DNA from: Pseudomonadota bacterium | GTDB lineage: Bacteria; Myxococcota; JACRCW01; JAFGSX01 | Direction: 5' to 3' | Length of the DNA: 64,000 bases | NCBI GenBank assembly: GCA_043821645.1 | Contig: JBDRCO010000068.1 | Location: forward strand, 32,001-96,000 | Shown here: positions 1 to 64,000 of the stretch, in pieces | Numbering within the stretch: position 1 is the first letter of the stretch | Layout of the letters: the number at the start of each line of letters is the position of its first letter | Notes under the pieces: generated by a model | What the model was told of the DNA's origin: nothing | What the model saw: only the letters and a program-made list of their open reading frames with translations | Databases searched by the model: none | Made by a program: the position numbers and the translations under genes

Positions 1-1296
1 CTCGCTGGTGCGCAGGGTCTCGGTCGTGTGCAGCACCAGGTCGTAGTAGCGGTCGGGGGCCACGTGCACCCGGAGCAGGGCGGGCGAGCAATAGGGATGC
101 AGGTCGATCAACTCCAGCGCCCAGTCCTCGTCGACGATGGTGTTCTGGATGCGCCCGGGCAGCAGGGACCGCGCGTCCAGATTGTGGGCAAAGCACGCGT
201 CCTCGACCACGCCCAGGGTGCGCTCGGTACTGTCCTGGGCCAGGTTGTCGAGTTCTGTCCCACCGATCTCGTGGTCGGTGCGGACAAAGCGCCAGGGCGT
301 GGTGGCGTCGGGATCCTCGACCACGTCGTGCATGTCCTTCTCGTAGTAGCCGCGATGTCCGTCGGCATCCCAGCCCTCGACGCGCATGGCGGCGTGAAGG
401 CTGCCCGTGCCCAGCTTGTGCAGGCTGATGCGGTCGGTGATGCGGCCCGGGACCTTGGGTTGCTGGAACCAGGGCCAGGAGGGGAGCTGGAACCGGCGCA
501 GCGTGTCGTCGAGGAGACCGCTCTGATCGCCGTAGGTGTAGTCGAAATAGTCCTCGAAGGGATTGTTGGCGCCGGAGACATCGTAGTCGAAGACCCGGGT
601 GTAGATATCACCGCGGTGATTGATGAGCATGTGCCGGGACCCGCTGGATGCCAGGTTGACCGCCACGAAACGGCCGCGGCGGGGGCCGCACATCTCGTAG
701 TTCCAGTCCGCGGGGAGCCAGCCGTCATTGAAGCCTATCCACTGTCCACCCGCCTTGAGCAGGAACACGTGGGTGCAGCTGGCCCATCCCACCTTGCGCA
801 GCCAGCCCGAGGCATCCGTGTAGTGCTGATCCAGCTCGGCACTGGTCGAGGACAGCGCCCAGCGAATGTGTCCAGACTCCAGGATGTTGGGGGAACCAAT
901 GGACATCGGAAAGCCGCGACGCGGGCTCCAGGAGAAATGCTCGAGGGTGTCGAGAGCGTAGTAGTTCATCCACAGCTCGCCGCGAGCGTCGGCCGCGTGC
1001 ATGAAGCGGTCGTCGATGTCGAGCCCGCTGACCTGGTCGGCGAGCTCCGGGGGCAGCCAGAGTTTCTGCCAGGCTTGGGGATCGCGCGAGAAGTCGGTGA
1101 TGGGCTTGATGTAAATGCCGCCCTTGCACAGCCAGATCTGGTAGCGCTGATTGAAACTCGCCAGGTTGTCGCGCAGGTGGATACGGGCTGGAGCGTGCAG
1201 CAGGCATTCCGGATCTGGAGGAACTGTGGCGCTGGCGCAGCCCAGGAACAGGCCTGCCAGACAACACGCCCCCTTCACTCCCCTCGTCGTCGACAT
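1..1296 (-). CDS. Putative lipoprotein, uncharacterised (runs off the left edge)
   Basis: Absent from the ORF track because it has no stop in the window. ATG at 1296 follows GGGAG. It reads MSTTRGVKGACCLAGLFLGC (lipobox-like LFLGC)...WLPADWNYEMCGPRRGRFVAVNLASSG...APDRYYDLVLHTTETLRTSE to base 1. The 28..1617 + ORF is its in-register antisense shadow. Confidence 0.8.
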   Translation of the reverse strand, partial: MSTTRGVKGACCLAGLFLGCASATVPPDPECLLHAPARIHLRDNLASFNQRYQIWLCKGGIYIKPITDFSRDPQAWQKLWLPPELADQVSGLDIDDRFMHAADARGELWMNYYALDTLEHFSWSPRRGFPMSIGSPNILESGHIRWALSSTSAELDQHYTDASGWLRKVGWASCTHVFLLKAGGQWIGFNDGWLPADWNYEMCGPRRGRFVAVNLASSGSRHMLINHRGDIYTRVFDYDVSGANNPFEDYFDYTYGDQSGLLDDTLRRFQLPSWPWFQQPKVPGRITDRISLHKLGTGSLHAAMRVEGWDADGHRGYYEKDMHDVVEDPDATTPWRFVRTDHEIGGTELDNLAQDSTERTLGVVEDACFAHNLDARSLLPGRIQNTIVDEDWALELIDLHPYCSPALLRVHVAPDRYYDLVLHTTETLRTSE

Positions 1297-1504
1297 ATCG
1301 CTGCTCCCAAGATGTTGCCTCGAGGGTGCAACACCAGCGCTGCCTGCTGTTGTCCACTCTGTCAGCGCCGTCACACTTTCGAAGCTGCGGGATGTGTGAA
1401 AGGTGAAGGTGAAGCCCCGGCGGCTCGCCTGACACCATGTGGCGCGGCCATGCGGAGGCGGACGCCCGGGCTCCATCGCCACCGTGTCGCCACCACGGCG
1501 CTAG

Positions 1505-1565
1505 AAAAAAAACGAAGGGCGTGGAACATCCGGTGGGGGGAGCACCGGGATGAACCACGCCCTTC
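1505..1565 (-). terminator. Rho-independent terminator
   Basis: GAAGGGCGTGG (1514-1524) pairs with CCACGCCCTTC (1555-1565), with an inner stem. A run of 8 U follows on the minus strand (A8 at 1505-1512). Confidence 0.85.
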
Positions 1566-1635
1566 AAAGGGAAGAAAAAGCAGGGCCTGGATCGTCGGAC
1601 CGGGGGGGGAATCCTAGGAACCGTCACCCTGCTGA
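1505..1635 (-). ncRNA. Candidate sigma54-dependent small RNA with two C-rich loops (Pxr-like architecture)
   Basis: Lies between a sigma54 promoter (1647-1662) and a terminator. It has two stem-loops with loops CCCCCCCC and CUCCCCC, and no credible ORF. Confidence 0.65.
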
Positions 1636-1646
1636 GTTCTTGTATT

Positions 1647-1662
1647 AGCGAGTACCGTGCCA
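1647..1662 (-). promoter_or_regulatory. sigma54 (-24/-12) promoter
   Basis: Minus strand TGGCACGGTACTCGCT versus consensus TGGCACG-N4-TTGCW, with exact GG-N10-GC spacing. Confidence 0.75.
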
Positions 1663-1965
1663 GCGTGCGGAGGCCACTCCCTGGTCCGGGTTCATTGGTT
1701 TTTTTTGCTTGGTCCGTGGAGAGCCGAAAGCGGCAAGCGGCAAGCGCTCTACAAGAACCGACGACGCGAAAAATACGTTAATTATAATAATATGTTAGAT
1801 GATGGCGAAAGAACCACATCGAGTACCATCAATAGCCGCACACGGAGGGTGGCTCTATCTATCGCGTCCTGGGCGCTGGGAGTTGGCGTCGGCGGCCTGC
1901 ACTCGCTATGAATGCACCACAGCACGTTGACTGGGCACACATGAACCCGGGGGCGAGCGAGGCCC

Positions 1966-3753
1966 ATGACGGTCGAGATTGCGGCGATCACTGGCATCCT
2001 TTTGGCCACCGTGGTGCTGCTCGCCAGCGAGCGGATCCCCGTGGACGTCACCGCTCTCGGCATCATGGTTGTGCTCATGGCAAGCGGGCTGCTCTCTCCA
2101 GGTGAGGCGCTCGCAGGGCTTGCCAACCCCGCGCCGGTGACCGTTGCCGCGCTGTTCGTGGTGAGCCGGGGGCTGGTCGAGACCGGTGCCCTGCAGGTCC
2201 TGAGCGACAGGCTGGTGATCTGGAGTGGCGGGCGCCAGGGGCGATTGCTGGTTCTGGTCCTGGTCACCACAGGCACGTTGTCGGCCTTCGTCAACAACAC
2301 TCCGGTGGTGGTGCTGCTGATCCCCTTGCTGCTCACGGTGAGCCACCGCAACGGGCTCAGTCCGTCGAAGCTGCTCATGCCCGCCTCGTTCATGTCCATC
2401 CTGGCTGGCACCACGACCCTCATCGGTACCTCGACCAACATCGTGGTCAGCGACACGGCCATGCAACTCGGCATCGCCCCGCTGGGGATGTTCGAGCTGA
2501 CGGCGCTGGGCCTGCCCCTCGCTGTCGTGGGAGGGCTCTACCTGTATCTGGCGTCACCAAGGCTGCTGCCCGCCCACCGGGAACCCGTGGTGGACCTCGA
2601 TGACCCCGAGCGGCAGCGCTATATCTCCGAGCTGAAGATCCCGCGAGACAGCCCCCTCATCGGTGCCAGCCCCATCGACGCCCTGTGTCAGCGCTGTCCT
2701 GACATGACGGTCTACGAGGTCCTGCGCGACACGCAGGTCATCGAACCTGCCCGGGAAGGTGTGCGCTTGCAGGCGGGTGACGTGGTCCTGGTCACGGCCT
2801 CCGCTGGCGATCTGGTGCAGATCCTCGACGGCAGACTGGCCGCCCTGCCCAAGGGCGAGAACGGAACCTTCGCTGCTCCCTTTGAAGAAAGTGCGGGCAT
2901 CGTCGAGCTCATCGTGCCGCCGAACTCGGATCTGGTGGGGCGGCGCCTTGCCAACGTGGCGCTGGGAGTGGACAGCCATGTGCACGTGATCGGCGTCAAG
3001 CGGCGTCGCACGCACTATGCGGAGCAGCGAGCCAGCGACTTGCGGCTGTCGGTCGGTGACATCCTGCTGGTTCAGGCCCCGCTCGATCACATCGATCAGA
3101 TCCGCAAGGGGGCGGACGTGATCGTGGTCGAGGATGTCCGTCAGAAGATCCACAATCGCCGCAAGGCGCCGCTGGCACTGAGTCTGTTCGGGCTGATGAT
3201 CGCGGCAGCCAGCCTGGGTCTGGTCGACATCCTGGTGGCTTCGCTAGCCGCGGCCCTGCTCATGCTGCTCACGGGCTGCCTCAGCCGCCGCGCGGCCTAC
3301 CAGTCTGTGGATACCCGGACCTTGCTGCTCATCGTGGGCACTCTCGCCCTGGGCCTTGCGCTCTCCCGCACCGGCGCTGCCGCCTTCTACGCGGATCTCC
3401 TGCTCACCTTCACCCGCGACCTCGGGCCGAGGGCGGTGCTGGGTTCGGTCGTCGTTGGCACCAGTGTGCTCAGCCTCTTCCTGAGCAACACCGCGACGGC
3501 CGTGCTCATCGTCCCGGTGGCCGTGGCCCTGGCGCAGGGCATGAACCTGGACCCGCGACCTTTCGTGGTGGCCGTGGTGTTTGGCGCATCGGCATGTTTC
3601 GCCTCGCCCCTGGGCTATCAGACCAACCTGCTGGTGTACGGTCCCGGGGGCTACAGCTTCCGCGACTACGTGCGCCTGGGTGTACCGCTGCATGGCATGG
3701 TCTGGGTGGTCGCCACGGTGGCCATCCCCTGGCTGTGGCCGTTCTCGGGTTGA
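1966..3753 (+). CDS. SLC13/CitT-family permease with two TrkA-C (RCK_C) domains
   Basis: Hydrophobic N- and C-terminal halves, SAFVNNTPVV, GTTTLIGTSTN, SPLGYQTNLLVYGPGGY and central TrkA-C repeats. Confidence 0.93.
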   Translation: MTVEIAAITGILLATVVLLASERIPVDVTALGIMVVLMASGLLSPGEALAGLANPAPVTVAALFVVSRGLVETGALQVLSDRLVIWSGGRQGRLLVLVLVTTGTLSAFVNNTPVVVLLIPLLLTVSHRNGLSPSKLLMPASFMSILAGTTTLIGTSTNIVVSDTAMQLGIAPLGMFELTALGLPLAVVGGLYLYLASPRLLPAHREPVVDLDDPERQRYISELKIPRDSPLIGASPIDALCQRCPDMTVYEVLRDTQVIEPAREGVRLQAGDVVLVTASAGDLVQILDGRLAALPKGENGTFAAPFEESAGIVELIVPPNSDLVGRRLANVALGVDSHVHVIGVKRRRTHYAEQRASDLRLSVGDILLVQAPLDHIDQIRKGADVIVVEDVRQKIHNRRKAPLALSLFGLMIAAASLGLVDILVASLAAALLMLLTGCLSRRAAYQSVDTRTLLLIVGTLALGLALSRTGAAAFYADLLLTFTRDLGPRAVLGSVVVGTSVLSLFLSNTATAVLIVPVAVALAQGMNLDPRPFVVAVVFGASACFASPLGYQTNLLVYGPGGYSFRDYVRLGVPLHGMVWVVATVAIPWLWPFSG

Positions 3754-3791
3754 AGCCCCCAGGGGACAGAAACCGAACGGAGAAGACGCTC

Positions 3792-4115
3792 GTGACGACG
3801 ACAAAGCCCCCGGAGCCTGCGGAGCGTTCCCGGACCTTGCGTCAGAGCATCCTCGATGAACTGCTCCGCGGACCGGTGACGGCACGGGAGCTGTCCTCGC
3901 TGGTCGGGCTGCGCGAGCGGGACATCATCCCGCACCTCGAGCACCTGGAGCGTTCCCTGCGGCGAGGTCCGCGCCAGCTCGTGATCGAGCCTGCCGAGTG
4001 CAAGGCCTGTGGCTATCTCTTCGAGGACAGGCGGCGCCTGGGCAAGCCCAGTGCCTGCCCACGCTGTCGCGAGCAGCGCATCGATCCCGCCAGCTTTCAC
4101 GTCGTGGGACCGTGA
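3792..4115 (+). CDS. HTH plus Zn-ribbon transcriptional regulator (COG3357-like)
   Basis: HTH (TARELSSLVGLRERDIIPHLEHL) followed by CKACG...PSACPRC. GTG start inferred. Confidence 0.85.
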   Translation: MTTTKPPEPAERSRTLRQSILDELLRGPVTARELSSLVGLRERDIIPHLEHLERSLRRGPRQLVIEPAECKACGYLFEDRRRLGKPSACPRCREQRIDPASFHVVGP

Positions 4116-7100
4116 TCAGGTGCGGCGCGGTCGGCGGCGAAGGGCATACAGCATGCCGAGTGCCAGCAGCAGGGCAGAGCTGGCACGAACACCGGAGGAC
4201 CCACAGGAACACCCTCCACCCGTGATGGTCACGTCCGAGTACGGCTCATCGTCACAGGCATCACCCATACCGTCACCGTCGCTGTCCAGTTGATCCCGGT
4301 TGGCGACCCCCGGGCAGTTGTCGAGGCTGCTGTACACACCGTCTCCATCGGGGTCCACCACGGCTAGCTCGACGCAGTCCGAGGGCTCGTCCGTGCAGAC
4401 GAATCCTGGCTCGATCTGGCAGGTGGCATCGCAGCCGTCGCCGGCCGAACGATCGCCATCGTCGCACTGCTCCCCGGCATCGATGGCCAGGTTGCCGCAC
4501 AGGGGCGTGCAGACCGAAGGCTCGCCCGCACAGGAATAGCTCGTCTCGACCTGGCAGGTGGCATTGCAGCCGTCACCGACGACCAGGTTGCCGTCATCGC
4601 AAGTCTCACCCGCGTCGAGGCTGCCGTCACCGCAGGTGAGAGCACAGACCGAGGGTTCACCCGAACAAGCGTAGCCGCTCTCGACCTGGCAGGTGGCATT
4701 GCAGCCGTCACCGACGACCAGGTTGCCGTCGTCGCAAGTCTCACCCGCGTCGAGGCTGCCGTCGCTGCAGGTCAGGGCGCACACCGAGGGCTCGCCGATG
4801 CAGGCGTAGCCCGGCTCCACCTGGCACAGGTTGTTGCAGCCGTCGCCGACAATGAGGCCGCCATCATCGCAGGCCTCGCCCGCATCGAGCGCTGCATTGC
4901 CACACAGCAGGCTGCAGGTCGAGGGCGTGCCGCTGCACACCCAGCCCGGCTCCACCTCGCAGCGATCGCTGCACCCGTCGCCGTCCCGGGCATTGCCATC
5001 GTCGCAGGCTTCGCCATCCACCACGTCGCTGTCGCCGCACACCGGGGCGCAGGTCGACGGCGTCCCGGCGCAGACGAAGCCGGGCTCGATCTGGCAGATC
5101 ACCGAGCATCCATCGTCGGCGGTCTGGTTTCCGTCGTCGCAGGCCTCACCAGCGTCCAGAGTGCCATCGCCGCAGGTCGTGGCGCAGGTGCTGGGCTGGC
5201 CCGTGCAGACCGAGCCAGGCTCGACCTGGCACAAGTCGCTGCAGCCGTCCCCGGCGACAGTGCCACCGTCGTCACAGCCTTCACTGGCCGTGATCACGCC
5301 ATCGCCACACTGCTGGGTGCAGGCGCTGGGCGAACCGGCGCAGTTCCACCCCGGTTCCACCTGGCAGGTGCTACTGCAGCCGTCTCCGGCCCGGGTGTCC
5401 CCGTCGTCACAGACCTCGCCAGCGTCGATCGCGCCGTTGCCGCAGCTCGGCGCGCAGGCGCTCGGTGAGCCGCTGCAGGCCCAGCCCGGCTCGACCTGAC
5501 AGGTGGCATCACAGCCGTCCCCGGTTGCCAGGCCGGCGTCGTCACAGGCCTCGCCAGCGTCGAGCGCGCCATTGCCGCAGCTGGCCACGCACAGCGAGGG
5601 CTCACCGCTGCACTGGTATCCAGGTTCGACCGCGCAGGCGGCGTTGCAGCCGTCGTTGCCCGCGAGGTTGCCATCGTCGCAGCCCTCGCCAGCCTGCAAC
5701 AGGCCATCCCCGCACGAGCGCAGACAGGTGCTGGGAGTCCCCGAGCAGGTCCAGCCTGGCTCGACCTGGCAGGTCTCCGAGCAGCCGTCTCCCGAGGTGC
5801 TGCCGCCGTCGTCGCAGGCCTCGCCACTGTCCAGGGTGCTGTCGCCGCAGGTCTGGGAGCAGACGCTGGGTGCGCCCAGGCACACATATCCAGGTTCGAC
5901 CTGGCACAGGTCATCGCAGCCGTCGCCCGCATCGAGGTCGCCGTCATCGCAGGCCTCGCCCAGGTTCAGGACACCATTGCCGCAGGCCGGTTCGCACAGG
6001 CTCGGGGAACCGTGGCAGGAGTAGCCGGTCTCGACCTGGCAGGATGCGTCGCAGCCGTCGCCGGTCAGGGTGTTGGCATCGTCACAGGTCTCGGCCCCCG
6101 TCCTCAGGCCATCGCCGCAGCTGGCGGCGGTGCATACGGAGGGCGTACCTGTGCATTGCCATCCTGGGTCCACCTGGCAGGCACTACAGCCATCGTCCGG
6201 CAGTCCGTTGCCATCGTCACAGGCCTCGACACCGGCCACGATGCTGTCGCCGCAGCTGGTGCCACAGCGCGAGGGCTCGGCCGAGCAAACCCAGCCGGAC
6301 TCGACCTGACACAGGGCGGAGCAACCGTCTCCGTCCGCGACTGCGCCGTCGTCGCAGCCCTCGCTGGAGGCCACCAGACCATCACCACAGCTTGAGCTGC
6401 AGGCCGAGGGCGTTCCCGTACAGACGAAGCCGTGCTCCACCAGGCAGGCCGCGTCGCAGCCGTCACCTGCCGCCGAGTTGCCATCGTCACAGGCCTCGCT
6501 CATGGTCAGGATCGCGTCGCCGCAGACCGGGACGCAGGTCGACGGGGCGCCCACGCAGAAATAGCCAGGTTCCCGCTGGCAGACAGCGCTGCAGCCGTCA
6601 CTGCTCGCCGCGTTGCCGTCGTCGCATTGCTCGCCGGCATCGAGAGCCCCGTTGCCGCAGGTGGCCACGCACACGCTGGGCGACACGCTGTTGTCACACA
6701 CGTAGCCCGGCATGACCTGGCACAGGTCGCTGCAGCCGTCGCTGACCCCTGTCACGCCGTCGTCGCAGGCCTCGTCAAAACCGACCACGCCGTCCCCGCA
6801 GGTCGTAACGCAGAAGCTGGGCTCCCCGCTGCACGACGCACCGGTTTCCTCCTGGCAGGTCGGTGAGCAGCCATCGCCGGCCTGCAGGTTCTGATCGTCA
6901 CAAGCCTCACCCGCGTCGAGCTGGCCATTGCCGCAGCTCGCGGTACAGGTACTGGGCAGGGAAGAGCTGTCGCACACGTAGCCAGGCTCGACCTGGCAGC
7001 TCGCATCGCAACCGTCCCCTGGGGCAAAGTTCCCGTCGTCACAGCCTTCTCCCGCATCGAGGCTGCTGTTGCCGCAGGTCTGGGCGCACAGCGAGGGCTG

Positions 7101-10100
7101 GCCGCTGCAGACCCAGCCCGGCTCGACCTGGCACAGGGCACTGCAACCGTCCAGGTGGGCGCGGTTGCCGTCATCACAACCTTCTCCAGGATCGATGGCG
7201 GCGTCACCACAATGCTGCGGCGTACAGGACGGGCCGCTGTTGCCTGGGACGCACTGGTCGCAGTACGGACCGTAGAATCCGGGCTGGCAGGAGCAGGTGC
7301 TGGGCGTCCCGGCCGGCAGCGTGCAGGTCCATCCGGGCTCAACCTGGCACGTGGACGAGCACCCATCTCCGCTGATCGCGGCGCCGTCGTCACAGGCCTC
7401 ACCGGGGTCCAGGCCGCCGTTGCCACACACCAGCAGGCACACGCTGGGCACACCGCTGCAGCTGTAACCTGGTTCGACACGGCAGGTGTCGGAGCATCCA
7501 TCCAAGTTATCCAGGTCGCCGTCGTCGCAGGCCTCACCGGGGTTGAAGACCCCGTTGCCACAGACCGGGAAGCACGCGCTAGGCTCGCCGCTGCAGCTGT
7601 AGCCCGGCTCCACCCGGCACAGGTCAGAACAACCGTCGCCAGCACTGGTTCCGGCGTCGTCGCAGGTCTCGCTCCCTGCCAGCACGCCGTCGCCGCAGGT
7701 CGTGGTGCAGGTGCTGGTCGGCGTGCCACTGCACGTGAAGCCTCGCTCGACACTGCAACGCGAGTCGCAGCCATCCCGGTTGGCGACGTTGCCGTCGTCG
7801 CAGGCCTCGCCGTCCGCGACGATGGCGTCCCCGCACAGGGGCTGGCAGTCCGAGGGCGCCCCAAGGCACACGAAGCCGGGTTCCACAGTGCACGTATTCG
7901 TGCACCCATCCCCCATGGTCAGGTTGCCGTCGTCACACGCTTCGCCCGCATCGAGGGCGCCATTGCTGCACGTCGCCGCGCAGGACCCGGGTCCGGTGCC
8001 CACGCAGACGTACCCAGGTTCGACCTGGCAGCTCGCCGAGCAGCCATCGCTGGCCACGGCGTTTCCGTCGTCGCAGGTCTCCCCGTTTGCCTTCAAGCTG
8101 TCTCCACACACAGCGGCACAGATAGAGGGCGGGCTGCTGCTGTCGCAGGTGGAGCCCGACTCGACCTGGCAAGACGCCGAGCAGCCGTCGAGGGGGTCGA
8201 TGTTGCCGTCGTCACAGATCTCGCCGCTGTCCAGGATTCCGTCGCCGCAGGTCTGGGTACAGGCGCTGGGGGTCACGGAGGTGTTGCACACCCAGCCTGG
8301 TTCCACCGCGCAGGTCGCGGAGCAGCCGTCGCCAGCGACCAGGTTCTGATCGTCGCAGGCCTCACCGGTGTCCAGGGTCCCGTCTCCGCAGGTCGCCGCG
8401 CAGACGCTGGGCTGCACCACGGTATCGCACACGTAGCCGGGCTCGACCTGGCACAGAGCGGAGCAGCCGTCGCCGGAGCTCAGGTTGCCGTCGTCACAGG
8501 TCTCGCCACTGTCCGTGGTGCCGTCGCCGCAGCTCTCGAGCGCGCAGCTGGGGCCGTCGTATCCAGTGGCACACTGGTCGCACAGGGCCCCGGTGAAGGG
8601 CGGTAAGCAGGTGCATGTGCCAGGGCCTGCACCGACGCAGACCCAGCGGTCCTCGACCTGGCAACTCGGACTGCATCCGTCACCTGCCAGGAGGTTCTGG
8701 TCGTCGCAGGCCTCACCAGGGTCCAGAGCGCCATCGCCGCAGGTCAGGGAACAGTCCGAGGGCGTGCCAGTGCAGCCATATCCAGGCTCGACACGGCAGA
8801 TGTCGCTGCAGCCGTCGCCATTGACGCCATTCTGGTCGTCACACTGCTCCCCTGGATTGAGCACGCCGTTGCCACAGACCGGGTCGCAGACCGAGGGCTG
8901 ACCCGTGCATGCGTACCCAGGTTCGATGGCACAGGTAGCCGAGCAACCGTCGCCGGCTGCGGTCGCTCCATCGTCGCACTGCTCCGCACCGCTCACGGAA
9001 CCGTCCCCGCAAACCGTGACACAGACCGAGGGGTCTCCCGAACAGCTCCAGCCCGACTCCAGGGTGCAGGCTGGGCTGCAGCCGTCGCCCAGGCTGGCGT
9101 TGCCGTCGTCGCAGGCTTCGCCGAGGTCGACGGTGCCGTTGCCGCAGGTGAAGACGCAGGTGCTGGTCGGCAAACCCGTGCACACCCAGCCTGGCTCAAC
9201 GGTGCAGGCGACCGAGCAGCCATCACCCGAGGTATCGTTGCCGTCGTCACAGGCCTCGGCGCCGGCGACGATGCCGTCGCCACAGTGCTCTGCCACGCAG
9301 ACCGAAGGCGATCCCGTGCATAGCCAGCCCGGCTCCTCCGCGCACAGCGCACTGCAACCGTCGCCGTCCGTATTTGCCCCGTCGTCACAGGTCTCGTTGC
9401 TCTGGACCACGCTGTCGCCACAGGAGCCGGTCACCGCGCTGCAGTCGCCCGCACAGTAGTCACCATCCACGGTGTTGCTGTCGTCGCAGGCCTCGGTCTC
9501 GGCGCAGGTCGCACCGTCACCGCAGGACGAGCCCGCGCCTGCGCCGGAGCAGGTGGCGTTGCAGGAGCCACACGCGTCGGCAAAGCCGTCGTCGCAGCTC
9601 TCGATCTCGGGGCACACCACGGAGTCACCGCAGGTCGAGCCGGAGCCCGCACCTGTGCAGGTGGCGTTGCAGGTGCCGCAGGCGTCGGCGAAACCATCGT
9701 CACAACTTTCGGTCTCGGGGCACAGGACGCTGTCCCCGCAAGTGGAACCCGTCCCTGCGCCGGAGCAGGTGGCGTTGCAGGTGCCACAGGCGTCCGCGTA
9801 GCCGTCGTCGCAGGTCTCGGTCTCGAGGCAGGTGGCGCCATCACCACAAACCGAACCCGAACCCGAGCCCGAGCACGTCGCGTTGCAGCTACCGCAGGCA
9901 TCCGTGAAGCCGTCGTCACAGGACTCGGTCTGGGGACAGGTCGCGCCGTCTCCGCAGGTCGAGCCCGTGCCGGCGCCGGTGCAGGTCGCGTTGCAGGTCC
10001 CGCACGCATCCGTGTAGCCATCGTCGCAGAACTCGGAGCCCTCGGTGACGCCATCACCGCAGACGGGCAGGGTCACGGTCCAGGTGTAGGTTGCCGGGGT

Positions 10101-12497
10101 GACCTCGGTATTGCCCGCGCAGTCGATGGCGCGCACCCGGAAGGTATAGCTCCCGTCGATGAGCCCGCTGTAAGGCCAGGGACTTGTACAGAAAGTCCAG
10201 GCACCAGGGACGGCGCCGACGTCGAGGCGACACTGGAACACCACCGAGGTCTCGGCGTTGGTGAACGCGAAGCTCGCGGTGGGGAGCAGCGAGGGGTTGC
10301 TCGGCCGGGCTGTGATGCTGGTGCCAGAGGGCGCCGTGGTGTCGGCCGCACCGCTGCTGATCGAGAAGTTGACCGTGCGCACGGTGCTGAGGTTGCCCGC
10401 GCGGTCGATCGCCACGCTCTCCATCACGTAGGCTGAGGTCCCCAGAGCCTGGGCGGGCAGCGTCTCGTAGGACCAGAAGCCACTGGCGTCCGCCGTGACC
10501 GTGGCCAGGCGCGCGTCCATGAGGCCGCCCCCGTTGAGGTCGATGGTCACCCGGGCAAAAGGCTCGGTGGTGCCCCGGAAGTTCGGCGTCGTGTCGTTGA
10601 CCGTGCTGCTGTTGACCGGGCACTGCACGACGGGGGGCGCCGGATCGGTGCGATCCACAATCCAGTCCCAGCGTGCTGGGCTCGCGTCGACGTTGCCGGC
10701 CGCATCCACGGCACGGACTTCGAAACGGTGGGCGCCTTGGCCGAGCCCGATCTCCACACGCGGGCTGGTGCACGCGCTGAAGGCTGCGCCGTCCAGGCTG
10801 CACTCGAAGGCGCTGCCAGCCTGGCTGGCAGTGAAGCCGAAGGTCGCGTCCACCGACAGCGTGAACAGCGGCGGCGTCTGGGTGAAGGTCGTGTCCGGGG
10901 CCGTGGTGTCGACCGTCCAGGTGTAGGAGGCCGGCGTCGGGTCCGTGTTACCGGCAGCGTCGGTGGCGCGCACGGAAAAACTGTGCGGGCCGTCGCCCAG
11001 GGCGCCGGTCGCCTGCGGCGAGGTGCAAGGAGCGTAGGCCGCACCGTCGAGGCTGCACGCGAAGCTGCTACCACTCTCGCTCGAGGTGAAGGTGAAGCTG
11101 GGGCTCGCCGTGCCGCTCGGGTCGCTCGGCGTTCCTGTCAACGTGGTCTCGGGCGGGGTGGTGTCACCCGCATTGGGGTCGACGGTGAAGGTGATGGGGC
11201 TGCTCACTGGCCCGAGGTTGCCTGCTGCATCCGTGGTGCGCGCCGTGACGGTGTGGGTGCCGTTGCCCAGGACCTGGCCTGACGTCAGGGTGTAGCTGAA
11301 GTTGCCCGCCGCGTCGGTGATGGCGAACCCGACCGAGCTCCCGTCGACGAAGATCTCCGCCATCGCTCCAGCCTCGCTCTCGCCGGTGTTGCCCGTGATG
11401 GTCGGTGTGGTCTCGCTGGTGCTGCTGCCGTTGGCGGGCGACAGGATGGTGGGCGCCGGGGGCGGCGTGGTGTCGACGCGCCAGGTGTAGCTGGCTGGCG
11501 TCGGGTCGACCTTTCCCGAGCTGTCCTTGGCGCGCACCAAAAAGGTGTGGCTGCCCTGGCTCAGACCGCTCAGCGCGCGAGGGCTCGTACACACGGCATA
11601 GGCCGCCGCGTCGAGCTTGCACTCGAAGGTCGCGCTGGCGTCGTTGGAATTGAACTGGAAGCTCGCGCTGGTCTGGTTCGTCAAAGTGGCCGGCTTGGCC
11701 GTGATGAAGGTATCAGGCTCGCCGCCTGTGCAGCCCGATGGATCCGTGCAAAAAACCGGATCGCCCGCGCCTCCGCTGACCGTCACGCCCGTGGTGTCAC
11801 CCGAGAGCAGCCGGCCGTTCTGCGACGAGCCGAAGAACAGGCGCAGGGGCAGGGAGGTGTTGTAGCCCATGGCGACGAGGTCGGCGATGGGGATGGCCCA
11901 GCTCAAGAAGTAGTCGGGGTTGCCGCTAAAACAGCCCGTGGAGCAGGCCTGGGTCGAGCGAAAGAACGCGGGGTAGGGGCTGACAGGGTAGATGCCGACG
12001 AACACGTCCGCATCGTCGGTGGGACTCGAGGTTCCCGAGCCCTGGGTGTTCTGCTGCAACGTCACGCGCTCGGGGTTGCCCATGCCGCCGTCGACCATGG
12101 ACAACGCATCGTAGTTGCTCAGGTCGCCGTCCCAGTCGAGCAACGCACCCCAGCCCCACTGCCCGAGCAGGCCGTTGCCGCTGGGCGCGCACACTCCAGC
12201 GGTCCGGTTGGTGCAGGGATCTCCGTCGAGGCGAATGCGCAGGAACAGGTAGGTGGCGTCGCGCGCCACGTAGGCCGCCGGCCTGGTGGCATCGCCCACC
12301 AGCTCCTGGGCGCTGTTGCCGCCCTCGACGGGGTCTGACAGCGCCACGTTGCTGGCCTCGATGGGCAGCCAGGCTGAGTCTGCCGGCCAGCTTGCCGGAG
12401 GAGGGGTCTGGGCACTGGCGGTGGAGACCAGGAGGACACCCAGCAGACCGATCGAAACGGTCAAGAACCGCACCCAGGTCTTCGCCATGCCTGTCAT
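4116..12497 (-). CDS. Giant surface protein: Ig-like domains, ~40 myxobacterial Cys-rich (DUF4215-type) repeats, TSP3-like repeat, MYXO-CTERM-like anchor
   Basis: Signal peptide; DTTPP/PASYTW Ig-like repeats; CG[DN]GxxxxGExCDDGNxxxGDGCSxxCxVEPG repeats; DGDGV..DNCP..NxDQLDSDGDGMGDACD; C-terminal GGGCSC + TM + RRRPRR. Start placed at the ATG after GAGGAAG. Confidence 0.93.
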   Translation of the reverse strand: MTGMAKTWVRFLTVSIGLLGVLLVSTASAQTPPPASWPADSAWLPIEASNVALSDPVEGGNSAQELVGDATRPAAYVARDATYLFLRIRLDGDPCTNRTAGVCAPSGNGLLGQWGWGALLDWDGDLSNYDALSMVDGGMGNPERVTLQQNTQGSGTSSPTDDADVFVGIYPVSPYPAFFRSTQACSTGCFSGNPDYFLSWAIPIADLVAMGYNTSLPLRLFFGSSQNGRLLSGDTTGVTVSGGAGDPVFCTDPSGCTGGEPDTFITAKPATLTNQTSASFQFNSNDASATFECKLDAAAYAVCTSPRALSGLSQGSHTFLVRAKDSSGKVDPTPASYTWRVDTTPPPAPTILSPANGSSTSETTPTITGNTGESEAGAMAEIFVDGSSVGFAITDAAGNFSYTLTSGQVLGNGTHTVTARTTDAAGNLGPVSSPITFTVDPNAGDTTPPETTLTGTPSDPSGTASPSFTFTSSESGSSFACSLDGAAYAPCTSPQATGALGDGPHSFSVRATDAAGNTDPTPASYTWTVDTTAPDTTFTQTPPLFTLSVDATFGFTASQAGSAFECSLDGAAFSACTSPRVEIGLGQGAHRFEVRAVDAAGNVDASPARWDWIVDRTDPAPPVVQCPVNSSTVNDTTPNFRGTTEPFARVTIDLNGGGLMDARLATVTADASGFWSYETLPAQALGTSAYVMESVAIDRAGNLSTVRTVNFSISSGAADTTAPSGTSITARPSNPSLLPTASFAFTNAETSVVFQCRLDVGAVPGAWTFCTSPWPYSGLIDGSYTFRVRAIDCAGNTEVTPATYTWTVTLPVCGDGVTEGSEFCDDGYTDACGTCNATCTGAGTGSTCGDGATCPQTESCDDGFTDACGSCNATCSGSGSGSVCGDGATCLETETCDDGYADACGTCNATCSGAGTGSTCGDSVLCPETESCDDGFADACGTCNATCTGAGSGSTCGDSVVCPEIESCDDGFADACGSCNATCSGAGAGSSCGDGATCAETEACDDSNTVDGDYCAGDCSAVTGSCGDSVVQSNETCDDGANTDGDGCSALCAEEPGWLCTGSPSVCVAEHCGDGIVAGAEACDDGNDTSGDGCSVACTVEPGWVCTGLPTSTCVFTCGNGTVDLGEACDDGNASLGDGCSPACTLESGWSCSGDPSVCVTVCGDGSVSGAEQCDDGATAAGDGCSATCAIEPGYACTGQPSVCDPVCGNGVLNPGEQCDDQNGVNGDGCSDICRVEPGYGCTGTPSDCSLTCGDGALDPGEACDDQNLLAGDGCSPSCQVEDRWVCVGAGPGTCTCLPPFTGALCDQCATGYDGPSCALESCGDGTTDSGETCDDGNLSSGDGCSALCQVEPGYVCDTVVQPSVCAATCGDGTLDTGEACDDQNLVAGDGCSATCAVEPGWVCNTSVTPSACTQTCGDGILDSGEICDDGNIDPLDGCSASCQVESGSTCDSSSPPSICAAVCGDSLKANGETCDDGNAVASDGCSASCQVEPGYVCVGTGPGSCAATCSNGALDAGEACDDGNLTMGDGCTNTCTVEPGFVCLGAPSDCQPLCGDAIVADGEACDDGNVANRDGCDSRCSVERGFTCSGTPTSTCTTTCGDGVLAGSETCDDAGTSAGDGCSDLCRVEPGYSCSGEPSACFPVCGNGVFNPGEACDDGDLDNLDGCSDTCRVEPGYSCSGVPSVCLLVCGNGGLDPGEACDDGAAISGDGCSSTCQVEPGWTCTLPAGTPSTCSCQPGFYGPYCDQCVPGNSGPSCTPQHCGDAAIDPGEGCDDGNRAHLDGCSALCQVEPGWVCSGQPSLCAQTCGNSSLDAGEGCDDGNFAPGDGCDASCQVEPGYVCDSSSLPSTCTASCGNGQLDAGEACDDQNLQAGDGCSPTCQEETGASCSGEPSFCVTTCGDGVVGFDEACDDGVTGVSDGCSDLCQVMPGYVCDNSVSPSVCVATCGNGALDAGEQCDDGNAASSDGCSAVCQREPGYFCVGAPSTCVPVCGDAILTMSEACDDGNSAAGDGCDAACLVEHGFVCTGTPSACSSSCGDGLVASSEGCDDGAVADGDGCSALCQVESGWVCSAEPSRCGTSCGDSIVAGVEACDDGNGLPDDGCSACQVDPGWQCTGTPSVCTAASCGDGLRTGAETCDDANTLTGDGCDASCQVETGYSCHGSPSLCEPACGNGVLNLGEACDDGDLDAGDGCDDLCQVEPGYVCLGAPSVCSQTCGDSTLDSGEACDDGGSTSGDGCSETCQVEPGWTCSGTPSTCLRSCGDGLLQAGEGCDDGNLAGNDGCNAACAVEPGYQCSGEPSLCVASCGNGALDAGEACDDAGLATGDGCDATCQVEPGWACSGSPSACAPSCGNGAIDAGEVCDDGDTRAGDGCSSTCQVEPGWNCAGSPSACTQQCGDGVITASEGCDDGGTVAGDGCSDLCQVEPGSVCTGQPSTCATTCGDGTLDAGEACDDGNQTADDGCSVICQIEPGFVCAGTPSTCAPVCGDSDVVDGEACDDGNARDGDGCSDRCEVEPGWVCSGTPSTCSLLCGNAALDAGEACDDGGLIVGDGCNNLCQVEPGYACIGEPSVCALTCSDGSLDAGETCDDGNLVVGDGCNATCQVESGYACSGEPSVCALTCGDGSLDAGETCDDGNLVVGDGCNATCQVETSYSCAGEPSVCTPLCGNLAIDAGEQCDDGDRSAGDGCDATCQIEPGFVCTDEPSDCVELAVVDPDGDGVYSSLDNCPGVANRDQLDSDGDGMGDACDDEPYSDVTITGGGCSCGSSGVRASSALLLALGMLYALRRRPRRT
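4545..4764. repeat. Near-identical 135-bp-period internal duplication in the giant gene
   Basis: The ~85-bp block ctcgacctggcaggtggcattgcagccgtcaccgacgaccaggttgccgtc... occurs at 4545 and 4680 with one mismatch. Confidence 0.85.
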
Positions 12498-12683
12498 TTC
12501 TTCCTCGAGTCGACGAGCCCCCGCCCGCGTGTTCAAGTCTGGCTGGCGGGGATGATATCACCTTGGTCGCTTCGGTCGATTGTCGTCCGCGAGGCCAGTG
12601 CTGGCGCGTCCTTGAGGGTCGGCCGAGCCCTGGCAGGCGTTGCCTGGCTTGACGGCCGCGCGAGCAACCGTCAAGGTGGATGC

Positions 12684-13919
12684 ATGCCCTGCATGTCCGG
12701 GAGCCTCGCCGCGGGAGCCGCGCTGGTGGTGCTGAGCGCGACGCTGTGTCGGGCCGCGAACGGTGCTGACGCCATTCCCCGTACCGCCTCACAGGTCCTG
12801 CAGAATACCCGAGGCAAGAGCGAGGCCCAGCGCAAGCGAGCGCTCGCCCGCTTCGCCCAGGACCCGAGACCCGCTCTGGAGCAGAGGCTGCGGGCCGTGG
12901 ACGGCGCCCTGCGCCTGGCCAAAAAAGGCACGCGGGACCGCATCGAATACCTGCAGCTCAAGGCCCAGCTGCTGGCGGTGGGCGCGCGCTGGTCCGCCCG
13001 CGCCAGGGTCCTGCGGCAGCTGGCCGCCGACGAGAAGAGGGCAGGGCGCGTCCGTCAGGCCGAACTGCACGCCCAGCTGGCCAGGGAGGAGTCCGTCCTG
13101 GGGCGGGTGTCCCGGCTCGTCTCTCGCATCGTGTCTGGGTCGAACATCAAACTGGCGACCCGGGATCAGACTAGCGTCGACGGAGCGAGGAACCTTGCAG
13201 CGCTGTACGACGAGCTCGGGGACAGGGTCCAGGGCGCACAGGCCCTGTGCTGGGTCGCCATCGTGCAGGACGCGACGAATGCGGCGGACGATGTGGTCGA
13301 GCCACAGCTCGGGAGCTGTGCCGAGGCCACTCGCGAGCTGCGCGATCTGGCCCAGCTGCAGCGCGAGGCCCTGCGCCGGTTATCGCAACGCGCCGTTCAG
13401 CGCGACGATTGGCATGCTGCCCTCGACCACGCCATGCGCGCCGACCGGGTGGTGGTCGTGCCCGCCACCAAGGCGGCCTTCGATGCCGTCGAGAGCTCGC
13501 CCTACCGGCGGAGCGAGACCACAGCACGGCTGTGCCACCTGGCCCGAGCCCGGGGCCTGTCCTGTGTCGAGCTCGAACGCGCTCTCGATGGGCAGCTCAC
13601 CATGCACGATTACAGCCAGCGACCTGTGATGGGCGAGCTGGAGGCGGAGGTCGCGGCCGAGGTGCTGTCCAACTACGACGCCTTGCTGCAGGACTGCGTG
13701 CAACAGGGTGCACGCTCCGGCGAGCTGCTCAAGACCCGCGTCGAGCTCGAGTGGTCGGTCGGCCTCGACGGCAGATGTCGTCTCAACGACCTGCGACCCC
13801 AGCGCCTTCGGGACACCGCCTTTGCCGCGTGCGTCAACCAGGCCCTGGGGCAGTTCCGCTACCCTCGCTATCGGGGTGAAATGCAGCATGTGTCCTTGAG
13901 CTACGAAGTGGGCGAATGA
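12684..13919 (+). CDS. Secreted helical protein with C-terminal AgmX/PglI (TonB-C-like) domain
   Basis: Signal-like N-terminus; C-terminal LLQDCV..RVELEWSVGLDG..FAACVNQALGQFRYPRYRGE pattern. Start is uncertain. Confidence 0.65.
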   Translation: MPCMSGSLAAGAALVVLSATLCRAANGADAIPRTASQVLQNTRGKSEAQRKRALARFAQDPRPALEQRLRAVDGALRLAKKGTRDRIEYLQLKAQLLAVGARWSARARVLRQLAADEKRAGRVRQAELHAQLAREESVLGRVSRLVSRIVSGSNIKLATRDQTSVDGARNLAALYDELGDRVQGAQALCWVAIVQDATNAADDVVEPQLGSCAEATRELRDLAQLQREALRRLSQRAVQRDDWHAALDHAMRADRVVVVPATKAAFDAVESSPYRRSETTARLCHLARARGLSCVELERALDGQLTMHDYSQRPVMGELEAEVAAEVLSNYDALLQDCVQQGARSGELLKTRVELEWSVGLDGRCRLNDLRPQRLRDTAFAACVNQALGQFRYPRYRGEMQHVSLSYEVGE

Positions 13920-14731
13920 CCGTGCGCATCGCGGGAGGCCATTCGCCCAGGGCCAGGACACGGGCCGGGATCGCGGCCCTGCTGTGGTGGCTGCTGCCAA
14001 GCCCTGCGGCCGCCGAGCCGCTGTTGCCGGCACCCGCCGGATCCCCAGCGATGGCTGCCAGGGCGCGCGCCAAACCAGGTGCCCGGCGCACCAAGCAGCG
14101 CCGGCGACGCCCTGCCGAGGTGACCGTGCCCATCGACGTCGGGGTGGGCCCCAACGCCATCGTGCCCAGCCCACCCGCCATGTTCGATCAGCCCGTGCAC
14201 ACCGGCATGGTGCTCTCGCTGGCGGCCGTCGTGGACCAGGCCACCATCCGCCGTTTCAAGGACCAGATCCCACCTGAACTCCGCCAGCAGGCCATGACCA
14301 TGGACGAGGTGCGCATCCGCCCCTGGTATCTGGCGCTCATCCCGGATGTTCTGATCCTGTCTCCACCGTTTTTCAATACCGGCATGTACGGGGCTGTGTG
14401 GCACCCGATAGGAATAGGACTGCCCCTGCTCAAGGACCCCGTGCGCTTCACCCTGGGCGCCGATCTGGCTCTTTGTTACCTGTTCATGCATTCGCGGACC
14501 CTGCCCCAGCCAACGCACTTCTTGCGGCCCGGACTGGGCCTGCGCGCCGTGCTGCAGATTCCGCTCAGCGACACCTTCCTGGTCAGCACCGGCTGGGCCT
14601 CCGATCTCTACCTGCCACAACCCCTGGGCCAGCCGCCCTGGGTCTTCTGGCCCCTCGATGCCTCGCTGTGGCACCTCGGCGGCCCCTTCCTCAAATTTCA
14701 TGTGCGCATCCCCTTCACGACGACGATGTGA
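13916..14731 (+). CDS. Hypothetical secreted / outer-membrane protein
   Basis: ATGA overlap with the upstream gene, a signal-like segment and a beta-strand-like aromatic C-terminus (FLKFHVRIPF). Confidence 0.7.
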   Translation: MTVRIAGGHSPRARTRAGIAALLWWLLPSPAAAEPLLPAPAGSPAMAARARAKPGARRTKQRRRRPAEVTVPIDVGVGPNAIVPSPPAMFDQPVHTGMVLSLAAVVDQATIRRFKDQIPPELRQQAMTMDEVRIRPWYLALIPDVLILSPPFFNTGMYGAVWHPIGIGLPLLKDPVRFTLGADLALCYLFMHSRTLPQPTHFLRPGLGLRAVLQIPLSDTFLVSTGWASDLYLPQPLGQPPWVFWPLDASLWHLGGPFLKFHVRIPFTTTM

Positions 14732-14813
14732 GCAGGCGCGAAATGCGCCTGACGCTGGCCCCGCTCTGACATAGAATTGGTAGCCGGATGGCCGAGCGGC
14801 TGGTGGGGCGATC

Positions 14814-15701
14814 GTGAAAGAATTCGGCATCTACCGCGTGGTCAAGCACCTGGGTGATGGGGCCATGGGCACGGTTCTCCTGGTCGAGAGCCCCGAGCGG
14901 CAGCGCTATGCCCTCAAGCTCATGCATGCCAAGGCAGAGCGCAGCGCCGAGGCTGTGGACAGGTTTTCTCGAGAAGTGCGCATCGCCCTGACGCTCAAGC
15001 ATCAAAATATCGTGGAGACCTTTCACGGCGGCCGTGCACCCACTGGGATGCTGTACCTGCTCACCGAGTACTGTCCGCTGGGGGGCCTCGACCGCTGGCT
15101 TGCAGCACAGGGGCCCATCGCTCTCCGCCACGCCCTGCGCTGGATGGGCGGAGTTGCCGAAGCCCTGGAGTATGCGGGACTGGTGCACCAGGTCGTGCAC
15201 CGCGACATCAAACCCGCCAACCTGCTGCTGGACGAGGTGCGGCAGGTCAAGCTGGCGGACATGGGACTGGCCAAGCGCACGTCCGCCGGTGCCACCAACC
15301 TGACCACGCACGGCTCCATCATCGGCGCCTTGCTGTACATGTCCCCGGAGCAGGCTGACGCCTCCCACGACCTCGACGCTCGGAGCGACCTCTATGCCCT
15401 GGGTGCGACCTTCTACCACCTGCTCTCGGGGCAGCCACCATTCATGGCCAAGCAACCCGCCCAGATCCTGTACGACATCCGTGAAAAGGAGCCCCGGCCA
15501 CTGCTCACGTTGAGGCCCGAGCTTCCCCACGCCCTTGGCGATCTGGTGCAGACCTTGCTCGCCAAGAAACGCGAGGACAGACCTGCCTCCGCCAGCGCCG
15601 TTCTCGAGACCCTGGCGGCCATCGCCGAGGAGGAGGGCGTGGCGATCGAGGTGAGCCGCGTGACCTTGCGTCCCCGAACCGCGCCCCTTCCGTTTCCCTA
15701 G
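14814..15701 (+). CDS. Ser/Thr protein kinase (stand-alone catalytic domain)
   Basis: LGDGAMGTV, ALK, HRDIKPAN, DMG, YMSPEQ, SDLYALG. Confidence 0.93.
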   Translation: MKEFGIYRVVKHLGDGAMGTVLLVESPERQRYALKLMHAKAERSAEAVDRFSREVRIALTLKHQNIVETFHGGRAPTGMLYLLTEYCPLGGLDRWLAAQGPIALRHALRWMGGVAEALEYAGLVHQVVHRDIKPANLLLDEVRQVKLADMGLAKRTSAGATNLTTHGSIIGALLYMSPEQADASHDLDARSDLYALGATFYHLLSGQPPFMAKQPAQILYDIREKEPRPLLTLRPELPHALGDLVQTLLAKKREDRPASASAVLETLAAIAEEEGVAIEVSRVTLRPRTAPLPFP

Positions 15702-15937
15702 ACAGTCGCCTGGCCTTCCACCGACCACCGTGCACACCGGGGGCGGGGACCGACCGCGATCTGGATGCGATCGATAGATGAAGGATAACAATTATTAACT
15801 GATGTGAAATACGATAACATTATATTTTTAACGATATATGTAATTAAACTATACATGAAAAACAATAAGTCATCTGCATCGTCCGTGTCGTTGCAGCAGG
15901 TGATTTTCCTCCAGACACGTCGTCACGGTCGTGTCTA

Positions 15938-17257
15938 TCAGTTCTCCAGAAGCTCGAAGAAAGCCTTGAGACGATTGCTCGCCGGCTCGTCGGCAAAGGC
16001 GCGGCTGTCGTTATGATCGGCTTCCAGCAGGAGCACTGGCACGCCGCACTGCTCGCGCAGCTTTTCTCGCTGGTCTATCTGCCCGACCGAGTAGGGCTTG
16101 CAGGACCGGTCCGAGTGCAGCACCACGCCGTCGACGGAGTAGTCGCGAACCATGGTGCTCAGGGTCTTCAGCTTGTGACCGGTGCCTCGGTTGAGGATGG
16201 GGTGCAGGTAGACCTGCGCCGCGCTCTCCAGGGGCCGTGCCGGGTCCATCATGGGTGCCAGCTCGGCCCAGGCATTGGTGTAGGTCGAGGCCACCAGGGC
16301 CATGCCGTTCTCGGCGAACAGCTCGGACAGCCAGCGCACGCGATACCACACGGGGAGGTTGTCCCACAGCAGACGATGCTTCTCGTCGCGAACCGCGCCG
16401 ATGCCCGCGGCCATGCGCTGCTTCAGCTCGGTCAGCAGGCCCCGGTAGTAGTCCACGGTGTGCTGGTCACCGCGCATCTCGACCACCGGCGCCAGGTGGA
16501 TGAACTGGTCGAAGGCCGTCATGGGCGCGGGCCTGTGCTTGCCGCAGGCCAGGATCTCCATCCACAGCAGGCAGGCGTCACGGCTCAGGCGGGACACCTT
16601 GTCCAGGGACGCGGGGCGCAGGCTCTGGCCCGCCACCCTCTCGGCCACCGCGATGGCCTCCTCGATCTGTCGCTTCACATGTTCGACCGCGTGCTCGGGA
16701 GCATCGCGATACAGGAAGGGCGTGTCGATGAGCACCAGTGGGACCTTGAAGTGGTGGGCGAGCACCCGGTACCAGCCCAGCACGGTCTGGCAGATGTTGG
16801 TGCAGCAGACCAGAAGATCGGGCCGGGGCAGCCTGCCCACCGGCGTCATGCCCGAGAGCAAGGAGCCGAAGTCGGTGCGCACGTAGGAGCACAGGTCCAT
16901 GGAGTAGCCGGCCTGCTCGGCGTGGCTCGACAGGTCGACAGCCACGCGGCGGATGCCGCACACCGCACCGTGGTTCTCCGGGTAGAGCAAGAAGTATCCC
17001 AGAGCCTTGAGAAACTCGACCGGCGCTCCCGACGTCACCCAGGCCACCTTGCGGTGAGGCTTGGCGTTCTGACCGATCAGGTAGTGGCGACTGATGAGCT
17101 CTCGCAGCCGGGCCGAACTGTGCAACGGTGGTCCCACGTGTTCGTGGTTCCAGGGTTTGTTCAGCTTCTGCTGGTCGCGCCAGCGCTGGGTGCGCAGGAC
17201 CCCTTTACCCAGCAGGTCGACCTTGGCGTGAAAGCGCAGGGCGTCAAGCATGGTCAT
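15938..17257 (-). CDS. 2-hydroxyacyl-CoA dehydratase subunit (HgdA/FldB-like)
   Basis: PENH, GYSMDLCSY, LPRPDLLVCCTNICQT, RLLWDNLPVW, HSDRSCKPYS. ATG at 17257 overlaps the upstream stop (ATGA). Confidence 0.9.
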   Translation of the reverse strand: MTMLDALRFHAKVDLLGKGVLRTQRWRDQQKLNKPWNHEHVGPPLHSSARLRELISRHYLIGQNAKPHRKVAWVTSGAPVEFLKALGYFLLYPENHGAVCGIRRVAVDLSSHAEQAGYSMDLCSYVRTDFGSLLSGMTPVGRLPRPDLLVCCTNICQTVLGWYRVLAHHFKVPLVLIDTPFLYRDAPEHAVEHVKRQIEEAIAVAERVAGQSLRPASLDKVSRLSRDACLLWMEILACGKHRPAPMTAFDQFIHLAPVVEMRGDQHTVDYYRGLLTELKQRMAAGIGAVRDEKHRLLWDNLPVWYRVRWLSELFAENGMALVASTYTNAWAELAPMMDPARPLESAAQVYLHPILNRGTGHKLKTLSTMVRDYSVDGVVLHSDRSCKPYSVGQIDQREKLREQCGVPVLLLEADHNDSRAFADEPASNRLKAFFELLEN

Positions 17258-18342
17258 GACAGCATCTCGACGAAGGCCTCGATGCGGGTGGCCACCTGCA
17301 TGGGCAGTGAGTCGTTGAGGTCGTGCTCGATGGAGAGCGTGGCCAGACCTCCGGCCTCGAGCAGGGTCTTGAGTTGTGGTTGATCGAACAGCTCGGGCTC
17401 GCAGAACTTGATGCTGTGGAAAATCACACCGCGCGCCTGGCCGCGCCGTGCCATGGCCTGCAGGGCCTCGCCGCGCTCGGCGATGGAAGCTCCCAGCATG
17501 GGATCCGGAGGTCCCCCAAGCAGGCTCTCGGCCATGCGTCGCAGGGGACGCTCCGAGCGGCCGGCCGGGTAGAGTCGTCGACCGGTGCAGGCCAGATCGT
17601 CGCCCACCACCCGCGCACCGGCCTGGCGCAGCGTCTCGAGGAGTTCGGGTGGCTCGGGCAGAATGCCAGACAGGATCACGCCCAGCCCGGGTTTTTCGCG
17701 AAGCTCTCGCAGCTCCAGGGCCCGCCGCGCGATCGGGGAAAACTGCTCCGCGGGCAGGTACTCGCGGCTCCGCACCAGCCTGTAGAACAAGGCGTCGTCG
17801 AGGCTGAGGTGCAGGCGCTCGGCGTGAAGTCGGATCAACAGCGCATCGGCCTCTTCCTCGCGTTCCTGGGCTTCTCGCAGCGACCTGTCGTCGGGCTGCT
17901 GTCCCGTGATCTCGCGCAGGCGCAGCGCCATGGCCGCGAGTTCGTTCTCGAAGAAATCCAGATCCAGCGGGCGCCGGCCCCGCGGCAAGTACAGGGGGAG
18001 CACGGGCTGGCGCGGCGCCACGAAGTCCATGAGCAGTGAACCAAGACCCTGCAAGCTGTCGCAGCAGTGCGGCACCACGATGAGTTCTGTGCCGTCGAGC
18101 TTGCCGTCGAGCACGAAGGATAAACCATTGCGGACCACGGAGCACACATAGGCCTGCAGGTGCGCGTTGCCCTTGTCGGGATCGACTTGCGGTGGTCCCC
18201 AGACCTCCACCGGCGAAAAGCCAAAGGCCCGCAACAAAGCGCGGGGATAGTGGATGGGATAGACCGCAGCCAGGCGCTGACCCTGGCCGGTCAACTCGCG
18301 CATCACCTGGGAGCGGGAGGGAATCTCGAGGGGAGGCGTCAT
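17254..18342 (-). CDS. 2-hydroxyacyl-CoA dehydratase subunit (HgdB/FldC-like)
   Basis: HLQAYVCS, PHCCDSLQG, VVGDDLACTGRR, KFCEPELFDQP, QVATRIEAFVEML. AAGGAG RBS precedes ATG 18342. Confidence 0.9.
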   Translation of the reverse strand: MTPPLEIPSRSQVMRELTGQGQRLAAVYPIHYPRALLRAFGFSPVEVWGPPQVDPDKGNAHLQAYVCSVVRNGLSFVLDGKLDGTELIVVPHCCDSLQGLGSLLMDFVAPRQPVLPLYLPRGRRPLDLDFFENELAAMALRLREITGQQPDDRSLREAQEREEEADALLIRLHAERLHLSLDDALFYRLVRSREYLPAEQFSPIARRALELRELREKPGLGVILSGILPEPPELLETLRQAGARVVGDDLACTGRRLYPAGRSERPLRRMAESLLGGPPDPMLGASIAERGEALQAMARRGQARGVIFHSIKFCEPELFDQPQLKTLLEAGGLATLSIEHDLNDSLPMQVATRIEAFVEMLS

Positions 18343-18473
18343 CGCACTCCTTGCCGAGCGCGGGTGCCCGCGCTGCGAGGGTGATCGGATCCGCTGGCTC
18401 ATCCTACGCGAATCGGCGTGCTGTGATCACGTGTCGTCGGGGCTGATGTCGGAGCGCGCGCGATGTATCCGCC

Positions 18474-18881
18474 TCACCACACACTGACAGAGAGGATGCG
18501 CACGTCGTAGGCCGGTGGGTCGTGGGCGTCCTCGGCGCACAGGTAGATCTCGAAGGTCAGGTCGCGCTGCTCGGCGTCCGGAGTCACGTGCAGCACCTGC
18601 GTGTCCTCGTCGTAGCTCCAGCCCCGGGGGATGGGACCCACCGCCAGGGTCAAGGCTTCGCCCTCGGGCTCGGTGGCGACGATCTCGAGATCGAGTGTCT
18701 CGCCCGGGGACAGGGCGAGGTCGCCACGGGTGAGCAGGGTGTTGCCCTTGGCATCCGTGAACCGGACTTCTCCAGCGCTCTCGATGAAGGGCGCGTCGTT
18801 CAGGGGCGAGGGGCCGCCGAAGATGTCGCAGCCCGTGCAGCACACCGTGATGAGCCACGCGCACAGGTGATCGCGCCGCAT
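18474..18881 (-). CDS. Small lipoprotein with Ig/cadherin-like domain
   Basis: VCCTGC lipobox-like segment, NDAP..., ATEPEGEALT. GGAGGTG RBS; translationally coupled to the upstream gene. Confidence 0.7.
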   Translation of the reverse strand: MRRDHLCAWLITVCCTGCDIFGGPSPLNDAPFIESAGEVRFTDAKGNTLLTRGDLALSPGETLDLEIVATEPEGEALTLAVGPIPRGWSYDEDTQVLHVTPDAEQRDLTFEIYLCAEDAHDPPAYDVRILSVSVW

Positions 18882-19810
18882 CACTTCACCTCCACGTCGA
18901 GGCGCACGAAGGGCAGGGGACCAAAGTCGCCTCCCACCACGGCGTAGAGCTGGTGACGCCCGCTGCTCCTTGGCAGGGTCCAGGTGTTGTCGACACCGAG
19001 CACGGGTACCGGGCCCAGGTTCGTGTCCCGCATCCCGCGATCCTGGTACAGCGTCAGGCCTCGGCGCGAGAGCTCGCCGCCACTGACGAACCACTGCACG
19101 GGTCTGTTCTCCTCGATGTCCACCACCGAGAAGCGGATGGTCAGCCTGTCGCCAGGGGAGGCACGCAGGGGTGCGTCGTCATCGAGGCCACGCGCGTGAT
19201 CGCTGACGCGGAGTCCGTCGATGAAGGGCCGCCGCAGCGCGCGCATGGGATCCGGGGTGAACAGGGCAAAGAAGAACTTGCGCGCGTAGCGAACCTGGTC
19301 GCCCTGGGTGGCGCGCAGGTACACGATGGCGTCGTCGTAGGGCACGGGGTCAGGTCTTTCCTCGGGACCAGGGCCCGCCTCGGGAACGATGGGCACGCCC
19401 GCCTCGTCGACCTCCCAACCTCCATCGCGCTCCCAGGGCTGCGGTGGCAGGTCCGGGATCGTGTAGGTGTAGGTCGTGTGTTCGCCGCGACCCAGGCGGA
19501 GCTCGCGCGGGGTACCCAGACAGTCCACGGTCCCGGAGACCGAATCGGCCGAGCCATAGGCATACGAGGGACAGTCCAGCCACTCCAGCTCCACGGGCTG
19601 GTCCGTGACCGACAGCACCAGGGCGCGCAGCTGTATCGGTTGCCCGGGGGACAGGGGCAGCGTGGCGCTGGAGTCCACCGGGCGCGCGTCGATGCCGGCG
19701 ATACGGAAGTCGCTCACCGCGTAGCGCATGAGCGCGGTGTAGCCAGGGTCCCCGTCCTTGGTGCAGGTGGTCGCCGCGAGCAGGAGAGTGAGCAGCACGA
19801 CGGTGCGCAT
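18881..19810 (-). CDS. Lipoprotein accessory to the TonB-dependent receptor
   Basis: MRTVVLLTLLLAATTC signal/lipobox. Directly downstream of the TBDR. Confidence 0.75.
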   Translation of the reverse strand: MRTVVLLTLLLAATTCTKDGDPGYTALMRYAVSDFRIAGIDARPVDSSATLPLSPGQPIQLRALVLSVTDQPVELEWLDCPSYAYGSADSVSGTVDCLGTPRELRLGRGEHTTYTYTIPDLPPQPWERDGGWEVDEAGVPIVPEAGPGPEERPDPVPYDDAIVYLRATQGDQVRYARKFFFALFTPDPMRALRRPFIDGLRVSDHARGLDDDAPLRASPGDRLTIRFSVVDIEENRPVQWFVSGGELSRRGLTLYQDRGMRDTNLGPVPVLGVDNTWTLPRSSGRHQLYAVVGGDFGPLPFVRLDVEVK

Positions 19811-19812
19811 GG

Positions 19813-22491
19813 TCAAAACTCCGCGCTCAGGCCAAAAAAAGGAATGATCGGAAACGAGCCGATGCTGGTGACGTCGAAAGTGTCGTAGCTGTACAGGTGC
19901 GTCTCTGCCAGGGGCAGAGGATTGGGCGCCACGTAGGCATTGTAGATGTCGAGGTACAGACCGACCTTGAACAGGTCGAAGGTGAAGGTCTTGTCGACCC
20001 GCACGTCGAGCTGGTGGTAGAGCGCATCCCGTGCCGCGTTGTGGGTGCCTCGCACCTGCTGGTATTCCCGCGTGTCGACGTCGAAGGCGCCGATGAAGGG
20101 CGTGTAGGGATTTCCCGACGCAAGCCTAAAGCGCGCGGACACCTCGAAACCCCAGCCGAGCTTGTAGGCGGCCACGGCGACGAGGTGGTGCGGCTGATCG
20201 TAGTCGCCCACGAAGGACGGCAGATCCCGGGTGCTGCGCAGCGACCGGCTCACGCTGTAGCTGATCCAGCCGAAGAAACGACCCTTGGGGCGTCGTCGTA
20301 GCGACAGTTCCATGCCATAGGCGTGGCCCCGGGACGGGATGTAGCGGATCAGGGGCTCGATGCTGGCCTCGCCGGTCTGCTCGTTGATCCGCGTCTCCCA
20401 GCCTGGTTCCTGCAAGGCCAGGCCCTCCATGCGCGACACGTAGAGCGAGACACCTGCCTCCAGCTCCCAGGGTAGCTGCACCTGCACGCCGCCCATGGCC
20501 TGATCCGACACGGTCAGGGGCAGCGACTCGGCGCCCAGCGCGGCGCTGGTCTTGACGTAGTCCGGGAGCTGGGTCTGGTGGCTGTAAGCAGCTCGCGCCG
20601 TGACGCCGAGGGCCGCGTCTTGCTCGACGATGATACGAGGATCCGCCCGCACGAAGTCCTGGCGGTGCTGGCGGTCGGCCTGCAACCTGGCGCCCGTCGT
20701 GATGCGTCCACCTGGCCACGGTTTTCCCTCGGCGGCGACGTAGAAACCAAGGCCGTAGGGTACATCGTGATCGCTGGGCAGCAGCTCATCGAGAAAGACG
20801 AGCTCGTCGGTGGGGCCGATGCTCTCGTCGCGAACCTCGCTGTCCAGGCCCACCCGCAGGGCCAGCCACCGGGCGGCAGGGATCCGGGCCTCCAGGCGTA
20901 GCGCGCCGACCTGGGTGTCCTGGCGCATGAGCGCCGCCACATCACCGGCGCCGCCAAGGCCGAGGATGTTGAGGTTGGTGCGGGTCCCCAGCAGCAGGGC
21001 GAGCTCGAGCTCGAGACCGCGGTCCAGGCGCGCCGTGGCGCCAGTGACGAGGTGATGAAAGGTCTGATCATAAATCGTCAAGTGTGAAGGGAGCTCTTCA
21101 TTCTGCCGGCCTTGCGCACGCATCAGCTGTTCGAGAATGTCCCGCACCAGCACGATGTCGATGGTCACGCCATCGTGGGCTCCAAAGACATTGGCGTAGG
21201 CGCGCAGCGACGGAGGTCCGCCGCTGACCCGCACGTTGTAGTCCCAGAAGGCCGGCAGGACGCTCAGCACGACCTCTCCTTGCGAACCCAGGAACGAGGC
21301 CGGGGCCAGCAGGGCCGGCAGGGTCAAGCCCAGGTAGCTGTAGCGGCCCCCGAGGTCCAGGCGCAGCTTGTCGTCGAACAGTGGGACGGTGGCGGCGCCC
21401 GCACTGTGGGTGATCCCGACGTCCGCGGACGCAGAAAACCGCTCGGCCTTGCCCTCACCCGAGCGCACATCGACCACGCCCTGGGCCGCGTTGCCATAGC
21501 GCAGGGGCACCGCGCCCGGAAAGAAGTCGATGCGGTCGATGAAGGCCGGGTCGATGACACTTTCGAGCACCCCGAAGTGAAACAGGAAGGGCACGGGGAA
21601 ACCGCCGAGGTACAGCGGCGTGTTGCCTGGCTCGCTGCCACGCACCACCACATCGCCCTCGAGAGCGCGCGGGCGTGCCACGCCGGGCAGGGTCTGCAGC
21701 ACGCGCACGGGGTCACCAAAGGTGCCGGGGATCCTGCGGACCTCCTGCTGGCTGAGGCGGATCACGGGTTCCTCGGCGCGGTCGTCGCGGCGCTCGCGCA
21801 CCACCGTGCGGTAGCGCTCGTCGACGTTCGACGGCAGGTACACCTCGACATTCGTGAGGTGGGTCCCGGTCACCGCCACGTCGAGCTCCGCGCTCTGGTG
21901 GCCGTCGGCCGCGACGATCAGGTGGTGGCGTCCCGCGGGCACGCGGCAGGTGAAGCGCCCCTTGGTGTCGGTCTCGAGGTCGAGCTCGGGTCCGATCACG
22001 CGGATCTGTGCACTGGCCAAAGGCTGCCGGGTCCCCTTCTCCAGCACCAGGCCGGTCAGGGTGTGCAGGGGCAGATCGGCATCCGGCGCCAGGTCCTCAA
22101 CGCCTGGTTCCTGTTGCAGCACGAAGTGGTAGGTGTACTCGATCTGCACGGCCACGGGTTTGCCGTCGAGGATCGCGGGCGCGAAGCGAAAGTGGCGCAG
22201 GGCTTCGGTCGCGGCCTCATCGAAGCCATGCCCGACCGGCTCGAGCACCTGGACCTCGCCAACCCGGCCCTCGGCATCCACGGTGACGGCCATGCGCACG
22301 GTGGCGGTGAGACCCTGGGCCAGCGCGTTCTGCGGATAGACCGCCTCGATCTGCTCCACCACCGTGGGCGGCTGGAGCTCCGCGGTGATGGTACCGGCAG
22401 GGGGTTCGGCTGCGACGGGCTGCTGTGCCAGGGAAAGGCTGCCGAGGAGCCCTGTGAAGCCAGCGATCAGCGCCTGTCTGCGCAGCGACAC
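19813..22491 (-). CDS. TonB-dependent receptor with N-terminal TonB C-terminal domain and carboxypeptidase-regulatory-like domain
   Basis: YP..A..G..ATVRMAVTVDAEG..FDEAATEALRHFRFAPA (TonB-C); plug IPGTFGDPVRVLQTLPGV; C-terminal FFGLSAEF. Confidence 0.92.
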   Translation of the reverse strand: MSLRRQALIAGFTGLLGSLSLAQQPVAAEPPAGTITAELQPPTVVEQIEAVYPQNALAQGLTATVRMAVTVDAEGRVGEVQVLEPVGHGFDEAATEALRHFRFAPAILDGKPVAVQIEYTYHFVLQQEPGVEDLAPDADLPLHTLTGLVLEKGTRQPLASAQIRVIGPELDLETDTKGRFTCRVPAGRHHLIVAADGHQSAELDVAVTGTHLTNVEVYLPSNVDERYRTVVRERRDDRAEEPVIRLSQQEVRRIPGTFGDPVRVLQTLPGVARPRALEGDVVVRGSEPGNTPLYLGGFPVPFLFHFGVLESVIDPAFIDRIDFFPGAVPLRYGNAAQGVVDVRSGEGKAERFSASADVGITHSAGAATVPLFDDKLRLDLGGRYSYLGLTLPALLAPASFLGSQGEVVLSVLPAFWDYNVRVSGGPPSLRAYANVFGAHDGVTIDIVLVRDILEQLMRAQGRQNEELPSHLTIYDQTFHHLVTGATARLDRGLELELALLLGTRTNLNILGLGGAGDVAALMRQDTQVGALRLEARIPAARWLALRVGLDSEVRDESIGPTDELVFLDELLPSDHDVPYGLGFYVAAEGKPWPGGRITTGARLQADRQHRQDFVRADPRIIVEQDAALGVTARAAYSHQTQLPDYVKTSAALGAESLPLTVSDQAMGGVQVQLPWELEAGVSLYVSRMEGLALQEPGWETRINEQTGEASIEPLIRYIPSRGHAYGMELSLRRRPKGRFFGWISYSVSRSLRSTRDLPSFVGDYDQPHHLVAVAAYKLGWGFEVSARFRLASGNPYTPFIGAFDVDTREYQQVRGTHNAARDALYHQLDVRVDKTFTFDLFKVGLYLDIYNAYVAPNPLPLAETHLYSYDTFDVTSIGSFPIIPFFGLSAEF

Positions 22492-22709
22492 GGGGTTTAT
22501 CCATGGTTATGGCTGGACTTCCAGCCCAGGGTTTTCTAGTTAGCGCGTGGATAGCATGGTTCAGGTACCGTGCGTTAGCACTCGTGTCCGGACTTAGGTA
22601 ACGCACAAGTGCGTGACGGATGGTTGGGGAGTGGTTGGCACCTGTCCCAGGTGTCGGAGGGGAGGCCAGGCGCTCTGTGCCTGACCTGGTCCAGACAATG
22701 GAGGGCGTG

Positions 22710-24731
22710 ATGCGCTCATTGATTTGCATGGCATGTGTGCTGCTCGCCTTCGACACCGCGAGCGCGCGAGTGCAGCCATTGGCGGGGGAGGGCACCGGCC
22801 GAGAGCTGGTCGTGGCCAAGAAGGCCAAGGCCAAGAAGCCGGCAGCCAAGAAGAAGCGCGCCCAGCCCAAGGATCCCAAGGGCGCAGCGACCACCGCCGC
22901 GCTCGAGGGCGACAAGCTGCTGCAAGGTGGCGACGCAGGGGCTGCCCTGGCCAAGTACGAGGAGGCCCTGGAGTACGACGCTGGCAATGTGCTGGCGCTG
23001 CGGGGCATGGGCGAGATCGAGTTCGGGAACGGCCGTTTCGACGAGGCTGCGGCCTATTTCGAGAAGGCCATCGCCGCGGATCCGACCTATGCCCAGGGCT
23101 ACTACAATCTGGGTTATGCCCTGCGCAAGGGAGGCAAGTATCCCGAGGCGGCCAAGGCCTACGGCGAGTTCATCCAGCGCAGTCCTGCCGAGGCGGATGG
23201 ATACTACGGCTACGCCGAGTCCCTGAGGCTCTCCGGCGACAAGCTCAAGGCTGCCGACTTCTTTGACAAGTACGCCGAGGTTGAAAAGCGTCCCTCGGAG
23301 CGCGAGTGGGTCGACAAGGCCAAGGTCACGGCCAAGCAGCTGCGCACCGAGGCGTCGGCCGACAAGATTGCCGCCGAAAAGGCTGCGGCCGAGAAGCTGG
23401 CGGCGGAGCGCGCGGCTGCGGCGAAGGCAGCCGCGGAACAAGCCGCAGCCGAAAAAGCGGCCGCCGAGAAGGCCGCGGCCGAGCGGGCAGCGGTCGAGAA
23501 GGCAGCCGCCGAGAAGCTGGCTGCCGACAGAGCGGCTGCCGAGAAGCTGGCAGCGGAGCGTGCAGCGGCGGACAAAGCAGCGGCGGACAGGGCTGCCGCC
23601 GAACGTGCTGCTGCCGACAAGGCTGCTGCCGACAAGGCCGCCGCGGAACGTGCTGCGGCGCAGGCCGCCCTGGCTGAAAAAGCAGCAGCCGAACGTGCGG
23701 CGGCGGAGAAGGCAGCGGCCGCTGCAGCAGCGGCAGCCGCGGCGCAGGCAGCCGCCGACAGGGCCGCCACGGACAAGGCTGCGGCAGATAGAGCGGCAGC
23801 GGCAAAGGCAGCAGCAGATGCCGCGGCGATCGCGGCGGCCAAGGCAGCAGCAGATCGCTCGGCGGCGGATAGAGCCGCAGCGGATCGAGCGGCGGCGGAC
23901 CGGGCAGCGGCAGAGCGAGCAGCCGCTGACAAGGTGGCCGCAGATCGAGCAGCGGCGGATCGAGCAGCAGCAGATCGTGCAGCCGCTGACAGAGCGGCAG
24001 CGGACAGGGCCGCCGCGGCCAGGTCACCATCGACGGCACAACCTTCCACGGGTGATCAGCAACTGGCCCTGCGCCTGATGGCTCAGGGCGATGCGGACCT
24101 CAAGGCCAAGCGCCTTGGAAGCGCCAAGCAGTCCTACCTGTCAGCGCTGCAGAAGATGCCCGCCAGCGTCGAGGCCAACTACAAGCTGGGTCTGGTCTAC
24201 GCCATGAGTGACGAGTATGACGCGGCAGCACAGCAGTTTCAGCAAGTGCTGCGCATCGACCCCAACAACGCCGGTGCCAAGGCCAACCTGGAGCGGGCGC
24301 GCAAGAAGGCGGCGCTGGATAGACAGAAGAAGGGCGGCGACAGCCTCGGCCTGCCCCCGGAGGTGCAGTCCCAGGGTCTGTATCGCGAGGCCGTGCAGCT
24401 GATCACCCAGCGCCAGTACCGCGACGCCATCGTCAAGCTCGACGAGTCGCTGCGCATCAAGCATGACTTCGCCCTGGCCTACGTGGCCCGGGGCAGTGCC
24501 TACGTCGGCATCGCGGACTACCGCCGGGCCATCGCCGAATACCAGAAGGCGTTGACCTTCGACGGTGCCCTTGCCTCACCCTATTATGGCCTGGCCGAGG
24601 CCTACCGTGGCCTCGGAGACAGCGTTCAAGCGCGCGCGAACTACAAGCGGTACGTGGACAGCAAGGGACGTGATCGCGACCCCAACATGGCCAAGGCTGC
24701 CGATGCCTGGATCCAGAAGCTCGGGGGTTAG
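22710..24731 (+). CDS. Secreted TPR protein with long Ala-rich (AEKAA/ADRAA) helical linker
   Basis: Signal peptide; TPR clusters at both ends; central 5-residue Ala-rich repeat; GGAGGG RBS. Confidence 0.88.
   Translation: MRSLICMACVLLAFDTASARVQPLAGEGTGRELVVAKKAKAKKPAAKKKRAQPKDPKGAATTAALEGDKLLQGGDAGAALAKYEEALEYDAGNVLALRGMGEIEFGNGRFDEAAAYFEKAIAADPTYAQGYYNLGYALRKGGKYPEAAKAYGEFIQRSPAEADGYYGYAESLRLSGDKLKAADFFDKYAEVEKRPSEREWVDKAKVTAKQLRTEASADKIAAEKAAAEKLAAERAAAAKAAAEQAAAEKAAAEKAAAERAAVEKAAAEKLAADRAAAEKLAAERAAADKAAADRAAAERAAADKAAADKAAAERAAAQAALAEKAAAERAAAEKAAAAAAAAAAAQAAADRAATDKAAADRAAAAKAAADAAAIAAAKAAADRSAADRAAADRAAADRAAAERAAADKVAADRAAADRAAADRAAADRAAADRAAAARSPSTAQPSTGDQQLALRLMAQGDADLKAKRLGSAKQSYLSALQKMPASVEANYKLGLVYAMSDEYDAAAQQFQQVLRIDPNNAGAKANLERARKKAALDRQKKGGDSLGLPPEVQSQGLYREAVQLITQRQYRDAIVKLDESLRIKHDFALAYVARGSAYVGIADYRRAIAEYQKALTFDGALASPYYGLAEAYRGLGDSVQARANYKRYVDSKGRDRDPNMAKAADAWIQKLGG
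23350..24020 (+). repeat. Degenerate 15-bp / 5-aa tandem repeat A[ED][KR]AA
   Basis: Translation AEKAAAEKLAAERAAA...ADRAAADRAAADRAAA over ~220 aa. Confidence 0.9.
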
Positions 24732-24750
24732 GGTCGGGGTGCGCAGCGAC

Positions 24751-26283
24751 ATGAAATCAAGCACCGAACGCCTGCGGGACGAGCTCGAGCGCGTCCACCA
24801 GGGCGGCGCCAAGAAGTATCACGACAAGAATGCCAGCGAGGGCAAGCTGTTTGCCCGGGAGCGCGTGCGTCTGCTGCTCGACGCCGACAGCTTTGTCGAG
24901 GACGGAGCCCTGGCCAACAACCAGGCCCCGGAGCTGCCCGCGGATGGCCTGGTGTGCGGCTTGGGCAAGATCCACGGACGTCCTGTGGCGGTCATCGCCA
25001 ACGACCAGACGGTCAAGGCCGGAAGCTGGGGCGAGCTCACCGTCGAGAAGATCGTCCGCACCCAGGAACTCGCGGGACGCTTCGGCATCCCGCTGTTCTA
25101 CCTGGTCGACTCGGCGGGTGCGCGCATCACGGATCAGATCCGCATGTTTCCGGGCCGCCGCCACGCCGGGCGCATCTTTCACAACGAGGTGCAGCTGTCG
25201 GGCTACGTGCCGCAGATCTGCCTGCTGTTCGGCCCCAGTGCCGCCGGCGGCGCGTACATCCCGGCCTTTTGCGACATCGTCATCATGGTCCGTAACAACG
25301 CCGCCATGTACCTTGGCAGCCCGCGCATGGCCGAGATGGTCATCGGTGAGCGCGCCTCGCTCAACGACATGGGCGGCGCGCGCATGCACTGCGAGATCTC
25401 GGGCTGCGGCGACATCCTCGTCGACGATGACCAGGCTGCCATCGACACCGCCCGCCGTTACCTCGGCTACTTCCCCCAGAACTACGCCGAGCTCTTGCCG
25501 CCGGCAGTGAGCCGGGATCCTTCGCCCAAGGCACGCCCCATCGACGACATCGTGCCACAGCACCAGAATCAGATCTTCGACATGCGGCTGCTCATCGAGG
25601 CCCTGGTCGACGAGGACAGCTGGTTCGAGATCAAGAAGCTGTACGCCCGCGAGATCCTGACCGGCCTGGCACGCCTGGGAGGTCGGGTGGTGGGCATCGT
25701 CGCCAACCAGAGCAAGCACCTCGGCGGCGTGCTGTTCGTCAACTCCGCGGACAAGGCGGCGCGCTTCGTCAACCTGTGCGACGCCTTTGGCATCCCCCTG
25801 ATCTTTCTCGCCGACGTGCCCGGGTTCATGATCGGCAGCAAGGTCGAGAAAGAAGGCATCATCCGCCACGGCGCGAAGATGATCGCGGCCATCAGCGAGG
25901 CCACCGTGCCCAGGTTCTGCGTCGTCGTGCGCAAGGCCTACGGTGCAGGTCTCTACGCCATGAGCGGACCGGGCTTCGATCCCGACGCCACCCTGGCGTT
26001 GCCCCAGGCCATGATCGCGGTCATGGGACCCGAGGCCGCGGTCAATGCGGTTTACTTCAACAAGATCCAGGAGCAGCCCGAGGCCGAACGCGAGGCCTTC
26101 GTGGAGCGCCTGCGTCAGGAATACCGCGAGGACATCGACCTGATGCGGCTGGCTGGCAACCTCATCGTCGACGCAGTGGTACCGCCGGCCGCGCTGCGAC
26201 GGGAACTGCTGGCGCGCCTCGACCTGGCCAGGACCAAGCGCGTGCACAGCTACCCCAAGAAGAGAGCTGTGCTGCCGGTCTGA
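24751..26283 (+). CDS. Acyl-CoA carboxylase carboxyltransferase (beta) subunit, LiuB/MccB-like
   Basis: ARERVRLLLD, VKAGSWG, DSAGARITDQ, GPSAAGGAYIP, ADVPGFMIG, RKAYGAG, IAVMGPEAAV. Confidence 0.93.
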   Translation: MKSSTERLRDELERVHQGGAKKYHDKNASEGKLFARERVRLLLDADSFVEDGALANNQAPELPADGLVCGLGKIHGRPVAVIANDQTVKAGSWGELTVEKIVRTQELAGRFGIPLFYLVDSAGARITDQIRMFPGRRHAGRIFHNEVQLSGYVPQICLLFGPSAAGGAYIPAFCDIVIMVRNNAAMYLGSPRMAEMVIGERASLNDMGGARMHCEISGCGDILVDDDQAAIDTARRYLGYFPQNYAELLPPAVSRDPSPKARPIDDIVPQHQNQIFDMRLLIEALVDEDSWFEIKKLYAREILTGLARLGGRVVGIVANQSKHLGGVLFVNSADKAARFVNLCDAFGIPLIFLADVPGFMIGSKVEKEGIIRHGAKMIAAISEATVPRFCVVVRKAYGAGLYAMSGPGFDPDATLALPQAMIAVMGPEAAVNAVYFNKIQEQPEAEREAFVERLRQEYREDIDLMRLAGNLIVDAVVPPAALRRELLARLDLARTKRVHSYPKKRAVLPV

Positions 26284-26309
26284 GCGGCATTCCGGGGACG
26301 GAGGGATCC

Positions 26310-26783
26310 ATGGCGACGAGATCCGGGATGGCAGTGCTGGTACTGGCCGCGGTGCTCGGTCTGTCCCTGGCCCAGGCCCAGCGCAAGCCCATGCCGCGCA
26401 AGGTGGCCATCGTGAAGGGCAGCGAGCGCCCCCTGCACCTGATCGCCGACGGCAAGGCAGGTGCCCGGGTGCTGCTCGACGCCGAGAGCAGCGGCCAGAC
26501 CGCGCTGTCGTTGACCACCTTGACCATGCTGCCAGGCTGCGTCATCGCCAGCCACAGTCACGCCGACGCCACCGAGGTGCTGTACCTGGAAAGCGGGCGC
26601 GGCCTGCTGACCTTCGGCTCGTCGGAGCGCGAAGTGGGCGCCGGCGATGCGCTGTACCTGCCGCCGGGGGTGCCGCACAGCTTCAAGGTGCAAAGCCAGG
26701 TCGAACCGGTGCGGGCGGTGCAGATCTACCTTCCTGGCGGATCCGAGCAGCGCTTCCTCAAGGGCGCCGTGGTGCCGGACTGA
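26310..26783 (+). CDS. Secreted cupin-domain protein
   Basis: Signal peptide; HSH..EVLYLESG..GDALYLPPGVPHSF cupin motifs; GGAGGG RBS. Confidence 0.88.
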   Translation: MATRSGMAVLVLAAVLGLSLAQAQRKPMPRKVAIVKGSERPLHLIADGKAGARVLLDAESSGQTALSLTTLTMLPGCVIASHSHADATEVLYLESGRGLLTFGSSEREVGAGDALYLPPGVPHSFKVQSQVEPVRAVQIYLPGGSEQRFLKGAVVPD

Positions 26784-27370
26784 TGCGACCTGCGCTCCCG
26801 ATCCCGCCCCTGACCCTGGCGCTGGCTGGCGTGATGCTGCTGGCCTCCACCGGTCGAGCCTCCGAAGATGTGAGGCAATGCCTTGACCGTCACCAGGCCC
26901 AGGATGTCGTGCTCGAGATGCAGCGCGAGGCCCAGTTCGTGCGCATCGAGCACATCTGTCCATTGTGGAGCCGGCCCCTGCAGCTCCAGGGCGTCAAGGT
27001 GCTGGCGACGGATCTCGACGAGGATGCCGGTGCCCCGGTGGCCGTGCTGCGGGTCGAGCTTGCCCATCAGTCGGCCTTCGAACGTCGGGTGCGCGTCGGC
27101 GACCGCGTGGGCGAGCGCTGGGTGGTGGTGGCGGCCGGCGACGGCATCGTCCTGTTTGACGACGAGGGAACGCTCCTGGCTGCCCTCGATGGCAGACCGG
27201 TCGTGCAGTGGCGCCTGACCTGGCACTCGCCGTTTTCGGTGGCTGGTCTGCCCGCAGCCACGGCCACCGCTCCCGCCGCGGCACCACCTGGCAAGTCGGC
27301 CAAGGCGGCCAAGGTCACCGCCCCCGCGGCCAAGCAGCCCAGCCGGCCGCTCTCCAAGAACCGCAAGTAG
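26783..27370 (+). CDS. Hypothetical secreted protein (weak PilP/GspC-like beta pattern)
   Basis: TGATG coupling to the cupin gene, signal peptide, VRVGDRVGERWVVVA and an Ala/Lys/Pro tail. Confidence 0.6.
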   Translation: MRPALPIPPLTLALAGVMLLASTGRASEDVRQCLDRHQAQDVVLEMQREAQFVRIEHICPLWSRPLQLQGVKVLATDLDEDAGAPVAVLRVELAHQSAFERRVRVGDRVGERWVVVAAGDGIVLFDDEGTLLAALDGRPVVQWRLTWHSPFSVAGLPAATATAPAAAPPGKSAKAAKVTAPAAKQPSRPLSKNRK

Positions 27371-27426
27371 CGTCAAAAAGCGCAGTGGCTGAGAGGGTCT
27401 GCCCACGACGCGATGCGTAACGGCGC

Positions 27427-27455
27427 TTGACGCTGTGCCTGGCGCCACGGATACT
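27427..27455 (+). promoter_or_regulatory. sigma70-type promoter
   Basis: TTGACG-N17-GATACT just upstream of the GbsR-type gene. Confidence 0.55.
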
Positions 27456-27479
27456 GCCCAGGTGACCAGTCCCGAACCC

Positions 27480-28028
27480 ATGCAGCAGCTGGACAGTGCC
27501 CGCGAGGTCGCTGTCGAGGTGCTCGGCCAGCTCGCCGAGTTCTGGGGCTTCACCCGCACCATGGGCCGGATCTTCGGGCTCATCTACCTGAGCCCAGAGC
27601 CCCTGACCCAGGCCGACCTCGCCGGACAGCTCGACATCAGCTCTGCCAGCGTGTCGCTGAGCATCAGCGGCCTGGTGCGCTGGGGGGCTGTGCGCAAGGC
27701 CTACGGCAAGGGCAGCCGCAAGCTGCGCTACGAGGCCGAGACCGATTTCCGGAAGATCGTGACCTCGGTGCTGGACAGCCGCGAGCGCCAGACCCTCGAG
27801 GACGCGGTCGACGCCGTGGCGCACGCCCTGGACAAGCTGGACGCTCGGCGCGAGATCGGCGGCGAGGTCGACGAGGCCACGCGCTTCGTGCTGGAGCGGC
27901 TGCAACACCTCGAGAGCGTGTACAGGCTGAGCTTCCAGCTGCTCAAGCTGCTGCTCGATACCGGACGCATCGACGTCGACGCGGTGGCAGGGATGCTCGG
28001 GCACACCGCCATGCGCAGACCCCGCTAG
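27480..28028 (+). CDS. GbsR/MarR-family transcriptional regulator
   Basis: FWGFTRTMGRIFGLIYLSPEPLT..L..L.ISSASVS..L..WGAV..RKLRYEAETD. The start could instead be GTG 27462. Confidence 0.9.
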   Translation: MQQLDSAREVAVEVLGQLAEFWGFTRTMGRIFGLIYLSPEPLTQADLAGQLDISSASVSLSISGLVRWGAVRKAYGKGSRKLRYEAETDFRKIVTSVLDSRERQTLEDAVDAVAHALDKLDARREIGGEVDEATRFVLERLQHLESVYRLSFQLLKLLLDTGRIDVDAVAGMLGHTAMRRPR

Positions 28029-28399
28029 GGAGATCGCCACTTCGCATTCCGGGCATCTCGTTGCCGGCCTTGCAGTTGAGCGTCCCCTGCAGCTCTGCAT
28101 GCCAGTGCGGTCCAAGCACCTTTGAAGGTCTCTGTCCCCCCCCCATGAAGCCGTCGAGCCTGGGGGCGAGGGCTCAGAATCATCCCCTGCCTGGGGCCAG
28201 CGCCACACCGGCGACTCAGCCAATGGCGTGGAGTTACGCCAGCTTCCAGAAATCTCTCCACAGGATCTGGAATCTACTGTCTTTACGATGCGTTGCGTCA
28301 GTATTTTTTTCTTTTAATAATTTTTAAAAATGGTAAACGAACGCCGTCTAATCGGGTACATTGTGTGGGTCCATCCCCCCATGGAGCGTCGTCAGACTC

Positions 28400-29695
<1,296 letters not shown>

Positions 29696-29700
29696 GGGCG

Positions 29701-30633
29701 ATGCCTGAGCTGGGCAGCTACAGGGCCTGCGGCAAGGCCATCATCATGGGCGAGCATGCCGTGGTGTACGGCGTGCCAGCCCTGGCCATGCCCGTGCCTC
29801 TGGATTTGCAGGTCACGGTGAGCAACGGCCTGCGCAAGGGCCCCGTGCTCAGCGCGCCAGCCTGGAACGTGAAGGTTCGCCTTGGCGACCGACGGCCGGC
29901 CACCCGCCAGCTCGAGGCCGCTCTGGCGCGGGTCTACGAGCTCAACCCCGGGGCTCCGCGCGAGCTCATGCTCGAGATCGCGTCCCGTATCCCGCGCAGT
30001 GCTGGGTTGGGGTCCTCGGCCGCTCTGTCAGTGGCTCTCGTCCGGACTCTCGCCGGGGTCTCCAGAAAGCGCCTGACGCGTAACGAAGAGATCAGGCAGG
30101 CCATGGAGATAGAGCGGGTCTTTCATGGGAATCCTTCGGGTGTGGACCACAGTGTGGTGGCACTCGAGAAGGCCATCCTGTTCCGCAAGGGTGCCCGCGC
30201 CGTCACCCCCCTCAAGCTCGGGTGTAACTTTAAGTTTGTGGTCGCAACTGTCGGCCAGCACGGCGGAACCGTGCATCGTGTGCAGGCCCTGGCCGAGCGC
30301 CGGCAGCGCCTCCCCGAGGCCTATGCCGAGCTGTTTGCCTTCATTGCCAAGCTGGTGCGCCGGGCGACCCGGGCTCTGGCCGAGGGCGACGCGCAGGCTC
30401 TGGGAACGCTTCTGGATCTCAACCAAGGCGCGCTCAATGCATTGGGCGTGTCCTCTCCAGAACTTGAAAAAGCCATTGATATCGCACGTAAAGCTGGCGC
30501 ACTCGGCGCCAAGCTGAGCGGTGCAGGGGGCGGCGGCGCCATGATCGCCCTGTGCGACCGCAACGTGAACAAGGTTGTTCGAGCCCTTAGTAGCGCAGGT
30601 TGTCCTGCATTTATCTCGACGTTATATGCCTGA
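29701..30633 (+). CDS. mvk: Mevalonate kinase
   Basis: GKAIIMGEHAVVYG, IPRSAGLGSSAA, HGNPSGVD, GAKLSGAGGGG. Confidence 0.94.
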   Translation: MPELGSYRACGKAIIMGEHAVVYGVPALAMPVPLDLQVTVSNGLRKGPVLSAPAWNVKVRLGDRRPATRQLEAALARVYELNPGAPRELMLEIASRIPRSAGLGSSAALSVALVRTLAGVSRKRLTRNEEIRQAMEIERVFHGNPSGVDHSVVALEKAILFRKGARAVTPLKLGCNFKFVVATVGQHGGTVHRVQALAERRQRLPEAYAELFAFIAKLVRRATRALAEGDAQALGTLLDLNQGALNALGVSSPELEKAIDIARKAGALGAKLSGAGGGGAMIALCDRNVNKVVRALSSAGCPAFISTLYA

Positions 30634-30661
30634 GCACCAGGGGACTGAAAGAGGTTTTGCC

Positions 30662-30976
30662 ATGCCACTGAACATGCTCAAGGGGATGACACCCATGCTT
30701 GGCGACAGCCCGCTTGTCAGCCTCGATATCAATGATCTCCCGTACTTGTGGACAGCACGCCTGGTTCGCCTGAGCCACAATCTGTATCGCTTCGCGGTGC
30801 GTGAGAGCGCCACGGTGCTCGAGCGCATCGCGGATTCGCCAGAGGTCAAGGTGCTCCTGCGCGATGACCTGCACGGTGTGGTCAAGGCACTGACCGCGCG
30901 CGTGCGCGTGCTCGCCGAGCAGGACCCGCTGAGCCCCGGCAAGGTCCTGATCGAGCTCGCCTTCGATCCGGCCTGA
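30662..30976 (+). CDS. Small hypothetical protein
   Basis: GAGG RBS; 104-aa ORF with host-like codon usage in its 3' part. Confidence 0.6.
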   Translation: MPLNMLKGMTPMLGDSPLVSLDINDLPYLWTARLVRLSHNLYRFAVRESATVLERIADSPEVKVLLRDDLHGVVKALTARVRVLAEQDPLSPGKVLIELAFDPA

Positions 30977-31135
30977 TCTGGGCTGCTCGCGACGGCACGA
31001 TCTCCGCCGCGCCTGACGCTTGGTTGCTCAGTCACCAGGCGGGGCCGCAGACCTGGGGCGTTCAGACTTCCCCACCACCAGGACATTCCCGGCCTGCATG
31101 CTGCCACGCAGGGGCACAGCGCGTCGGCGATCGCA

Positions 31136-32812
31136 TCACGATCGGGGTTTGCGGCCACGCGACCGAGCTGGCGGAGCGGCCCCGGAGCGCTGGGTCGGGG
31201 CGGGTGGTTGCTCGACCTGAGTCGGCGCCTCGAAGATGGAAGCCTTCGAATTTCTTGCGGGCTTTGGCGGTCCCTGGGCAGGGACGGAGGTCCGGGTTCT
31301 GGTGCCGCGCGGTACAGTGTTCTCCTCCGCCAGCACAGCGGCCAGGGCCGCTGGCCTGCGCGCGGCCTGGGTTACACCATCGCGTGGGGGCTGGGTGTCT
31401 GGCGGCGAACTGTCCGCGTCCACCTGGAGACGGTCCATGGGGACGGTGGGAGCGATCCAGTACGCGTCGCTGTCGTCGAGCTCGCCAGGTCTGTGCCCGG
31501 TGCCGTGCACGGCCTCGCTGACGCTGCGCTGTCGCACTGCGCTGTGTCCCTGTCGCCCTGGTCTGTGCACGCGCTCGGTGGTTTCGAGAACCGGGCTTTC
31601 GGGCATCACGGGCTCCAGCTCGGTGATCTCGTCGTGCGCGACCGGGGGATCCAGGACGACGCGCAGCGGGGGCCTGGCCGCCTCGCGTCGGGTGGCCTCG
31701 CGAACCAGCTCCGCCACGGGTCGGTTGGCCAGGGCGGTGGCGTTCAGTGCGTCGCGATCCATGCGCACCGAGATCTCCTCACCCGCAGGGTCCGCCGCCT
31801 CGGCAGCCCAGCTGAAGACCGGGGCTTTGCCTGGCGTGGTGGTCTCCTCGGCGAGCAAGGCGGCGACGAAGGAGGTCTGCTCGGCGTGGCGATTGGCGGT
31901 GAGTTCGTGCACCAGGCTGCTGAGCCGCGGCTGCAGGGTCTCGAGGCCGCCGTCCACGAAGTGTCTGAGCACGGCCGCCAGTTCCGCTGCGCTGCCAAAT
32001 CGATCCTGGGGCCGCGCCGCCATGGCCTTGAGCACCACCTTCTCCAGCGCCGGCGGGTAATCGGGGACGTACGCCGACGGTTTCAGGATCGCGTGCGCGA
32101 CGATCTGCCGCATCAGGTCCGCGGTGTTGTCCCAGGTCAGGGGCGGCCGGCCCACGGTGACGTGGTAGAGCATCACGCCGAGCTGGTAGATGTCGGTGGC
32201 CGGCGTGACCTCTCCGATCCGGATCTGCTCCGGGGCGAGGTATGCCGGCGTGCCCTTGAGCTGCCCGGCCCTGGTCTCGGTGAGGCGGCCGCTGGCCTTG
32301 GCAATGCCGAAGTCCAGGATCTTCACCTCGCCACGGTACGAGACCACCACGTTGGCCAGGGTCACGTCGCGGTGTATCACCGGGGCCGGCTGACCCTGGG
32401 CGTTGCGTTGACCATGTGCGTGGGCGAGGGCATCGGCCACGCAGGCGCCAATGTAGATGGCCAGCGAGGCCGGAAACTGTCTGCCCCGGACCGTGCACAG
32501 CCTGGTCAGCGCCGCCAGGGATTCGCCCCAGACGTACTCCATCGCCATGAAGGAGCGGCCGTCGACGTCGCCAGAGTCGCGGACCTTGATGATGCCGGGA
32601 TGGTCGAGGCGGCGGATCACCCTGTCCTCGTCGATGAACATCTCGCAGAACTCGCGGTTGGACAGCAGGTCCTCGCGCAGCCTCTTGATGACCACGAGTT
32701 CGTGGCCAGGAGAGGCCGTCCTGTCCACCGCCAAAAAGATCTCGGCCATGCCGCCCGTGGCCAGGCGGTGCAGCAGCCGGTAATTTCCAAACCGGGGGTT
32801 CTCTCGCTTCAT
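31136..32812 (-). CDS. Ser/Thr protein kinase with low-complexity C-terminal tail
   Basis: LATGGMAEIF, VIK, HRDVTLAN, DFG, GTPAYLAPEQ, TDIYQLG. Confidence 0.94.
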   Translation of the reverse strand: MKRENPRFGNYRLLHRLATGGMAEIFLAVDRTASPGHELVVIKRLREDLLSNREFCEMFIDEDRVIRRLDHPGIIKVRDSGDVDGRSFMAMEYVWGESLAALTRLCTVRGRQFPASLAIYIGACVADALAHAHGQRNAQGQPAPVIHRDVTLANVVVSYRGEVKILDFGIAKASGRLTETRAGQLKGTPAYLAPEQIRIGEVTPATDIYQLGVMLYHVTVGRPPLTWDNTADLMRQIVAHAILKPSAYVPDYPPALEKVVLKAMAARPQDRFGSAAELAAVLRHFVDGGLETLQPRLSSLVHELTANRHAEQTSFVAALLAEETTTPGKAPVFSWAAEAADPAGEEISVRMDRDALNATALANRPVAELVREATRREAARPPLRVVLDPPVAHDEITELEPVMPESPVLETTERVHRPGRQGHSAVRQRSVSEAVHGTGHRPGELDDSDAYWIAPTVPMDRLQVDADSSPPDTQPPRDGVTQAARRPAALAAVLAEENTVPRGTRTRTSVPAQGPPKPARNSKASIFEAPTQVEQPPAPTQRSGAAPPARSRGRKPRS

Positions 32813-32869
32813 TGCTTGGTCAGAGTCCTTGGGGAACGCAGCGCAGGGCGCGCACGATAGGGTGCAGGG

Positions 32870-33961
32870 TCACGAACTCGTATCGGCGCTACCGTCCTGG
32901 GTGGCCGGCTGGGACGGAGGCGCGGGCACTGTTGGAATAGAAATATCTGGAGTTACGGGTTTTTCTGGCTCCTCTGGGAGGCTCAGAAGCCCCATGACGC
33001 CGCTGCCGGTGATGCCTACGCCGAGCGCTGTGATGCCCGCCCCGAGGAGCGCGCCAAGGAGCGAGGTCCCGGTGGTGTTGTTGCCAGGAAGCAACATCAC
33101 GACGATGGTGCCCAGCCCGCCCAGGATGCAGGGCGTGCCCGCCGCGCTCAGGCAGATGCCCCAGATCAGGCTCGAGGTGTGATCCGATTCCCATTTCTGG
33201 TGTGCGAACTCGTAGTTGCGCAGGGCCAGGGTGGGGTCGAGTTCCAGGTTGACCTCGACGATGGTGTCCTGGGCTGGCACCACCGTGACCTGGGATTGAT
33301 GGGTGGAGTAGTCGCGGTGGGTCACCTGCAATTCGTAGCTCCCGGCGCCGAGCTTGGGCAGCTTGAGCGGGGTCTCGCCCACCTTGCGCCCTGCAAGCGT
33401 GACCGCGCAGTGGCTGGGCACGCTGCGCACGATGAGCGTCCCCGTGGCGCCTTTGGCCACGCCCTGGCCCGGGGTGCTGGGCTCCGGCGGCACGGCCTTG
33501 AACAGCTCGACAACCAGATCCGGGAGCGCGCTCAGGAGCTGGTCCTCGTCGGCGGGCACCTGGCGCGCGGCCCGGGCCAGCACGCGTGCGTGCTTGACGT
33601 CGAACAGCTTGAGCGTGATCAGGTACTGCGAGCCGATGCGCGACACGGTGCCGGTGAGCATGCGCTGCACGCCCAAGGCGCCACCTATCTCGGCCACGCA
33701 GGAGGCGTCGTCCTCGCATTGCAGGAGCTGCTTCGATTGTTCCAAGGAGAGCAGGGACTTGATATCCGACGATCCGATGCACTCGCCCAGACCCAGGCCC
33801 TGGACCTTGGCCATGAGCAGCTCGCTCAGGCCGCGGGTGACTCCCGGGTCGACCTTCTTGCCCGCGACCAGATCCAGCACGGCAATGCGCTCGGCCGCCG
33901 GCGCGGTGGCACCCAGGAGAAGTGTCGTGCAAAAAGTGGCCAGGGCCACAACGTGGCGCAT
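32870..33961 (-). CDS. PEGA-domain protein with N-terminal CsgG-like domain and C-terminal TM helices
   Basis: Signal peptide; [48 protein letters not shown]. Confidence 0.85.
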
Positions 33962-34093
33962 GTCGAACCTCACAGCGTCCCACCCGCCAGACTGACCGTG
34001 CATTGTCGCCGCAGCGGTGGCCTTGGATCAAGAGACCCGATGGGTCCACTTTCGAGAAAAGGAGTCACCACCGTCCCCCGGCACGACGAGCTG

Positions 34094-34122
34094 TTGACAG
34101 GCTCCGTGCAGACCAGTAGAAA
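34094..34122 (+). promoter_or_regulatory. sigma70 promoter of rpsO-pnp
   Basis: TTGACA-N17-TAGAAA. Confidence 0.75.
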
Positions 34123-34165
34123 GCCACGTCTTTTTTGTACTAACCCCTTTCTGGAGGAAGCGGAG

Positions 34166-34435
34166 ATGACCCTCGCTCTGGATTGGAAGCAGACCCAGAT
34201 CACCCAGCACCGCCGTCACGACAGCGACACCGGCTCGCCCGAGGTCCAGATCGCGCTGCTCAGCACGCGCATCAGCCACCTCACCGAGCACTTCAAGATC
34301 CACACCAAGGACCATCACTCTCGTCGTGGCTTGCTCAAGCTGGTGAGCCAGCGTCGCAGCTTGCTGGACTACCTGCGCCGCAAGGACGTGACGCGCTACC
34401 GCGCGATCATCGAGACCCTCGGCATCCGCAAGTAG
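34166..34435 (+). CDS. rpsO: 30S ribosomal protein S15
   Basis: [32 protein letters not shown]; 89 aa. Confidence 0.98.
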
Positions 34436-34457
34436 TCGCGGGCGCCGGCGCACGATT

Positions 34458-34487
34458 TCTCCCCGCTGGCGAGTGCTGGCGGGGAGA
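34458..34487 (+). other. Stable hairpin in the rpsO-pnp spacer (terminator or processing stem)
   Basis: TCTCCCCGCTGGC-GAGT-GCTGGCGGGGAGA, a 13-bp stem with G-U pairs and no clear U-tract. Confidence 0.55.
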
Positions 34488-34679
34488 CGCCGCCGGGCGA
34501 GCGTCCGGTGGCCCCGGGGGCGCTGCGCGCGTCCCTGGCAATGCCGACCCCCTGGCCGCGGGGGCGGAAGAATGTGGCATGGTGGCACGTCCCGTTGCCG
34601 GCATCCCTCATTTTTCCTCTCCCGTCCCAGCCGGTCCCCACAAGCACGGTCTCGCCGAGACCGCTGCACCGGAGTATCC

Positions 34680-36833
<2,154 letters not shown>

Positions 36834-36849
36834 AGAGCTGCCCTGGATC

Positions 36850-38121
36850 ATGACCACGTCATCGACAGCGCGCGACGTGGTGTGGCCCTGCGTGGACCTG
36901 GGGGGAACCTCCCTGCGCCTGTTGATGGTGCGGCCGGCGGCCCGGGCCTACGGGGGCGAGGTGGTCGTGCGCCTCGAGGAGCGAACGCCCCGGGGCCTCG
37001 AGGGGCTGCTGCAGGCGCTGCGCGCCACTCTGCAGCGAGGGCGCGAGCAAGCGCAGCAGCTCGGCTGTCGAGTGGTGCCCGCCCTGGCCCTGGGCACACC
37101 CGGCCGCTACCAGCGCGGGCCCGACGGCCGGCGCCGCATCGCGCCGTACTCAGCCACCAGTCTCGAGGACCATCCCGGCGAGTTTCACGACCTGGATCTG
37201 CTCGCAGCCCTGAGCCAGAGTCTCGAGATGCCCGAGGACTGTCTGTTCGTGGACAACGATGCCGTGGTCCAGGGGCTGGCCCTGGTGCAACAGCTCCTCG
37301 AAGGGAGCGCGCGCGCGAGCTATCTGGGCGAGCGCGTGGTGTGCATCAACCCTGGCACCGGTCTGGGCGGGTGCGTGGCCGAGGTCAGCGCGGACGGCGA
37401 GGTGCAGGTCTTCACCGACGGCCACGTGTCGGAGATCAGCCTGCACCCCCTGACTCACGGCGGCAGTGTTGGCGAGCTGCAGGTGCACCTCACCACCACC
37501 GCCGACGCCAGCTCGCTGTGGCTGCACGTCGACGACGGTGAGAATACCCGGGAGCTGTCGCTGGCCACGCCCGCAGGGAAGCAGGCCGAGGACCTGATCG
37601 CGGGCACCGGCGTGGCGCGTATCGTCGCCGGTCTCGACCGGCTGCTTGGTCTCGACGCCGAACAGGGGCCCCTGCAACGTGCCGCCGCGCAGCTGGGTCT
37701 GGGACCTCGGTCGCTCGGAGGGCCGCTGGTGAGCCGTTGTCTCGAGTTCAACCCCACGACACCCGAGCAGGAGCTGGCGCGCGACGCGGCGATCTGGATC
37801 GCGGACCTCACGGCGGCAGCACTGCTCAAACTCATGCACGTGCTCCGAGACGGAACTCCACGCAAGACGCCGCGCTTTGACACCTGGCCGGCCGCCGACG
37901 TCGAGCGCATCCGCGGTGTGCGGCGCTTCGTGATCGGGGGTGGCATCGCGCGCCATTCCCTGGGTGGCCACATGGTCCAGGTCGCCCAGGAGGCCTGGGC
38001 CTCCGCAGCAAAGGAGGTGACCGTGCACGCACCGGATCAGAGCGGTGACGCCGGCGCCCTGGGCGCGCTTTTCCTGGTGAGTCCGGTGCGGCGACTTGAA
38101 CTCGAGGCTCTGGCGTCCTAG
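36850..38121 (+). CDS. Divergent ROK-family (sugar-kinase-like) protein
   Basis: VDLGGT, VDNDAVVQG, PGTGLGG, AEDLIAGTG, VIGGGIA, AGALGA. Confidence 0.75.
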   Translation: MTTSSTARDVVWPCVDLGGTSLRLLMVRPAARAYGGEVVVRLEERTPRGLEGLLQALRATLQRGREQAQQLGCRVVPALALGTPGRYQRGPDGRRRIAPYSATSLEDHPGEFHDLDLLAALSQSLEMPEDCLFVDNDAVVQGLALVQQLLEGSARASYLGERVVCINPGTGLGGCVAEVSADGEVQVFTDGHVSEISLHPLTHGGSVGELQVHLTTTADASSLWLHVDDGENTRELSLATPAGKQAEDLIAGTGVARIVAGLDRLLGLDAEQGPLQRAAAQLGLGPRSLGGPLVSRCLEFNPTTPEQELARDAAIWIADLTAAALLKLMHVLRDGTPRKTPRFDTWPAADVERIRGVRRFVIGGGIARHSLGGHMVQVAQEAWASAAKEVTVHAPDQSGDAGALGALFLVSPVRRLELEALAS

Positions 38122-38246
38122 GTCTCACTCCCCCCTTTGGTCGCTGATATATTGTCCATAATTTTTCGATATTCGACCTGCTGGAAGGCTGGATCTCCAC
38201 ACATTCGGGCGCTACATACGCTCCCGAAGTGAGCCGAGGAGCACGC

Positions 38247-39467
38247 ATGCCAATGAAGAGTTCTCGCCAGCGGGCCTGGATCGTCCTCGCGCTGATCGCG
38301 CTGCTGATCGTGGTGGGGCTGGTCGTCCGCAGTGCATTCGGTCCCGCGGTGAAGGTGTCCAGGATCTCCCGCGCCGAGCTGACGCAGACCCTGGTGGCCA
38401 ATGGCAAGGTGCTGGCACCCGCCAAGGTACAGATCGGCACCACCCTGCTGGGTGTGGTGGATCACGTCGACGTGGAGGAGGGCCAGCAGATCAAGAAGGG
38501 TGCCTTGCTGCTGCAACTCCACCATGAGGAGATGCTGGCCCAGGTGGAGCAAGCCAAGGCCGGGGTCGCCGCCGCGCAGATTCGCCTCGAGCAGGTGCGC
38601 GCGGTGCGGGCGCCGGTCGCAGCGCAGGAGATGAAGCAGGCACAGATCTCCGTCGACCAGGCCCAGACCCAGTTCGAACGTCTGGCGGATCTGATGCAGA
38701 AGGGCGCCACCACCAGGGTCGATTTCGACAAGGCCCAGACAGATCTGGAGCTGGCGCGGAGCCGCTACCTGGGTGCCTCGCTGCAAGCAGCCAACACCTC
38801 GTCGGCGGGTATCGAGTATCGACTCGCGCTGGCGGCCCTGAGTCAGAGCCAGGCCAGCCTGGCCCAGGCCAATGCGCGACTGGCCGAGACCAGCGTGTCC
38901 GCACCCGCGGACAGTGTGGTCCTGGAGCGCAGGGTCGAGCCCGGTGATGTGGTTCAGCCTGGCAAGGTCTTGCTGGTTCTGGCGCGCCTGGGAGAAACCC
39001 AGGTCGAGGTCGCCTTCGACGAGGGCAATCTGGGATTGCTGAAGATCGGACAAAAGGCGCGGGTGGCGGCCGAGGCCTTTCTCCAGCAGCAGTTCGACGC
39101 CGAGCTGCGCTTCATCGCCCCGGCGGTGGACCCGCAACGCGGAACGGTGGACGTGCGTTTCGTGGTACCCACACCACCGTCCTTCCTGCTCACGGACATG
39201 ACCGCCACCGTCGACGTTGAGGTGGCGCGCCGGGCTGACGCGCTGGTGGTTCCTGCCAGGGCGGTGCGCGATGCCAGCAGCGGTGCGCCCTGGGTGCTGG
39301 TGCTGCGCGATGGCCACATCGAGCGCGTGGATGTGACCCTGGGCGTGCGCGGGGAGCTTTCGCTGGAGATCGTGCAAGGCCTCGAGTCCGAGGCCCTGGT
39401 GGTCACCGAGGGACAGCAGAGCCTGGTTCCGGGTCAGCGCGCGCGAGCGGTCGAAGAGGGGGCCTGA
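38247..39467 (+). CDS. Efflux periplasmic adaptor (MacA/HlyD family)
   Basis: N-terminal TM, VDVEEGQQIKKG, coiled hairpin, APADSVVL..VEPGDVVQPG, IAPAVDPQRGTV. Confidence 0.93.
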   Translation: MPMKSSRQRAWIVLALIALLIVVGLVVRSAFGPAVKVSRISRAELTQTLVANGKVLAPAKVQIGTTLLGVVDHVDVEEGQQIKKGALLLQLHHEEMLAQVEQAKAGVAAAQIRLEQVRAVRAPVAAQEMKQAQISVDQAQTQFERLADLMQKGATTRVDFDKAQTDLELARSRYLGASLQAANTSSAGIEYRLALAALSQSQASLAQANARLAETSVSAPADSVVLERRVEPGDVVQPGKVLLVLARLGETQVEVAFDEGNLGLLKIGQKARVAAEAFLQQQFDAELRFIAPAVDPQRGTVDVRFVVPTPPSFLLTDMTATVDVEVARRADALVVPARAVRDASSGAPWVLVLRDGHIERVDVTLGVRGELSLEIVQGLESEALVVTEGQQSLVPGQRARAVEEGA

Positions 39468-39469
39468 GC

Positions 39470-40684
39470 ATGCGCTTCACCTGGCTCATCGCCCTGCGTT
39501 TCCTGCGCGAGGGCCGTGCACAGACCCTGCTCATCGTGGGCGGCGTGTCGCTCGGCGTCGCGGTGATGGTCTTCCTGTCGTCTCTGATCAGCGGGTTGCA
39601 GCTCAATATCATCGCGCGCACCCTGGGTACGCAGGCGCACATCCTGGTGCGCATGCCCGATGACGGTGTGGGTTCGCTGCGCGGTTCCGACCCGTCGGTG
39701 GCGCCGGTGTTCGAGAAGCCGGCGCAGCGCCTGCGCACCATCGCCAGCTGGTCGCAGCAGGTCGACGCCATCCGCACGGTTCCGGGTGTGCGCGAGGTTT
39801 CGCCCTCGGTGGTGGGACCGGGCTTCGCCAGCCGGGGCAGTGCCGAGAAACCGGTGCAGCTCCGCGGCATCGATCCTGCCAGCTACGTGCGCATCGTGCC
39901 CGTCGACACCGCGATCCGTGAGGGGCGGCTGAGCCTCGATGGGACCCAGGCCCTCGTTGGCGCCGGACTGGCCAAGCTGCTCGGGGTCCAGGTGGGCGAT
40001 CGTCTGCGTCTGTCCAGCGCCAGTGGCGAGGGCTCGACCTTCACCATCAGCGGTGTGTTCGACCTGCAGAACCAGATCGTCAACGAGACCTGGGTCTTGC
40101 TGTCACTGCGAAGCGCCCAGACCCTGCTCGGACTCAGTGGCGACGTCACCGGCATCGAGGTCACGGTGGCCGAAATCTTTCAGGCGCGGAACATCGCCGA
40201 GGAGATCGCCCAGCGCACGGGCCTCACTGCCGAGAGCTGGATGCAGCTCAACGAGCAGCTCCTGGTGGCGCTTCGCTCCCAGAGCAGTTCGAGCGCCATG
40301 ATCCAGTTCTTCGTCGTCATGGCCGTGGCCCTGGGTATCGCCAGCGTGCTCATCGTGTCGGTGATCCAGAAATCGCGAGAGATCGGCATCCTCAAGGCCA
40401 TGGGTGCGCGCACCCGCGACGTGATGCGGGTGTTCTTGATCCAGGGCTTCCTCGTCGGCGCCGTGGGCTCGGCGGTCGGCATCGCCCTGGGGGTGGGGCT
40501 GATTCTTTTGTTTGCCGGTGCGGCGCGCAATCCAGATGGCTCGCCGCTGTTCGTGCTGGACCTTGGCCTGTCCCTGTTCGTGCGCGCAGCGGCCATCGCC
40601 TGCTTCACCGGCGTGGTGGCGGCGGTGGCCCCGGCTCGGCGGGCGGCACGGCTGGATCCGGCGGTGGTGATTCGCAATGGCTGA
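39470..40684 (+). CDS. ABC transporter permease (MacB/LolE/FtsX-like)
   Basis: [33 protein letters not shown]. Confidence 0.94.
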
Positions 40685-41465
40685 ACCTGTTCTCGAGCTG
40701 AGCGGTGTGGTCAAGGAGTACGGCGAGGCCGTGATCACGCGCGTTTTGCATGGCCTCGACCTGCGCATCGAGCCCGGCGAGTTCGCGGCTCTCACCGGCC
40801 CCTCGGGTTCTGGCAAGAGCACCCTGCTCAACATCATGGGCCTGCTCGACCGACCCACCGAGGGCTCGGTCCGGGTGCGGGGTCAAGACATCTCCGTGCT
40901 CGACGACGACGAACTCGCGCAGCTGCGCGGCCGATCACTGGGCTTCGTGTTCCAGTTTCATCATCTGCTCGCGGCCTTCACAGCCCGCGAGAACATCTAC
41001 ATGCCGGTGCTGCTCGATCGGGGCCGCGTCGACCGCGCCATGGAACAACGCGCAGACGAACTGCTGGCTGCGGTGGGTTTGCAGGACAAGGCAGGACGGC
41101 GCGCCAGCCAACTCTCTGGTGGCCAGCAGCAACGCGTGGCGGTCGCCCGGGCGCTCGCTGTGGAACCAGCCCTGGTGCTCGCCGATGAGCCCACAGGCAA
41201 CCTCGACACCGAGACCGCGGATCAGATCTTCGACCTGCTGCGCGACATCAACAAGCAGCGAGGTACGGCTTTTCTCATCGTCACCCACGACCCCCGACTC
41301 GCCGACCGTTGCGATCGCATCATCAACCTGGTCGATGGTCGCATCGCGCGCGACCAGCGCGGCAGTCCGCAAGGTCCCTGCCGGGCCTGTGGCTTTGGTC
41401 CCTGTCTGCGTAGCGCATGCGTGCGCGCAGAGGATATTCCGCGCGCGCCGGCTGCGATCGGCTAG
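40677..41465 (+). CDS. ABC transporter ATP-binding subunit (LolD/MacB-like)
   Basis: [32 protein letters not shown]. Confidence 0.95.
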
Positions 41466-41617
41466 ACCGATTTCAGGTGGAATCGTTCGAACGGTGTGGG
41501 GCGCAGGGGCAAGGCGATTTTTCGCAGCTTGCGAGAACAAAACGACTGCCCCGTCGCGGCGGCCCCACACCACGAGCTCCATGGCAGGCGAAATCGGTCA
41601 CGCAGGGGACACGTGGC

Positions 41618-42016
41618 TCAGGGACTCGTGCGGAAGCGTGTGCGGACGGTGGATCCCAGCTCCGCCGTGTCGATGCCTCGCAGGTTGTGCTCGATCACGA
41701 TCTCGTAGCTGGCTCCCGCATTCAGGACCTGCTCCGGCACCAGGGTCAGGCCGCGCTGATCCGCACTCACGATCTGTGCGCAAGGCAGGGCACTGGTGCC
41801 GCGCTCCAGGCGAACGGTGTCGCCATTGATCGTGCCGGTGTCCAGGGGTGCATTGAAACCCAGCTCGACGGTGATGCTGGTCGAGACCAGGGTCGCGCCG
41901 TGGTTCGGGGACACACTCGACAGCACCAGCGGCGGTGGCAGTTCAATGCTCGCGTCCCCACATCCGGCCAGCGCCAGGCCGCCAAGCACGAGTGCTGCCA
42001 TCCTGTGCCTTGTCAT
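41618..42016 (-). CDS. Lipoprotein with bacterial Ig-like (Big_5-type) domain
   Basis: LALAGC lipobox; SVSPNHGATLVS..ITVELGFNAPLD..L.P...L....Y...F.T. Confidence 0.8.
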   Translation of the reverse strand: MTRHRMAALVLGGLALAGCGDASIELPPPLVLSSVSPNHGATLVSTSITVELGFNAPLDTGTINGDTVRLERGTSALPCAQIVSADQRGLTLVPEQVLNAGASYEIVIEHNLRGIDTAELGSTVRTRFRTSP

Positions 42017-42017
42017 C

Positions 42018-42869
42018 TCAGACCTCCGGACGCCGAGCGCGGCGCTGCCCGCGATAGCGCAAGATCAGGTCGTCGTGCGCACGATACCATTGCAGGGCCT
42101 CTCGGCGACCGGCGAAGCGTCGTTCGGCCTGGCGAAAGACCGCGCCATGAAACTGCACCCTCGACCCCCGTCTCTCGGGCGGGTGCACCTGGTGCAGCAT
42201 CTCGTGAAAGACGATGTACTCGACGAAGACCCGGGGCACGCGCGCCTGGTCCAGCGCCGGATGCACGGTGATGCGGCGAGCGCTGTCGTCGTAGGATCCG
42301 AGCTTGATGGCGCGCCGGCGGCGTCCTCGAGGATGACCTGCCTCGCCGAAGCCTATCTTGGCCTGCACCCTGTCGTCGAAGTAGTCGCGGTTGAGCACCT
42401 GAAGGATCTGCTCGAGATCGTGGTGTTTCCCCTGGGCTCGAACGGCCTCCCGCGCCCGTGGTTCGGCGCTGATCAGGTGGCCATGCTTTTCGATGTATTC
42501 GTCGACCAGGCGCCGTGATCGTCGATCCGGTCGGTCCGCGAAGCGCGCCACCGCGCGTAGCACCACCTCGTCCGCATCCAGGAACATGTGGTGCATGCGC
42601 ACCACCAGAGCGCCCTCACGTCGGGCTCCGGTGAGCATCACGCTTCTGTTGTCGTGCATGATCACGCGCACCGGCTGCTGCAGCAGTTCGGCAAGGCGCT
42701 GCTGGATCTCGCGCCTGCGCGAGCGCGGTGGGGGTTCGGCTGTGGAGCTGTCCGGCGAGGTCAGCGGACCGGAGAGCGCGGGTCGGGGCGCGGACTCCAG
42801 CACCTGCACCTTCAAGCGCGTGGACCGCACCGGCGCAGCGTCGAAGGGGAGGGCGAGCTGGTGACCCAT
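42018..42869 (-). CDS. SprT-like zinc metalloprotease
   Basis: LNRDYF, KLGSY, ITVHPALD, YIVFHEMLH, HGAVF. Confidence 0.85.
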   Translation of the reverse strand: MGHQLALPFDAAPVRSTRLKVQVLESAPRPALSGPLTSPDSSTAEPPPRSRRREIQQRLAELLQQPVRVIMHDNRSVMLTGARREGALVVRMHHMFLDADEVVLRAVARFADRPDRRSRRLVDEYIEKHGHLISAEPRAREAVRAQGKHHDLEQILQVLNRDYFDDRVQAKIGFGEAGHPRGRRRRAIKLGSYDDSARRITVHPALDQARVPRVFVEYIVFHEMLHQVHPPERRGSRVQFHGAVFRQAERRFAGRREALQWYRAHDDLILRYRGQRRARRPEV

Positions 42870-42980
42870 GGCGCGCCAGCATAGCAGAAGCCCGCCGTCC
42901 TGGGTGCGCCTTGACAGCGTTCCGGCCACGTCGCTACAAGCAAGGCGCTGCGAGGCCCACCGGTCTCGCTGTAGAGGATC

Positions 42981-44378
42981 GTGATGATGATTCCCTCGCC
43001 TGTGCTCGCACAGCTCGCCGCGCAGTCACCCGCCCCACTGGTCGCCCCGACCGCGCAGGACCTCGTCGGGCTGCTGGTGATCGGTGGCCTGTCCCTGATC
43101 TTCGTGATCCTGGCCGTGCTGTTCGTGATCAAGTCCCGTCGCAAGCGTATCGCCGAACTCACCGAGGCCCTCGAAGCCAACGAACTCGAAGCGCGCGGGG
43201 ACGCCGGGGCTCCGGCGCTGCCATCGGATTTTGAAGCACCCGCAGCCGTCGTCGAGCCCCCACGCGCAGTGGTCGAGAAGGCCGCCGAGAGATCTGCCGC
43301 CCCGCCGGTGGCCGAGTCGGATCAAGGTCCGGCTGTCGCCGAGCTGCCCGCCCGGGCCCCGGACAGGGTGGAGGCCAAGACTGCTGCTGTCGCTGTCGAG
43401 CCCGAGCCAGAGCAGCCCGCGCTTCCCCCCGAGCATGCCGAGCTCGCTGAGGAGGATGCCAGCCAGCGACGCGCGCGCCTGCGTGTCGGCCTGCACAAGA
43501 CGCGCAGCGGCTTCATCGGTCGCCTGAGCACCCTGTTTGGCGGCAAGCGGGAGCTGGACCCCTCGCTCATCGATGAGCTGGAGCAGATCCTGCTCACCAG
43601 TGACGTCGGAGTGAAGACCGCAGACCACCTGCTTCAGCTTGTCCGTGGCAAGATGGCCAACAAGGAGATCGACGACGCGGCGGCGGTGCGGCAGGTGCTC
43701 AAGCGAGAGATCCGCCACATCCTGCAGCCAGAGGCGCCTGAGGTGGAGCCCGCGGGCCGCAAGCCCCACGTGATCATGGTGATCGGCGTCAATGGCGGAG
43801 GCAAGACCACCACCGTCGGCAAGCTGGCCCATCGCTATGCCCAGCAGGGACTCCGGGTCGTGCTCGGCGCGGGTGACACCTTCCGCGCAGCGGCGGTCGA
43901 CCAGCTCGAGGTCTGGGCGCAGCGCGCCGGGGTGTCCGTCGTCCGCGGCAAGGAAGGCCAGGACCCGTCCAGCGTGCTGTTCGAGGCGGTCAAGAGGGCC
44001 ACCGACGAAGATGCCGATGTGGTCATCGCCGACACCGCGGGCCGGCTGCACACCAAGGTCAACCTGATGGAGGAGCTCAAGAAGGTGGAGCGGGTGCTCG
44101 GCAAGGCTGCTGCCGGAGCGCCCCACGAGGTCCTGCTGGTCCTCGACGCCACCACGGGCCAGAACGCGATCGCCCAGGCGGCGCAGTTCAGTGCGGCCGT
44201 GCCCGTGAACGGTGTGGTGCTCACCAAGCTTGACGGCACCGCAAAGGGTGGGGTCATCGTCGGCATCTGCAAGGAATTCGGCATCCCGGTGAAGTTCATC
44301 GGCATCGGCGAGAAGCTCGAGGACCTGCGACCGTTTGACGCCGAGGACTTCGTCGAGGCCCTGTTCGAGCTGGGCTGA
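42981..44378 (+). CDS. ftsY: SRP receptor FtsY with N-terminal TM helix
   Basis: [47 protein letters not shown]. Confidence 0.97.
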
Positions 44379-44409
44379 GGACCCTCGCGCGCGTCGCGGG
44401 ATCAACGCA

Positions 44410-45429
44410 TCAGGGTGTGGTCGGTGCCGGCGTGCTGCCGTGGGCGGCCGTGCCTGACGCGGTCATCCCGAGACCCTGCGCGGGCTGCGTGGTGCTGACC
44501 GGACTGGCCTTGGACCCCGGGATCTCGGCGTCGGGAGCGACGCTACGAATCAGCTCAACGAACTCGGGGTCGCCTCGAATGTTTTGAAAATCCGGATCCT
44601 CGAGAATCTGACCCACGTCGTTCTTGCTGATGTAGTTGTTGAGCAAGGCGATGCGAAGGTACTTGAGCGCCAGCTCGCGCTTGTTCTCGAGCGAGTAGAT
44701 GCACGCCATGTTGTAAAACGAGTCCCCGAAGTCCGGATTGGTCTCGAGGGCCTTTTTGTACCAGAGCAGGGCGTCGGTGTACTTCTGGCGGGCCCAGAAC
44801 GTGACGCCAACGCCGTTGAAGGGCTCGGCGCGCGAGGGATCGACCTCGCTGGCCCGGATGAACTTGGCACGCGCATCCTCGACAGTGCCGCGGGCCAGAA
44901 GCTCAAAGCCCTCCCGCAGCAAGTCGTCCACGCCCTTGCCGGCGTCCGGATCCACGGGAACCTGGGCACCTGGCTGCACCCACTCGGACTCGGTCTGCTT
45001 CGGATCCGGTCGCGGCTTGGGCTTGGGCTTGACATAGGCGTTGCGTGAGATGCGCAGACCGCGCTTGGTGCCCATGCCAGGCACCTGGCACTTGGGATCC
45101 GGCAGGTGCAGCGCTCCGGTGAGCAGGCTCCCCTTCTTGGACACCAGCAGGATGACGAAAGCTTTGGTCGTGGGCGCGCAGCCCTCACCGACCTGGCACA
45201 CCGTGAGCTCGCCGGTGAGGTTGTCCTCGAGCATCACGCCCGTGAGCACGTTCTGGGACTTCTTGAGGGCGCAGCCCTTGGTCGGCTTGACCAGGGTCGC
45301 ATGGACCTCCGCTCCCTTCTGCTTGAGCTTGAGGGTGCCCAGGGAAGACCTGTAGGTCCCCTGTATGCCGGCCAACGCCGAGCTGGGCACCAGCACACAC
45401 ATCGTCAGGAAGATCAGTCCCCGCTGCAT
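44410..45429 (-). CDS. Secreted TPR-containing protein
   Basis: Signal peptide, Cys-containing beta domain, TPRs, YNMACIYS..DPDFQNIRGDPEF. Confidence 0.85.
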   Translation of the reverse strand: MQRGLIFLTMCVLVPSSALAGIQGTYRSSLGTLKLKQKGAEVHATLVKPTKGCALKKSQNVLTGVMLEDNLTGELTVCQVGEGCAPTTKAFVILLVSKKGSLLTGALHLPDPKCQVPGMGTKRGLRISRNAYVKPKPKPRPDPKQTESEWVQPGAQVPVDPDAGKGVDDLLREGFELLARGTVEDARAKFIRASEVDPSRAEPFNGVGVTFWARQKYTDALLWYKKALETNPDFGDSFYNMACIYSLENKRELALKYLRIALLNNYISKNDVGQILEDPDFQNIRGDPEFVELIRSVAPDAEIPGSKASPVSTTQPAQGLGMTASGTAAHGSTPAPTTP

Positions 45430-45659
45430 ATCTCCTCCGGCGGTCTTGCAGTTGGACGCCTGTGCCAGGGCTGGATTCTAGACCCGTTTGCTGCGGAATA
45501 GATCGGGTTGTGTGACGCACCGGGGTCAGGTTCGTTTCACAGGCTTCGACGGACCCTGGAAAGTCCCCTGCCAGGGTAAACACGAGAGCTTGCTCGGGCG
45601 CGGAGGCCCACACCACGAAAGCCCGCCGCTCAAAAGTGGGGCGCAGACCGCCGACGCCC

Positions 45660-45689
45660 TTGACAAGCCAGCGATGCCATCTTTAAGAT
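45660..45689 (+). promoter_or_regulatory. sigma70 promoter of zapA
   Basis: TTGACA-N18-TAAGAT. Confidence 0.6.
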
Positions 45690-45725
45690 GCCGCATCAAA
45701 AACTGCCTGGAATCATGGAGAAATC

Positions 45726-46061
45726 GTGACAAAGCCGCAGGTCCACAGGCAGGTTGAACTGAACCTGGGTGGCCAGACCATCCGGCTGCGCAGCGATGCG
45801 GATGAGGCCTACCTGGGGCGGCTGGCCAGCTACGTCGACCGGAAGATCACCACCATCTCTCGACAGACCCGTACGGTCACCTCGCAGCGCGCGGCGCTGC
45901 TGGCAGCTCTCGACATCGCCGATGAGTTCTTCCGCTCTCGCGAGCGCGCCCAGGGCTTTCGCAATGAGGTGCGCGAGCGGTCGAGCCGGTTGCTCAACCT
46001 GCTGGAGAGCCAGGCTTCGAGTGCCGAGGAAAGCCCCGCTGCTGTGGGCACGCATACCTGA
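45726..46061 (+). CDS. zapA: Cell division protein ZapA
   Basis: LGGQTIRLRSDADEAYLGRLASYVDRK..ALLAALDIADE; lies upstream of 6S RNA and rny. Confidence 0.9.
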   Translation: MTKPQVHRQVELNLGGQTIRLRSDADEAYLGRLASYVDRKITTISRQTRTVTSQRAALLAALDIADEFFRSRERAQGFRNEVRERSSRLLNLLESQASSAEESPAAVGTHT

Positions 46062-46176
46062 GGTACACAGTGCTCTGCCGCTGAGCCGGCTGTGACACAG
46101 GCCCCGGACAGCGCATGTAAAAGTGGATGACAGGCGGCTCACGCCGCGACGCACATGAAGGAGGATCACCACGGAG

Positions 46177-46392
46177 TTTCCCCTGCGCTGTACGTGTTGA
46201 GTGACTACGCTCTGAACCTAGCTAGTCCACAGGGGGCCGGACAGCGCGCCCATGTGCATCCCTCCTCGGCGGTGAGCGCGGTGCGCTCGTACAGCCGTCG
46301 ACGCTGGGAAGCCTCAAAGCGCGGCAAAGGCTCCCACCTGTCGAGAGACAGGTTCGAGACAGCGCCCACACGGCAGAGGCGGGGGATTTTTT
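46177..46392 (+). ncRNA. ssrS: 6S RNA
   Basis: Closing stem UCCCCUGC/GCGGGGGA; CUCUGAACCU/AGGUUCGAG; central bubble; GGGGGCC/GGCUCCC; GGGAAGCCU and CCCACCU motifs; 3' U-run; zapA-rny synteny. Confidence 0.88.
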
Positions 46393-46814
46393 TGGGAGTA
46401 CGAAAGGTTCTGGAACGAGCACGCTGTCGACGGTGACGACCTTCGAGTCGACCACGACAGCACTGGGGGCGTGCAAGACGCCCCACGGAATGAAAAGGCA
46501 TGCGTGCTCGCGCTCGTACGGCGCGAGATGAGAGGAATCGGAGCACGAGCGCCGCGTGGCGACCGGGCCCGGACGAGGAGACGGCGACAGGCGACCGCTG
46601 CGGGCAACCGCCACTCGCCAAGTCGTCACCCCGCAGGTTCCTGTGGTACGCGGATCGCTCAACGACGCCCGTTCTCGGGCAGGCGTCGGAATTGCTCCGA
46701 GTGCGCGCGGCTCCCGCGCGTCGATGCTTCCTCAGGACACGATGCCGATTGGCGACGTCGGGCGTGGTGTGCTCGCCGGGTGAGAGCGGGCCCGCGACCC
46801 GTGGAGATAGAGTG

Positions 46815-48389
46815 ATGGACATCGTCATCCCCATCGTTGCGGCGGCTGTGGCAGCAGGCGTGGCCCTGTTTGCCGGACTGTCGCTCGGAAAGACCCAGGA
46901 GCGCCGCGCCATCGAGGCCCGTACCGGCAACCTCGAGGAGCAGGCTCGCCGCGTGAAGGAGGACGCGGATCGCGAGAGCAAGGCCAAGCTCAAGCAAGCA
47001 GAGATCGACGCCCAGGAGCTGATCATCAAGGCCCGGGCCACCGCGGACAAGAACGCCGAGAAGCACAAGGCCGAAACCACCGAGACCGAGCGCCGGCTGC
47101 ACATGCGCGAGGAAGCGCTGGACAAGCGCATGGATCAGATCGACCGCCGCGAGGAGAGCACGCGCAAGGTCGAGGAGCAGGTGCAGGGCAAGCTGCGCGA
47201 TGCCGAGCAGCGCAGCAAGCAGGTCGAGGAGCTCATCGCCCAGACCCGGGTCAAGCTCGAGGAAGTGGCCGGCCTGAGTCAGGAAGAGGCCAAGAATCGC
47301 CTCATCGCCGAGGTCGAGGAGGAGGCCAAGCTCGGCGCGGCCAAGAAGATCCGGGTGATCGAGGAGCAGGCCGAGGAAGAGGCCGAGAAGCGCGCCAAGC
47401 GCATCATGGGCATCGCCATCCAGCGCTATGCCGGCGAGTACATCTGCGAACGCGCCATCAGCGTGGTCGACCTGCCCAACGACGAGATGAAGGGGCGCAT
47501 CATCGGTCGTGAGGGCCGCAACATCCGCGCCATCGAGGCCGCCGCCGGCGTCGACATCATCATCGACGACACCCCCGAGAGCGTGGTGGTCAGCGCCTTT
47601 GATCCGGTGCGGCGCGAGGTGGCTCGCCTGACCCTGGAGGCCCTGATCGCGGATGGCCGCATCCACCCCGCTCGCATCGAGGAGGTGGTGGAGAAGACCC
47701 GCAAGGAGGTCGAGCAGAAGATCAAGGATGCCGGTGAGCAGGCCATGATCGAGCTCGGCATCCACGGTGTACACCCCGAGATCGTGCGCCTCGTGGGTCG
47801 CCTTCGCTACCGCACCAGTTACACCCAGAACCAGTGGCAACACGCCATCGAGGCGGGTTTCCTGGCCGGTGCCATGGCCAGCGAGCTGGGGCTCAACGTC
47901 AAGGTGGCACGGCGCGCGGGTCTGCTGCACGACATCGGCAAGGCGATGACCCACGAGGTCGACGGATCGCATGCCGTCATCGGCGCCGAGTTCGCGCGCA
48001 AGCACGGCGAGTCCAAGGAAGTGGTGCATGCCATCATGGCCCACCACAATGATGAGGAGCCGCAGACCCTGCTGGCCAACATCGTCATCGCAGCCGACGC
48101 CATCAGCGGCGCCCGCCCAGGTGCACGCCGCGAGCGTCTGGATTCCTACATCAAGCGTCTCGAGGACCTCGAAAAGATCGCCGCCGAGTTCAAGGGCGTG
48201 GATCGAGCCTTCGCGGTGCAGGCTGGCCGCGAGCTGCGCGTCATGGTCGAGAGCAGCCATGTCAGTGACGATGGCATCGTGATCATGTCGCAGGACATCG
48301 CGCGTAAGATCGAGAACGACATGACGTACCCGGGCCAGATCCGGGTGGTGGTGATTCGCGAGACGCGTGCGGCCGAGTACGCCAAGTAG
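46815..48389 (+). CDS. rny: Ribonuclease Y
   Basis: N-terminal TM, coiled coil, KH (MKGRIIGREGRNIR), HD (LLHDIGK), ADAISGARPGAR. Confidence 0.97.
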   Translation: MDIVIPIVAAAVAAGVALFAGLSLGKTQERRAIEARTGNLEEQARRVKEDADRESKAKLKQAEIDAQELIIKARATADKNAEKHKAETTETERRLHMREEALDKRMDQIDRREESTRKVEEQVQGKLRDAEQRSKQVEELIAQTRVKLEEVAGLSQEEAKNRLIAEVEEEAKLGAAKKIRVIEEQAEEEAEKRAKRIMGIAIQRYAGEYICERAISVVDLPNDEMKGRIIGREGRNIRAIEAAAGVDIIIDDTPESVVVSAFDPVRREVARLTLEALIADGRIHPARIEEVVEKTRKEVEQKIKDAGEQAMIELGIHGVHPEIVRLVGRLRYRTSYTQNQWQHAIEAGFLAGAMASELGLNVKVARRAGLLHDIGKAMTHEVDGSHAVIGAEFARKHGESKEVVHAIMAHHNDEEPQTLLANIVIAADAISGARPGARRERLDSYIKRLEDLEKIAAEFKGVDRAFAVQAGRELRVMVESSHVSDDGIVIMSQDIARKIENDMTYPGQIRVVVIRETRAAEYAK

Positions 48390-48510
48390 ATCGTCGACAC
48401 CTCGTGGCATCCCCCGAAGCACAGCTCGTCCGCGGGTCCTGAGTGGACCCACTTGCCTTTGTCCCCGCACCTTCTATGCTCCGGCACGCGCAGTTCTCAC
48501 GGGAGGTCCC

Positions 48511-49608
48511 ATGTCTTCAAGAAATTTGAAGATCGCCATCTCCACCGGCGGTGGCGACGCACCGGGGCTCAACGCCGTGATCCGGGCTGCCGTGCTGGCG
48601 GCGGATCAGCGCGGCTGGGACGTGTTCGGCATCCGCAATGGCTACGAGGGCCTGCTCGATACCGACCAGATCGTGCAGCTCACGCCGGAGCTGGTGGCAG
48701 GGATACACCAGCAGGGTGGCACCATCATCGGCACCACCAACCGCGGCAATCCCTTCGAGTACCCGGTCAAGAACATCGCCGGTGACGTCGAGGTGCGGGA
48801 CCTGTCAGCGCGGGTCGTCGAGAACTTCAAGCGCCTGCGGTTCCACTGCCTGATCTCGGTGGGGGGTGACGGGTCCCTGGGCATCGCGCACCGCTTTGCC
48901 GAGCTCGGCATCCATGTCATCGGCGTGCCCAAGACCATCGACAACGACCTGTCGAGCACGGTGGTGACCTTTGGCCTGGACACGGCCTGCGCCATGGCCA
49001 CCGAGGCCCTGGATAGACTCGTGACCACGGCGATGAGCCACGAGCGTGTGTTCGTGGTCGAGATGATGGGTCGCTATGCGGGCTGGATCGCACTCGAGAG
49101 CGGCATCGCAGGTGGCGCCGACGCCATCTTGATCCCCGAGATCCCCTTCGACATCGAGAAGGTCGCGGCCAAGATCATGGACCTCGAGGTGCGAGGCAAG
49201 CACCACGCCATCGTCGTCGTGGCCGAGGGCGCGACGCCTGCGGGCGGCAGCATGGCGGTCAAGGAAGGGGCCAGCGACGGCCGCCAGGAAGTGGTGCTCG
49301 GTGGCATCGCCGAGCAGGTGGCCAGGGAGCTGCACCGCCTCACGGGCAAGGACACGCGCTCTTTGGTGCTCGGTCACCTGCAGCGCGGTGGTTCGCCCAC
49401 GCGCTTCGACCGCCTCCTCGGTACGCGCTTTGGCGCGGCGGCGGTGCGCTTCATCGAGCAGGGCCTGTTCGATCACATGGTGGCGCTGGACCCTCCGACG
49501 GTGAAGGCCGTGCCCCTCGCCGAGGCGGTGTCGCGGATGAAGTGCGTGCCGCTCGATGGCGACATCGTGCAGACAGCCCGAGACCTGGATATTTGCCTGG
49601 GGGATTGA
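48511..49608 (+). CDS. pfkA: 6-phosphofructokinase (ATP-type GGDG)
   Basis: TGGGDAPGLN, GGTIIGT, GGDGS, PKTIDND, EMMGRYAGW, LGHLQRGG. Confidence 0.95.
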   Translation: MSSRNLKIAISTGGGDAPGLNAVIRAAVLAADQRGWDVFGIRNGYEGLLDTDQIVQLTPELVAGIHQQGGTIIGTTNRGNPFEYPVKNIAGDVEVRDLSARVVENFKRLRFHCLISVGGDGSLGIAHRFAELGIHVIGVPKTIDNDLSSTVVTFGLDTACAMATEALDRLVTTAMSHERVFVVEMMGRYAGWIALESGIAGGADAILIPEIPFDIEKVAAKIMDLEVRGKHHAIVVVAEGATPAGGSMAVKEGASDGRQEVVLGGIAEQVARELHRLTGKDTRSLVLGHLQRGGSPTRFDRLLGTRFGAAAVRFIEQGLFDHMVALDPPTVKAVPLAEAVSRMKCVPLDGDIVQTARDLDICLGD

Positions 49609-49721
49609 CCTGGCAGCCTTGTGGGGCGCCAGTTCTCGCCGGCGCCTGCCGCTCCGTGCATCCTGGGGTCGTCTTTTAGGGATGGCCGCACACCGCCTCG
49701 AGGTGTCACCACGCTTCCGGG

Positions 49722-50315
49722 TCAGCCCGGCCCCACGAGGTCCTTCCACAGCGTCGCCACCTGCTTTCGCGTGTCCTCGAGCGAGCCGCGGTTGTCGATG
49801 ATGTGGTCCGCGCGTGCGCGCTTGTCGACCCGGCTCATCTGGCTGGAGATGCGAGCCAGGGCCTCGCTGCCGTCGCGATCGATCACGCGCTGGCGCTGGG
49901 TTTTCTCGTCGACGTCAACCAGGATGACGGGTTTGAGCCAGGTCTCGAGTCCACGCTCGAACAGCAGTGGTGCCACGTAAACCACCAGCGGGGTCGTGCC
50001 TGCGAGGGCGCGCTCGATGCGCTGTCGCGACAGCTCGGCGATGCGAGGATGGGTGATGGCCTCGAGGTCCGCGCGCGCCACGGGATCCTGGAACACGATG
50101 CGCGCCAGGTGCTTGCGATCCAGTCGCTGCTGCGGGTTGAGAATGGACGGACCGAAGCGCGCCACCAGCACCAGCAGGGCAGGGCTCCCGGCAGAGGTGA
50201 CCTCCCGGGCCAGGTCGTCGGCGTCGATGATCGTGGCGCCTCGCTCAGCGAGCATGCGCGCGACCGCGCTCTTGCCCGAGCCTATGCCTCCGGTGAGTCC
50301 TGCGATGCGCGGCAT
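49722..50315 (-). CDS. coaE: Dephospho-CoA kinase
   Basis: GLTGGIGSGKS, IDADDLAREV, LEAITHP, PLLFE, IIDNRG. Confidence 0.96.
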   Translation of the reverse strand: MPRIAGLTGGIGSGKSAVARMLAERGATIIDADDLAREVTSAGSPALLVLVARFGPSILNPQQRLDRKHLARIVFQDPVARADLEAITHPRIAELSRQRIERALAGTTPLVVYVAPLLFERGLETWLKPVILVDVDEKTQRQRVIDRDGSEALARISSQMSRVDKRARADHIIDNRGSLEDTRKQVATLWKDLVGPG

Positions 50316-50353
50316 GGATCAGGTGTGGAGTGGAGCAGGCACGCGTGCTGGCC

Positions 50354-50818
50354 TCACGGCTTGCCGCTGTCGCCGCCCTTTTCGACAGTGAAGAGCAAAG
50401 AATGGACGGTCTTGCCGTCCTTGTCCCAGAACACCGCCATGCCCTGGTCCTTGTAGAAGTAGTACTCGCGGAACTCGTCGGTCAGCTTCTTCTGGTACTT
50501 GCTGCCGTAGGCCTCCTCGACCAGTTCGCGGGTCAGGCTGCGGTCGGGAAACACCGAGATCTCGAGCACCACACCGGCACTATCGAAGCAGACGTTGGTC
50601 TGCTTGGTGCCGCGGATGGCTTGCTCACCCTGGTAATTGTGCAGCTCGTTGCACTTGCCCGCCTTGGACAGTGTGCGGTGGGGCTTGCCGAAGGCCTTGG
50701 CGACCTCGGGCTTGGTGGACTTGCCCGGGGTGATGCCTTGCCAGGGTCGGGCCTGTGCCCGGGCCGACAGAAGCATGGCCACGCCGAGAAATGCTGCGAG
50801 AAGCGAGGTCCGTTTCAT
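50354..50818 (-). CDS. Hypothetical secreted protein
   Basis: MKRTSLLAAFLGVAMLLSARAQA signal; WQGITPGKST..V..AFGKP. Confidence 0.8.
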   Translation of the reverse strand: MKRTSLLAAFLGVAMLLSARAQARPWQGITPGKSTKPEVAKAFGKPHRTLSKAGKCNELHNYQGEQAIRGTKQTNVCFDSAGVVLEISVFPDRSLTRELVEEAYGSKYQKKLTDEFREYYFYKDQGMAVFWDKDGKTVHSLLFTVEKGGDSGKP

Positions 50819-50994
50819 GTTGTCACCATACCCAAGCCTTGACTCTTCGGTCAAACCTCGGACTTTTGACACGGCCGTCCTGGCTCCCCTGGGACGCGAC
50901 GCAGAAGACAGCTATTCAAGGACGACCAATCGCCTGCCCACCGAGCGCCACAGGGGCTTTGTCGACGGGGGGCGGCTGTGCTATGACCCCAGCC

Positions 50995-51498
50995 ATGCCA
51001 ATGCGCCACTCATCGCAGGGATCGCGGCCACGCCGGCGTGGGCTGCTTGTGATCCTGGCCTTCGCGCTCGCGGCCGCCGGCCTCACCGCGCGGGCGGACG
51101 AGGATTCCCACATCAGCGATTCCCGTTACGTGGGCGCCGCCTCCTGTGGCCGCTGTCACCCCAAGGCCTATCAGGCGTGGCAGCGCTCGGCGCACGCGCG
51201 TGCTCTCGAGGCACTGGATACCCGGGAGCGCCAGGATCCGAAGTGCCGGCAGTGCCATACCATGGTGCCCGAGGAGTCGAACCCGGAGCTCGGCGGCGTG
51301 CAGTGCGAGACCTGCCACGGCCAGGGTCGCTACTACAACCCCGAGCATGTGATGCGGGACCGCGAGCTGCGTGACGCCCTTGGCTTCGAGGCGGCCGGTC
51401 CAGAAACCTGCACGCGCTGCCACACCGACAATGCGCCCAGCGTCACGCCCTTCGTTTACGAGCACAAGATCGCACGCATACGCCACGACGAGAAATGA
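50995..51498 (+). CDS. Tetraheme cytochrome c (c554 family)
   Basis: Four CxxCH motifs (CGRCH, CRQCH, CETCH, CTRCH); YVGA..C..CH...Y..W..SAHA; signal peptide. Start is approximate. Confidence 0.9.
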   Translation: MPMRHSSQGSRPRRRGLLVILAFALAAAGLTARADEDSHISDSRYVGAASCGRCHPKAYQAWQRSAHARALEALDTRERQDPKCRQCHTMVPEESNPELGGVQCETCHGQGRYYNPEHVMRDRELRDALGFEAAGPETCTRCHTDNAPSVTPFVYEHKIARIRHDEK

Positions 51499-51597
51499 CT
51501 CGCTCCCGGGGAGACGCCCGCCACGTGGTGCGAGGTGTCCGGCGGAGCACGCAGGTGCCAGGCCCCGGGACAGCGGGGAGAGAGATGAGGTTGGAGC

Positions 51598-52539
51598 GTG
51601 GGGCTGTTCTCGCGAGTCCTGGGCATCCTGAGAGGCCGCGACGGTGTGCGGGCGGCCAAGCTCGTCGCCACGGGCGTGAGCAACGCGCGGGAGGGCAGGC
51701 TTGAGGACGCCCTGCGGCTGTATCGCCGTGCCACCCGCGCCGACCACACCTATGCCCTGGCGCACCTCAACGTCGGTCTGGCTCTGCAGGACCTCTACAA
51801 TCGCGTGTGTGCACAGCTCGACGACGAGCAACGCCAACAGCGGCTGGAGGAGATCGCGGTCTCGCTGGACGAGGCCCGGCTGCTCGATGAGAGTCTGGCT
51901 CCAGCCTACAGCGCCCATGGCTACGTGATGCAGGCACTGGGCCGCGATGTCGACACCGTGGCGGATTTCGAGCGTTTTCTCGAGCTGGCGGCCGAGGATG
52001 ACAAGCTGCGCGACGGCGTGCAGCGAGACCTGGCCCAGGCACAGGAACGGGTCGAGCAGCAGCAGCGCCGGGAGCGCGCGGTACGCCTTGTTCGTGACGA
52101 CAGCACCGGCGACGAGGAACTCGCCGAGGCCTGCACAGATCTGGAGCACGCGATCTCCCTGGCGGACCGGGATGCCGAGCTCTGGTGGGCCCTGGGCGTC
52201 GGCTGTCGTCGCACCGGCAACACCGCCCGTGCGGTCGAGGCCTTCGTGTTCGTGACCGAGCTGGATCCCGAGGGCGCCGACGCTCACCGCGAGCTGTCGT
52301 CCATCGCGTTCAAGGCTCGACAGCTGGACCTGGCTCTGCAGCATGCGCGGCGTGCCTACGAGATCGATCCCACCAACGCGGGGGTCGTGTGTAATCTGGG
52401 GGTCTGCCACATGGAACTGGGGGATCTGGAACACGCGAGGGAGTTCATCGAACTCGCGCACGAGCTGGATGCCGAGGACCCCATCATCGAGGACTGCCTG
52501 CGCGAGCTGGAGCGAGCCGTCGCGCGCGTACCGTCGTGA
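51598..52539 (+). CDS. TPR protein
   Basis: Multiple TPR-like repeats (AHLNVGLAL, WWALG, VCNLGVCH). Confidence 0.85.
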   Translation: MGLFSRVLGILRGRDGVRAAKLVATGVSNAREGRLEDALRLYRRATRADHTYALAHLNVGLALQDLYNRVCAQLDDEQRQQRLEEIAVSLDEARLLDESLAPAYSAHGYVMQALGRDVDTVADFERFLELAAEDDKLRDGVQRDLAQAQERVEQQQRRERAVRLVRDDSTGDEELAEACTDLEHAISLADRDAELWWALGVGCRRTGNTARAVEAFVFVTELDPEGADAHRELSSIAFKARQLDLALQHARRAYEIDPTNAGVVCNLGVCHMELGDLEHAREFIELAHELDAEDPIIEDCLRELERAVARVPS

Positions 52540-52609
52540 AAAGGGTGCAACCCGGCCCGCCGGACGCGTGGGGCAGGACCGGAAACGGCGCCCGGGGTCA
52601 GGAGAGAAC

Positions 52610-53056
52610 ATGATCGCACTCGGATCCGACCATGCGGGCTTGCAGCTCAAGCGCTCCGTTGTGCAGCACCTCGAGACTCGCGGCTTCGAAGTCGCGGATC
52701 TGGGCACCCACGATGCGCAGTCCTGCGACTATCCCGACCTGGCGAAGGCGGTTGGCGAGCGTGTCGCGCGAGGCGCGGCCGATCTCGGCGTGCTTGTCTG
52801 TGGCACGGGCACGGGCATGGCCATCGCCGCCAACAAGGTCCCGGGGGTGCGCGCGGCCATGTGCTGCAGCGAACTTCAGGCACGGCTGGCGCGCGGCCAC
52901 AACGACGCCAACGTGCTGTGTCTGGGGCAGCGTCTGCAAGGCGAGGCCCTGGCCCAGGCCATCGTCGATGCCTTCGTCGACACGGCGTTCGAGGGCGAGC
53001 GACATGGACGTCGCGTGCGCCTGATCAGCGACATGGAGCGTGCTGCGCCGCGCTGA
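52610..53056 (+). CDS. rpiB: Ribose-5-phosphate isomerase B
   Basis: [47 protein letters not shown]. Confidence 0.96.
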
Positions 53057-53141
53057 GGGCGGCATGCCATGCCGGGTTGTGCACGCCCGGCCTCGATGGG
53101 GCAGTCCCCGGGACCACCCCGAGCAACATGAGGGAGCAGCA

Positions 53142-54413
53142 ATGACACTCGAGGCGCTCAAGAAGGTGGATCCGCAGGTGTACGGGGCCCTGGTGAAGGA
53201 AATCCGACGCCAAGCCGAGGGGCTGGAACTCATCGCCAGCGAGAACTTCGTCAGCGAAGCCGTGCTGCAGGCCATGGGCTCACCCCTGACCAACAAGTAC
53301 GCCGAGGGCTACCCGGGCAAGCGCTACTACGGCGGCTGCGAGTTCCACGACGTCATTGAGCAACTGGCCATCGATCGCGCCTGCCAGCTCTTTGGCGCCG
53401 AGCACGCCAACGTGCAGCCGCACTCGGGCGCCCAGGCCAACATGGCCGTGTACTTTGCCGTGTGCGAGCCCGGGGACACCGTGCTGGCCATGAACCTGGA
53501 CCACGGCGGTCACCTGACCCACGGCAGTCCGGTCAACTTCTCTGGCCGGCTGTACAAGATCGTGCCCTATGGCGTGCGCCAGGACGACCAGTGCATCGAC
53601 TACGACGAGGTCGAGCGGCTGGCTGATGCGCACCGGCCGAAGATGATCCTGGCCGGGGCCAGCGCCTACTCGCGGACCATCGACTTCGAGCGCTTCGGCG
53701 CCATCGCCAAGAAGGTCGGTGCCGTGTTGCTGGTGGACATGGCCCACATCGCGGGTCTGGTCGCGGCGGGTGTACATCCCTCGCCGGTGCCCCACGCCGA
53801 CTTCGTGACCACCACCACCCACAAGACCCTGCGCGGACCGCGCGGCGGCCTGATCCTGTGTCAGGAGAAGCACAAGAAGGTCATCAACTCTCGGGTGTTC
53901 CCCGGTGTGCAGGGCGGTCCCCTGATGCATGTGATCGCCGCCAAGGCCGTGTGCTTTCAAGAGGCGCTCGGCGACGCGTTCAAGACCTACCAGCAGCGCA
54001 TCGTCGACAACGCCCAGGCCCTGGCCAGCGCCTTGACCGCGGGCGGCTGCCAGCTGGTGTCCGGAGGCACCGACAACCACCTGATGATGATCGACATGCG
54101 CTCGAAGAAGATGACCGGCAAGGCCGGAGAAAAGGCCCTCGGCCTCGCGGATATCACGGTCAACAAGAACATGATCCCCTTCGATCCCGAGAAGCCAACG
54201 GTGGCCAGCGGCGTCAGAGTGGGTACCCCCGCGGTGACCACCCGTGGCATGGGCACCGATGAGATGCGGCAGATCGGCGGTCTGATCAACCGCACCCTCG
54301 ATGCCCCGGACGACGAGGCCGTGCGAGCCCAGGTGCGCGAGGCGGTGCTCGCCCTGACCGCGCGCTTCCCCCTTTATGCCTCGCGCCTTGAGGAGATCGA
54401 ACGCCTTGGTTGA
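53142..54413 (+). CDS. glyA: Serine hydroxymethyltransferase
   Basis: [43 protein letters not shown]. Confidence 0.98.
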
Positions 54414-54906
54414 ACCTGCTGCACACCGTCCCACCGGGCCGCGCCCGAGCTGGGACGAGTACTTCATGGATTTCGCTCGCCTGGCCAGAACCCGCGCGAC
54501 CTGTATCCGTCGCGGGGTCGGGGCGGTGATCGTGCGCGATCGCCAGATCCTGACCACGGGCTACAACGGCGCGCCCAGGGGCATGCCCCACGCCGAGCAG
54601 GTCGGCTGCATCCGCGACAAGCTCGGGGTGCCGTCGGGGCAGCGGCATGAGATCTGCCGTGGCCTGCATGCCGAGCAGAACGCCATCATCCAGGCGGCCT
54701 ACCAGGGCATCTGCATTCGAGACGCGGATCTTTACTGCACCACCGCGCCGTGTTCGATCTGCATCAAGATGATCGTGAACGCTGGTATTCTGCGCGTGTA
54801 TTATCTCGAGGACTATCACGACGAGCTGAGCCGCAGCATCGCCGCCGAGGCCGGAGTGGCCCTGATTCACGTCGGTGGCGTGCGCGACGAGGGTGGCCCG
54901 ACATGA
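54406..54906 (+). CDS. dCMP deaminase family (ComEB-like)
   Basis: [31 protein letters not shown] start after GAGGAG inferred. Confidence 0.93.
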
Positions 54907-55217
54907 ACTGCCCGCACTGCCATCACGCCGACACCAGGGTCGTGGACTCGCGCGAGACCGAGGCGGGCCAGGCCGTGCGCCGGCGTCGCGTGTGCGAGGC
55001 CTGCGAGCAGCGCTTCACCACCTACGAACGCATCGAGGCCCTGGTCCCGGTCACGGTCTCGGCGCGGACGGGTCAGACCTTGCAGCGTGCTGCCGGGCTG
55101 ACCTCGAGGCGAGGCCTGGCGCGGCGGGTGGCCAGCGACGATCCCGGGAATCGGGTCCCCGACTACGGTGAGCTCGACGACACCGTGGGGTCTCCACTGC
55201 CGCCTGGCGAGGCGTGA
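54903..55217 (+). CDS. nrdR: NrdR, truncated (Zn-ribbon only, no ATP-cone); possibly a pseudogene
   Basis: [30 protein letters not shown]; the following ~60 aa are not ATP-cone-like. Confidence 0.85.
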
Positions 55218-55240
55218 GTCGCTGAGGATCGCGCTCGACC

Positions 55241-56368
55241 ATGCCACGCCGTTCCCGAGCCTCGACACCACCCTCCAACGCCCAGGACGAGCGATGGATG
55301 CAGCACGCCATCGCCCAGGCGCGGCGAGGGCTGGGGCGCACGCGGCCAAACCCGGCGGTCGGGGCGGCAGTCGTGCGCGACGGCCGGGTCCTGGGCCTGG
55401 GCTATCACCACGGAGCAGGCTTGCCGCACGCCGAGGTCGAGGCGCTGCGCGTTGCCGTGGGTGACGTCCGGGGTGCCACCATCTACGTCACCCTGGAGCC
55501 CTGCGACCACCACGGGCGCACCGGCCCGTGCACCGAGCGTCTGATCGCGGCCGGCGTCGCGCGGGTGGTCGTTGGCTGCATCGATCCCAATCACCGCGTC
55601 AATCACCGCGGCGTGGCAAAGCTCCGTCGCCACGGCATCCAGGTCGATGTGGGCGTGTGCGAGGACGACTGCCGCGAGCTCATCGCCGGTTACAGCAAGC
55701 ACGTGGTGCAGGGCCTGCCCCTGGTCCTGCTCAAGGCGGCCGTGTCGGTGGATGGGCGCCTGGCCACGCGCACGGGCGATAGCCGCGGCCTGTCCGGGCC
55801 CGAGAGCCAGGCCCACCTGCATCGTCTTCGCGCGCGTTGCGACGCCATCGTCGTGGGCATTGGCACCGTGCTCGCCGACAACCCACGGCTCACACCGCGG
55901 GGCGAGGAGCGCGAGGCCGAGGACGGCAATCCCCTGATCCGGGTCGTGCTCGACACGCAGGCCCGCACCCCCCCGAGCTCGCAGGTGGTGCGCGGGCCGG
56001 GCACCTGCATCGTCGCCGTGGGGAAGGGGGCCGCGGCCTCCAGGCTCCGGCGCCTCGAGCAGGCCGGGGCCGAGATCCTGCGCTGTCCGCTGCGGGGTGG
56101 CCATGTGTCGCTGCGCCACGTGCTGCGCACGCTGGGGCGGCGCGGGCTGATGACCGTGCTGGTCGAGGGTGGCGGCACCGTGCATGGCAGCCTGCTCCGC
56201 CAGGGCCTGGCCGACCGCGTCCTGCTGTACATGACCCCGCGCCTCATCGGTGGCGACGGCGTGCCCGTGCTGGCCGGTCCTGGCCGCCGCCTGATCGCCG
56301 AGACCGGTCTGCAGGAGCCGCGGTGGCAAGCCCTGGGCGAGGACATGCTGCTGACTGCCCGGCTCTAG
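55241..56368 (+). CDS. ribD: Riboflavin biosynthesis deaminase/reductase
   Basis: PNPAVGA, HAE, TLEPCDHHGRTGPC, SVDGR, GIGTVLADNPRLT, LVEGG. Confidence 0.96.
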   Translation: MPRRSRASTPPSNAQDERWMQHAIAQARRGLGRTRPNPAVGAAVVRDGRVLGLGYHHGAGLPHAEVEALRVAVGDVRGATIYVTLEPCDHHGRTGPCTERLIAAGVARVVVGCIDPNHRVNHRGVAKLRRHGIQVDVGVCEDDCRELIAGYSKHVVQGLPLVLLKAAVSVDGRLATRTGDSRGLSGPESQAHLHRLRARCDAIVVGIGTVLADNPRLTPRGEEREAEDGNPLIRVVLDTQARTPPSSQVVRGPGTCIVAVGKGAAASRLRRLEQAGAEILRCPLRGGHVSLRHVLRTLGRRGLMTVLVEGGGTVHGSLLRQGLADRVLLYMTPRLIGGDGVPVLAGPGRRLIAETGLQEPRWQALGEDMLLTARL

Positions 56369-56430
56369 GACCTGCGTGCTGGGATTCGGATTCGCCCCGC
56401 AGGCACTGCCGAGCTTTTCAAATCTCAAGT

Positions 56431-56557
56431 TGTGCAATTTCACGGCAGCGATGGTGAGTATTACGACACTGCGCTTCTCCGATTCAAGCGTTTGATTCTA
56501 CATACATTTGCAGAATGACGCGGTTTTTCCCTGCGGAGACTGTTGAATATCTCGACA
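56431..56557. promoter_or_regulatory. Three 17-bp palindrome-like activator sites (TGTYG..CGACA type)
   Basis: TGTGCAATTTCACGGCA (56431), TGGTGAGTATTACGACA (56452, 21 bp later) and TGTTGAATATCTCGACA (56541). Confidence 0.65.
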
Positions 56558-56653
56558 AGCCAGGCCGGGAACCACTGGGGACCAGCCGCCGCGGGGATTC
56601 AATAAACCAATTTTATCTGAAGCATACCTGGATCTACCAGAATTGATCGGTGT

Positions 56654-56669
56654 TGGCCCACCTGTTGCT
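56654..56669 (+). promoter_or_regulatory. sigma54 promoter
   Basis: TGGCCCACCTGTTGCT with GG-N10-GC spacing. Confidence 0.75.
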
Positions 56670-56708
56670 CAATGAATGGAGCAGAACCGCACGAACAGGG
56701 AGGCCGCC

Positions 56709-56792
56709 ATGGTGCCACTGCTGATGATCTCGACACTCGCAGCCTGCCTCCTCGTCGAACGAATCAGGCGCTCAGCAGACATGTCGACCTAG
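56709..56792 (+). CDS. 27-aa single-TM peptide
   Basis: GGGAGG RBS; MVPLLMISTLAACLLVERIRRSADMST; resembles the N-terminus of the 60655 protein. Confidence 0.55.
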   Translation: MVPLLMISTLAACLLVERIRRSADMST

Positions 56793-56862
56793 CGCACGGA
56801 CGCAGCGCGCGGACGCTGCGAAACGGCGCCAGGGGGGCAGGGTACGAACCCGGAGGTTGCAC

Positions 56863-57411
56863 GTGAAAGCCCCCTTGCTTGCCGTCGTGGACAGGCTCCT
56901 CGTGACCGGCGCCATCGTCATGGCAGCCGTCTTGCCCGCTCTGCTCCTCGCCCAGGTCCCTGCCGATCCGGCCGCAGCAGAGGAGAATGCCCAGGCCGTC
57001 CCCTCGGTCGCGGCTGAACCTACCGCCATCAAGGAGACCATCACCTTCGAGTCGGTGATGGGTCGGGTCGAGTTCGCACACCGCCAGCACGTCGAGGAGT
57101 TCGGCGTCGAGTGCGCGAGCTGCCACCACGAGGTGCGGGCCCGCGAACTCAAGACGCCTCACGATCGCTACCTGCGCAACCTGCCTGTCGACTGTGCGCG
57201 CTGCCACCATGCGGGCGACGCCGCGCACAAGATCCAGGCCTGCAGCAACTGCCACGACGCCGCGGCGAGCATCCCGGGGCCCGACGACCTGCGCATGGGC
57301 GCCCGCGCCGCCGTGCACCTGACCTGCGCGGCCTGCCACGAGTTCGGCCAGGGCTGCGAGGCCAGCCAGAAGTGCATCACCTGTCACGCCGGGCCCAAGA
57401 AGCCCCGCTGA
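56863..57411 (+). CDS. Pentaheme class III (c3-like) cytochrome c
   Basis: VEFAHRQH; CASCH, CARCH, CSNCH, CAACH, CITCH; signal/TM segment; GGAGG before GTG. Confidence 0.9.
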   Translation: MKAPLLAVVDRLLVTGAIVMAAVLPALLLAQVPADPAAAEENAQAVPSVAAEPTAIKETITFESVMGRVEFAHRQHVEEFGVECASCHHEVRARELKTPHDRYLRNLPVDCARCHHAGDAAHKIQACSNCHDAAASIPGPDDLRMGARAAVHLTCAACHEFGQGCEASQKCITCHAGPKKPR

Positions 57412-57446
57412 CGAGGACCGTGGGGGGAGAAGAGGCGGCGACGATC

Positions 57447-58313
57447 ATGCGACGACGCAGTTTTCTGGGAGCCCTGGGCGCCGCGGGCGCGGCACTGGCG
57501 ACGGGAAAGGCGAGGGGCTCCACCGCAGAACCCACTGCCGCGCGCGAGTTCGTGGGCGTGCTGTGCGACACCACCCGCTGCATCGGCTGCCGCGCGTGCG
57601 AGGTGGCCTGCGCCGAGACCCACGGCCTGCCCGTGCCCGACATCAAGGCGGACGGAGCCCTGGAGACGCCGCGCAAGACCAGCTTCACCCAGCGCACCGT
57701 GGTCAACCGCCACCACACCGACAAGGGCGAGGTCTTCGTCAAGCGGCAGTGCATGCACTGCTGGCAGCCGGCCTGCACCGCGGCCTGTCTCACCAACGCC
57801 ATGCTCAAGACCGAGGATGGGCCGGTAGTCTGGCGCGGCGACAAGTGCATGGGCTGTCGCTACTGCATGGTGTCCTGCCCCTTCGAGATGCCCAAGTACG
57901 AGTACGGCAGCAACAACCCGCGCATCAACAAGTGCGACCTCTGCGTGGACAGGGTGGCCCAGGGCAAGCTGCCCGCCTGCGTCGAGGCCTGCCCCAAGAA
58001 CGCCCTGCAGTTCGGTCGCAAGCGCGACCTCATGGAATCGGCGCACAAGCGCATCTACACCCACCCCGGCAGCTACGTGCGCCACGTCTACGGCGAGAAG
58101 GAAGTGGGGGGCACGGGCTGGCTCTACCTGGCCAGCGTGCCCTTCGATCAGCTCGGCTTCCGCACCGACCTCGGCGACACCCCCTATCCCGAGTACACCA
58201 AGCAGTTCCTGTACGGCGTGCCGGTGGTGTTTTTGGTCGGCCCGACGCTGATGCTGGGGCTGCACCAGCTGACCCGGCGCAGCGACGAGGTGAAGAAGAT
58301 GGAGGGCCAGTGA
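57447..58313 (+). CDS. Tat-exported multi-[4Fe-4S] protein (HybA/HmcB/NrfC family)
   Basis: MRRRSFLG Tat motif; CIGCRACEVAC, CMHC..PAC..AC, CMGCRYCMVSCP, KCDLC..PACVEACP; C-terminal TM. Confidence 0.94.
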   Translation: MRRRSFLGALGAAGAALATGKARGSTAEPTAAREFVGVLCDTTRCIGCRACEVACAETHGLPVPDIKADGALETPRKTSFTQRTVVNRHHTDKGEVFVKRQCMHCWQPACTAACLTNAMLKTEDGPVVWRGDKCMGCRYCMVSCPFEMPKYEYGSNNPRINKCDLCVDRVAQGKLPACVEACPKNALQFGRKRDLMESAHKRIYTHPGSYVRHVYGEKEVGGTGWLYLASVPFDQLGFRTDLGDTPYPEYTKQFLYGVPVVFLVGPTLMLGLHQLTRRSDEVKKMEGQ

Positions 58314-58314
58314 C

Positions 58315-59538
58315 ATGAGCACCACCTACCAGGGCCGCCCGAGCGACCTGCCGCTGTTCGACTTCCTGCTCGGCGAGCTGAAGCCAAAGGGCAAACTCCT
58401 GACGCCGTTCAACATCATCTCGGTGCCGGTGATGCTGGTGGGCGCGGTGCTCATCGCCATCCGCTTCATCTACGGGCTGGGCTCGGTGACCAACCTGAAC
58501 CAGGAGTTTCCCTGGGGCTTCTGGGTCAGCTTCGACGTCATCACCGGCGTGGCCTTCGCCGGCGGCGCCTACCTGGTCACCTTCGCTGTCTACGTGATGG
58601 GCAAGGAGAAGTACCACCCCATCGTGCGGGCCACGGTGCTCAACGGGTTTCTCGCCTACCTGTTCTACGCCATCGCCCTGACCCTGGACCTGGGCCGGCC
58701 CTGGAACATCGTCAACCCCATCATCGGCAACAGCTTCGGCTACAACAGCATCCTGTTCCTGGTGGCCTGGCACTTCATGCTCTACATGGCGTCGGAGTTC
58801 ATCGAGTTCTCGCCCGCCATCGCCGAGTGGCTCAACCTGAAGAAGGCACAGCGGGTGCTCACGGGCCTGACCCTGGTCACGGTGATCTTCGGCGTCACCC
58901 TGAGCTGCCTGCACCAGTCCGGCGTGGGCGCGCTGTTTTTGCTGGCCAAGTCCAAGATCCACCCGCTGTGGTACAGCGAGTTCATCCCCGTGCTGTTCCT
59001 GGTCTCCAGCGTGGCCTCGGGCGCCTCGGTGATCATCCTCGAGGGCAGCATCAGCCACCGTGTGTTCCGCGGCCAGCTGGGCAAGGACAAGCACGGCAGC
59101 TTTGACCAGATCGTGCTCGGCCTGGGTCGTGGCGCCGCGGTGGCGCTGTTTTTGTACTTCTTCCTCAAAGTCATGGCCTTTGTCCATGGCCACCACTGGG
59201 ACTACATCTTCACCGGCTGGGGCCAGTGGTACATGGTCGAGATGCTGGGCTTCGTGGTGTTGCCCTGCGCGCTGTTCGCCGCCGCCTACAAGCAGCAGGA
59301 TGTGCGCCTGGCCCAGGTCGCGGCGGTGCTGACCCTGATCGGCATCGTGCTCAATCGCCTCAACATCTCGCTCATCGCCTTCAACTGGAACACCGACGCC
59401 ACGTACTTCCCGTCGGTGTACGAGTTCATCGTCACCTTCAGCATCCTGTTTGCCGAGATCTGGGCTTTTCGCTGGGTGGTCCATCGATTGCCCGTGCTGC
59501 GCGAGGGCCCAGATTGGAGCCACAAGGGTTCGCACTGA
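58315..59538 (+). CDS. NrfD/PsrC-family membrane subunit (HybB/HmcC-like)
   Basis: GLGSVTNL..PWG.W..FDV..GVA..GG, DLGRPW, LHQSGVG, HPLWYS. Confidence 0.94.
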   Translation: MSTTYQGRPSDLPLFDFLLGELKPKGKLLTPFNIISVPVMLVGAVLIAIRFIYGLGSVTNLNQEFPWGFWVSFDVITGVAFAGGAYLVTFAVYVMGKEKYHPIVRATVLNGFLAYLFYAIALTLDLGRPWNIVNPIIGNSFGYNSILFLVAWHFMLYMASEFIEFSPAIAEWLNLKKAQRVLTGLTLVTVIFGVTLSCLHQSGVGALFLLAKSKIHPLWYSEFIPVLFLVSSVASGASVIILEGSISHRVFRGQLGKDKHGSFDQIVLGLGRGAAVALFLYFFLKVMAFVHGHHWDYIFTGWGQWYMVEMLGFVVLPCALFAAAYKQQDVRLAQVAAVLTLIGIVLNRLNISLIAFNWNTDATYFPSVYEFIVTFSILFAEIWAFRWVVHRLPVLREGPDWSHKGSH

Positions 59539-59567
59539 AAGGGCCGCCGGGCCCGCGGGAGAGGACC

Positions 59568-60302
59568 ATGGACACCTTCAGCTACGTCAACATCTTTGCG
59601 ACCAAGGGCATCGAGTACCTGCTCGTCATTGGCTTCCTGCTCGTCCTGTTCGCCTTTGTCCGCTACCTGGCGAAACCGGCGCCCGTACAAGCGGTCCGCG
59701 AGGCCGAGCTGCTCAGGCACAAGGGCCAGCTCGGTGTCTTGCCCGACCTGCTGCCGCTGCGGCCGCGACCCGGCGCCTTCGTGGCCTCGGGGCACACCTG
59801 CAACCGCCTGCGCGAGGACGGCTGCCTGGAGGTGAGCCTGGGTGCCCTGGTGCACCACTTACTTGGGGAGATCGAGCGGGTCGAGGTGGTTGCGCCGCAG
59901 CAGGTGCGCGCGGGCGACGTGCTGGCGGTACTGCACCAGGACGGCCGCCGCCTACACGTGCGCGCTCCCGTGGATGGCATCGTCACCGAGGTGCACACCG
60001 AACTCGTCTCGGGCAGCGAAAAGCTGATCTTCGATCCCGAGCACGCGCAGTGGCTGGTGCGCTTGCGGCCCCTGAAGATCACCGATGCTCTGGCGCGCAT
60101 GCACTATGCCGACGAGGCCAGGCACTGGCTGGATGGCGAGCTGCAGCGTCTGCGCGACCTGCTGGCGAGCAATGCCGCGGCATGGGTGGGGGCGCCACTG
60201 GCCCTCGCCGACGGCGGTACGCCGGTGCGCGGACTGGCCGGGCGCATGCCGGTGGAACACTGGCAACAGCTCGAACGCAGCTTCTTCGGCGGTCAGACCT
60301 GA
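59568..60302 (+). CDS. Membrane-anchored GcvH-like protein 1 (no lipoyl Lys)
   Basis: N-terminal IFATKGIEYLLVIGFL TM; GHT..; V.AGD.L..L.QDGR.L.VRAPVDG.V; WLVRL; ALADGG. Confidence 0.85.
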   Translation: MDTFSYVNIFATKGIEYLLVIGFLLVLFAFVRYLAKPAPVQAVREAELLRHKGQLGVLPDLLPLRPRPGAFVASGHTCNRLREDGCLEVSLGALVHHLLGEIERVEVVAPQQVRAGDVLAVLHQDGRRLHVRAPVDGIVTEVHTELVSGSEKLIFDPEHAQWLVRLRPLKITDALARMHYADEARHWLDGELQRLRDLLASNAAAWVGAPLALADGGTPVRGLAGRMPVEHWQQLERSFFGGQT

Positions 60303-60377
60303 GCTGGTGCGCACCCTGTGACCAGGTTGTGGGCGTCGGCCCAGGCGGGGTTTGCCGCGCAGAAGCCAGAATTGTAC

Positions 60378-60503
60378 TGCCGTGAAATTCAACAATCCGA
60401 CCCAGAAGACGGCAGTGGGTGGCTTTTGAAATTACAGAATAATTACGAAGGACTGAACGCATCGTGCCAATTCAAGGCCAATGGACTGTTGGATTATCCG
60501 ACA
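60378..60503. promoter_or_regulatory. Two further copies of the 17-bp palindrome-like site
   Basis: TGCCGTGAAATTCAACA (60378; its reverse complement matches the 56431 site at 15/17) and TGTTGGATTATCCGACA (60487). Confidence 0.7.
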
Positions 60504-60598
60504 AAAGCGAGAGCAAGTCCCCTGAGAGCGAATCCAGGAAATATATAAATTACCTTTAATAACAATACGATGGAATCGGATCCGCAATTCGTGATGGT

Positions 60599-60614
60599 TG
60601 GTGTGATTCTTGAA
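60599..60614 (+). promoter_or_regulatory. sigma54-like promoter (variant -12 GA)
   Basis: TGGTGTGATTCTTGAA with GG-N10-GA spacing, ~40 bp before the start codon, the same geometry as at 56654. Confidence 0.5.
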
Positions 60615-60654
60615 CATACTACTGATTGCGGGACCCTGTCCCAGGAGGTCTGTC

Positions 60655-61371
60655 ATGGTTGCGATCCTGGTCCTGACAACGGTGGTTTTCTTCGTGGCCG
60701 TCGATCTCATCCTGCAGCACCGCAAGCAGGCCCTTGGGCTGGCCTCGGCGGGAGGTGGTCAGGTCGGCGTGGTGGCGGCCCCCACCGGCCTGGCTGAGGA
60801 ACCCCGGCTGATCGTGGCCGAGGGCCATTTCCTGGCCCCCGGGCACACCGCGGTCCGCCTGCTGCCTGACGGCGCCCTGGCCCTGAGCAGCGGCCCGCTG
60901 CCCGCGCACCTGCTGGGCGCGGTCGATCGCATCGAGCTGCCGCTGCCGGGCCGAGTGCAGCGCGGCGATACCCTGGCGGTGCTGCACGGGGCTGGCCGCA
61001 GCCTTCACCTGAGCGCTCCCGTCGACGGCGTGATCGAGGCGGTGAACCGGGAGCTCGCCGCCTACCCGGGCCAGCAGGCGGTGGCGCGAGCGGCCAACAA
61101 CTGGCTGGTGCGGCTGCGCCCCCACGACCTGCAGCAGGCCCTGGCCGGATTGCACTTTGCAGCCGACGCCCAGCGCTGGTTGCAGGGCGAGGTGCAGCGG
61201 CTGCGCGACCTTCTGGCGTCGGTGCAGGGAGGCGTGGGCGAAGCCACGGCCCTGGCGGATGGCGGGCTACCGCGGCGCGGTCTGGCGCGGGAACTCGAAC
61301 CTGAGCGCTGGGCAAAGCTCGAGCAGAGCTTCTTCGCCATCCAGGATGACAGCGCAGATCGTGCGCATTGA
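60655..61371 (+). CDS. Membrane-anchored GcvH-like protein 2 (no lipoyl Lys)
   Basis: AGGAGG RBS; MVAILVLTTVVFFVAVD TM; PGHTAV; VQRGDTL..L.GAGRSL.L.APVDG.I..VN; NWLVRL; ALADGG. Confidence 0.85.
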   Translation: MVAILVLTTVVFFVAVDLILQHRKQALGLASAGGGQVGVVAAPTGLAEEPRLIVAEGHFLAPGHTAVRLLPDGALALSSGPLPAHLLGAVDRIELPLPGRVQRGDTLAVLHGAGRSLHLSAPVDGVIEAVNRELAAYPGQQAVARAANNWLVRLRPHDLQQALAGLHFAADAQRWLQGEVQRLRDLLASVQGGVGEATALADGGLPRRGLARELEPERWAKLEQSFFAIQDDSADRAH

Positions 61372-61402
61372 GCAGCGAGATCCGAGCAGGGGAGGCGCGC
61401 GC

Positions 61403-62149
61403 ATGACCGTCCAGGAGAGACCTCCGGCGGGAGGCTGGCTTCGACCAGGGGACAGGCCCTGCGAGTGGATGCGCGCGGGTCTGATGGTCTACAGGTTGTG
61501 CGACCGCGACGGCGACTGCGAATCCTGCCCGCTGGATGCGGCGCTGCGCGGTGGCCGTCTGCCCCGGGACCAGCAAGCCCGGGCAGAGGGCCCGGCTGCA
61601 AGTCCGTGGAGCTTTCCCGACGACAGGCTGTACCATCCGGGCCACCTGTGGGTGTGCGAGCAGCAGCCAGGCGTGCTGCGCTGCGGGGTCGATGCCTTCG
61701 TGGTGATGCTCTGTGCCAGCCCGTCGAGGCTGGTGCTGCCAGCCGCACAGTGTGCCCTGGACGAGGGCAAGGCTGCGGTCTGGATAGGTATGGACAGTGG
61801 ACTGATGGTGCGCCTGCGGGCACCGGTCTCGGGCACGGTGCTGCGCCGCAACCCGTCCCTGCAGCAGCAGCCAACCCTGGTCAGCCAGATGCCTTACGAC
61901 GCGGGCTGGCTGTTCGAGCTCCAGGGGGAACTCGCCGGCCAGGTGCCTGGCCTCCTCGACGCCGTGGCCATGCGCCGCCGTGCCGAGCAGCAGCGCGCTC
62001 AGTTGCTGGAACACCTGCACGAGGAGCTGGCCAGGCAGCACCCCGAACTCAAGCAGATCGCTGCCGACGGAGGAGAGCTGTCGACGGAGATCCTGCACAC
62101 CCTGGACGCCCACGTCCTGACCCGGCTGCTCGACGCGGCGCTGGGCTGA
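61403..62149 (+). CDS. GcvH-like protein 3 with N-terminal Cys cluster (no lipoyl Lys)
   Basis: CEWMRAG..YRLCDRDGDCESCPLD; YHPGHLWV; RCGVDAF; APVSGTV..NP.L..P.LV..PY..GWLF; AADGG. Confidence 0.85.
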   Translation: MTVQERPPAGGWLRPGDRPCEWMRAGLMVYRLCDRDGDCESCPLDAALRGGRLPRDQQARAEGPAASPWSFPDDRLYHPGHLWVCEQQPGVLRCGVDAFVVMLCASPSRLVLPAAQCALDEGKAAVWIGMDSGLMVRLRAPVSGTVLRRNPSLQQQPTLVSQMPYDAGWLFELQGELAGQVPGLLDAVAMRRRAEQQRAQLLEHLHEELARQHPELKQIAADGGELSTEILHTLDAHVLTRLLDAALG

Positions 62150-62230
62150 GCACAGCCACCCTCGCACCTCTCGCCAGGTCACATCGCGAAGGCTAGAGTA
62201 CCGCGGTCACAGACGGACCACGGAGCAGCG

Positions 62231-63922
62231 ATGACCTCGGCGGAGCACGCGCGAAGCAGGACAAGGTCCCCTCGACGGGTGCTGGACTCCATCGGCTTCC
62301 GCCTGGGGCTGTTCATCGTCGGCACCATCGTGCTGGGCTTCGGGGTCTTTGCCTACGTCTACCTGACCACCACCGCGGACTACGGCCGCAGCTCGGTCAC
62401 CGACGACGCGCGCAAGATCCTCGAGATCATCGAGCGCTCGACCCACTGGGCCATGTTGCACAACCAGAAGGAAGACGTTTCCGAGATCGTCCGCAACGTC
62501 GGCGAGCAGCCCGACGTGGTGGGGGTCCGTATCTTCGACAAGAACGGCCGCATCGTGTTCTCGGATCGGGAGTCCGAGATCGGCCACAAGGTCGAGTTGC
62601 ACGGCGAGGCCTGCGTCAGCTGCCACATCTCCACCACCGAGGTCATCACCCCGGACACCGACAAGCGCGTGCGCATCTTCACCGCCCGCAACGGGCAGCG
62701 TGTGCTGGGCATGACCAATGCCATCGACAACAAACCCGAGTGCTCCAACGCAGACTGCCACGCACATCCACCGGACAAGACCACCCTGGGCGTGCTGGAC
62801 GTGCGGGTGTCCCTGGCCCGGGCCGACGCCCGCAGGCACGAGGTCGAGCGCCAGGTCGTGGTGGCGGCGGTATCCCTGGCATTGCTGGCGGCGCTGGTGG
62901 TGGGCAGCTTCGTGCAGGTCATGGTGCGCCGGCCGGTGCGGCGGCTGATCGAGGGAACCGAGCTGGTGGCCAGGGGCGACCTCGACGTGCAACTGCACGA
63001 CGCCAACCGCAACGAGCTGGGTCAGCTGTCGCGAGCCTTCGACAGCATGACCCGGGACCTGCGCGAGGCGCGTGACCAGCTGGCCGAGGCGCGCGAGGCG
63101 ATCGAGAGCCGCCTCGACGAGAAGACCGACGAGCTGAGTCGAACCCAGCGCCAGGTCGTGCACATGGAAAAGATGGCCTCGCTGGGCAAGCTGTCGGCCA
63201 CGGTGGCTCACGAGCTGAACAACCCCCTGGCCGGCATCCTCAATTACGCCAAGCTGGTGAATCGCTACCTGGCCGAGCTGGATAGCTGGGCCGATCGGGA
63301 CGAGGTCGCGCGCTGCGTCAAGATGATTGGCGAGGAGGCCTCGCGCTGCGGCGACATCGTGCGCAACCTGCTGGTGTTCGCGCGGCGCACCGGATCCAGC
63401 ATGACCGAGGCCCATCTGCACGAGGTGTCGGAGCGCGCGCTGATGCTGGTCCGGCACCAGATGCAGATCGCCAGCGTGGCCCTGGAGGAGAAGCTCGGAG
63501 CCAGCGACGACGCCCTGGTGTGCGACGTGGGCCAGCTGCAGCAGGCGCTGGTGGCCTTGCTGATCAATGCCATCCAGGCCATGGCCCAGGGCGGATCCCT
63601 GAAGCTCGCCACCCGCGACGCCGGGGATAGCATCTGTATCGAGATTTGCGACAGTGGTCCCGGCATTCCCGACGACGTGTTGCCGCACATCTTCGAGCCC
63701 TTTTATTCGACCAAGCTGGACGGCCAGGGTGTGGGCCTGGGGCTGGCCGTGGTCTATGGCATCGTGCAGCGCCACGGCGGTGAGATTCGCGTCGACACCA
63801 CGCTGGGCACGGGCACCTGCTTCGAGATCACCTTGCCGCGACATCCCACCCGGGCCCAGATGGAAAGCTCCGCGCCCCCCGTGGTCGGCGCGCTGGAGCG
63901 AGAGACCGAGGTCAAGCCATGA
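62231..63922 (+). CDS. HAMP sensor histidine kinase with putative heme c periplasmic domain
   Basis: Two TMs flank a domain with CVSCH and CSNADCH; HAMP; EKMASLG..VAHELNNPL; N, G1, F and G2 boxes. Confidence 0.93.
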   Translation: MTSAEHARSRTRSPRRVLDSIGFRLGLFIVGTIVLGFGVFAYVYLTTTADYGRSSVTDDARKILEIIERSTHWAMLHNQKEDVSEIVRNVGEQPDVVGVRIFDKNGRIVFSDRESEIGHKVELHGEACVSCHISTTEVITPDTDKRVRIFTARNGQRVLGMTNAIDNKPECSNADCHAHPPDKTTLGVLDVRVSLARADARRHEVERQVVVAAVSLALLAALVVGSFVQVMVRRPVRRLIEGTELVARGDLDVQLHDANRNELGQLSRAFDSMTRDLREARDQLAEAREAIESRLDEKTDELSRTQRQVVHMEKMASLGKLSATVAHELNNPLAGILNYAKLVNRYLAELDSWADRDEVARCVKMIGEEASRCGDIVRNLLVFARRTGSSMTEAHLHEVSERALMLVRHQMQIASVALEEKLGASDDALVCDVGQLQQALVALLINAIQAMAQGGSLKLATRDAGDSICIEICDSGPGIPDDVLPHIFEPFYSTKLDGQGVGLGLAVVYGIVQRHGGEIRVDTTLGTGTCFEITLPRHPTRAQMESSAPPVVGALERETEVKP

Positions 63923-64000
63923 AACCCGAAGATCTGGGCCTGCTGATCGTCGACGACGAGTTCTCGGTGCGGGACTCGTTGCAGGCATGGTTCCGCAAGG
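63919..64000 (+). CDS. Response regulator receiver domain (partial; probably NtrC-type)
   Basis: ATGA overlap with the kinase; MKPEDLGLLIVDDEFSVRDSLQAWFRK runs off the right edge. Confidence 0.8.
   Translation, partial: MKPEDLGLLIVDDEFSVRDSLQAWFRK

What the first reader, a model, noticed from the sequence alone, without database searches (positions are those of the whole stretch)
1505..1662. sigma54-driven ~130-nt small RNA with two poly-C loops (Pxr-like)
Seen on the minus strand: a near-consensus sigma54 promoter TGGCACGGTACTCGCT. About 12 nt later comes stem 1 (AGCAGGG/CCCUGCU closing, apical GGAUU-CCCCCCCC-GGUCC), then a pyrimidine linker, stem 2 (GAAGGGCGUGG/CCACGCCCUUC, apical GGUG-CUCCCCC-CACC) and U8. 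There is no ORF. Known: Myxococcus xanthus Pxr is a sigma54-promoter, multi-stem-loop sRNA whose key loop contains a cytosine run, and C-rich loops in sRNAs commonly pair with G-rich Shine-Dalgarno sequences. Inference: a Pxr homologue or analogue in a different gene context (no NtrC-type gene adjacent), or a new anti-SD sRNA family.
Basis: partly seen in the sequence, partly recalled or inferred. Interest (0 to 1): 0.75.

Follow-up and report, generated by a model that had tools for sequence, protein, structure and literature searches.

The report
Sigma-54 small RNA with poly-C loops
This is very probably a real small regulatory RNA gene, one copy of a previously uncatalogued family spread through non-Myxococcus myxobacteria, which resembles the development regulator Pxr in design but fails the tests for being Pxr.

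Summary
On the minus strand, 1662-1505 carries a sigma-54-type promoter, two long hairpins whose apical loops are C8 and CUCCCCC, and a U8 tract.

It matches no Rfam 15 family. The Pxr model (RF01812) gives nothing at E<=10.

It belongs to a large family with the same layout. In pattern scans, both C-runs sat in apical loops in 69 of 104 instances, against 10% of flank-shuffled controls. Most hits are Polyangia-type Myxococcota MAGs. A sister subgroup shows strong covariation. The window's genome has two more copies.

In 22 of 30 related genomes the RNA lies divergently beside one conserved NtrC-type activator. That activator forms its own clade, and it is not PxrR.

Best reading: a trans-acting sRNA made from the sigma-54 promoter under that activator. 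Its C-loops pair with G-run ribosome-binding sites. One candidate target is the activator's own mRNA, which has a perfect 10-nt match.

Transcription, the identity of the activator and all targets are inferred. No RNA data were found.

The parts
1647..1662 (-). Sigma-54-type promoter TGGCACGGTACTCGCT (-24 GG at 1661-1660, -12 GC at 1649-1648)
   Evidence: Read. It is the only match in the window. The same element, with the same spacing to the first C-loop, is present in the paralogs and homologs. rpoN is present in the genome. Use of the promoter is inferred, not shown.
1634..1638 (-). Predicted transcription start (about 1636, 12 nt after the -12 GC)
   Evidence: Inferred from the usual sigma-54 spacing, which is established knowledge. 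There are no RNA data.
1579..1633 (-). Stem-loop 1, apical GGAUU-CCCCCCCC-GGUCC (C8 loop at 1609-1602)
   Evidence: MFE and centroid fold and the structure used for model R1. The apical motif GGAYU-C8/9-GGUCC recurs in the genome's two other copies and in G001 and G003, on different lower stems.
1566..1578 (-). Single-stranded pyrimidine linker UUUUCUUCCCUUU
   Evidence: Unpaired in the fold. CU-rich linkers are seen in many family members. Function unknown.
1514..1565 (-). Stem-loop 2, the terminator hairpin. Loop CUCCCCC at 1542-1536. The 10-mer GCUCCCCCCA lies at 1543-1534.
   Evidence: Fold. The apical CGGUGCUC6-8ACCG is shared with the C87 copy and G001. The 10-mer is perfectly complementary to the ribosome-binding region of the activator ortholog's mRNA.
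1505..1512 (-). U8 tract of an intrinsic terminator
   Evidence: Read. The simple terminator scan did not list it because it only takes loops of 3-8 on a single uninterrupted stem. U-tracts follow the last hairpin in 23 of 48 metagenome hits and in most Myxococcota hits.
1723..1743 (-). TTGCCGC-TTGCCGC-TTTCGGC repeat, about 60-80 nt upstream of the promoter. Candidate activator site; weak.
   Evidence: Read. GCGGCA/TGCCGC is the commonest 6-mer (5 of 8) upstream of the family promoters examined, including the G039 locus. Inference only.
1768..1800 (-). AT-rich block in a 67% GC genome. TTATTATAATTA (1790-1779) lies at -128 from the promoter.
   Evidence: The C87 copy has TTAATATAATTA at -129. 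The scan reads a sigma-70-like site here (TCGCCA-16-TATAAT, 1808-1781). Its role (enhancer, bending site or second promoter) is unresolved.

Best explanation
Window 1662-1505 (minus strand) is the gene of a trans-acting small RNA of about 130 nt.

Shown by sequence and comparison:
- It is one of at least three copies in this genome.
- It belongs to a family, absent from Rfam 15, that is widespread in Myxococcota outside the Myxococcus family.
- The family layout is a sigma-54-type promoter, then one to three long hairpins whose apical loops are runs of 6-10 C, then a U-tract terminator.
- In most related genomes examined, the RNA gene lies divergently beside one conserved NtrC-type response regulator (receiver domain plus sigma-54 AAA+ domain).

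Inferred:
- That regulator activates sigma-54 transcription of all copies. This includes the three copies in this genome, which are not linked to it.
- The exposed C-runs pair with G-runs that serve as, or overlap, Shine-Dalgarno sequences, and so block translation.
- Candidate targets are the roughly 40 genes here with a G6-G9 run just before the start codon, several of them PAS histidine kinases.
- Another candidate is the activator's own mRNA, which would give a negative feedback loop of the LuxO-Qrr type.

In design it works like Pxr, but it is a separate family with a different activator.
For: Structure: z = -6.75.

Family:
- A strict pattern found 13 loci, 8 with Myxococcota-type titles and 3 more labelled only Deltaproteobacteria or delta proteobacterium.
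- A relaxed pattern found 70 genome loci. At least two C-loop hairpins were present in 24 of 26 with Myxococcota-type titles, 7 of 9 'Deltaproteobacteria' MAGs and 8 of 26 other taxa.
- Of 48 metagenome loci, 31 had at least two C-loops.
- Both C-runs were apical in 69 of 104 non-redundant instances, against 212 of 2080 flank shuffles.

Covariation in an 8-sequence sister subgroup: 94.9% of cells paired, 18 of 25 pairs with compensatory changes, 0 of 500 shuffles as high, and 34-46% paired when the 3' partner is slid.

Copies and close relatives:
- Own-genome copies lie at C87:224611-224790 and C31.
- The same apical motifs are present in G001 (same family) and G003 (same class).
- The apical motif occurs in 50 loci across all genomes. 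A sigma-54 promoter lies within 90 nt in only 4 of those loci (6 instances), all from Myxococcota or Deltaproteobacteria-labelled MAGs.

Activator:
- The regulator beside the G039 copy has a clear ortholog here (55% identity, 535 bits; the next best scores 335).
- It is single-copy in 32 of 101 relatives.
- 15 of 30 ortholog loci carry a divergent sigma-54 promoter plus C-loop RNA.
- 7 more carry the two-C-loop RNA without that promoter.
- The orthologs form a clade with SH-aLRT 100.

Mechanism:
- G-runs of 6 or more pile up 0-7 nt before ATG starts: 41, against 11 for C-runs.
- The activator mRNA carries UGGGGGGAGC 4 nt before its AUG, a perfect complement of GCUCCCCCCA in SL2.
- The loop-only duplex energy is -24.2 kcal/mol, rank 4 of 3478 crude start regions.
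- 6 of 26 activator orthologs have G>=6 within -40..-1.
- In Pxr the C-rich SL1 loop is genetically essential (PMC5684412 passages).

Machinery: rpoN is present, and there are 45 Sigma54_activat hits.
Against: - There is no RNA evidence. No RNA run holds the stretch, and two metatranscriptome assemblies from the best DNA holder's study laid nothing. This says nothing either way.
- In this genome, and in its one family relative, no RNA gene lies beside the activator. The link here rests on other genomes.
- I found no convincing shared activator site upstream of the three copies. There are only AT-rich blocks and a weak TTGCCGC motif.
- Other bEBPs flank some family members (FHA-type in L076, another in L085), so different copies may answer to different activators.
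- Seven activator-linked copies lack a TGGCAC promoter.
- The overall excess of G-runs before starts is modest outside the 0-7 nt bins. With starts at 3-21 nt the counts are 87 against 66.
- Gene starts were called crudely, from GC3 and the first ATG.
- The histidine-kinase excess is post hoc: 5 of 40 scanned, against 72 HATPase_c hits in the genome.
- The top 15 duplex-energy targets show no clear theme.
- The G039 activator mRNA has only a 5-6 nt match to its own RNA's loops.
- No Hfq was found (the genome is 94.7% complete), so any chaperone is unknown.
Confidence: 0.6

Rival explanations
1. It is a true, strongly diverged homologue of Pxr: same ancestral gene, so a member of the Pxr family in the wide sense. 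Pxr would be the Myxococcaceae branch of an older phylum-wide RNA.
For: - The promoter class and wording are the same: CTGGCACG-N4-YTGCTAA in 26 pxr loci and in this family.
- The distance from promoter to first C-run is similar: +58 in Pxr, +53 to +57 here.
- The first hairpin is long, with a UUC7-type loop. Pxr has GGUUCCCCCCCACC. Copies in family f4 have GGUUUCCCCCCCGCC, and G042 has GGUUCCCCCCCCACC.
- Both lie beside an NtrC-type regulator.
- Both occur as tandem copies: 4 Pxr hits in one Archangium locus and 3 in tandem in G003.
- Model R1 gives weak hits exactly on pxr genes, 9-13 bits.
Against: - RF01812 finds nothing in the window at E<=10.
- It finds nothing in the genome at E<=1.
- It finds nothing at 27 family loci.
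- The R1 scores on pxr are at noise level for a genome-scale search.
- Pxr has one C-loop plus a conserved SL3 stem (GCGGCCCG/CGGGCCGC, invariant in most of the 26 loci), which is absent here.
- PxrR is outside the clade of the activator linked to this family, and reciprocal searches are not best hits.
- The gene order differs: pxr lies downstream of pxrR on the same strand, whereas this RNA is divergent from its regulator.
- Short C-loops and sigma-54 promoters could arise by convergence.
Confidence: 0.2
2. It is a protein-titrating RNA of the CsrB/RsmZ type. Its repeated poly-C loops would bind and sequester a C-binding protein (KH-domain, cold-shock-like or Rho) rather than pair with mRNAs.
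For: - The same loop motif is repeated 2-3 times per RNA, and up to 4 times in the Desulfovibrio-type loci.
- There are several gene copies per genome, and tandem arrays.
- The loop sequence is conserved while the stems drift.
- No Hfq was found.
These are traits of known sponge RNAs; that comparison is recalled knowledge.
Against: - No candidate binding protein is linked to the loci.
- Single-hairpin versions exist (C31, G003).
- G-runs do sit at ribosome-binding positions, and there is a 10-nt perfect match in the activator mRNA.
- In Pxr a single C-to-A loop change abolishes function, though that fits either mode.
Confidence: 0.13
3. It is a cis-acting leader or attenuator of the downstream lipoprotein gene (start at 1296), not an independent RNA.
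For: It is on the same strand as the lipoprotein gene and 209 nt upstream of its ATG. No other promoter for that gene was identified.
Against: - A strong hairpin plus U8 ends the element 209 nt before the gene.
- The other copies precede unrelated genes: REC-GGDEF 770 nt away at C87, and an extensin-like protein at C31.
- Family members lie in many contexts and orientations.
- Tandem copies each have their own promoter and terminator.
- In the one family relative, the lipoprotein homologs lie on contigs C385 and C276 and the RNA homolog on C133.
Confidence: 0.05
4. It is a chance juxtaposition of GC-rich hairpins and a promoter-like word, with no function.
For: The promoter word alone is expected 0.42 times in the window. 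GC-rich DNA folds readily.
Against: - z = -6.75.
- The layout recurs in about 70 independent sequences, with a shuffle control.
- There is covariation.
- Synteny with one activator clade is conserved.
Confidence: 0.02

Closest known systems
Pxr sRNA of Myxococcus xanthus and relatives (Rfam RF01812)
   Same: Same phylum. Sigma-54-type promoter of nearly the same wording. A long first hairpin with a UUC7-type apical loop, which in Pxr is genetically essential. An NtrC-type regulator gene nearby. Tandem paralogs in some genomes. About 100-130 nt with a terminator hairpin.
   Different: The Pxr covariance model does not recognise it. It has two C-loops instead of one. It lacks the small SL2 and the conserved SL3 stem. 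The linked activator is a different clade from PxrR. The arrangement is divergent rather than co-directional. It occurs outside the group to which the literature confines Pxr (Cystobacterineae; passages of PMC5568312).
Qrr sRNAs with LuxO in Vibrio (recalled from memory; no paper read here)
   Same: Sigma-54 promoter and an NtrC-type response regulator. One RNA gene lies divergently beside the regulator gene. Several redundant copies per genome. The proposed feedback of the RNA on its activator's mRNA.
   Different: Unrelated sequence: no Rfam family of any kind matched. Qrr uses Hfq and a conserved single-stranded seed, whereas here no Hfq was found and the candidate seeds are hairpin loops. 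The feedback is only predicted here.
Dv_sRNA2, the target of response regulator DVU0679 in Desulfovibrio vulgaris (passages of PMC3333781)
   Same: A sigma-54-dependent small RNA encoded next to its NtrC-type regulator. My scans found Desulfovibrio-type loci with a sigma-54 promoter, 1 to 3 poly-C loops in the folded stretch and a Walker-A (GETGTGKE) protein about 1 kb away.
   Different: Whether those loci are Dv_sRNA2 was not tested. The paper's passages give no sequence, and I did not see its supplements. It is a different phylum with more hairpins, and its function is unknown.
C-rich-motif sRNAs that mask Shine-Dalgarno sequences (RsaE/RoxS, LhrC, RepG; recalled from memory)
   Same: Redundant C-rich or CU-rich loops that pair with G-rich ribosome-binding regions. 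Several seed copies per RNA. Sibling genes.
   Different: Different phyla and promoters and no sequence relation. The C-runs here are much longer (C6-C10), and matching G6-G9 runs exist at start regions.

Membership tests
Pxr (Rfam RF01812) | Scores at or above the curated covariance-model threshold (80 bits) | tested here: not met
   True pxr loci score 82-129 bits, with one paralog at 65.6. There was no hit in window 1350-1850 at E<=10 and no hit in the genome at E<=1. There was also no hit in 16 family loci at E<=0.01 or in 11 at E<=1.
Pxr (Rfam RF01812) | Sigma-54 promoter upstream | tested here: met
   TGGCACGGTACTCGCT at 1662-1647, compared with CTGGCACG-N4-CTGCTAA in 26 pxr loci. This is a sequence match only; promoter use is not shown.
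Pxr (Rfam RF01812) | Three stem-loops: SL1 with a C-rich loop, a short SL2, and SL3 with a conserved 8-bp stem segment | tested here: not met
   A C-rich first loop is present. However, there are two long hairpins, both with C-loops. The GCGGCCCG/CGGGCCGC stem seen in the pxr loci is absent from the window sequence.
Pxr (Rfam RF01812) | Lies downstream of pxrR (nla19), between it and an NADH dehydrogenase gene (PMC5568312 passages) | tested here: not met
   The flanking genes are a CitMHS/TrkA_C transporter and a lipoprotein with no Pfam family. No bEBP motif occurs within 6 kb. PxrR has no clear ortholog in this genome: the best hit is 45% identical and 10 hits score within 30 bits of each other.
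Pxr (Rfam RF01812) | The linked activator is orthologous to PxrR | tested here: not met
   Tree of 73 bEBPs. The activator linked to this family forms a clade of 29 rows (SH-aLRT 100), and PxrR of G012 and G035 falls in the other half of the tree. It was a quick search with a midpoint root and no bootstrap.
Unnamed family: sigma-54 poly-C-loop sRNA of non-Myxococcaceae Myxococcota (defined here) | Sigma-54-type promoter, with the first C-run 45-60 nt after its start | tested here: met
   Window +53. G039 +57. C87, C31, G001 and G003 are similar.
Unnamed family: sigma-54 poly-C-loop sRNA of non-Myxococcaceae Myxococcota (defined here) | One to three long hairpins with runs of 6-10 C in the apical loop, the last followed by a U-tract | tested here: met
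   Window fold. Family counts and shuffle control. Covariation in a sister subgroup.
Unnamed family: sigma-54 poly-C-loop sRNA of non-Myxococcaceae Myxococcota (defined here) | Divergent neighbour of the clade-A NtrC-type regulator | tested here: not met
   True for 22 of 30 ortholog loci. It is not true for the window copy, nor for the other two copies in this genome. The ortholog lies on contig C3 with no RNA gene beside it.
Qrr (Vibrio) | Matches the Rfam Qrr model; Hfq-dependent | tested here: not met
   No Rfam family matched at gathering score or at E<=10. No Hfq domain was found in the genome. That Rfam holds a Qrr model is recalled, not checked.
Dv_sRNA2 (Desulfovibrio) | Sequence identity with the RNA downstream of DVU0679 | not testable with these tools
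   No sequence was available in the passages read. I did not open the paper's supplements.

The most novel reading that the evidence does not exclude
Most Myxococcota outside the Myxococcus family would share an undescribed regulatory module. One conserved NtrC-type response regulator drives, through sigma-54, a family of sibling small RNAs. Their poly-C hairpin loops silence genes that use poly-G ribosome-binding sites, among them PAS histidine kinases and the regulator's own mRNA. That gives a LuxO-Qrr-like feedback circuit. Pxr of Myxococcus would be a specialised offshoot or a convergent copy of this older design, so the view that Pxr-type control arose recently would need revising.
Probability: 0.3. 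Interest if true: 0.85.

Novelty: new variant of a known kind. Interest (0 to 1): 0.72.

Why it matters
Very few regulatory RNAs are known in myxobacteria. Pxr is the only well-studied one, and the papers I read describe it as a recent invention of one suborder (PMC5568312 passages).

This work shows a separate, widespread RNA family of the same design, tied to one conserved two-component regulator. That gives three things:
- a ready-made family for Rfam and for genome annotation;
- a testable circuit of regulator, sigma-54, sRNA, and poly-G ribosome-binding sites with feedback on the regulator;
- a comparative frame for asking whether Pxr-type control of development is ancient or convergent.

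The unusual pairing of C6-C10 loops with G6-G9 start regions is also a clean system for studying loop-mediated translational control in a bacterium where no Hfq was found.

Tried and rejected
**RNA evidence**
- No RNA holder was listed for window 1300-1900.
- I laid 4 runs (2 DNA, 2 metatranscriptome assemblies). Only the DNA runs covered the stretch.

**Searches that found little**
- BLAST of the element against 60 relatives found nothing. BLAST against the own genome found only itself, because stems diverge; the paralogs came from a structure-aware script.
- Hits of the single-sequence model R1 in G051 and G031 are lipoprotein signal-peptide coding sequence, and the hit in G039:C11 is also coding. 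All were rejected.
- Homologs of the downstream lipoprotein have no such RNA upstream: the best R1 score there was 9.1 bits.

**My own errors**
- The patterns (metagenome, 0 hits; 400 genomes, 1 hit) had 8 instead of 7 free bases between TGGCAY and GC. They could not match even the window. Both results are void.
- repeats the 101-genome version correctly. The metagenome subgroup scan could not be repeated.
- A first clustering script had the same slip (fixed). The promoter expression was also off by one, so its empty 'prom' column means nothing.

**Weak or failed analyses**
- MAFFT alignments of the window's own subgroup are poor because loop lengths differ. I therefore did not base covariation claims on them.
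- Sub-threshold RF01812 hits in G012, G048 and G042 have neither C-runs nor promoters.
- Duplex energies computed with stem bases included were uninformative. I redid them with loops only.
- The search for a shared upstream activator site gave only weak motifs.

- Searches for this family found nothing relevant. This covers only the held library.
Full report
**1. What is there**

- The promoter TGGCACGGTACTCGCT lies at 1662-1647. It differs from the sigma-54 consensus TGGCAC-N5-TTGCW at one position.
- SL1 spans 1633-1579, with an apical GGAUU-C8-GGUCC.
- A 13-nt pyrimidine linker follows.
- SL2 spans 1565-1514, with GGUG-CUCCCCC-CACC at its tip.
- U8 lies at 1512-1505.

The 141-nt stretch folds at -61.9 kcal/mol. 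Shuffles average -38.9 (sd 3.4), so z = -6.75, and 0 of 200 shuffles fold as well.

The element lies in a 670-bp gap between two divergent genes. One is a CitMHS/TrkA_C transporter (1966-3753, plus strand). The other is a 583-aa protein with a lipoprotein-like N-terminus and no Pfam family (start at 1296, minus strand).

The promoter word alone is not significant in 64 kb (1 match against 0.42 expected). Genome-wide, only 23 sites match a slightly relaxed form, and three of them precede C8-C9 hairpin loops. The genome encodes RpoN and has 45 Sigma54_activat matches.

**2. Known families**

Rfam 15 reports only a 6S RNA elsewhere in the window. It reports nothing meaningful in 1350-1850 at E<=10.

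To test the Pxr idea directly, I took the Northern probe printed in PMC5568312 and found 26 pxr loci.
- Rfam does hold Pxr, as RF01812. It scores those loci at 82-129 bits.
- Pxr has a promoter of nearly the same wording (CTGGCACG-N4-CTGCTAA).
- Its SL1 loop is UUCCCCCCC. SL2 is small, and SL3 is a terminator with a conserved stem.
- A C-to-A change in the SL1 loop inactivates it (passages of PMC5684412).

RF01812 finds nothing in the window's genome at E<=1, while it hits 9 of 9 genomes of family f11. That result also places the window in the same phylum as Myxococcus. RF01812 also finds nothing at 27 loci of the new family. My single-sequence model R1 gives pxr genes only 9-13 bits.

**3. 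A family**

R1 found a full-length match in G039, a different family of the same phylum. It has a sigma-54 promoter, two hairpins with C8 and UCCCCCC loops, and a U-tract. The stems have different sequences, and z = -7.3.

I then ran pattern scans built from the promoter and the two C-runs.

| Scan | Loci found |
|---|---|
| Strict pattern, species-representative genomes | 13 |
| Relaxed pattern, species-representative genomes | 70 |
| C7 + C7 version, JGI metagenomes | 48 |

Among the 70 genome loci, the share with at least two hairpins carrying C-run loops was as follows.

| Record title | With two or more C-loops |
|---|---|
| Myxococcota, Polyangia, Sandaracinaceae and similar | 24 of 26 |
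| 'Deltaproteobacteria' MAGs | 7 of 9 |
| Desulfovibrio-type | 6 of 9 |
| Other taxa | 8 of 26 |

Among the metagenome loci, 31 of 48 had two or more C-loops, and 23 of those also had a U-tract.

As a control I kept the C-runs in place and shuffled the flanks. Both runs were apical in 69 of 104 real instances, against 212 of 2080 shuffles.

Sequences are so diverged that BLAST clustering leaves most members as singletons. One 8-member subgroup aligns well and shows textbook covariation:
- 94.9% of cells are paired.
- 18 of 25 pairs carry compensatory changes.
- 0 of 500 shuffles reach the observed score.
- Pairing drops to 34-46% when the 3' partners are slid by 1-3 columns.

**4. Copies near home**

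A script that looks for C-runs of 6 or more in hairpin loops behind a sigma-54 word found two more copies in the window's genome.
- C87:224611-224790 has two C-loops, with apical sequences almost identical to the window's.
- A copy on C31 has one C-loop and then a plain terminator.

All three copies lie in long intergenic gaps with AT-rich blocks about 100-145 nt upstream. The window and C87 share TTAWTATAATTA at -128/-129.

The apical motif GGAYU-C8/9-GGUCC occurs in 50 loci across all representative genomes. A sigma-54 word lies within 90 nt upstream in only 4 of those loci (6 instances), all from Myxococcota or Deltaproteobacteria-labelled MAGs.

A corrected pattern run over 101 relatives matched 12 genomes.
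- These include G001 (the only other genome of the family) and G003 (same class, three tandem single-hairpin copies).
- They also include G039, G042, G067, G072, G082 and G087.
- The reversed-pattern control gave 8 matches in 5 genomes. I therefore count only the 9 genomes whose sequences I inspected.

**5. Context and the likely activator**

Neighbouring genes differ between subgroups. The RNA homolog in G001 is on a different contig from the lipoprotein homologs. This argues against a leader function.

The G039 copy is divergent from an NtrC-type regulator with REC, Sigma54_activat and AAA_lid domains.
- That protein has one clear ortholog in the window's genome, C3:73502-74893. It scores 55% identity and 535 bits; the next best scores 335.
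- It has one ortholog per genome in 32 of 101 relatives. These fall in families f1, f2, f4, f6, f18 and f21, with none in f11.
- Of the 30 ortholog loci fetched, 15 carry a divergent sigma-54 word plus C-loop RNA about 190 nt from the regulator's start.
- Seven more carry a well-conserved two-C-loop RNA without a TGGCAC word. That makes 22 of 30.
- The window's genome and G001 have no RNA gene at that locus.

In a tree of 73 bEBPs the orthologs form one clade (29 rows, SH-aLRT 100). PxrR from two Myxococcaceae falls elsewhere. Reciprocal searches are not best hits. The tree is a quick search with midpoint rooting.

The module is therefore like pxrR-pxr, but by these tests it is not orthologous to it.

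**6. Mechanism (inferred)**

The conserved, exposed parts of the RNA are the C-runs. In this genome, G-runs of 6 or more concentrate 0-7 nt upstream of ATG starts of GC3-validated ORFs: 41, against 11 for C-runs at the same positions.

There are 43 such genes. I scanned 40 of them with Pfam.
- 5 carry HATPase_c, mostly PAS histidine kinases. The whole genome has 72 such hits.
- 2 are receiver proteins.
- 1 is a REC-bEBP.
- 1 is a Ser/Thr kinase.
- 1 is an FHA protein.
- 1 is SspB.
- The rest are unrelated enzymes.

This excess of signalling genes is post hoc.

The REC-bEBP is the activator ortholog itself. Its mRNA reads UGGGGGGAGC 4 nt before the AUG, the exact complement of GCUCCCCCCA at the tip of the window's SL2.
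- That 10-mer occurs 19 times in the genome. One of these is the RNA gene's own opposite strand, and only this one sits at a clean start region.
- With loop-only duplex energies the site scores -24.2 kcal/mol. The mean is -10.2 (sd 3.8), and the site ranks 4th of 3478.
- Six of 26 activator orthologs have G>=6 within 40 nt of their start.

The top 15 energy-ranked start regions show no clear theme: 2 kinases, and otherwise mixed functions. No Hfq domain was found.

**7. Rivals**

- **Diverged Pxr homologue.** This remains possible, since promoter wording, spacing and loop type are alike. It fails every membership test I could run.
- **Protein sponge.** Repeated loops and sibling genes fit this reading. 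No partner protein is in sight.
- **Leader of the lipoprotein gene.** Contradicted by the terminator, the variable neighbours and the tandem arrays.
- **Chance.** Excluded by the shuffle control, the covariation and the synteny.

**8. Limits**

- There are no expression data.
- Gene starts were called crudely.
- The activator link for the window copy is by analogy with other genomes.
- No convincing shared upstream site was found.
- Two of my scans were void because of a spacing error in the pattern.
- I read only passages of the papers cited, not their supplements.
- The statement that the family is not in print rests on three searches of the held library and on its absence from Rfam 15.

Noticed in passing
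window 46177-46389 (+): 6S/SsrS RNA, 61.6 bits against a gathering score of 46.4. It is the only Rfam family found in the window.
   Followed up: no
L072, L084, L088, L099, L104, L116, L126, L131, L138: Desulfovibrio, Nitratidesulfovibrio and Halodesulfovibrio loci with a sigma-54 word followed by hairpins with C7-C12 loops (1 to 3 C-run loops in the 170 nt folded, more C-runs further on). Eight of the nine have a GETGTGKE Walker-A protein about 1 kb away. This may be the Dv_sRNA2/DVU0679 pair of D. vulgaris (PMC3333781 passages). If so, poly-C-loop sigma-54 RNAs occur in a second phylum.
   Followed up: partly
L121 (Alcaligenaceae MAG); L103, L105, L106 (Coriobacteriia/Eubacteriales MAGs); L109 (Alphaproteobacteria MAG); L069 (Novosphingobium MAG): Loci with the full layout in records labelled as other phyla. 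L109 is nearly identical to the Polyangiales loci L097 and L136, which suggests mis-binned contigs. The others may point to a wider distribution.
   Followed up: no
L186 (three copies about 400 bp apart, same sequence as G003:C497); G042:C16:15537-16048 (two copies); L095 and L115; L112 (two copies 723 bp apart): Tandem arrays of sibling RNA genes, each with its own sigma-54 word and terminator. Some are single-hairpin forms of about 75 nt.
   Followed up: partly
L283, L292, L293, L295, L296, L297, L308: Activator-linked copies with well-conserved two-C-loop RNAs, but with CTTTGAAA...AGTTAGAGG upstream in place of TGGCAC-N5-TTGC. This may be a switch of promoter type within the family.
   Followed up: no
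L338, L339 (G094, G079) and L337 (G054): Diverged Pxr homologs (42-50 bits, below the Rfam threshold) in small-genome genera of the Myxococcus family. Two have sigma-70-like words rather than a sigma-54 word upstream.
   Followed up: partly
G000 contigs, e.g. C53:18846, C53:29245, C29, C46:112636, C31:83852, C101:118706: Runs of G7-G9 directly before ATG starts of PAS histidine kinases, an RHS-repeat protein, an ABC transporter and SspB. These are unusual poly-G ribosome-binding sites. SspB genes also flank the RNA in L076 and L085.
   Followed up: partly
upstream of clade-A regulator genes (L286, L291, L292, L295-L297, L307, L310 and others): A conserved GTGG(T/C)AAAA-N3-ACC word lies 15-30 nt before the regulator's start codon in many orthologs. 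Its role (promoter or binding site) is unknown.
   Followed up: no
window 4116-12536 (-): A 2806-aa secreted protein made of dozens of cysteine-rich CGDG...CDDGN repeats. A similar ORF beside L093 hits DUF4215. I did not scan it myself.
   Followed up: no
window 3594-4115 (+): A 173-aa ORF whose C-terminal half matches the PF0610-like N-terminal domain and zinc ribbon. It overlaps the end of the transporter gene in another frame, so its true start is probably later.
   Followed up: no

Follow-up and report, generated by a model that had tools for sequence, protein, structure and literature searches.

The window analysed here, a stretch of 64,000 nucleotides, ends in an operon that joins a membrane electron-transfer module to three lipoate-free GcvH-fold proteins (H1-H3), a sensor kinase with haem motifs and a sigma-54 activator. 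We propose, with a probability of about 0.55, that it encodes a quinone module of the Nhc/Hmc type with cytoplasmic, lipoate-free H-fold signalling subunits, wired to a haem-c kinase and a sigma-54 activator. The cassette is widespread, recurring across many bacterial phyla, and we found no account of it in the published literature, in keeping with an earlier note on this DNA that regarded it as uncharacterised. The gene order given there and the shared orientation of the genes are borne out by the following features:

56654..56669, + strand: sigma-54-type -24/-12 element TGGCCCACCTGTTGCT, about 195 bases 5' of the cytochrome start
56863..57411, + strand: five-haem cytochrome c (c3/c7-like) with an N-terminal signal or anchor, from five CxxCH motifs and Pfam-type domain matches
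57447..58313, + strand: HmcB/HybA-like periplasmic 4x[4Fe-4S] protein with a Tat signal and a C-terminal membrane anchor, from HmcB and Fer4_11 matches
58315..59538, + strand: HmcC/HybB-like integral membrane subunit of the NrfD family, from HmcC and NrfD matches
59568..60302, + strand: H1, an HmcD-like N-terminal membrane helix (FATKGIEYLLVIGF), a predicted cytoplasmic lipoate-free GcvH fold (GCV_H match) and a C-terminal helical 'DGG' domain
60303..60654, no strand: H1-H2 spacer of 352 bases, A+T-rich in part
60655..61371, + strand: H2, an N-terminal membrane helix, a predicted cytoplasmic lipoate-free GcvH fold (GCV_H match) and a 'DGG' domain
61403..62149, + strand: H3, soluble, an N-terminal four-Cys motif (C20, C33, C39, C42), a predicted lipoate-free GcvH fold (GCV_H match) and a 'DGG' domain
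62231..63922, + strand: sensor histidine kinase, with TM1, a periplasmic domain carrying CxxCH and Cx4CH, TM2, HAMP, HisKA (H327) and HATPase_c
63919..64000, + strand: NtrC-type response regulator, first 27 codons in the window, running to window-equivalent 65262 in the contig

The electron-transfer module consists of the first three genes. The cytochrome, which may start at either TTG 56857 or GTG 56863, matches Cytochrom_CIII (E = 7.2e-10) and Cytochrome_C7 (E = 5.4e-07) and has a hydrophobic segment at residues 12-30. The Fe-S protein combines a Tat signal (RRRSFLGALG) and four Cys clusters with a Fer4_11 domain and a C-terminal membrane helix at residues 254-272; its top curated family (NCBIfam) is HmcB (334.2 bits, cut-off 420) and its second is HybA (224.2 bits, cut-off 263). 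The third protein has nine hydrophobic segments, an NrfD match (E = 1.4e-16), HmcC as its top curated family (402.3 bits, cut-off 550) and a HybB score of 271.2 bits (cut-off 450), and is presumed to provide the quinone site. In related loci the multihaem cytochrome is often missing: an ORF with three or more CxxCH motifs is absent from 26 of 46, a cytochrome is detectable in 10 of 35 well-flanked loci, and 13-haem cytochromes are tied to the module in some loci. The module thus varies in its periplasmic partner. The earlier note saw no catalytic partner encoded in the window, and the contig read past position 64000 agrees. The regulator is followed by an M54 metallopeptidase gene (window-equivalent 65266-65796), then by thiC on the - strand and by RCC1-repeat, Crp, Ser/Thr kinase, FecR and MMPL genes; therefore, no catalytic subunit lies 3' of the operon. 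The canonical gcvH and gcvP of the genome adjoin each other on contig C52, away from the operon, and only one of the six NrfD genes of the genome, that in the window, has GcvH-like neighbours.

All three H-fold proteins pass the GCV_H cut-off of 22.2 bits (H1 23.3, H2 25.6, H3 38.0), and they score only 19.7-35.8 bits against the GcvH equivalog profiles, far under the cut-off of 115.85. Structural models indicate that the GcvH fold is genuine in H1 (pLDDT 78.5; Foldseek match to 1onl_A, E = 1.9e-07, TM 0.87) and in H3 (pLDDT 82.7; VIA-align to 1dxm_A, Z 22.0, rmsd 1.5 over 131 residues). H2, with its helix at residues 2-20, is 47% identical to H1, and these two are nearest neighbours in a tree of the H domains. 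All 21 aligned H3 sequences retain the four Cys. Aligned to the canonical GcvH of the genome (VESVKAV), the lipoyl Lys column holds Gly in H1, H2 and H3, followed by Arg, Arg and Leu, respectively. As the earlier note had claimed, these proteins are thus not lipoyl carriers, with Lys neither at the hairpin tip nor at the adjoining residue. Among 213 H-like domains of related loci, the lipoyl column is Lys in only 11, and the next column mixes Lys (81) with Arg (55), a poor fit to a conserved attachment site. In 90 of the 213, however, a Lys lies no more than one column from the lipoyl position, so that some family members may be lipoylated.

The H-fold domains are predicted to be cytoplasmic, because the flanks of the membrane helix follow the positive-inside pattern, because of the chain order in one relative and because receiver-H fusions are necessarily cytoplasmic. 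In the H1 family (n = 29) basic (K+R) and acidic (D+E) residues average 0.9 and 2.1 in the N-flank, against 3.2 and 0.7 in the C-flank. The relative (P0174) is a single chain composed of a signal peptide, four CxxCH motifs, a FATKGVEYLLV helix and an H module. H1 is tethered by its conserved HmcD-like helix, which matches the HmcD profile NF045712 weakly (13.5 bits, cut-off 34; a match in three of the four sequences tried).

Synteny was examined by tblastn of the window's proteins against MAG contigs. A first set of 46 loci was picked through the H1 helix motif, and hence through H1 itself; HmcC is present in 41 of them. A second set of 78 loci was picked by HmcC similarity alone, and 62 of these have a gene for a GcvH-like domain within 6 kb. 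In the 35 well-flanked loci of this set (at least 4 kb upstream and at least 5 kb downstream), a GcvH-like gene accompanies HmcC in 32, the kinase in 31, the sigma-54 activator in 27 and the M54 peptidase in 25, and an HmcD-like ORF lies directly 3' of HmcC in 31. In many phyla, the H-like genes are thus conserved together with those for the NrfD-type subunit and the kinase, as the reading in the earlier note implies. Three well-flanked HmcC loci (L070, L091 and L100) have neither H genes nor a kinase, and one H1-H3 locus with full flanks (L033) lacks HmcBC; therefore, the parts can exist apart.

The kinase carries C128xxCH and C171x4CH in the periplasmic stretch between its two membrane helices, so that the haem motifs reported earlier stand, and both are retained in 27 of 29 kinase rows from related loci, corresponding to 25 of 27 distinct ORFs. 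Its top curated matches are AtoS and ZraS, and a sequence search of the periplasmic sensor against solved structures gave no match. The complete regulator (447 aa) consists of REC, Sigma54_activat (GAFTGA) and HTH_8. Two sigma-54-type promoters had been claimed, but we found one, TGGCCCACCTGTTGCT at 56654, which has one mismatch to TGGCAC-N5-TTGCW and is the sole such site in 56369-56870; the window holds six such sites against 2.58 expected. A search allowing up to three mismatches gave no -24/-12 element in the H1-H2 spacer or before the kinase, and the spacer has no Rfam match. Across 124 related loci, such sites occur before module genes (15 in 84.6 kb) at about 25 times their density elsewhere (21 in 2,985 kb). 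The locus may drive its own promoter, as the earlier note suggested: a promoter-like site and this enrichment fit such self-activation, but the site is single here, stringent elements occur in only 15 of the 124 loci, and none was found before the cytochrome gene in the nearest relatives.

Fusions in sister loci bear on the function of the H-fold proteins; there, the H module follows a receiver, a tetrahaem cytochrome with a membrane helix, or a large periplasmic domain with a helix. Sixteen single-ORF REC-GcvH fusions occur in 14 of the 78 loci, always adjoining HmcB-HmcC; an Atlas cluster of 101 members has REC and GCV_H in every one; and one protein (P0245) with a periplasmic domain, a helix and an H module takes the place of H2 in a full cassette. 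Where REC-H fusions go with a short HmcD, as in L069, L075 and L094, no DNA-binding regulator lies near the kinase, leaving the H module as the only visible output. The earlier note took the H-fold proteins for adaptors that relay the redox state of the complex to the kinase. The receiver-GcvH fusions uphold the link to a phosphorelay, but not the kinase-feeding role, as the H module is at the output end in these fused relatives, so that its target may be the membrane complex or a step after the kinase.

In our reading, the quinone module is tied to the two-component system and bears the H-fold proteins on its cytoplasmic face, where they would be signalling or regulatory subunits. In the periplasm, the five-haem cytochrome c would exchange electrons with the four [4Fe-4S] clusters of the HmcB-like protein, and the electrons would reach menaquinone/menaquinol at the cofactor-less HmcC/NrfD subunit. 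The kinase may sense the periplasmic redox state through its two putative c-type haem sites and, through the NtrC-type activator, would switch on the operon from the candidate sigma-54 promoter at 56654. H1 would sit beside HmcC, held by its HmcD-like helix, with H2 anchored by its own membrane helix and H3 soluble with a four-Cys knuckle; all three would serve as cytoplasmic protein-protein modules rather than cofactor carriers, coupling the membrane module to the phosphorelay. We favour a direction in which the H module, as an output element, acts on the complex or its H partners, and rate a relay from the complex to the kinase somewhat lower.

Among the alternatives, an ordinary respiratory operon survives best, although we consider it unlikely. 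The H-fold proteins would then be passive structural or assembly subunits, an elaborated HmcD, of an Nhc-like quinol:cytochrome c oxidoreductase, and the two-component system would merely induce the operon, as in TorSR or TtrSR. A kinase and an activator adjoining a respiratory operon are a common arrangement, and HmcC is as strongly conserved as expected of a working enzyme subunit (57-67% identity to relatives from other phyla; mean column identity of the alignment 73%). Moreover, conservation in H1 peaks at the membrane helix (mean majority-residue share 0.69 versus 0.55 for the H domain), and HmcD-like ORFs of 35-45 residues replace H1 in 17 of the 78 loci. However, passive subunits do not explain why the H module is found inside signalling architectures, both behind receivers and behind a periplasmic domain and helix, why it is the sole visible output in loci such as L069, L075 and L094, or why three distinct H types are maintained together. 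A still less probable alternative is a redox-sensing device, in which HmcB-HmcC, whether the cytochrome is present or not, serves as a wire bringing the periplasmic haems of the kinase into equilibrium with the menaquinone pool. The sensor would be scaffolded or tuned by the H proteins, and the real regulon would lie elsewhere. The lack of a catalytic partner in the operon, the conserved haem motifs of the kinase and the persistence of kinase, HmcB and HmcC together in many loci that dispense with the cytochrome all suit such a device, whereas the electron transfer that it requires, to the kinase from HmcB or the cytochrome, is hypothetical, the sigma-54 element precedes the module's own genes as for a regulated enzyme, and the 13-haem cytochromes fit bulk electron flow. 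That the H-fold proteins are carriers after all, with another covalent group attached or a small molecule bound in the H-protein cleft that they shuttle at the cytoplasmic face of the complex, like LbpA in sHdr, is very improbable: the fold is of the swinging-arm type, the four-Cys motif of H3 could bind a metal or cluster and a Lys or Arg adjoins the hairpin tip in many relatives, but the hairpins here are Gly-Arg, Gly-Arg and Gly-Leu, Lys and Arg interchange among relatives, neither the 10 kb read downstream nor the conserved neighbours showed ligase, lipoate-synthesis or Hdr-like genes, and the module lacks haem b or another trans-membrane electron route.

The proposed quinone module with H-fold signalling subunits most resembles Hmc (HmcABCDEF) and Nhc of Desulfovibrio, which share the periplasmic multihaem cytochrome c, the Tat-exported 4x[4Fe-4S] protein and the NrfD-like subunit in the same gene order. 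HmcB and HmcC are the top curated families, and HmcC is followed by a small hydrophobic ORF or helix that matches HmcD weakly. According to Price et al. (2014, PMC4215793), HmcC is NrfD-like and the Nhc operon, with a shortened cytochrome, is without hmcE and hmcF, as is the operon here. In contrast to Hmc and Nhc, the scores here fall under the equivalog cut-offs given above, the cytochrome has five haems rather than 16 or 9, a GcvH-fold domain is joined to the HmcD-like helix, and the cassette adds two further GcvH-fold proteins, the haem kinase, the sigma-54 activator and the M54 peptidase. HybA and HybB of Escherichia coli hydrogenase-2, the second-best curated families, likewise pair a Tat Fe-S protein bearing a C-terminal anchor with an NrfD-type subunit, but the scores are under the cut-offs of 263 and 450, and no hydrogenase genes occur in the operon or the 10 kb read downstream. 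Cbc4 of Geobacter sulfurreducens (CbcS, CbcT and CbcU) is described as combining a multihaem cytochrome c anchored in the membrane with a four-[4Fe-4S] protein and an integral membrane subunit, and is proposed to be a quinone:cytochrome c oxidoreductase whose role is not known (10.1101/2025.04.14.648717). The same three subunit types are thus present, a likeness by description only; GcvH-like genes go unmentioned in the passages on Cbc4, and 'glycine' occurs 0 times in the text. With the glycine cleavage H protein, LbpA and GcvH-L, H1-H3 share the fold and the Pfam domain, but they differ in the absent lipoyl Lys, in the extra membrane helix or four-Cys motif and in the C-terminal 'DGG' helical domain. 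Finally, the kinase matches, the domains of the regulator and the upstream -24/-12 element are those of NtrB/NtrC-class systems such as AtoS/AtoC and ZraS/ZraR, whereas the periplasmic sensor here carries two c-type haem motifs, and kinases in sister loci are paired with receiver-GcvH proteins in place of a DNA-binding regulator.

The eight genes from 56863 to the end of the window all lie on the + strand of a 7.07-Mb assembly (140 contigs, about 67% G+C), and the contig was read on past the window to cover the last of them and what follows it:

Gene 1, from 56863, + strand: c3/c7-like cytochrome of 182-184 aa with five CxxCH.
Gene 2, + strand: HmcB-like protein with a Tat signal, four Cys clusters and a membrane helix at the C terminus.
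Gene 3, + strand: NrfD-family membrane protein, best curated family HmcC.
Genes 4-6, 59568-60302 (H1), 60655-61371 (H2) and 61403-62149 (H3), + strand: three GCV_H-domain proteins (23.3, 25.6 and 38.0 bits, cut-off 22.2).
Gene 7, + strand: sensor kinase with HAMP, HisKA and HATPase_c.
Gene 8, + strand, first 27 codons inside the window: response regulator, a sigma-54 activator.
65266-65796 in window-equivalent numbering (L009:10267-10797), following the activator: M54 archaemetzincin-like zinc peptidase of 176 aa with an intact HEIGHTFGLRH.

The peptidase gene is followed by thiC on the opposite strand and then by unrelated genes. The absence of a catalytic subunit, noticed earlier within the window, therefore extends past position 64000, and the earlier note's refuting case, an ordinary Hmc or Hyb operon with its catalytic subunit just downstream, does not apply. 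The genes upstream (52300-56400) look housekeeping-like by eye (serine hydroxymethyltransferase-, deaminase-, NrdR- and RibD-like). The best DNA match for 56600-64000 among public runs, with 0.93 of the sampled words, carries a groundwater-metagenome label and may be the source sample of the assembly.

When aligned to the genome's own GcvH, H1, H2 and H3 all have Gly at the position of the lipoyl lysine, followed by Arg, Arg and Leu, respectively, which bears out the earlier note's description of them as lacking the lipoyl Lys. The canonical gcvH (147.8 bits) lies directly beside gcvP on another contig, the only one that holds gcvP; H1, H2 and H3 score 19.7, 26.5 and 35.8 bits against the GcvH family TIGR00527, the cut-off of which is 115.85. 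In the structural models, the window proteins have the H-protein fold: the H1 model (pLDDT 78.5) matches the Thermus H protein 1onl_A in Foldseek (target-normalised TM 0.87, rmsd 2.1), the H3 model (pLDDT 82.7) matches the pea H protein 1dxm_A (Z 22.0, rmsd 1.5 over 131 residues), and H2 is 47% identical to H1. Unlike GcvH, each of them has added parts. The N-terminal membrane helix of H1 bears the motif FATKGIEYLLVIGF, a membrane helix is also present in H2 (residues 2-20), and H3 has an N-terminal C-x12-C-x5-C-x2-C, invariant in 21/21 aligned sequences and modelled as a beta-hairpin plus helix; all three end in a helical extension in which a DGG and a Trp are conserved. We refer to the GcvH fold with this 'DGG' domain as the H module. 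Among 7,450 candidates, 161 relatives of H1 were found at E ≤ 0.001, most of about 230 aa and most annotated as 'glycine cleavage system protein H'; many carry a precomputed PF28260 match, and this entry may already define part of the H-protein family.

The charges flanking the helix of the H1 family (0.9 K+R and 2.1 D+E on the N-terminal side, 3.2 K+R and 0.7 D+E on the C-terminal side; 29 sequences) place the H domain in the cytoplasm. Together with the fusion architectures described below, this charge distribution argues against periplasmic H proteins. A role as carriers is unlikely, because the locus encodes neither a haem b nor any other wire across the membrane, and electrons from the module therefore cannot reach the H domains. 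The lysine is not entirely lost among relatives: of 213 H-like domains, 90 keep a Lys in the lipoyl column or one column away, a count that weighs against our reading. However, in only 11 does it stand in the lipoyl column itself, and the column after it is occupied by Lys in 81 domains and by Arg in 55.

The kinase has membrane helices at residues 25-43 and 209-227, which enclose a periplasmic region with C128xxCH and C171x4CH, and its H-box is at residue 327. Both haem motifs are found in 27/29 kinase rows of the related loci, or in 25/27 distinct ORFs once two ORFs listed twice are merged; the two exceptions are unrelated kinases encoded at other places in their loci. On the strength of these conserved motifs, covalent haem is predicted at both sites. 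In a PDB sequence search with the kinase, the matches listed all start at query residue 211 or later, leaving the periplasmic haem-motif domain unmatched. The response regulator (447 aa) comprises REC, sigma-54 AAA+ and HTH_8 domains by Pfam, with GAFTGA at residue 221; these activator domains, the HisKA/HATPase kinase and one putative -24/-12 element are the features expected of an NtrC-class sigma-54 two-component system. The element, TGGCCCACCTGTTGCT at 56654-56669, lies ~195 bases before the cytochrome gene and has one mismatch to the consensus; six such sites were observed in the window, against 2.58 expected. It is the only one of the two sigma-54-type promoters claimed by the earlier note that could be found, with none at ≤3 mismatches in 60300-60660 or 62140-62240. 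Across the related loci, stringent elements before module genes are ~25 times denser than elsewhere (15 in 84.6 kb versus 21 in 2,985 kb), and a looser count gave 12/69 upstream regions versus 1/69 on the reverse strand; on the other side, stringent elements occur in only 15/124 loci, which counts against our reading. The operon is split by an H1-H2 spacer of 352 bases (60303-60654), partly A+T-rich and without a sigma-54-type element, and an Rfam search of 56000-64000, the spacer included, gave no match at E ≤ 0.1.

A locus search with the single H1 sequence found no relative. Searching species-representative genomes with the conserved, alignment-based H1 helix motif yielded 46 loci, in 41 of which HmcC lies beside the H genes; the contig ends at the match in four of the remaining five, and the fifth (L033) has flanks and no HmcBC. 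An ORF with at least three CxxCH is missing from 26 of these 46 loci, and the multihaem cytochrome is thus no fixed part of the cassette. Because these loci had been picked through H1, a second survey was made with HmcC alone. The best 80 of 192 relatives (58-73% identity) comprised 78 new loci and two already in the first set, labelled as Acidobacteriota/Thermoanaerobaculales, Myxococcota, Gemmatimonadota, Bacteroidota, Ignavibacteriaceae, Calditrichota, Krumholzibacteriota, Marinimicrobia, Eisenbacteria, Fibrobacteraceae, Spirochaetota and others. Neighbours within 6 kb of HmcC were counted by tblastn with the window proteins, and 35 of the 78 loci, with at least 4 kb upstream and at least 5 kb downstream, were taken as well flanked.

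Table. Neighbours of HmcC in the second survey (all loci; well-flanked loci)
GcvH-like domain gene: 62/78; 32/35
Kinase: 50/78; 31/35
Full sigma-54 activator: 40/78; 27/35
M54 peptidase: 35/78; 25/35
HmcD-like ORF directly after HmcC: 55/78; 31/35
Recognisable cytochrome: 19/78; 10/35

The H proteins are tightly co-conserved with the HmcBC module and the haem-motif kinase. In a FastTree analysis of NrfD-like sequences, the window HmcC falls inside a clade of 113 sequences, of which 93 have H neighbours and 8 have none, while for 11 the flank is too short; the clade does not include the five remaining NrfD genes of this genome. The parts do exist apart in a few loci, which counts against our reading: both the H genes and the kinase are missing from three well-flanked loci (L070, L091 and L100). 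The M54 peptidase is co-conserved with the activator in 25/35 well-flanked loci.

Two layouts recur. The first is [H2-type]-HmcB-HmcC-H1-[H3]-kinase-sigma-54 activator-M54; the second has the kinase, one or two receiver-GcvH fusions, the cytochrome, HmcB and HmcC, and then only an HmcD-like ORF of 35-45 residues. Sixteen such fusions were found in 14 of the 78 loci chosen through HmcC; they are single ORFs, with Response_reg and GCV_H both matched by Pfam in two proteins of one locus (L025) and in another protein (P0150), and an Atlas cluster of 101 members carries both on every member. With a profile of the 'DGG' C-terminal domain, 1,290 cluster representatives were obtained at E ≤ 0.001, of which 174 pass E ≤ 1e-10, and the match lies at the C-terminal end of the protein in 150/150 matches listed. 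One candidate, P0146 (599 aa), with eight matches to this profile and odd Pfam hits without a passing stretch, was set aside as it looks like low-complexity noise. Among the profile matches, P0174 has a signal peptide, four CxxCH, an FATKGVEYLLV helix and then the H module, and P0245, which occupies the H2 position of a complete cassette, has a periplasmic domain of ~330 residues, a helix and the H module. In every case the H module forms the cytoplasmic C terminus and is preceded by a receiver, periplasmic domain, cytochrome or HmcD-like helix; it sits at the output end of signalling architectures.

Further variants were seen among these loci. P0245, P0246, P0253 and P0266 (531-571 aa) share a receptor-like architecture of signal peptide, ~330-residue periplasmic domain without a Pfam match here, one helix and H module; L139:9001-10644 is a locus of this kind, and PBP_like_2 is found on 11% of one Atlas cluster of receptor-like H proteins. 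In several Bacteroidota and Ignavibacteria-type loci (L025:1-6773, L040, L088, L092, L114 and L122), the main cassette is immediately preceded by a second, more distant HmcB/HmcC pair (HmcC ~31-32% identical), which is accompanied by a 13-haem cytochrome, a haem-motif kinase of its own and two receiver-GcvH proteins. Thermodesulfobacteriota-type loci (L030, L032, L037, L041 and L045) have the order M54, Cys-rich H-like protein with a differing Cys pattern, H1, HmcB, HmcC, four-haem cytochrome, kinase and activator; upstream, four of the five (all but L041) have a divergent cytochrome of ~670-710 aa with 13 haems.

The loci nearest to the window by HmcC (L061-L064) combine a cytochrome-HmcB-HmcC-short HmcD unit with a divergent H2-kinase-activator-M54 unit. 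In the H-domain tree, window H1 and H2 belong to the H2-type clade (67 leaves, support 0.988), outside the main H1 clade, and H3 belongs to the four-Cys clade (37 leaves, support 0.987). H1 and H2 are mutual nearest neighbours, which, with their degree of identity, suggests a lineage-specific duplication. From the sequences, an H2-type domain appears to have been joined to an HmcD-like helix in this lineage.

By analogy with Hmc, Nhc and Hyb modules, electrons would pass from the cytochrome through HmcB to the quinone at HmcC. The kinase haems would sense the periplasmic redox state, the activator would drive the putative promoter at 56654, and the H proteins would attach to the complex, linking it with the phosphorelay. 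In the reading that we prefer, the H module is a regulatory cap or an output that acts on the complex or its H partners, because in some loci with receiver-H fusions a DNA-binding regulator is not seen near the kinase. The direction proposed in the earlier note, from the complex through the H proteins to the kinase, is possible. A further-reaching reading is tentative, with a probability of roughly 0.3: the GcvH fold with its 'DGG' domain would be an unrecognised cytoplasmic signal-output module that targets an NrfD-type quinone module, and the cassette would be a two-component system exerting direct post-translational control of a respiratory complex beside control of transcription through sigma-54; the M54 peptidase might serve to reset it.

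NrfD-type modules link periplasmic redox chemistry with the quinone pool in many anaerobes, and to our knowledge their control is largely unknown. The cassette, spread over many phyla, pairs such a module with lipoate-free H-fold domains that appear in signalling architectures. If the H module is a signalling output or regulatory cap, it would represent a new domain class for bacterial signal transduction and place a respiratory complex under direct phosphorelay control, and the name 'glycine cleavage system protein H', now applied wholesale to these genes, would have to be corrected. If the H proteins are purely structural, the cassette would still encode an Nhc-like complex that is new, widespread and unusual in one of its subunits. 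In the openly accessible full-text literature covered, neither H-fold partners nor receiver-GcvH proteins nor the cassette were found described, and 'glycine' and 'GcvH' have no occurrence in an NrfD review (PMC8076601).

Compared with known systems, the membrane module is closest to Hmc in its curated families: HmcB is the best family for the Fe-S protein (334.2 bits, under the equivalog cut-off of 420) and HmcC for the NrfD-like subunit (402.3 bits, cut-off 550). The five-CxxCH cytochrome is not the 16-haem HmcA (31.6 bits versus 400), and genes for HmcE (haem b) and HmcF (HdrD-like) are absent from 56431 to ~10 kb past the window end. The HybA and HybB subunits of hydrogenase 2 are likewise not matched (224.2 versus 263 and 271.2 versus 450), and no hydrogenase gene lies in the operon or in the contig region read downstream. 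The content corresponds to that of Nhc, namely cytochrome c, FeS protein, NrfD-like subunit and small TM part with E and F absent; the passage of Price et al. (2014, PMC4215793) on Nhc describes an operon without hmcE/F and an NrfD-like HmcC. In contrast to Nhc, there are five haems here instead of nine, and the TM part is fused to an H domain. The HmcD model NF045712 weakly matches H1 residues 10-30 (13.5 bits, E 0.054, below the cut-off of 34) and, likewise weakly, two of three short ORFs of related loci, or three of four sequences with H1 included. Geobacter Cbc4 (CbcSTU), as far as its published description goes, is alike in its three-part composition. The membrane module scores under every equivalog cut-off and represents a new version of the Hmc/Nhc/HybAB type.

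Follow-up and report, generated by a model that had tools for sequence, protein, structure and literature searches.

Our results support the view that the three GcvH-like proteins encoded in the window, i.e. the whole 64,000-nt stretch of DNA that was analysed, form a separate, cassette-bound family and are not glycine-cleavage H proteins. We consider it reasonably probable, at about 60%, that they act as lipoate-free pseudo-H subunits or adaptors of an Hmc/Nhc-type complex, and that the DG(G) motif in their C-terminal region serves as a docking peptide.

The three genes, like all other window features described below, are encoded on the forward strand, and their products represent three classes (A, B and C) of the family. 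Protein 1 (59568..60302; class B) consists of an HmcD-like anchor (aa 9-25), a GcvH-fold domain and a C-terminal extension. Protein 2 (60655..61371; class A) has an N-terminal membrane helix, followed by the GcvH-fold domain and an extension bearing ALADGG, and its start is most likely ATG 60655 rather than TTG 60610, because a GGAGG motif is found upstream and the resulting N-terminus resembles that of the orthologues. Protein 3 (61403..62149; class C), which starts at ATG 61403, outside 61157-61402, is soluble and carries a four-cysteine module (C-x12-C-x5-C-x2-C; 61460-61528) ahead of its GcvH-fold domain and IAADGG motif; a search of the ESM Atlas with the four-cysteine N-terminus returned no usable match. 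The paralogue classes otherwise share about 20-30% identity. In its cytoplasmic body, protein 1 resembles class A more closely than class B, and it shares 50% identity with protein 2 there.

All three proteins pass the cut-off of the Pfam GCV_H model (24.4, 25.6 and 38 bits for proteins 1, 2 and 3, respectively; cut-off 22.2), and all stay under the equivalog cut-off of the NCBIfam gcvH model TIGR00527 (20.9, 26.5 and 36.7 bits; cut-off 115.85). The H-protein fold itself is clear: the top Foldseek match was 1onl (TM 0.86 on the target), and VIA gave a Z score of 14.7 against 1dxm over model residues 64-196, with 128 residues aligned at an rmsd of 2.1; the structure searches covered the protein as far as the last 45 residues of the C-terminus. 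The HxW and (A/S)PxxG landmarks of GcvH are also retained in the family. The same genome encodes one canonical GcvH (VESVKAVSD; 147.8 bits) on another contig (C52), where it adjoins a 448-aa gene that reads by eye as gcvP-like. The neighbours of the window genes, by Pfam, are cytochrome c, FeS, NrfD and kinase genes, with no gcvP/gcvT association. The family comprises 1,513 clusters among 1.84 billion representatives, and all three window proteins combine the features that define it, that is, the GcvH fold, a G-x4-D-G-(G) loop and HmcB/HmcC-like neighbours. Part of it (class B) bears Pfam PF28260.1 in the protein database, and in the ESM Atlas class B matched only GCV_H or 'hypothetical' clusters. 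The original prediction that a distinct family is being mislabelled as glycine cleavage H protein was thus borne out, as the sources do name such proteins 'glycine cleavage system H (lipoate-binding) protein'.

The genes on either side point to a membrane-bound redox complex. The operon starts with a small periplasmic multihaem cytochrome c of c3/c7-like type (56857..57411), with five CxxCH motifs and a Pfam Cytochrom_CIII score of 39.6 bits. It is followed by an HmcB/HybA-like periplasmic 4Fe-4S subunit (57447..58313; Pfam Fer4_11) that has a twin-arginine signal and is anchored at its C-terminus, and which scored 334.2 bits with NCBIfam HmcB (cut-off 420) and 224.2 bits with HybA (cut-off 263), and by an HmcC/HybB-like membrane subunit of the NrfD family (58315..59538; Pfam NrfD 61.4 bits, NCBIfam HmcC 402.3 bits with a cut-off of 550) that is 51-61% identical to cassette orthologues in other phyla. 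HmcB and HmcC were the top-scoring NCBIfam models for these two subunits, both under the cut-off. Downstream of protein 3 lies a sensor histidine kinase (62231..63922) with HAMP, HisKA and HATPase domains (Pfam) and periplasmic CxxCH and C-x4-CH motifs, the CxxCH being present in 16/16 cassette kinases examined. A sigma-54 response regulator (L035:920-2263) and an M54 peptidase (L035:2267-2797) are encoded just downstream of the window. The AT-rich region ahead of the operon contains a sigma-54-type promoter-like site, TGGCCCACCTGTTGCT (56654..56669), which lies 188 nt before the cytochrome gene and has one mismatch to the sigma-54 promoter consensus TGGCAC-N5-TTGCW. Such sites are not above chance across the window (40 found, 34.8 expected), so that only its position speaks for this one. 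An AT-rich 352-nt spacer ahead of protein 2 (60303..60654) has short motifs in common with the operon upstream region (D5, 56538-56558 with 60484-60504; I3, 56430-56448 with 60377-60395), and an Rfam scan of 56000-64000 gave zero matches.

The same set of genes recurs in other genomes. The FeS (HmcB-like) and NrfD (HmcC-like) genes occur in 28/29 related loci from several phyla, the kinase and the M54 gene in 23/29 each, and the regulator in 22/29; on our own reading of the gene maps, the loci without kinase, regulator or M54 are those in which the contig ends there. Six loci are of a second type (type II cassette), which has a DGG mini-protein (see below), and four of these have divergent CbcBA-like genes. 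The Geobacter CbcBA/BccR operon was considered as a candidate for the same cassette and set aside, as it is described without NrfD or GcvH-like genes; the divergent CbcBA-like genes of the four type II loci are the only link left. No cytochrome b561 gene lies near the cassette in the window's genome, where the cytochrome b561-type matches sit on other contigs. When class B was modelled in complex with the HmcC-like subunit (alignments A4 and A2), the prediction scored 0.09 against a mark of 0.32, which weighs neither way. A literature search found no description of the cassette, of GcvH or GcvH-like proteins with NrfD, or of PF28260. The cassette is widespread and apparently undescribed.

The feature common to the three proteins is the DG(G) motif. 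It reads ALADGG in protein 1 (aa 212-217, with D215, G216 and G217; 60201..60218), ALADGG in protein 2 (61249-61266) and IAADGG in protein 3 (62057-62074), and proteins 1 and 2 continue with WQQLERSFF (aa 232-240) and WAKLEQSFF, respectively, so that the (L/A)ADGG and W..LE.SFF strings originally noted were both verified. DGG is found in 121/121 class B proteins, and D-G in 76/76 aligned extensions across classes (the three window proteins and 73 others), in 148/148 top library matches and in 78/83 GcvH-like ORFs of the loci. Since D and G are invariant across three mutually alignable C-terminal regions and 73 others, the resemblance reflects homology and not chance. Nevertheless, the proposed invariance of DGG applies in full to class B only: in classes A and C the Asp-Gly is followed by G, E or R, and the motif is absent from the class A proteins with an inserted REC domain in two loci (L008 and L028), which indicates that it is dispensable in some designs. 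The notion of a helical extension likewise held in part: compared with GcvH there are about 45 extra C-terminal residues, which bear the DG(G) loop, but structure matching showed that the first helix assigned to the extension corresponds to the helix with which H-proteins ordinarily end. A MADGG stretch in the regulator, FEMADGGTLFLDE, was treated as a coincidence and not as the family motif, as sigma-54 activators have this stretch in common and the register of the preceding Gly differs.

One explanation that we regard as possible, though rather doubtful, is that DG(G) merely forms a structural turn, in which an Asp cap and a Gly with unusual backbone angles fold the last helices back, with the working surfaces provided elsewhere, e.g. 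by the GcvH sandwich or by the membrane helix. Both models do place the motif in a short loop between helices or beta-bridges (in protein 1, between beta-bridges at residues 213 and 219), the confidence of the DGG loop being moderate (block pLDDT 74 and 64). Residues beyond the motif are conserved as well in class B (G222 and W232 in 121/121, F239 in 115/121) and are modelled in protein 1 at pLDDT 88-91, and the REC-fused class A forms manage without the motif. A structural turn would, however, sit poorly with the invariance of the motif over three paralogue classes so divergent otherwise, and with the mini-proteins of the type II loci. These are 88-92 aa long and are made up of a membrane helix, a peptide ending in LG[LFY]TMADGG and a poly-Lys tail; that is, they have no GcvH domain and yet keep both the DGG peptide and its preceding LG.TM context, in 6/6 type II loci. 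This persistence on proteins without the domain argues that the DGG peptide is a functional unit. Short matches (<200 aa) to the extension profile were also considered as stand-alone extension proteins, and were rejected since by eye they are mostly fragments of full-length genes.

An improbable alternative is that the three proteins are processed or modified at DG(G), with the M54 protease recognising or cutting them, or the Asp-Gly changing chemically, as a regulatory switch. The M54 protein, which is of the archaemetzincin type, has the HExxHxxGxxH site and no signal peptide, and should therefore share a compartment with the DGG motifs; on our reading of the gene maps, the six loci in which its gene is not seen all stop at a contig end. 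In addition, no cassette-specific proteins other than the DGG proteins share an invariant peptide, and the DGG of the mini-proteins is followed by a disposable-looking tail. On the other hand, the 27 residues after DGG in class B are conserved and confidently folded, unlike a pro-peptide, and we know of no archaemetzincin substrates. In its most developed form, to which we give little credence, the three DG(G) peptides would be recognition or cleavage sites for M54 and the cassette a redox-gated proteolytic switch: the peptides would be exposed or hidden according to the state of the Hmc/Nhc-like quinone module, as relayed by the HmcD-like helix, and sigma-54-dependent transcription would be set accordingly, the target in type II loci perhaps being the divergently encoded CbcBA-like cytochrome pair. 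If true, this would provide the first substrates for bacterial archaemetzincins and a signalling role for the H-protein fold.

None of the three proteins has a Lys at the hairpin where H-proteins carry the lipoyl group, as had been read from the sequence at the outset; the hairpin strings were verified, and the model turns of proteins 1 and 3 agree. The hairpins are LHQDGRRLHVRAPVDG in protein 1 (aa 122-137; 59931..59978), LHGAGRSLHLSAPVDG in protein 2 (60982-61029), the tip of which reads GAGRS, and IGMDSGLMVRLRAPVSG in protein 3 (61784-61834). In sequence alignments the lipoyl Lys of solved H-proteins falls on G126 in protein 1 and G133 in protein 3, and the hairpin turns of the AlphaFold2 models (D125-G126 and D131-L134, respectively) hold no Lys. 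The residue after the canonical Gly is Arg in proteins 1 (R127) and 2, and Leu in protein 3. Among class B proteins, Lys occupies the canonical position in 17/121 and the next position in 100/121, and across the family the latter position is K, R, E, Q, S or T. In the loci, a canonical Lys was counted in 1/28 class B rows, 0/20 class C rows and 8/35 rows of the class A bin, which holds the leftovers of the script's sorting rule and includes Cys-rich, REC-fused and fragment ORFs. The loss of the Lys is thus a trait of the family and not a local event, although some members may be lipoylated, judging from the minority of relatives that keep the canonical Lys. Pfam scanning of the cluster genes revealed neither a lipoate ligase gene nor Hdr-like genes, and the only BPL_LplA_LipB match of the genome is on a separate contig (C130). 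Wallis and Perham reportedly found in 1994 that a one-residue shift of the target Lys abolishes lipoylation. That the three proteins, like GcvH or LbpA, still carry acyl (lipoyl or biotinyl) groups or sulfur, using a non-canonical residue, would fit their fold and the Lys residues of class B relatives, but is very improbable given the Gly-Arg or Gly-Leu at the site in the window proteins, the variability of the following position and the lack of ligase or Hdr-like genes in the scanned cluster.

In the reading that we prefer, namely that of lipoate-free subunits or adaptors with a docking peptide, the GcvH-fold domains would be cytoplasmic, a location that the REC-domain fusions imply for the GcvH-like part, and would no longer serve as swinging-arm carriers. 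Protein 1 would be tethered to the membrane by its HmcD-like helix, with the short N-terminus toward the periplasm, and protein 2 by a plain N-terminal helix, protein 3 being soluble. The class B anchor matched NCBIfam HmcD at E<=0.01 in 111/121 proteins, with a best value of 1e-6 and all under the cut-off of 34 bits; a typical class B N-terminus scored 21.2 bits (E 2.1e-4) and that of protein 1 scored 13 bits (E 0.076). As further evidence on the topology, in one relative (P0154) a multihaem cytochrome c is fused ahead of the FATKG-EYLL helix. Together with the HmcB-like FeS protein, the HmcC-like NrfD-type subunit and the periplasmic cytochrome c, the three pseudo-H proteins would form an Hmc/Nhc-type quinone-linked membrane complex, presumably inherited as one cassette with the dihaem sensor kinase, the sigma-54 activator and the cytoplasmic M54 metalloprotease. 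The G-x4-D-G-(G) loop past the H-protein C-terminal helix would be the family signature and an independent peptide module, of which a cassette usually holds three copies. This loop may be a docking or recognition peptide for a common partner within the cassette, through which the kinase, regulator or protease arm could respond to the state of the membrane complex. To our knowledge NrfD-type subunits contain no haem, so there is no evident electron path to the cytoplasmic proteins, the role of which we infer.

Several known systems resemble parts of this arrangement. GcvH (PF01597, TIGR00527) has the same fold including the C-terminal helix, but the window proteins lack the lipoyl Lys and gcvP/gcvT adjacency, stay below the equivalog cut-off, and add N-terminal membrane anchors or the four-cysteine module and the DG(G) extension. 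The Hmc (HmcABCDEF) and Nhc (NhcABCD) complexes of sulfate reducers likewise combine a periplasmic cytochrome c, HmcB-like and HmcC-like subunits and an HmcD-like single helix in one operon. However, the cassette's matches to HmcB, HmcC and HmcD stay under the NCBIfam cut-offs, and the stretch from 56857 to the M54 gene holds no genes resembling HmcE or HmcF, the cytoplasm-facing cytochrome b and HdrD-like subunits. The cassette's HmcD-like helix is joined to a pseudo-H domain, and there are extra components, namely two more pseudo-H proteins, a sensor kinase with haem motifs, a sigma-54 regulator and an M54 protease. The LbpA proteins of sHdr sulfur oxidation also represent GcvH-like proteins that were recruited away from glycine cleavage, to a respiratory or redox system; they have retained the lipoyl Lys and are accompanied by dedicated ligases and by Hdr-like genes, all of which are missing from the window cluster. 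GcvH-L of Streptococcus pyogenes (PDB 5a35; structural match Z 11.7) is another GcvH-fold paralogue outside glycine cleavage, which is lipoylated and whose operon also encodes a sirtuin, a macrodomain protein and a ligase; it has no DGG extension, and the window cluster has none of these three partners. Finally, the 'GcvH-related protein' of Desulfovibrio-type genomes (NF045810) and 'not_gcvH' (TIGR03077) give sub-threshold matches (30.7 bits for protein 3; 116/121 and 119/121 class B members, respectively, at E<=0.01), far from the cut-offs of 150 and 144 bits, and their models, of 167 and 110 positions, stand for shorter proteins that lack the anchor.

If our reading is right, a cluster common in anaerobes and labelled 'glycine cleavage H protein + hydrogenase-2-like subunits' would instead represent an undescribed membrane complex of Hmc/Nhc type. 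Cofactor-less H-protein folds would make up its cytoplasmic face, which would be linked to the haem-containing sensor kinase, the sigma-54 activator and the protease. At least 1,513 protein clusters would then have their annotation corrected, and NrfD-type complexes would gain a new kind of accessory subunit. The invariant D-G loop would moreover provide a handle on how NrfD-type complexes signal to regulators, a matter relevant to the way in which anaerobes detect electron acceptors of low potential and adapt to them.

All strings quoted in the original prediction for the three GcvH-like proteins (protein 1, 59568-60302; protein 2, 60655-61371; protein 3, 61403-62149) were found in the sequence. 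The three proteins passed the Pfam GCV_H model weakly (24.4, 25.6 and 38 bits; cut-off 22.2), and remained far from reaching the NCBIfam gcvH equivalog (20.9-36.7 bits vs 115.85). HMMER alignments to solved H-proteins placed the lipoyl-lysine opposite G126 in protein 1 and G133 in protein 3. In AlphaFold2 models, the hairpin turn corresponded to D125-G126 of protein 1 (121-row alignment, mean pLDDT 80.1) and D131-L134 of protein 3 (23 rows, pLDDT 78.9); neither modelled turn contains a lysine. The top Foldseek match of the protein 1 model was 1onl (TM 0.86 on the target), and VIA gave a Z of 14.7 to 1dxm across model residues 64-196. That is, the predicted fold is that of the H-protein. As a control, the same genome encodes a single canonical GcvH on a different contig (147.8 bits); it reads VESVKAVSD, and its gene adjoins one judged by eye to be gcvP-like.

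A search with protein 1 returned 161 relatives. Among the best 120 of these 161, most were ~231 aa long, many carried PF01597 plus PF28260.1, and those with a name were annotated as 'glycine cleavage H' or lipoate-binding protein, in line with the mislabelling that had been suspected. The PF28260 tag shows that part of the pseudo-H family, namely a portion of class B (one of three paralogue classes, A, B and C), is already catalogued by Pfam; no mention of this accession was found in the searchable literature. In the 121 aligned sequences, the canonical lysine column contained S (72), K (17), A (14), G (9), T (6) and D (1), and the column immediately after it K (100), R (14), E (3) and Q, S and T (1 each). 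An ungapped alignment to the E. coli H-protein places the usual family lysine (VDSK) one residue past the lipoyl position, and the absence of the lipoyl site is therefore a family trait. At the place of the shifted Lys seen in most relatives, window proteins 1 and 2 have an Arg and protein 3 a Leu.

The window has a G+C content of ~67%, and seven plus-strand genes lie between 56857 and 63922. A small cytochrome c with five CxxCH motifs (56857-57411) is followed by a twin-arginine FeS protein (57447-58313; top NCBIfam match HmcB, 334.2 bits, cut-off 420; HybA, 224.2 of 263), an NrfD-family membrane protein (58315-59538; HmcC, 402.3 bits, cut-off 550), the pseudo-H genes in the order B, A, C, and a sensor histidine kinase (62231-63922); every Hmc match was below the curated cut-off. 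A sigma-54 response regulator (L035:920-2263) and a Peptidase_M54 gene (L035:2267-2797) lie on the same contig just past the window end. Protein 2 most likely starts at ATG 60655, which is preceded by GGAGG and gives an N-terminus (MVAILV...) resembling that of orthologues; protein 3 starts at ATG 61403. Two AT-rich intergenic regions, one upstream of the operon (56430-56558) and one before protein 2 (60377-60504), have short motifs in common (GACTGTTGAATATCTCGACAA paired with GACTGTTGGATTATCCGACAA, and TTGTGCAATTTCACGGCAG paired with its own near-complement), which may be candidate binding sites of one regulator. The NrdR-like and RibD genes directly upstream (54750-56368) seem unrelated to the cassette.

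Among species-representative genomes, a pattern scan identified 29 cassette loci, in Thermodesulfobacteriota/Deltaproteobacteria, Bacteroidota, Calditrichaceae, Chlorobiota/Ignavibacteriaceae, Gemmatimonadota and others; counts from these loci rest on simple ORF calling and Pfam scans. FeS and NrfD genes were each present in 28/29 loci, the kinase and the M54 peptidase in 23/29 and the regulator in 22/29; judging from the gene maps, loci without a part stop at a contig edge. Two gene orders occur. Type I reads class A (membrane helix plus GcvH-like domain), FeS, NrfD, class B (conserved N-terminus MEGFSYVDIFATKGIEYLLVIGFLL plus GcvH-like domain), class C (C-x12-C-x5-C-x2-C plus GcvH-like domain), kinase, sigma-54 regulator and M54 peptidase. 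Type II (L013, L014, L023, L027, L032 and L033) reads M54, a Cys-rich GcvH-like protein, a mini-protein of 88-92 aa, class B, FeS, NrfD, cytochrome c3, kinase and regulator. The cassette kinases are orthologous, and all 16 examined have a CxxCH in the periplasmic domain, plus a C-x4-CH motif. A relative from the same phylum has the B gene followed by an A-like gene, as in the window. Only 4 of 30 other same-phylum genomes matched the protein 1 query, so that the cassette is patchy among those searched. Divergent from the cassette in four type II loci lies a pair of genes, one for a 13-CxxCH cytochrome c and one of cytochrome b561 type (L014:3045-5817 and the corresponding minus-strand stretches of L023, L032 and L033). 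The pairing is like that of CbcBA in the Geobacter low-potential respiration genes, which are under the control of a sigma-54 regulator (bioRxiv 10.1101/2021.04.15.440034). The type II Cys-rich pseudo-H proteins (L014:6733-7650, L009:6216-7187 and library protein P0269) contain two or three repeats of another cysteine module (CPFL..x..C..FP.KKM.P ... CP.Y), for which no Pfam or NCBIfam match was found.

The class B N-terminus resembles HmcD below the curated cut-off. NCBIfam HmcD (NF045712; cut-off 34) scored 13 bits (E 0.076) against protein 1 and 21.2 bits (E 2.1e-4) against a typical class B N-terminus, and 111/121 class B members matched it at E<=0.01. Together with the HmcB- and HmcC-like genes, this makes the membrane part look like HmcBCD/NhcBCD. 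The FATKG-EYLL helix and the pseudo-H domain of library protein P0154 (413 aa) follow a fused multihaem cytochrome c with a signal peptide, an arrangement that fixes the class B topology, with a periplasmic N-terminus and a cytoplasmic pseudo-H domain. This fusion, the REC domains preceding the GcvH-like part in L008 (3726-5773), L028 (3752-5818) and library protein P0136, and the basic residues after the membrane helices place the short N-termini on the periplasmic side of the membrane and the GcvH-like domains on the cytoplasmic side. L008 and L028 also encode membrane-anchored REC-inserted forms without the DG motif, and a second kinase.

Protein 1 looks chimeric: its anchor is class B (HmcD-like), and its body is of class A type, scoring 83-91 bits against class A bodies vs at most 71 bits against class B bodies. 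The bodies of proteins 1 and 2 are 50% identical, which suggests that gene conversion between these adjacent paralogues (59568-61371) has partly homogenised B and A. The likeness of the two bodies accounts for the W..LE.SFF tail noticed in both.

The three classes have the same C-terminal region. The proposed invariance of DGG held for the first two residues, whereas the third is variable: D and G are the only invariant residues in a 76-row extension alignment, and the third is G in 28/28 class B proteins of the loci; classes A and C have G, E or R there. Within the 121 aligned sequences DGG was present in 121/121, as were G222 and W232. D-G occupied the aligned place in 78/83 GcvH-like ORFs (29 loci plus the window); the other five were two REC-GcvH proteins without the extension and two REC-inserted class A proteins (L008 and L028), and the N-terminal half of a gene that is split in L017. 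An extension-only profile searched against 1.84 billion representatives matched 1,513 clusters at E<=0.001, 206 of them at E<=1e-10; all 148 new top matches had D-G (DGG 140, DGE 7, DGA 1). Since the VIA alignment reaches residue 196, the 'extension' opens with the ordinary H-protein C-terminal helix, and the new part of protein 1 covers about residues 197-244. In the model of protein 1, beta-bridges at 213 and 219 bound the loop that holds DGG (pLDDT block 74); in that of protein 3, DGG lies between helices 214-220 and 228-231 (pLDDT block 64). That DG(G) is purely a structural turn is rather unlikely, and that it is a processing or modification site is improbable. In 6/6 type II loci, class A is replaced by the mini-protein, which has a membrane helix, ...RLG[LFY]TMADGG[DN][RK] and a poly-Lys tail, and no GcvH domain; this, the most telling of the results, argues that the peptide works as its own unit. 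There are usually three DG(G)-bearing proteins per locus in type I, type II and the window.

In library protein P0125 (175 aa), an H-protein of canonical appearance (THEW, VESVKAV) carries a DGG extension of class B type that is near-identical to that of L009; the protein could be either a true intermediate or a chimera produced in assembly. In L029 (9581-12058, after a class C gene carrying an insertion) and in library protein P0252, an AMP-binding (acetyl-CoA-synthetase-like) enzyme is joined to a GcvH-like domain of class C type whose extension reads DG(R/E). The sigma-54 regulator (L035:920-2263) has MADGG in common with the mini-protein peptide at residues about 230-246 (FEMADGGTLFLDE), probably by coincidence, since sigma-54 activators in general contain such a stretch.

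No literature linking GcvH-like proteins with NrfD/Hmc-type modules was found (subscription journals were outside the search). Among the closest known systems, the likeness to GcvH is in the fold only, that to Hmc/Nhc complexes in the membrane part only, and NF045810 and TIGR03077 gave sub-threshold matches. LbpA and GcvH-L are also recruited H-protein paralogues, but these retain the lysine. To our knowledge NrfD-type subunits are haem-free, so that an electron-carrier role of the cytoplasmic proteins is hard to picture. Signalling or regulation is suggested instead by the REC fusions and by the kinase, regulator and protease that invariably accompany the cassette. A residual carrier function of the pseudo-H proteins is very improbable. 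The three pseudo-H proteins probably act on the cytoplasmic side of an Hmc/Nhc-type quinone module as accessory subunits or adaptors, and the DG(G) peptide would dock a partner common to the cassette. Candidates for this partner are the M54 protease, which is cytoplasmic (HEIGHTFGLRHC), the kinase and regulator, or the NrfD-like subunit at its cytoplasmic face.
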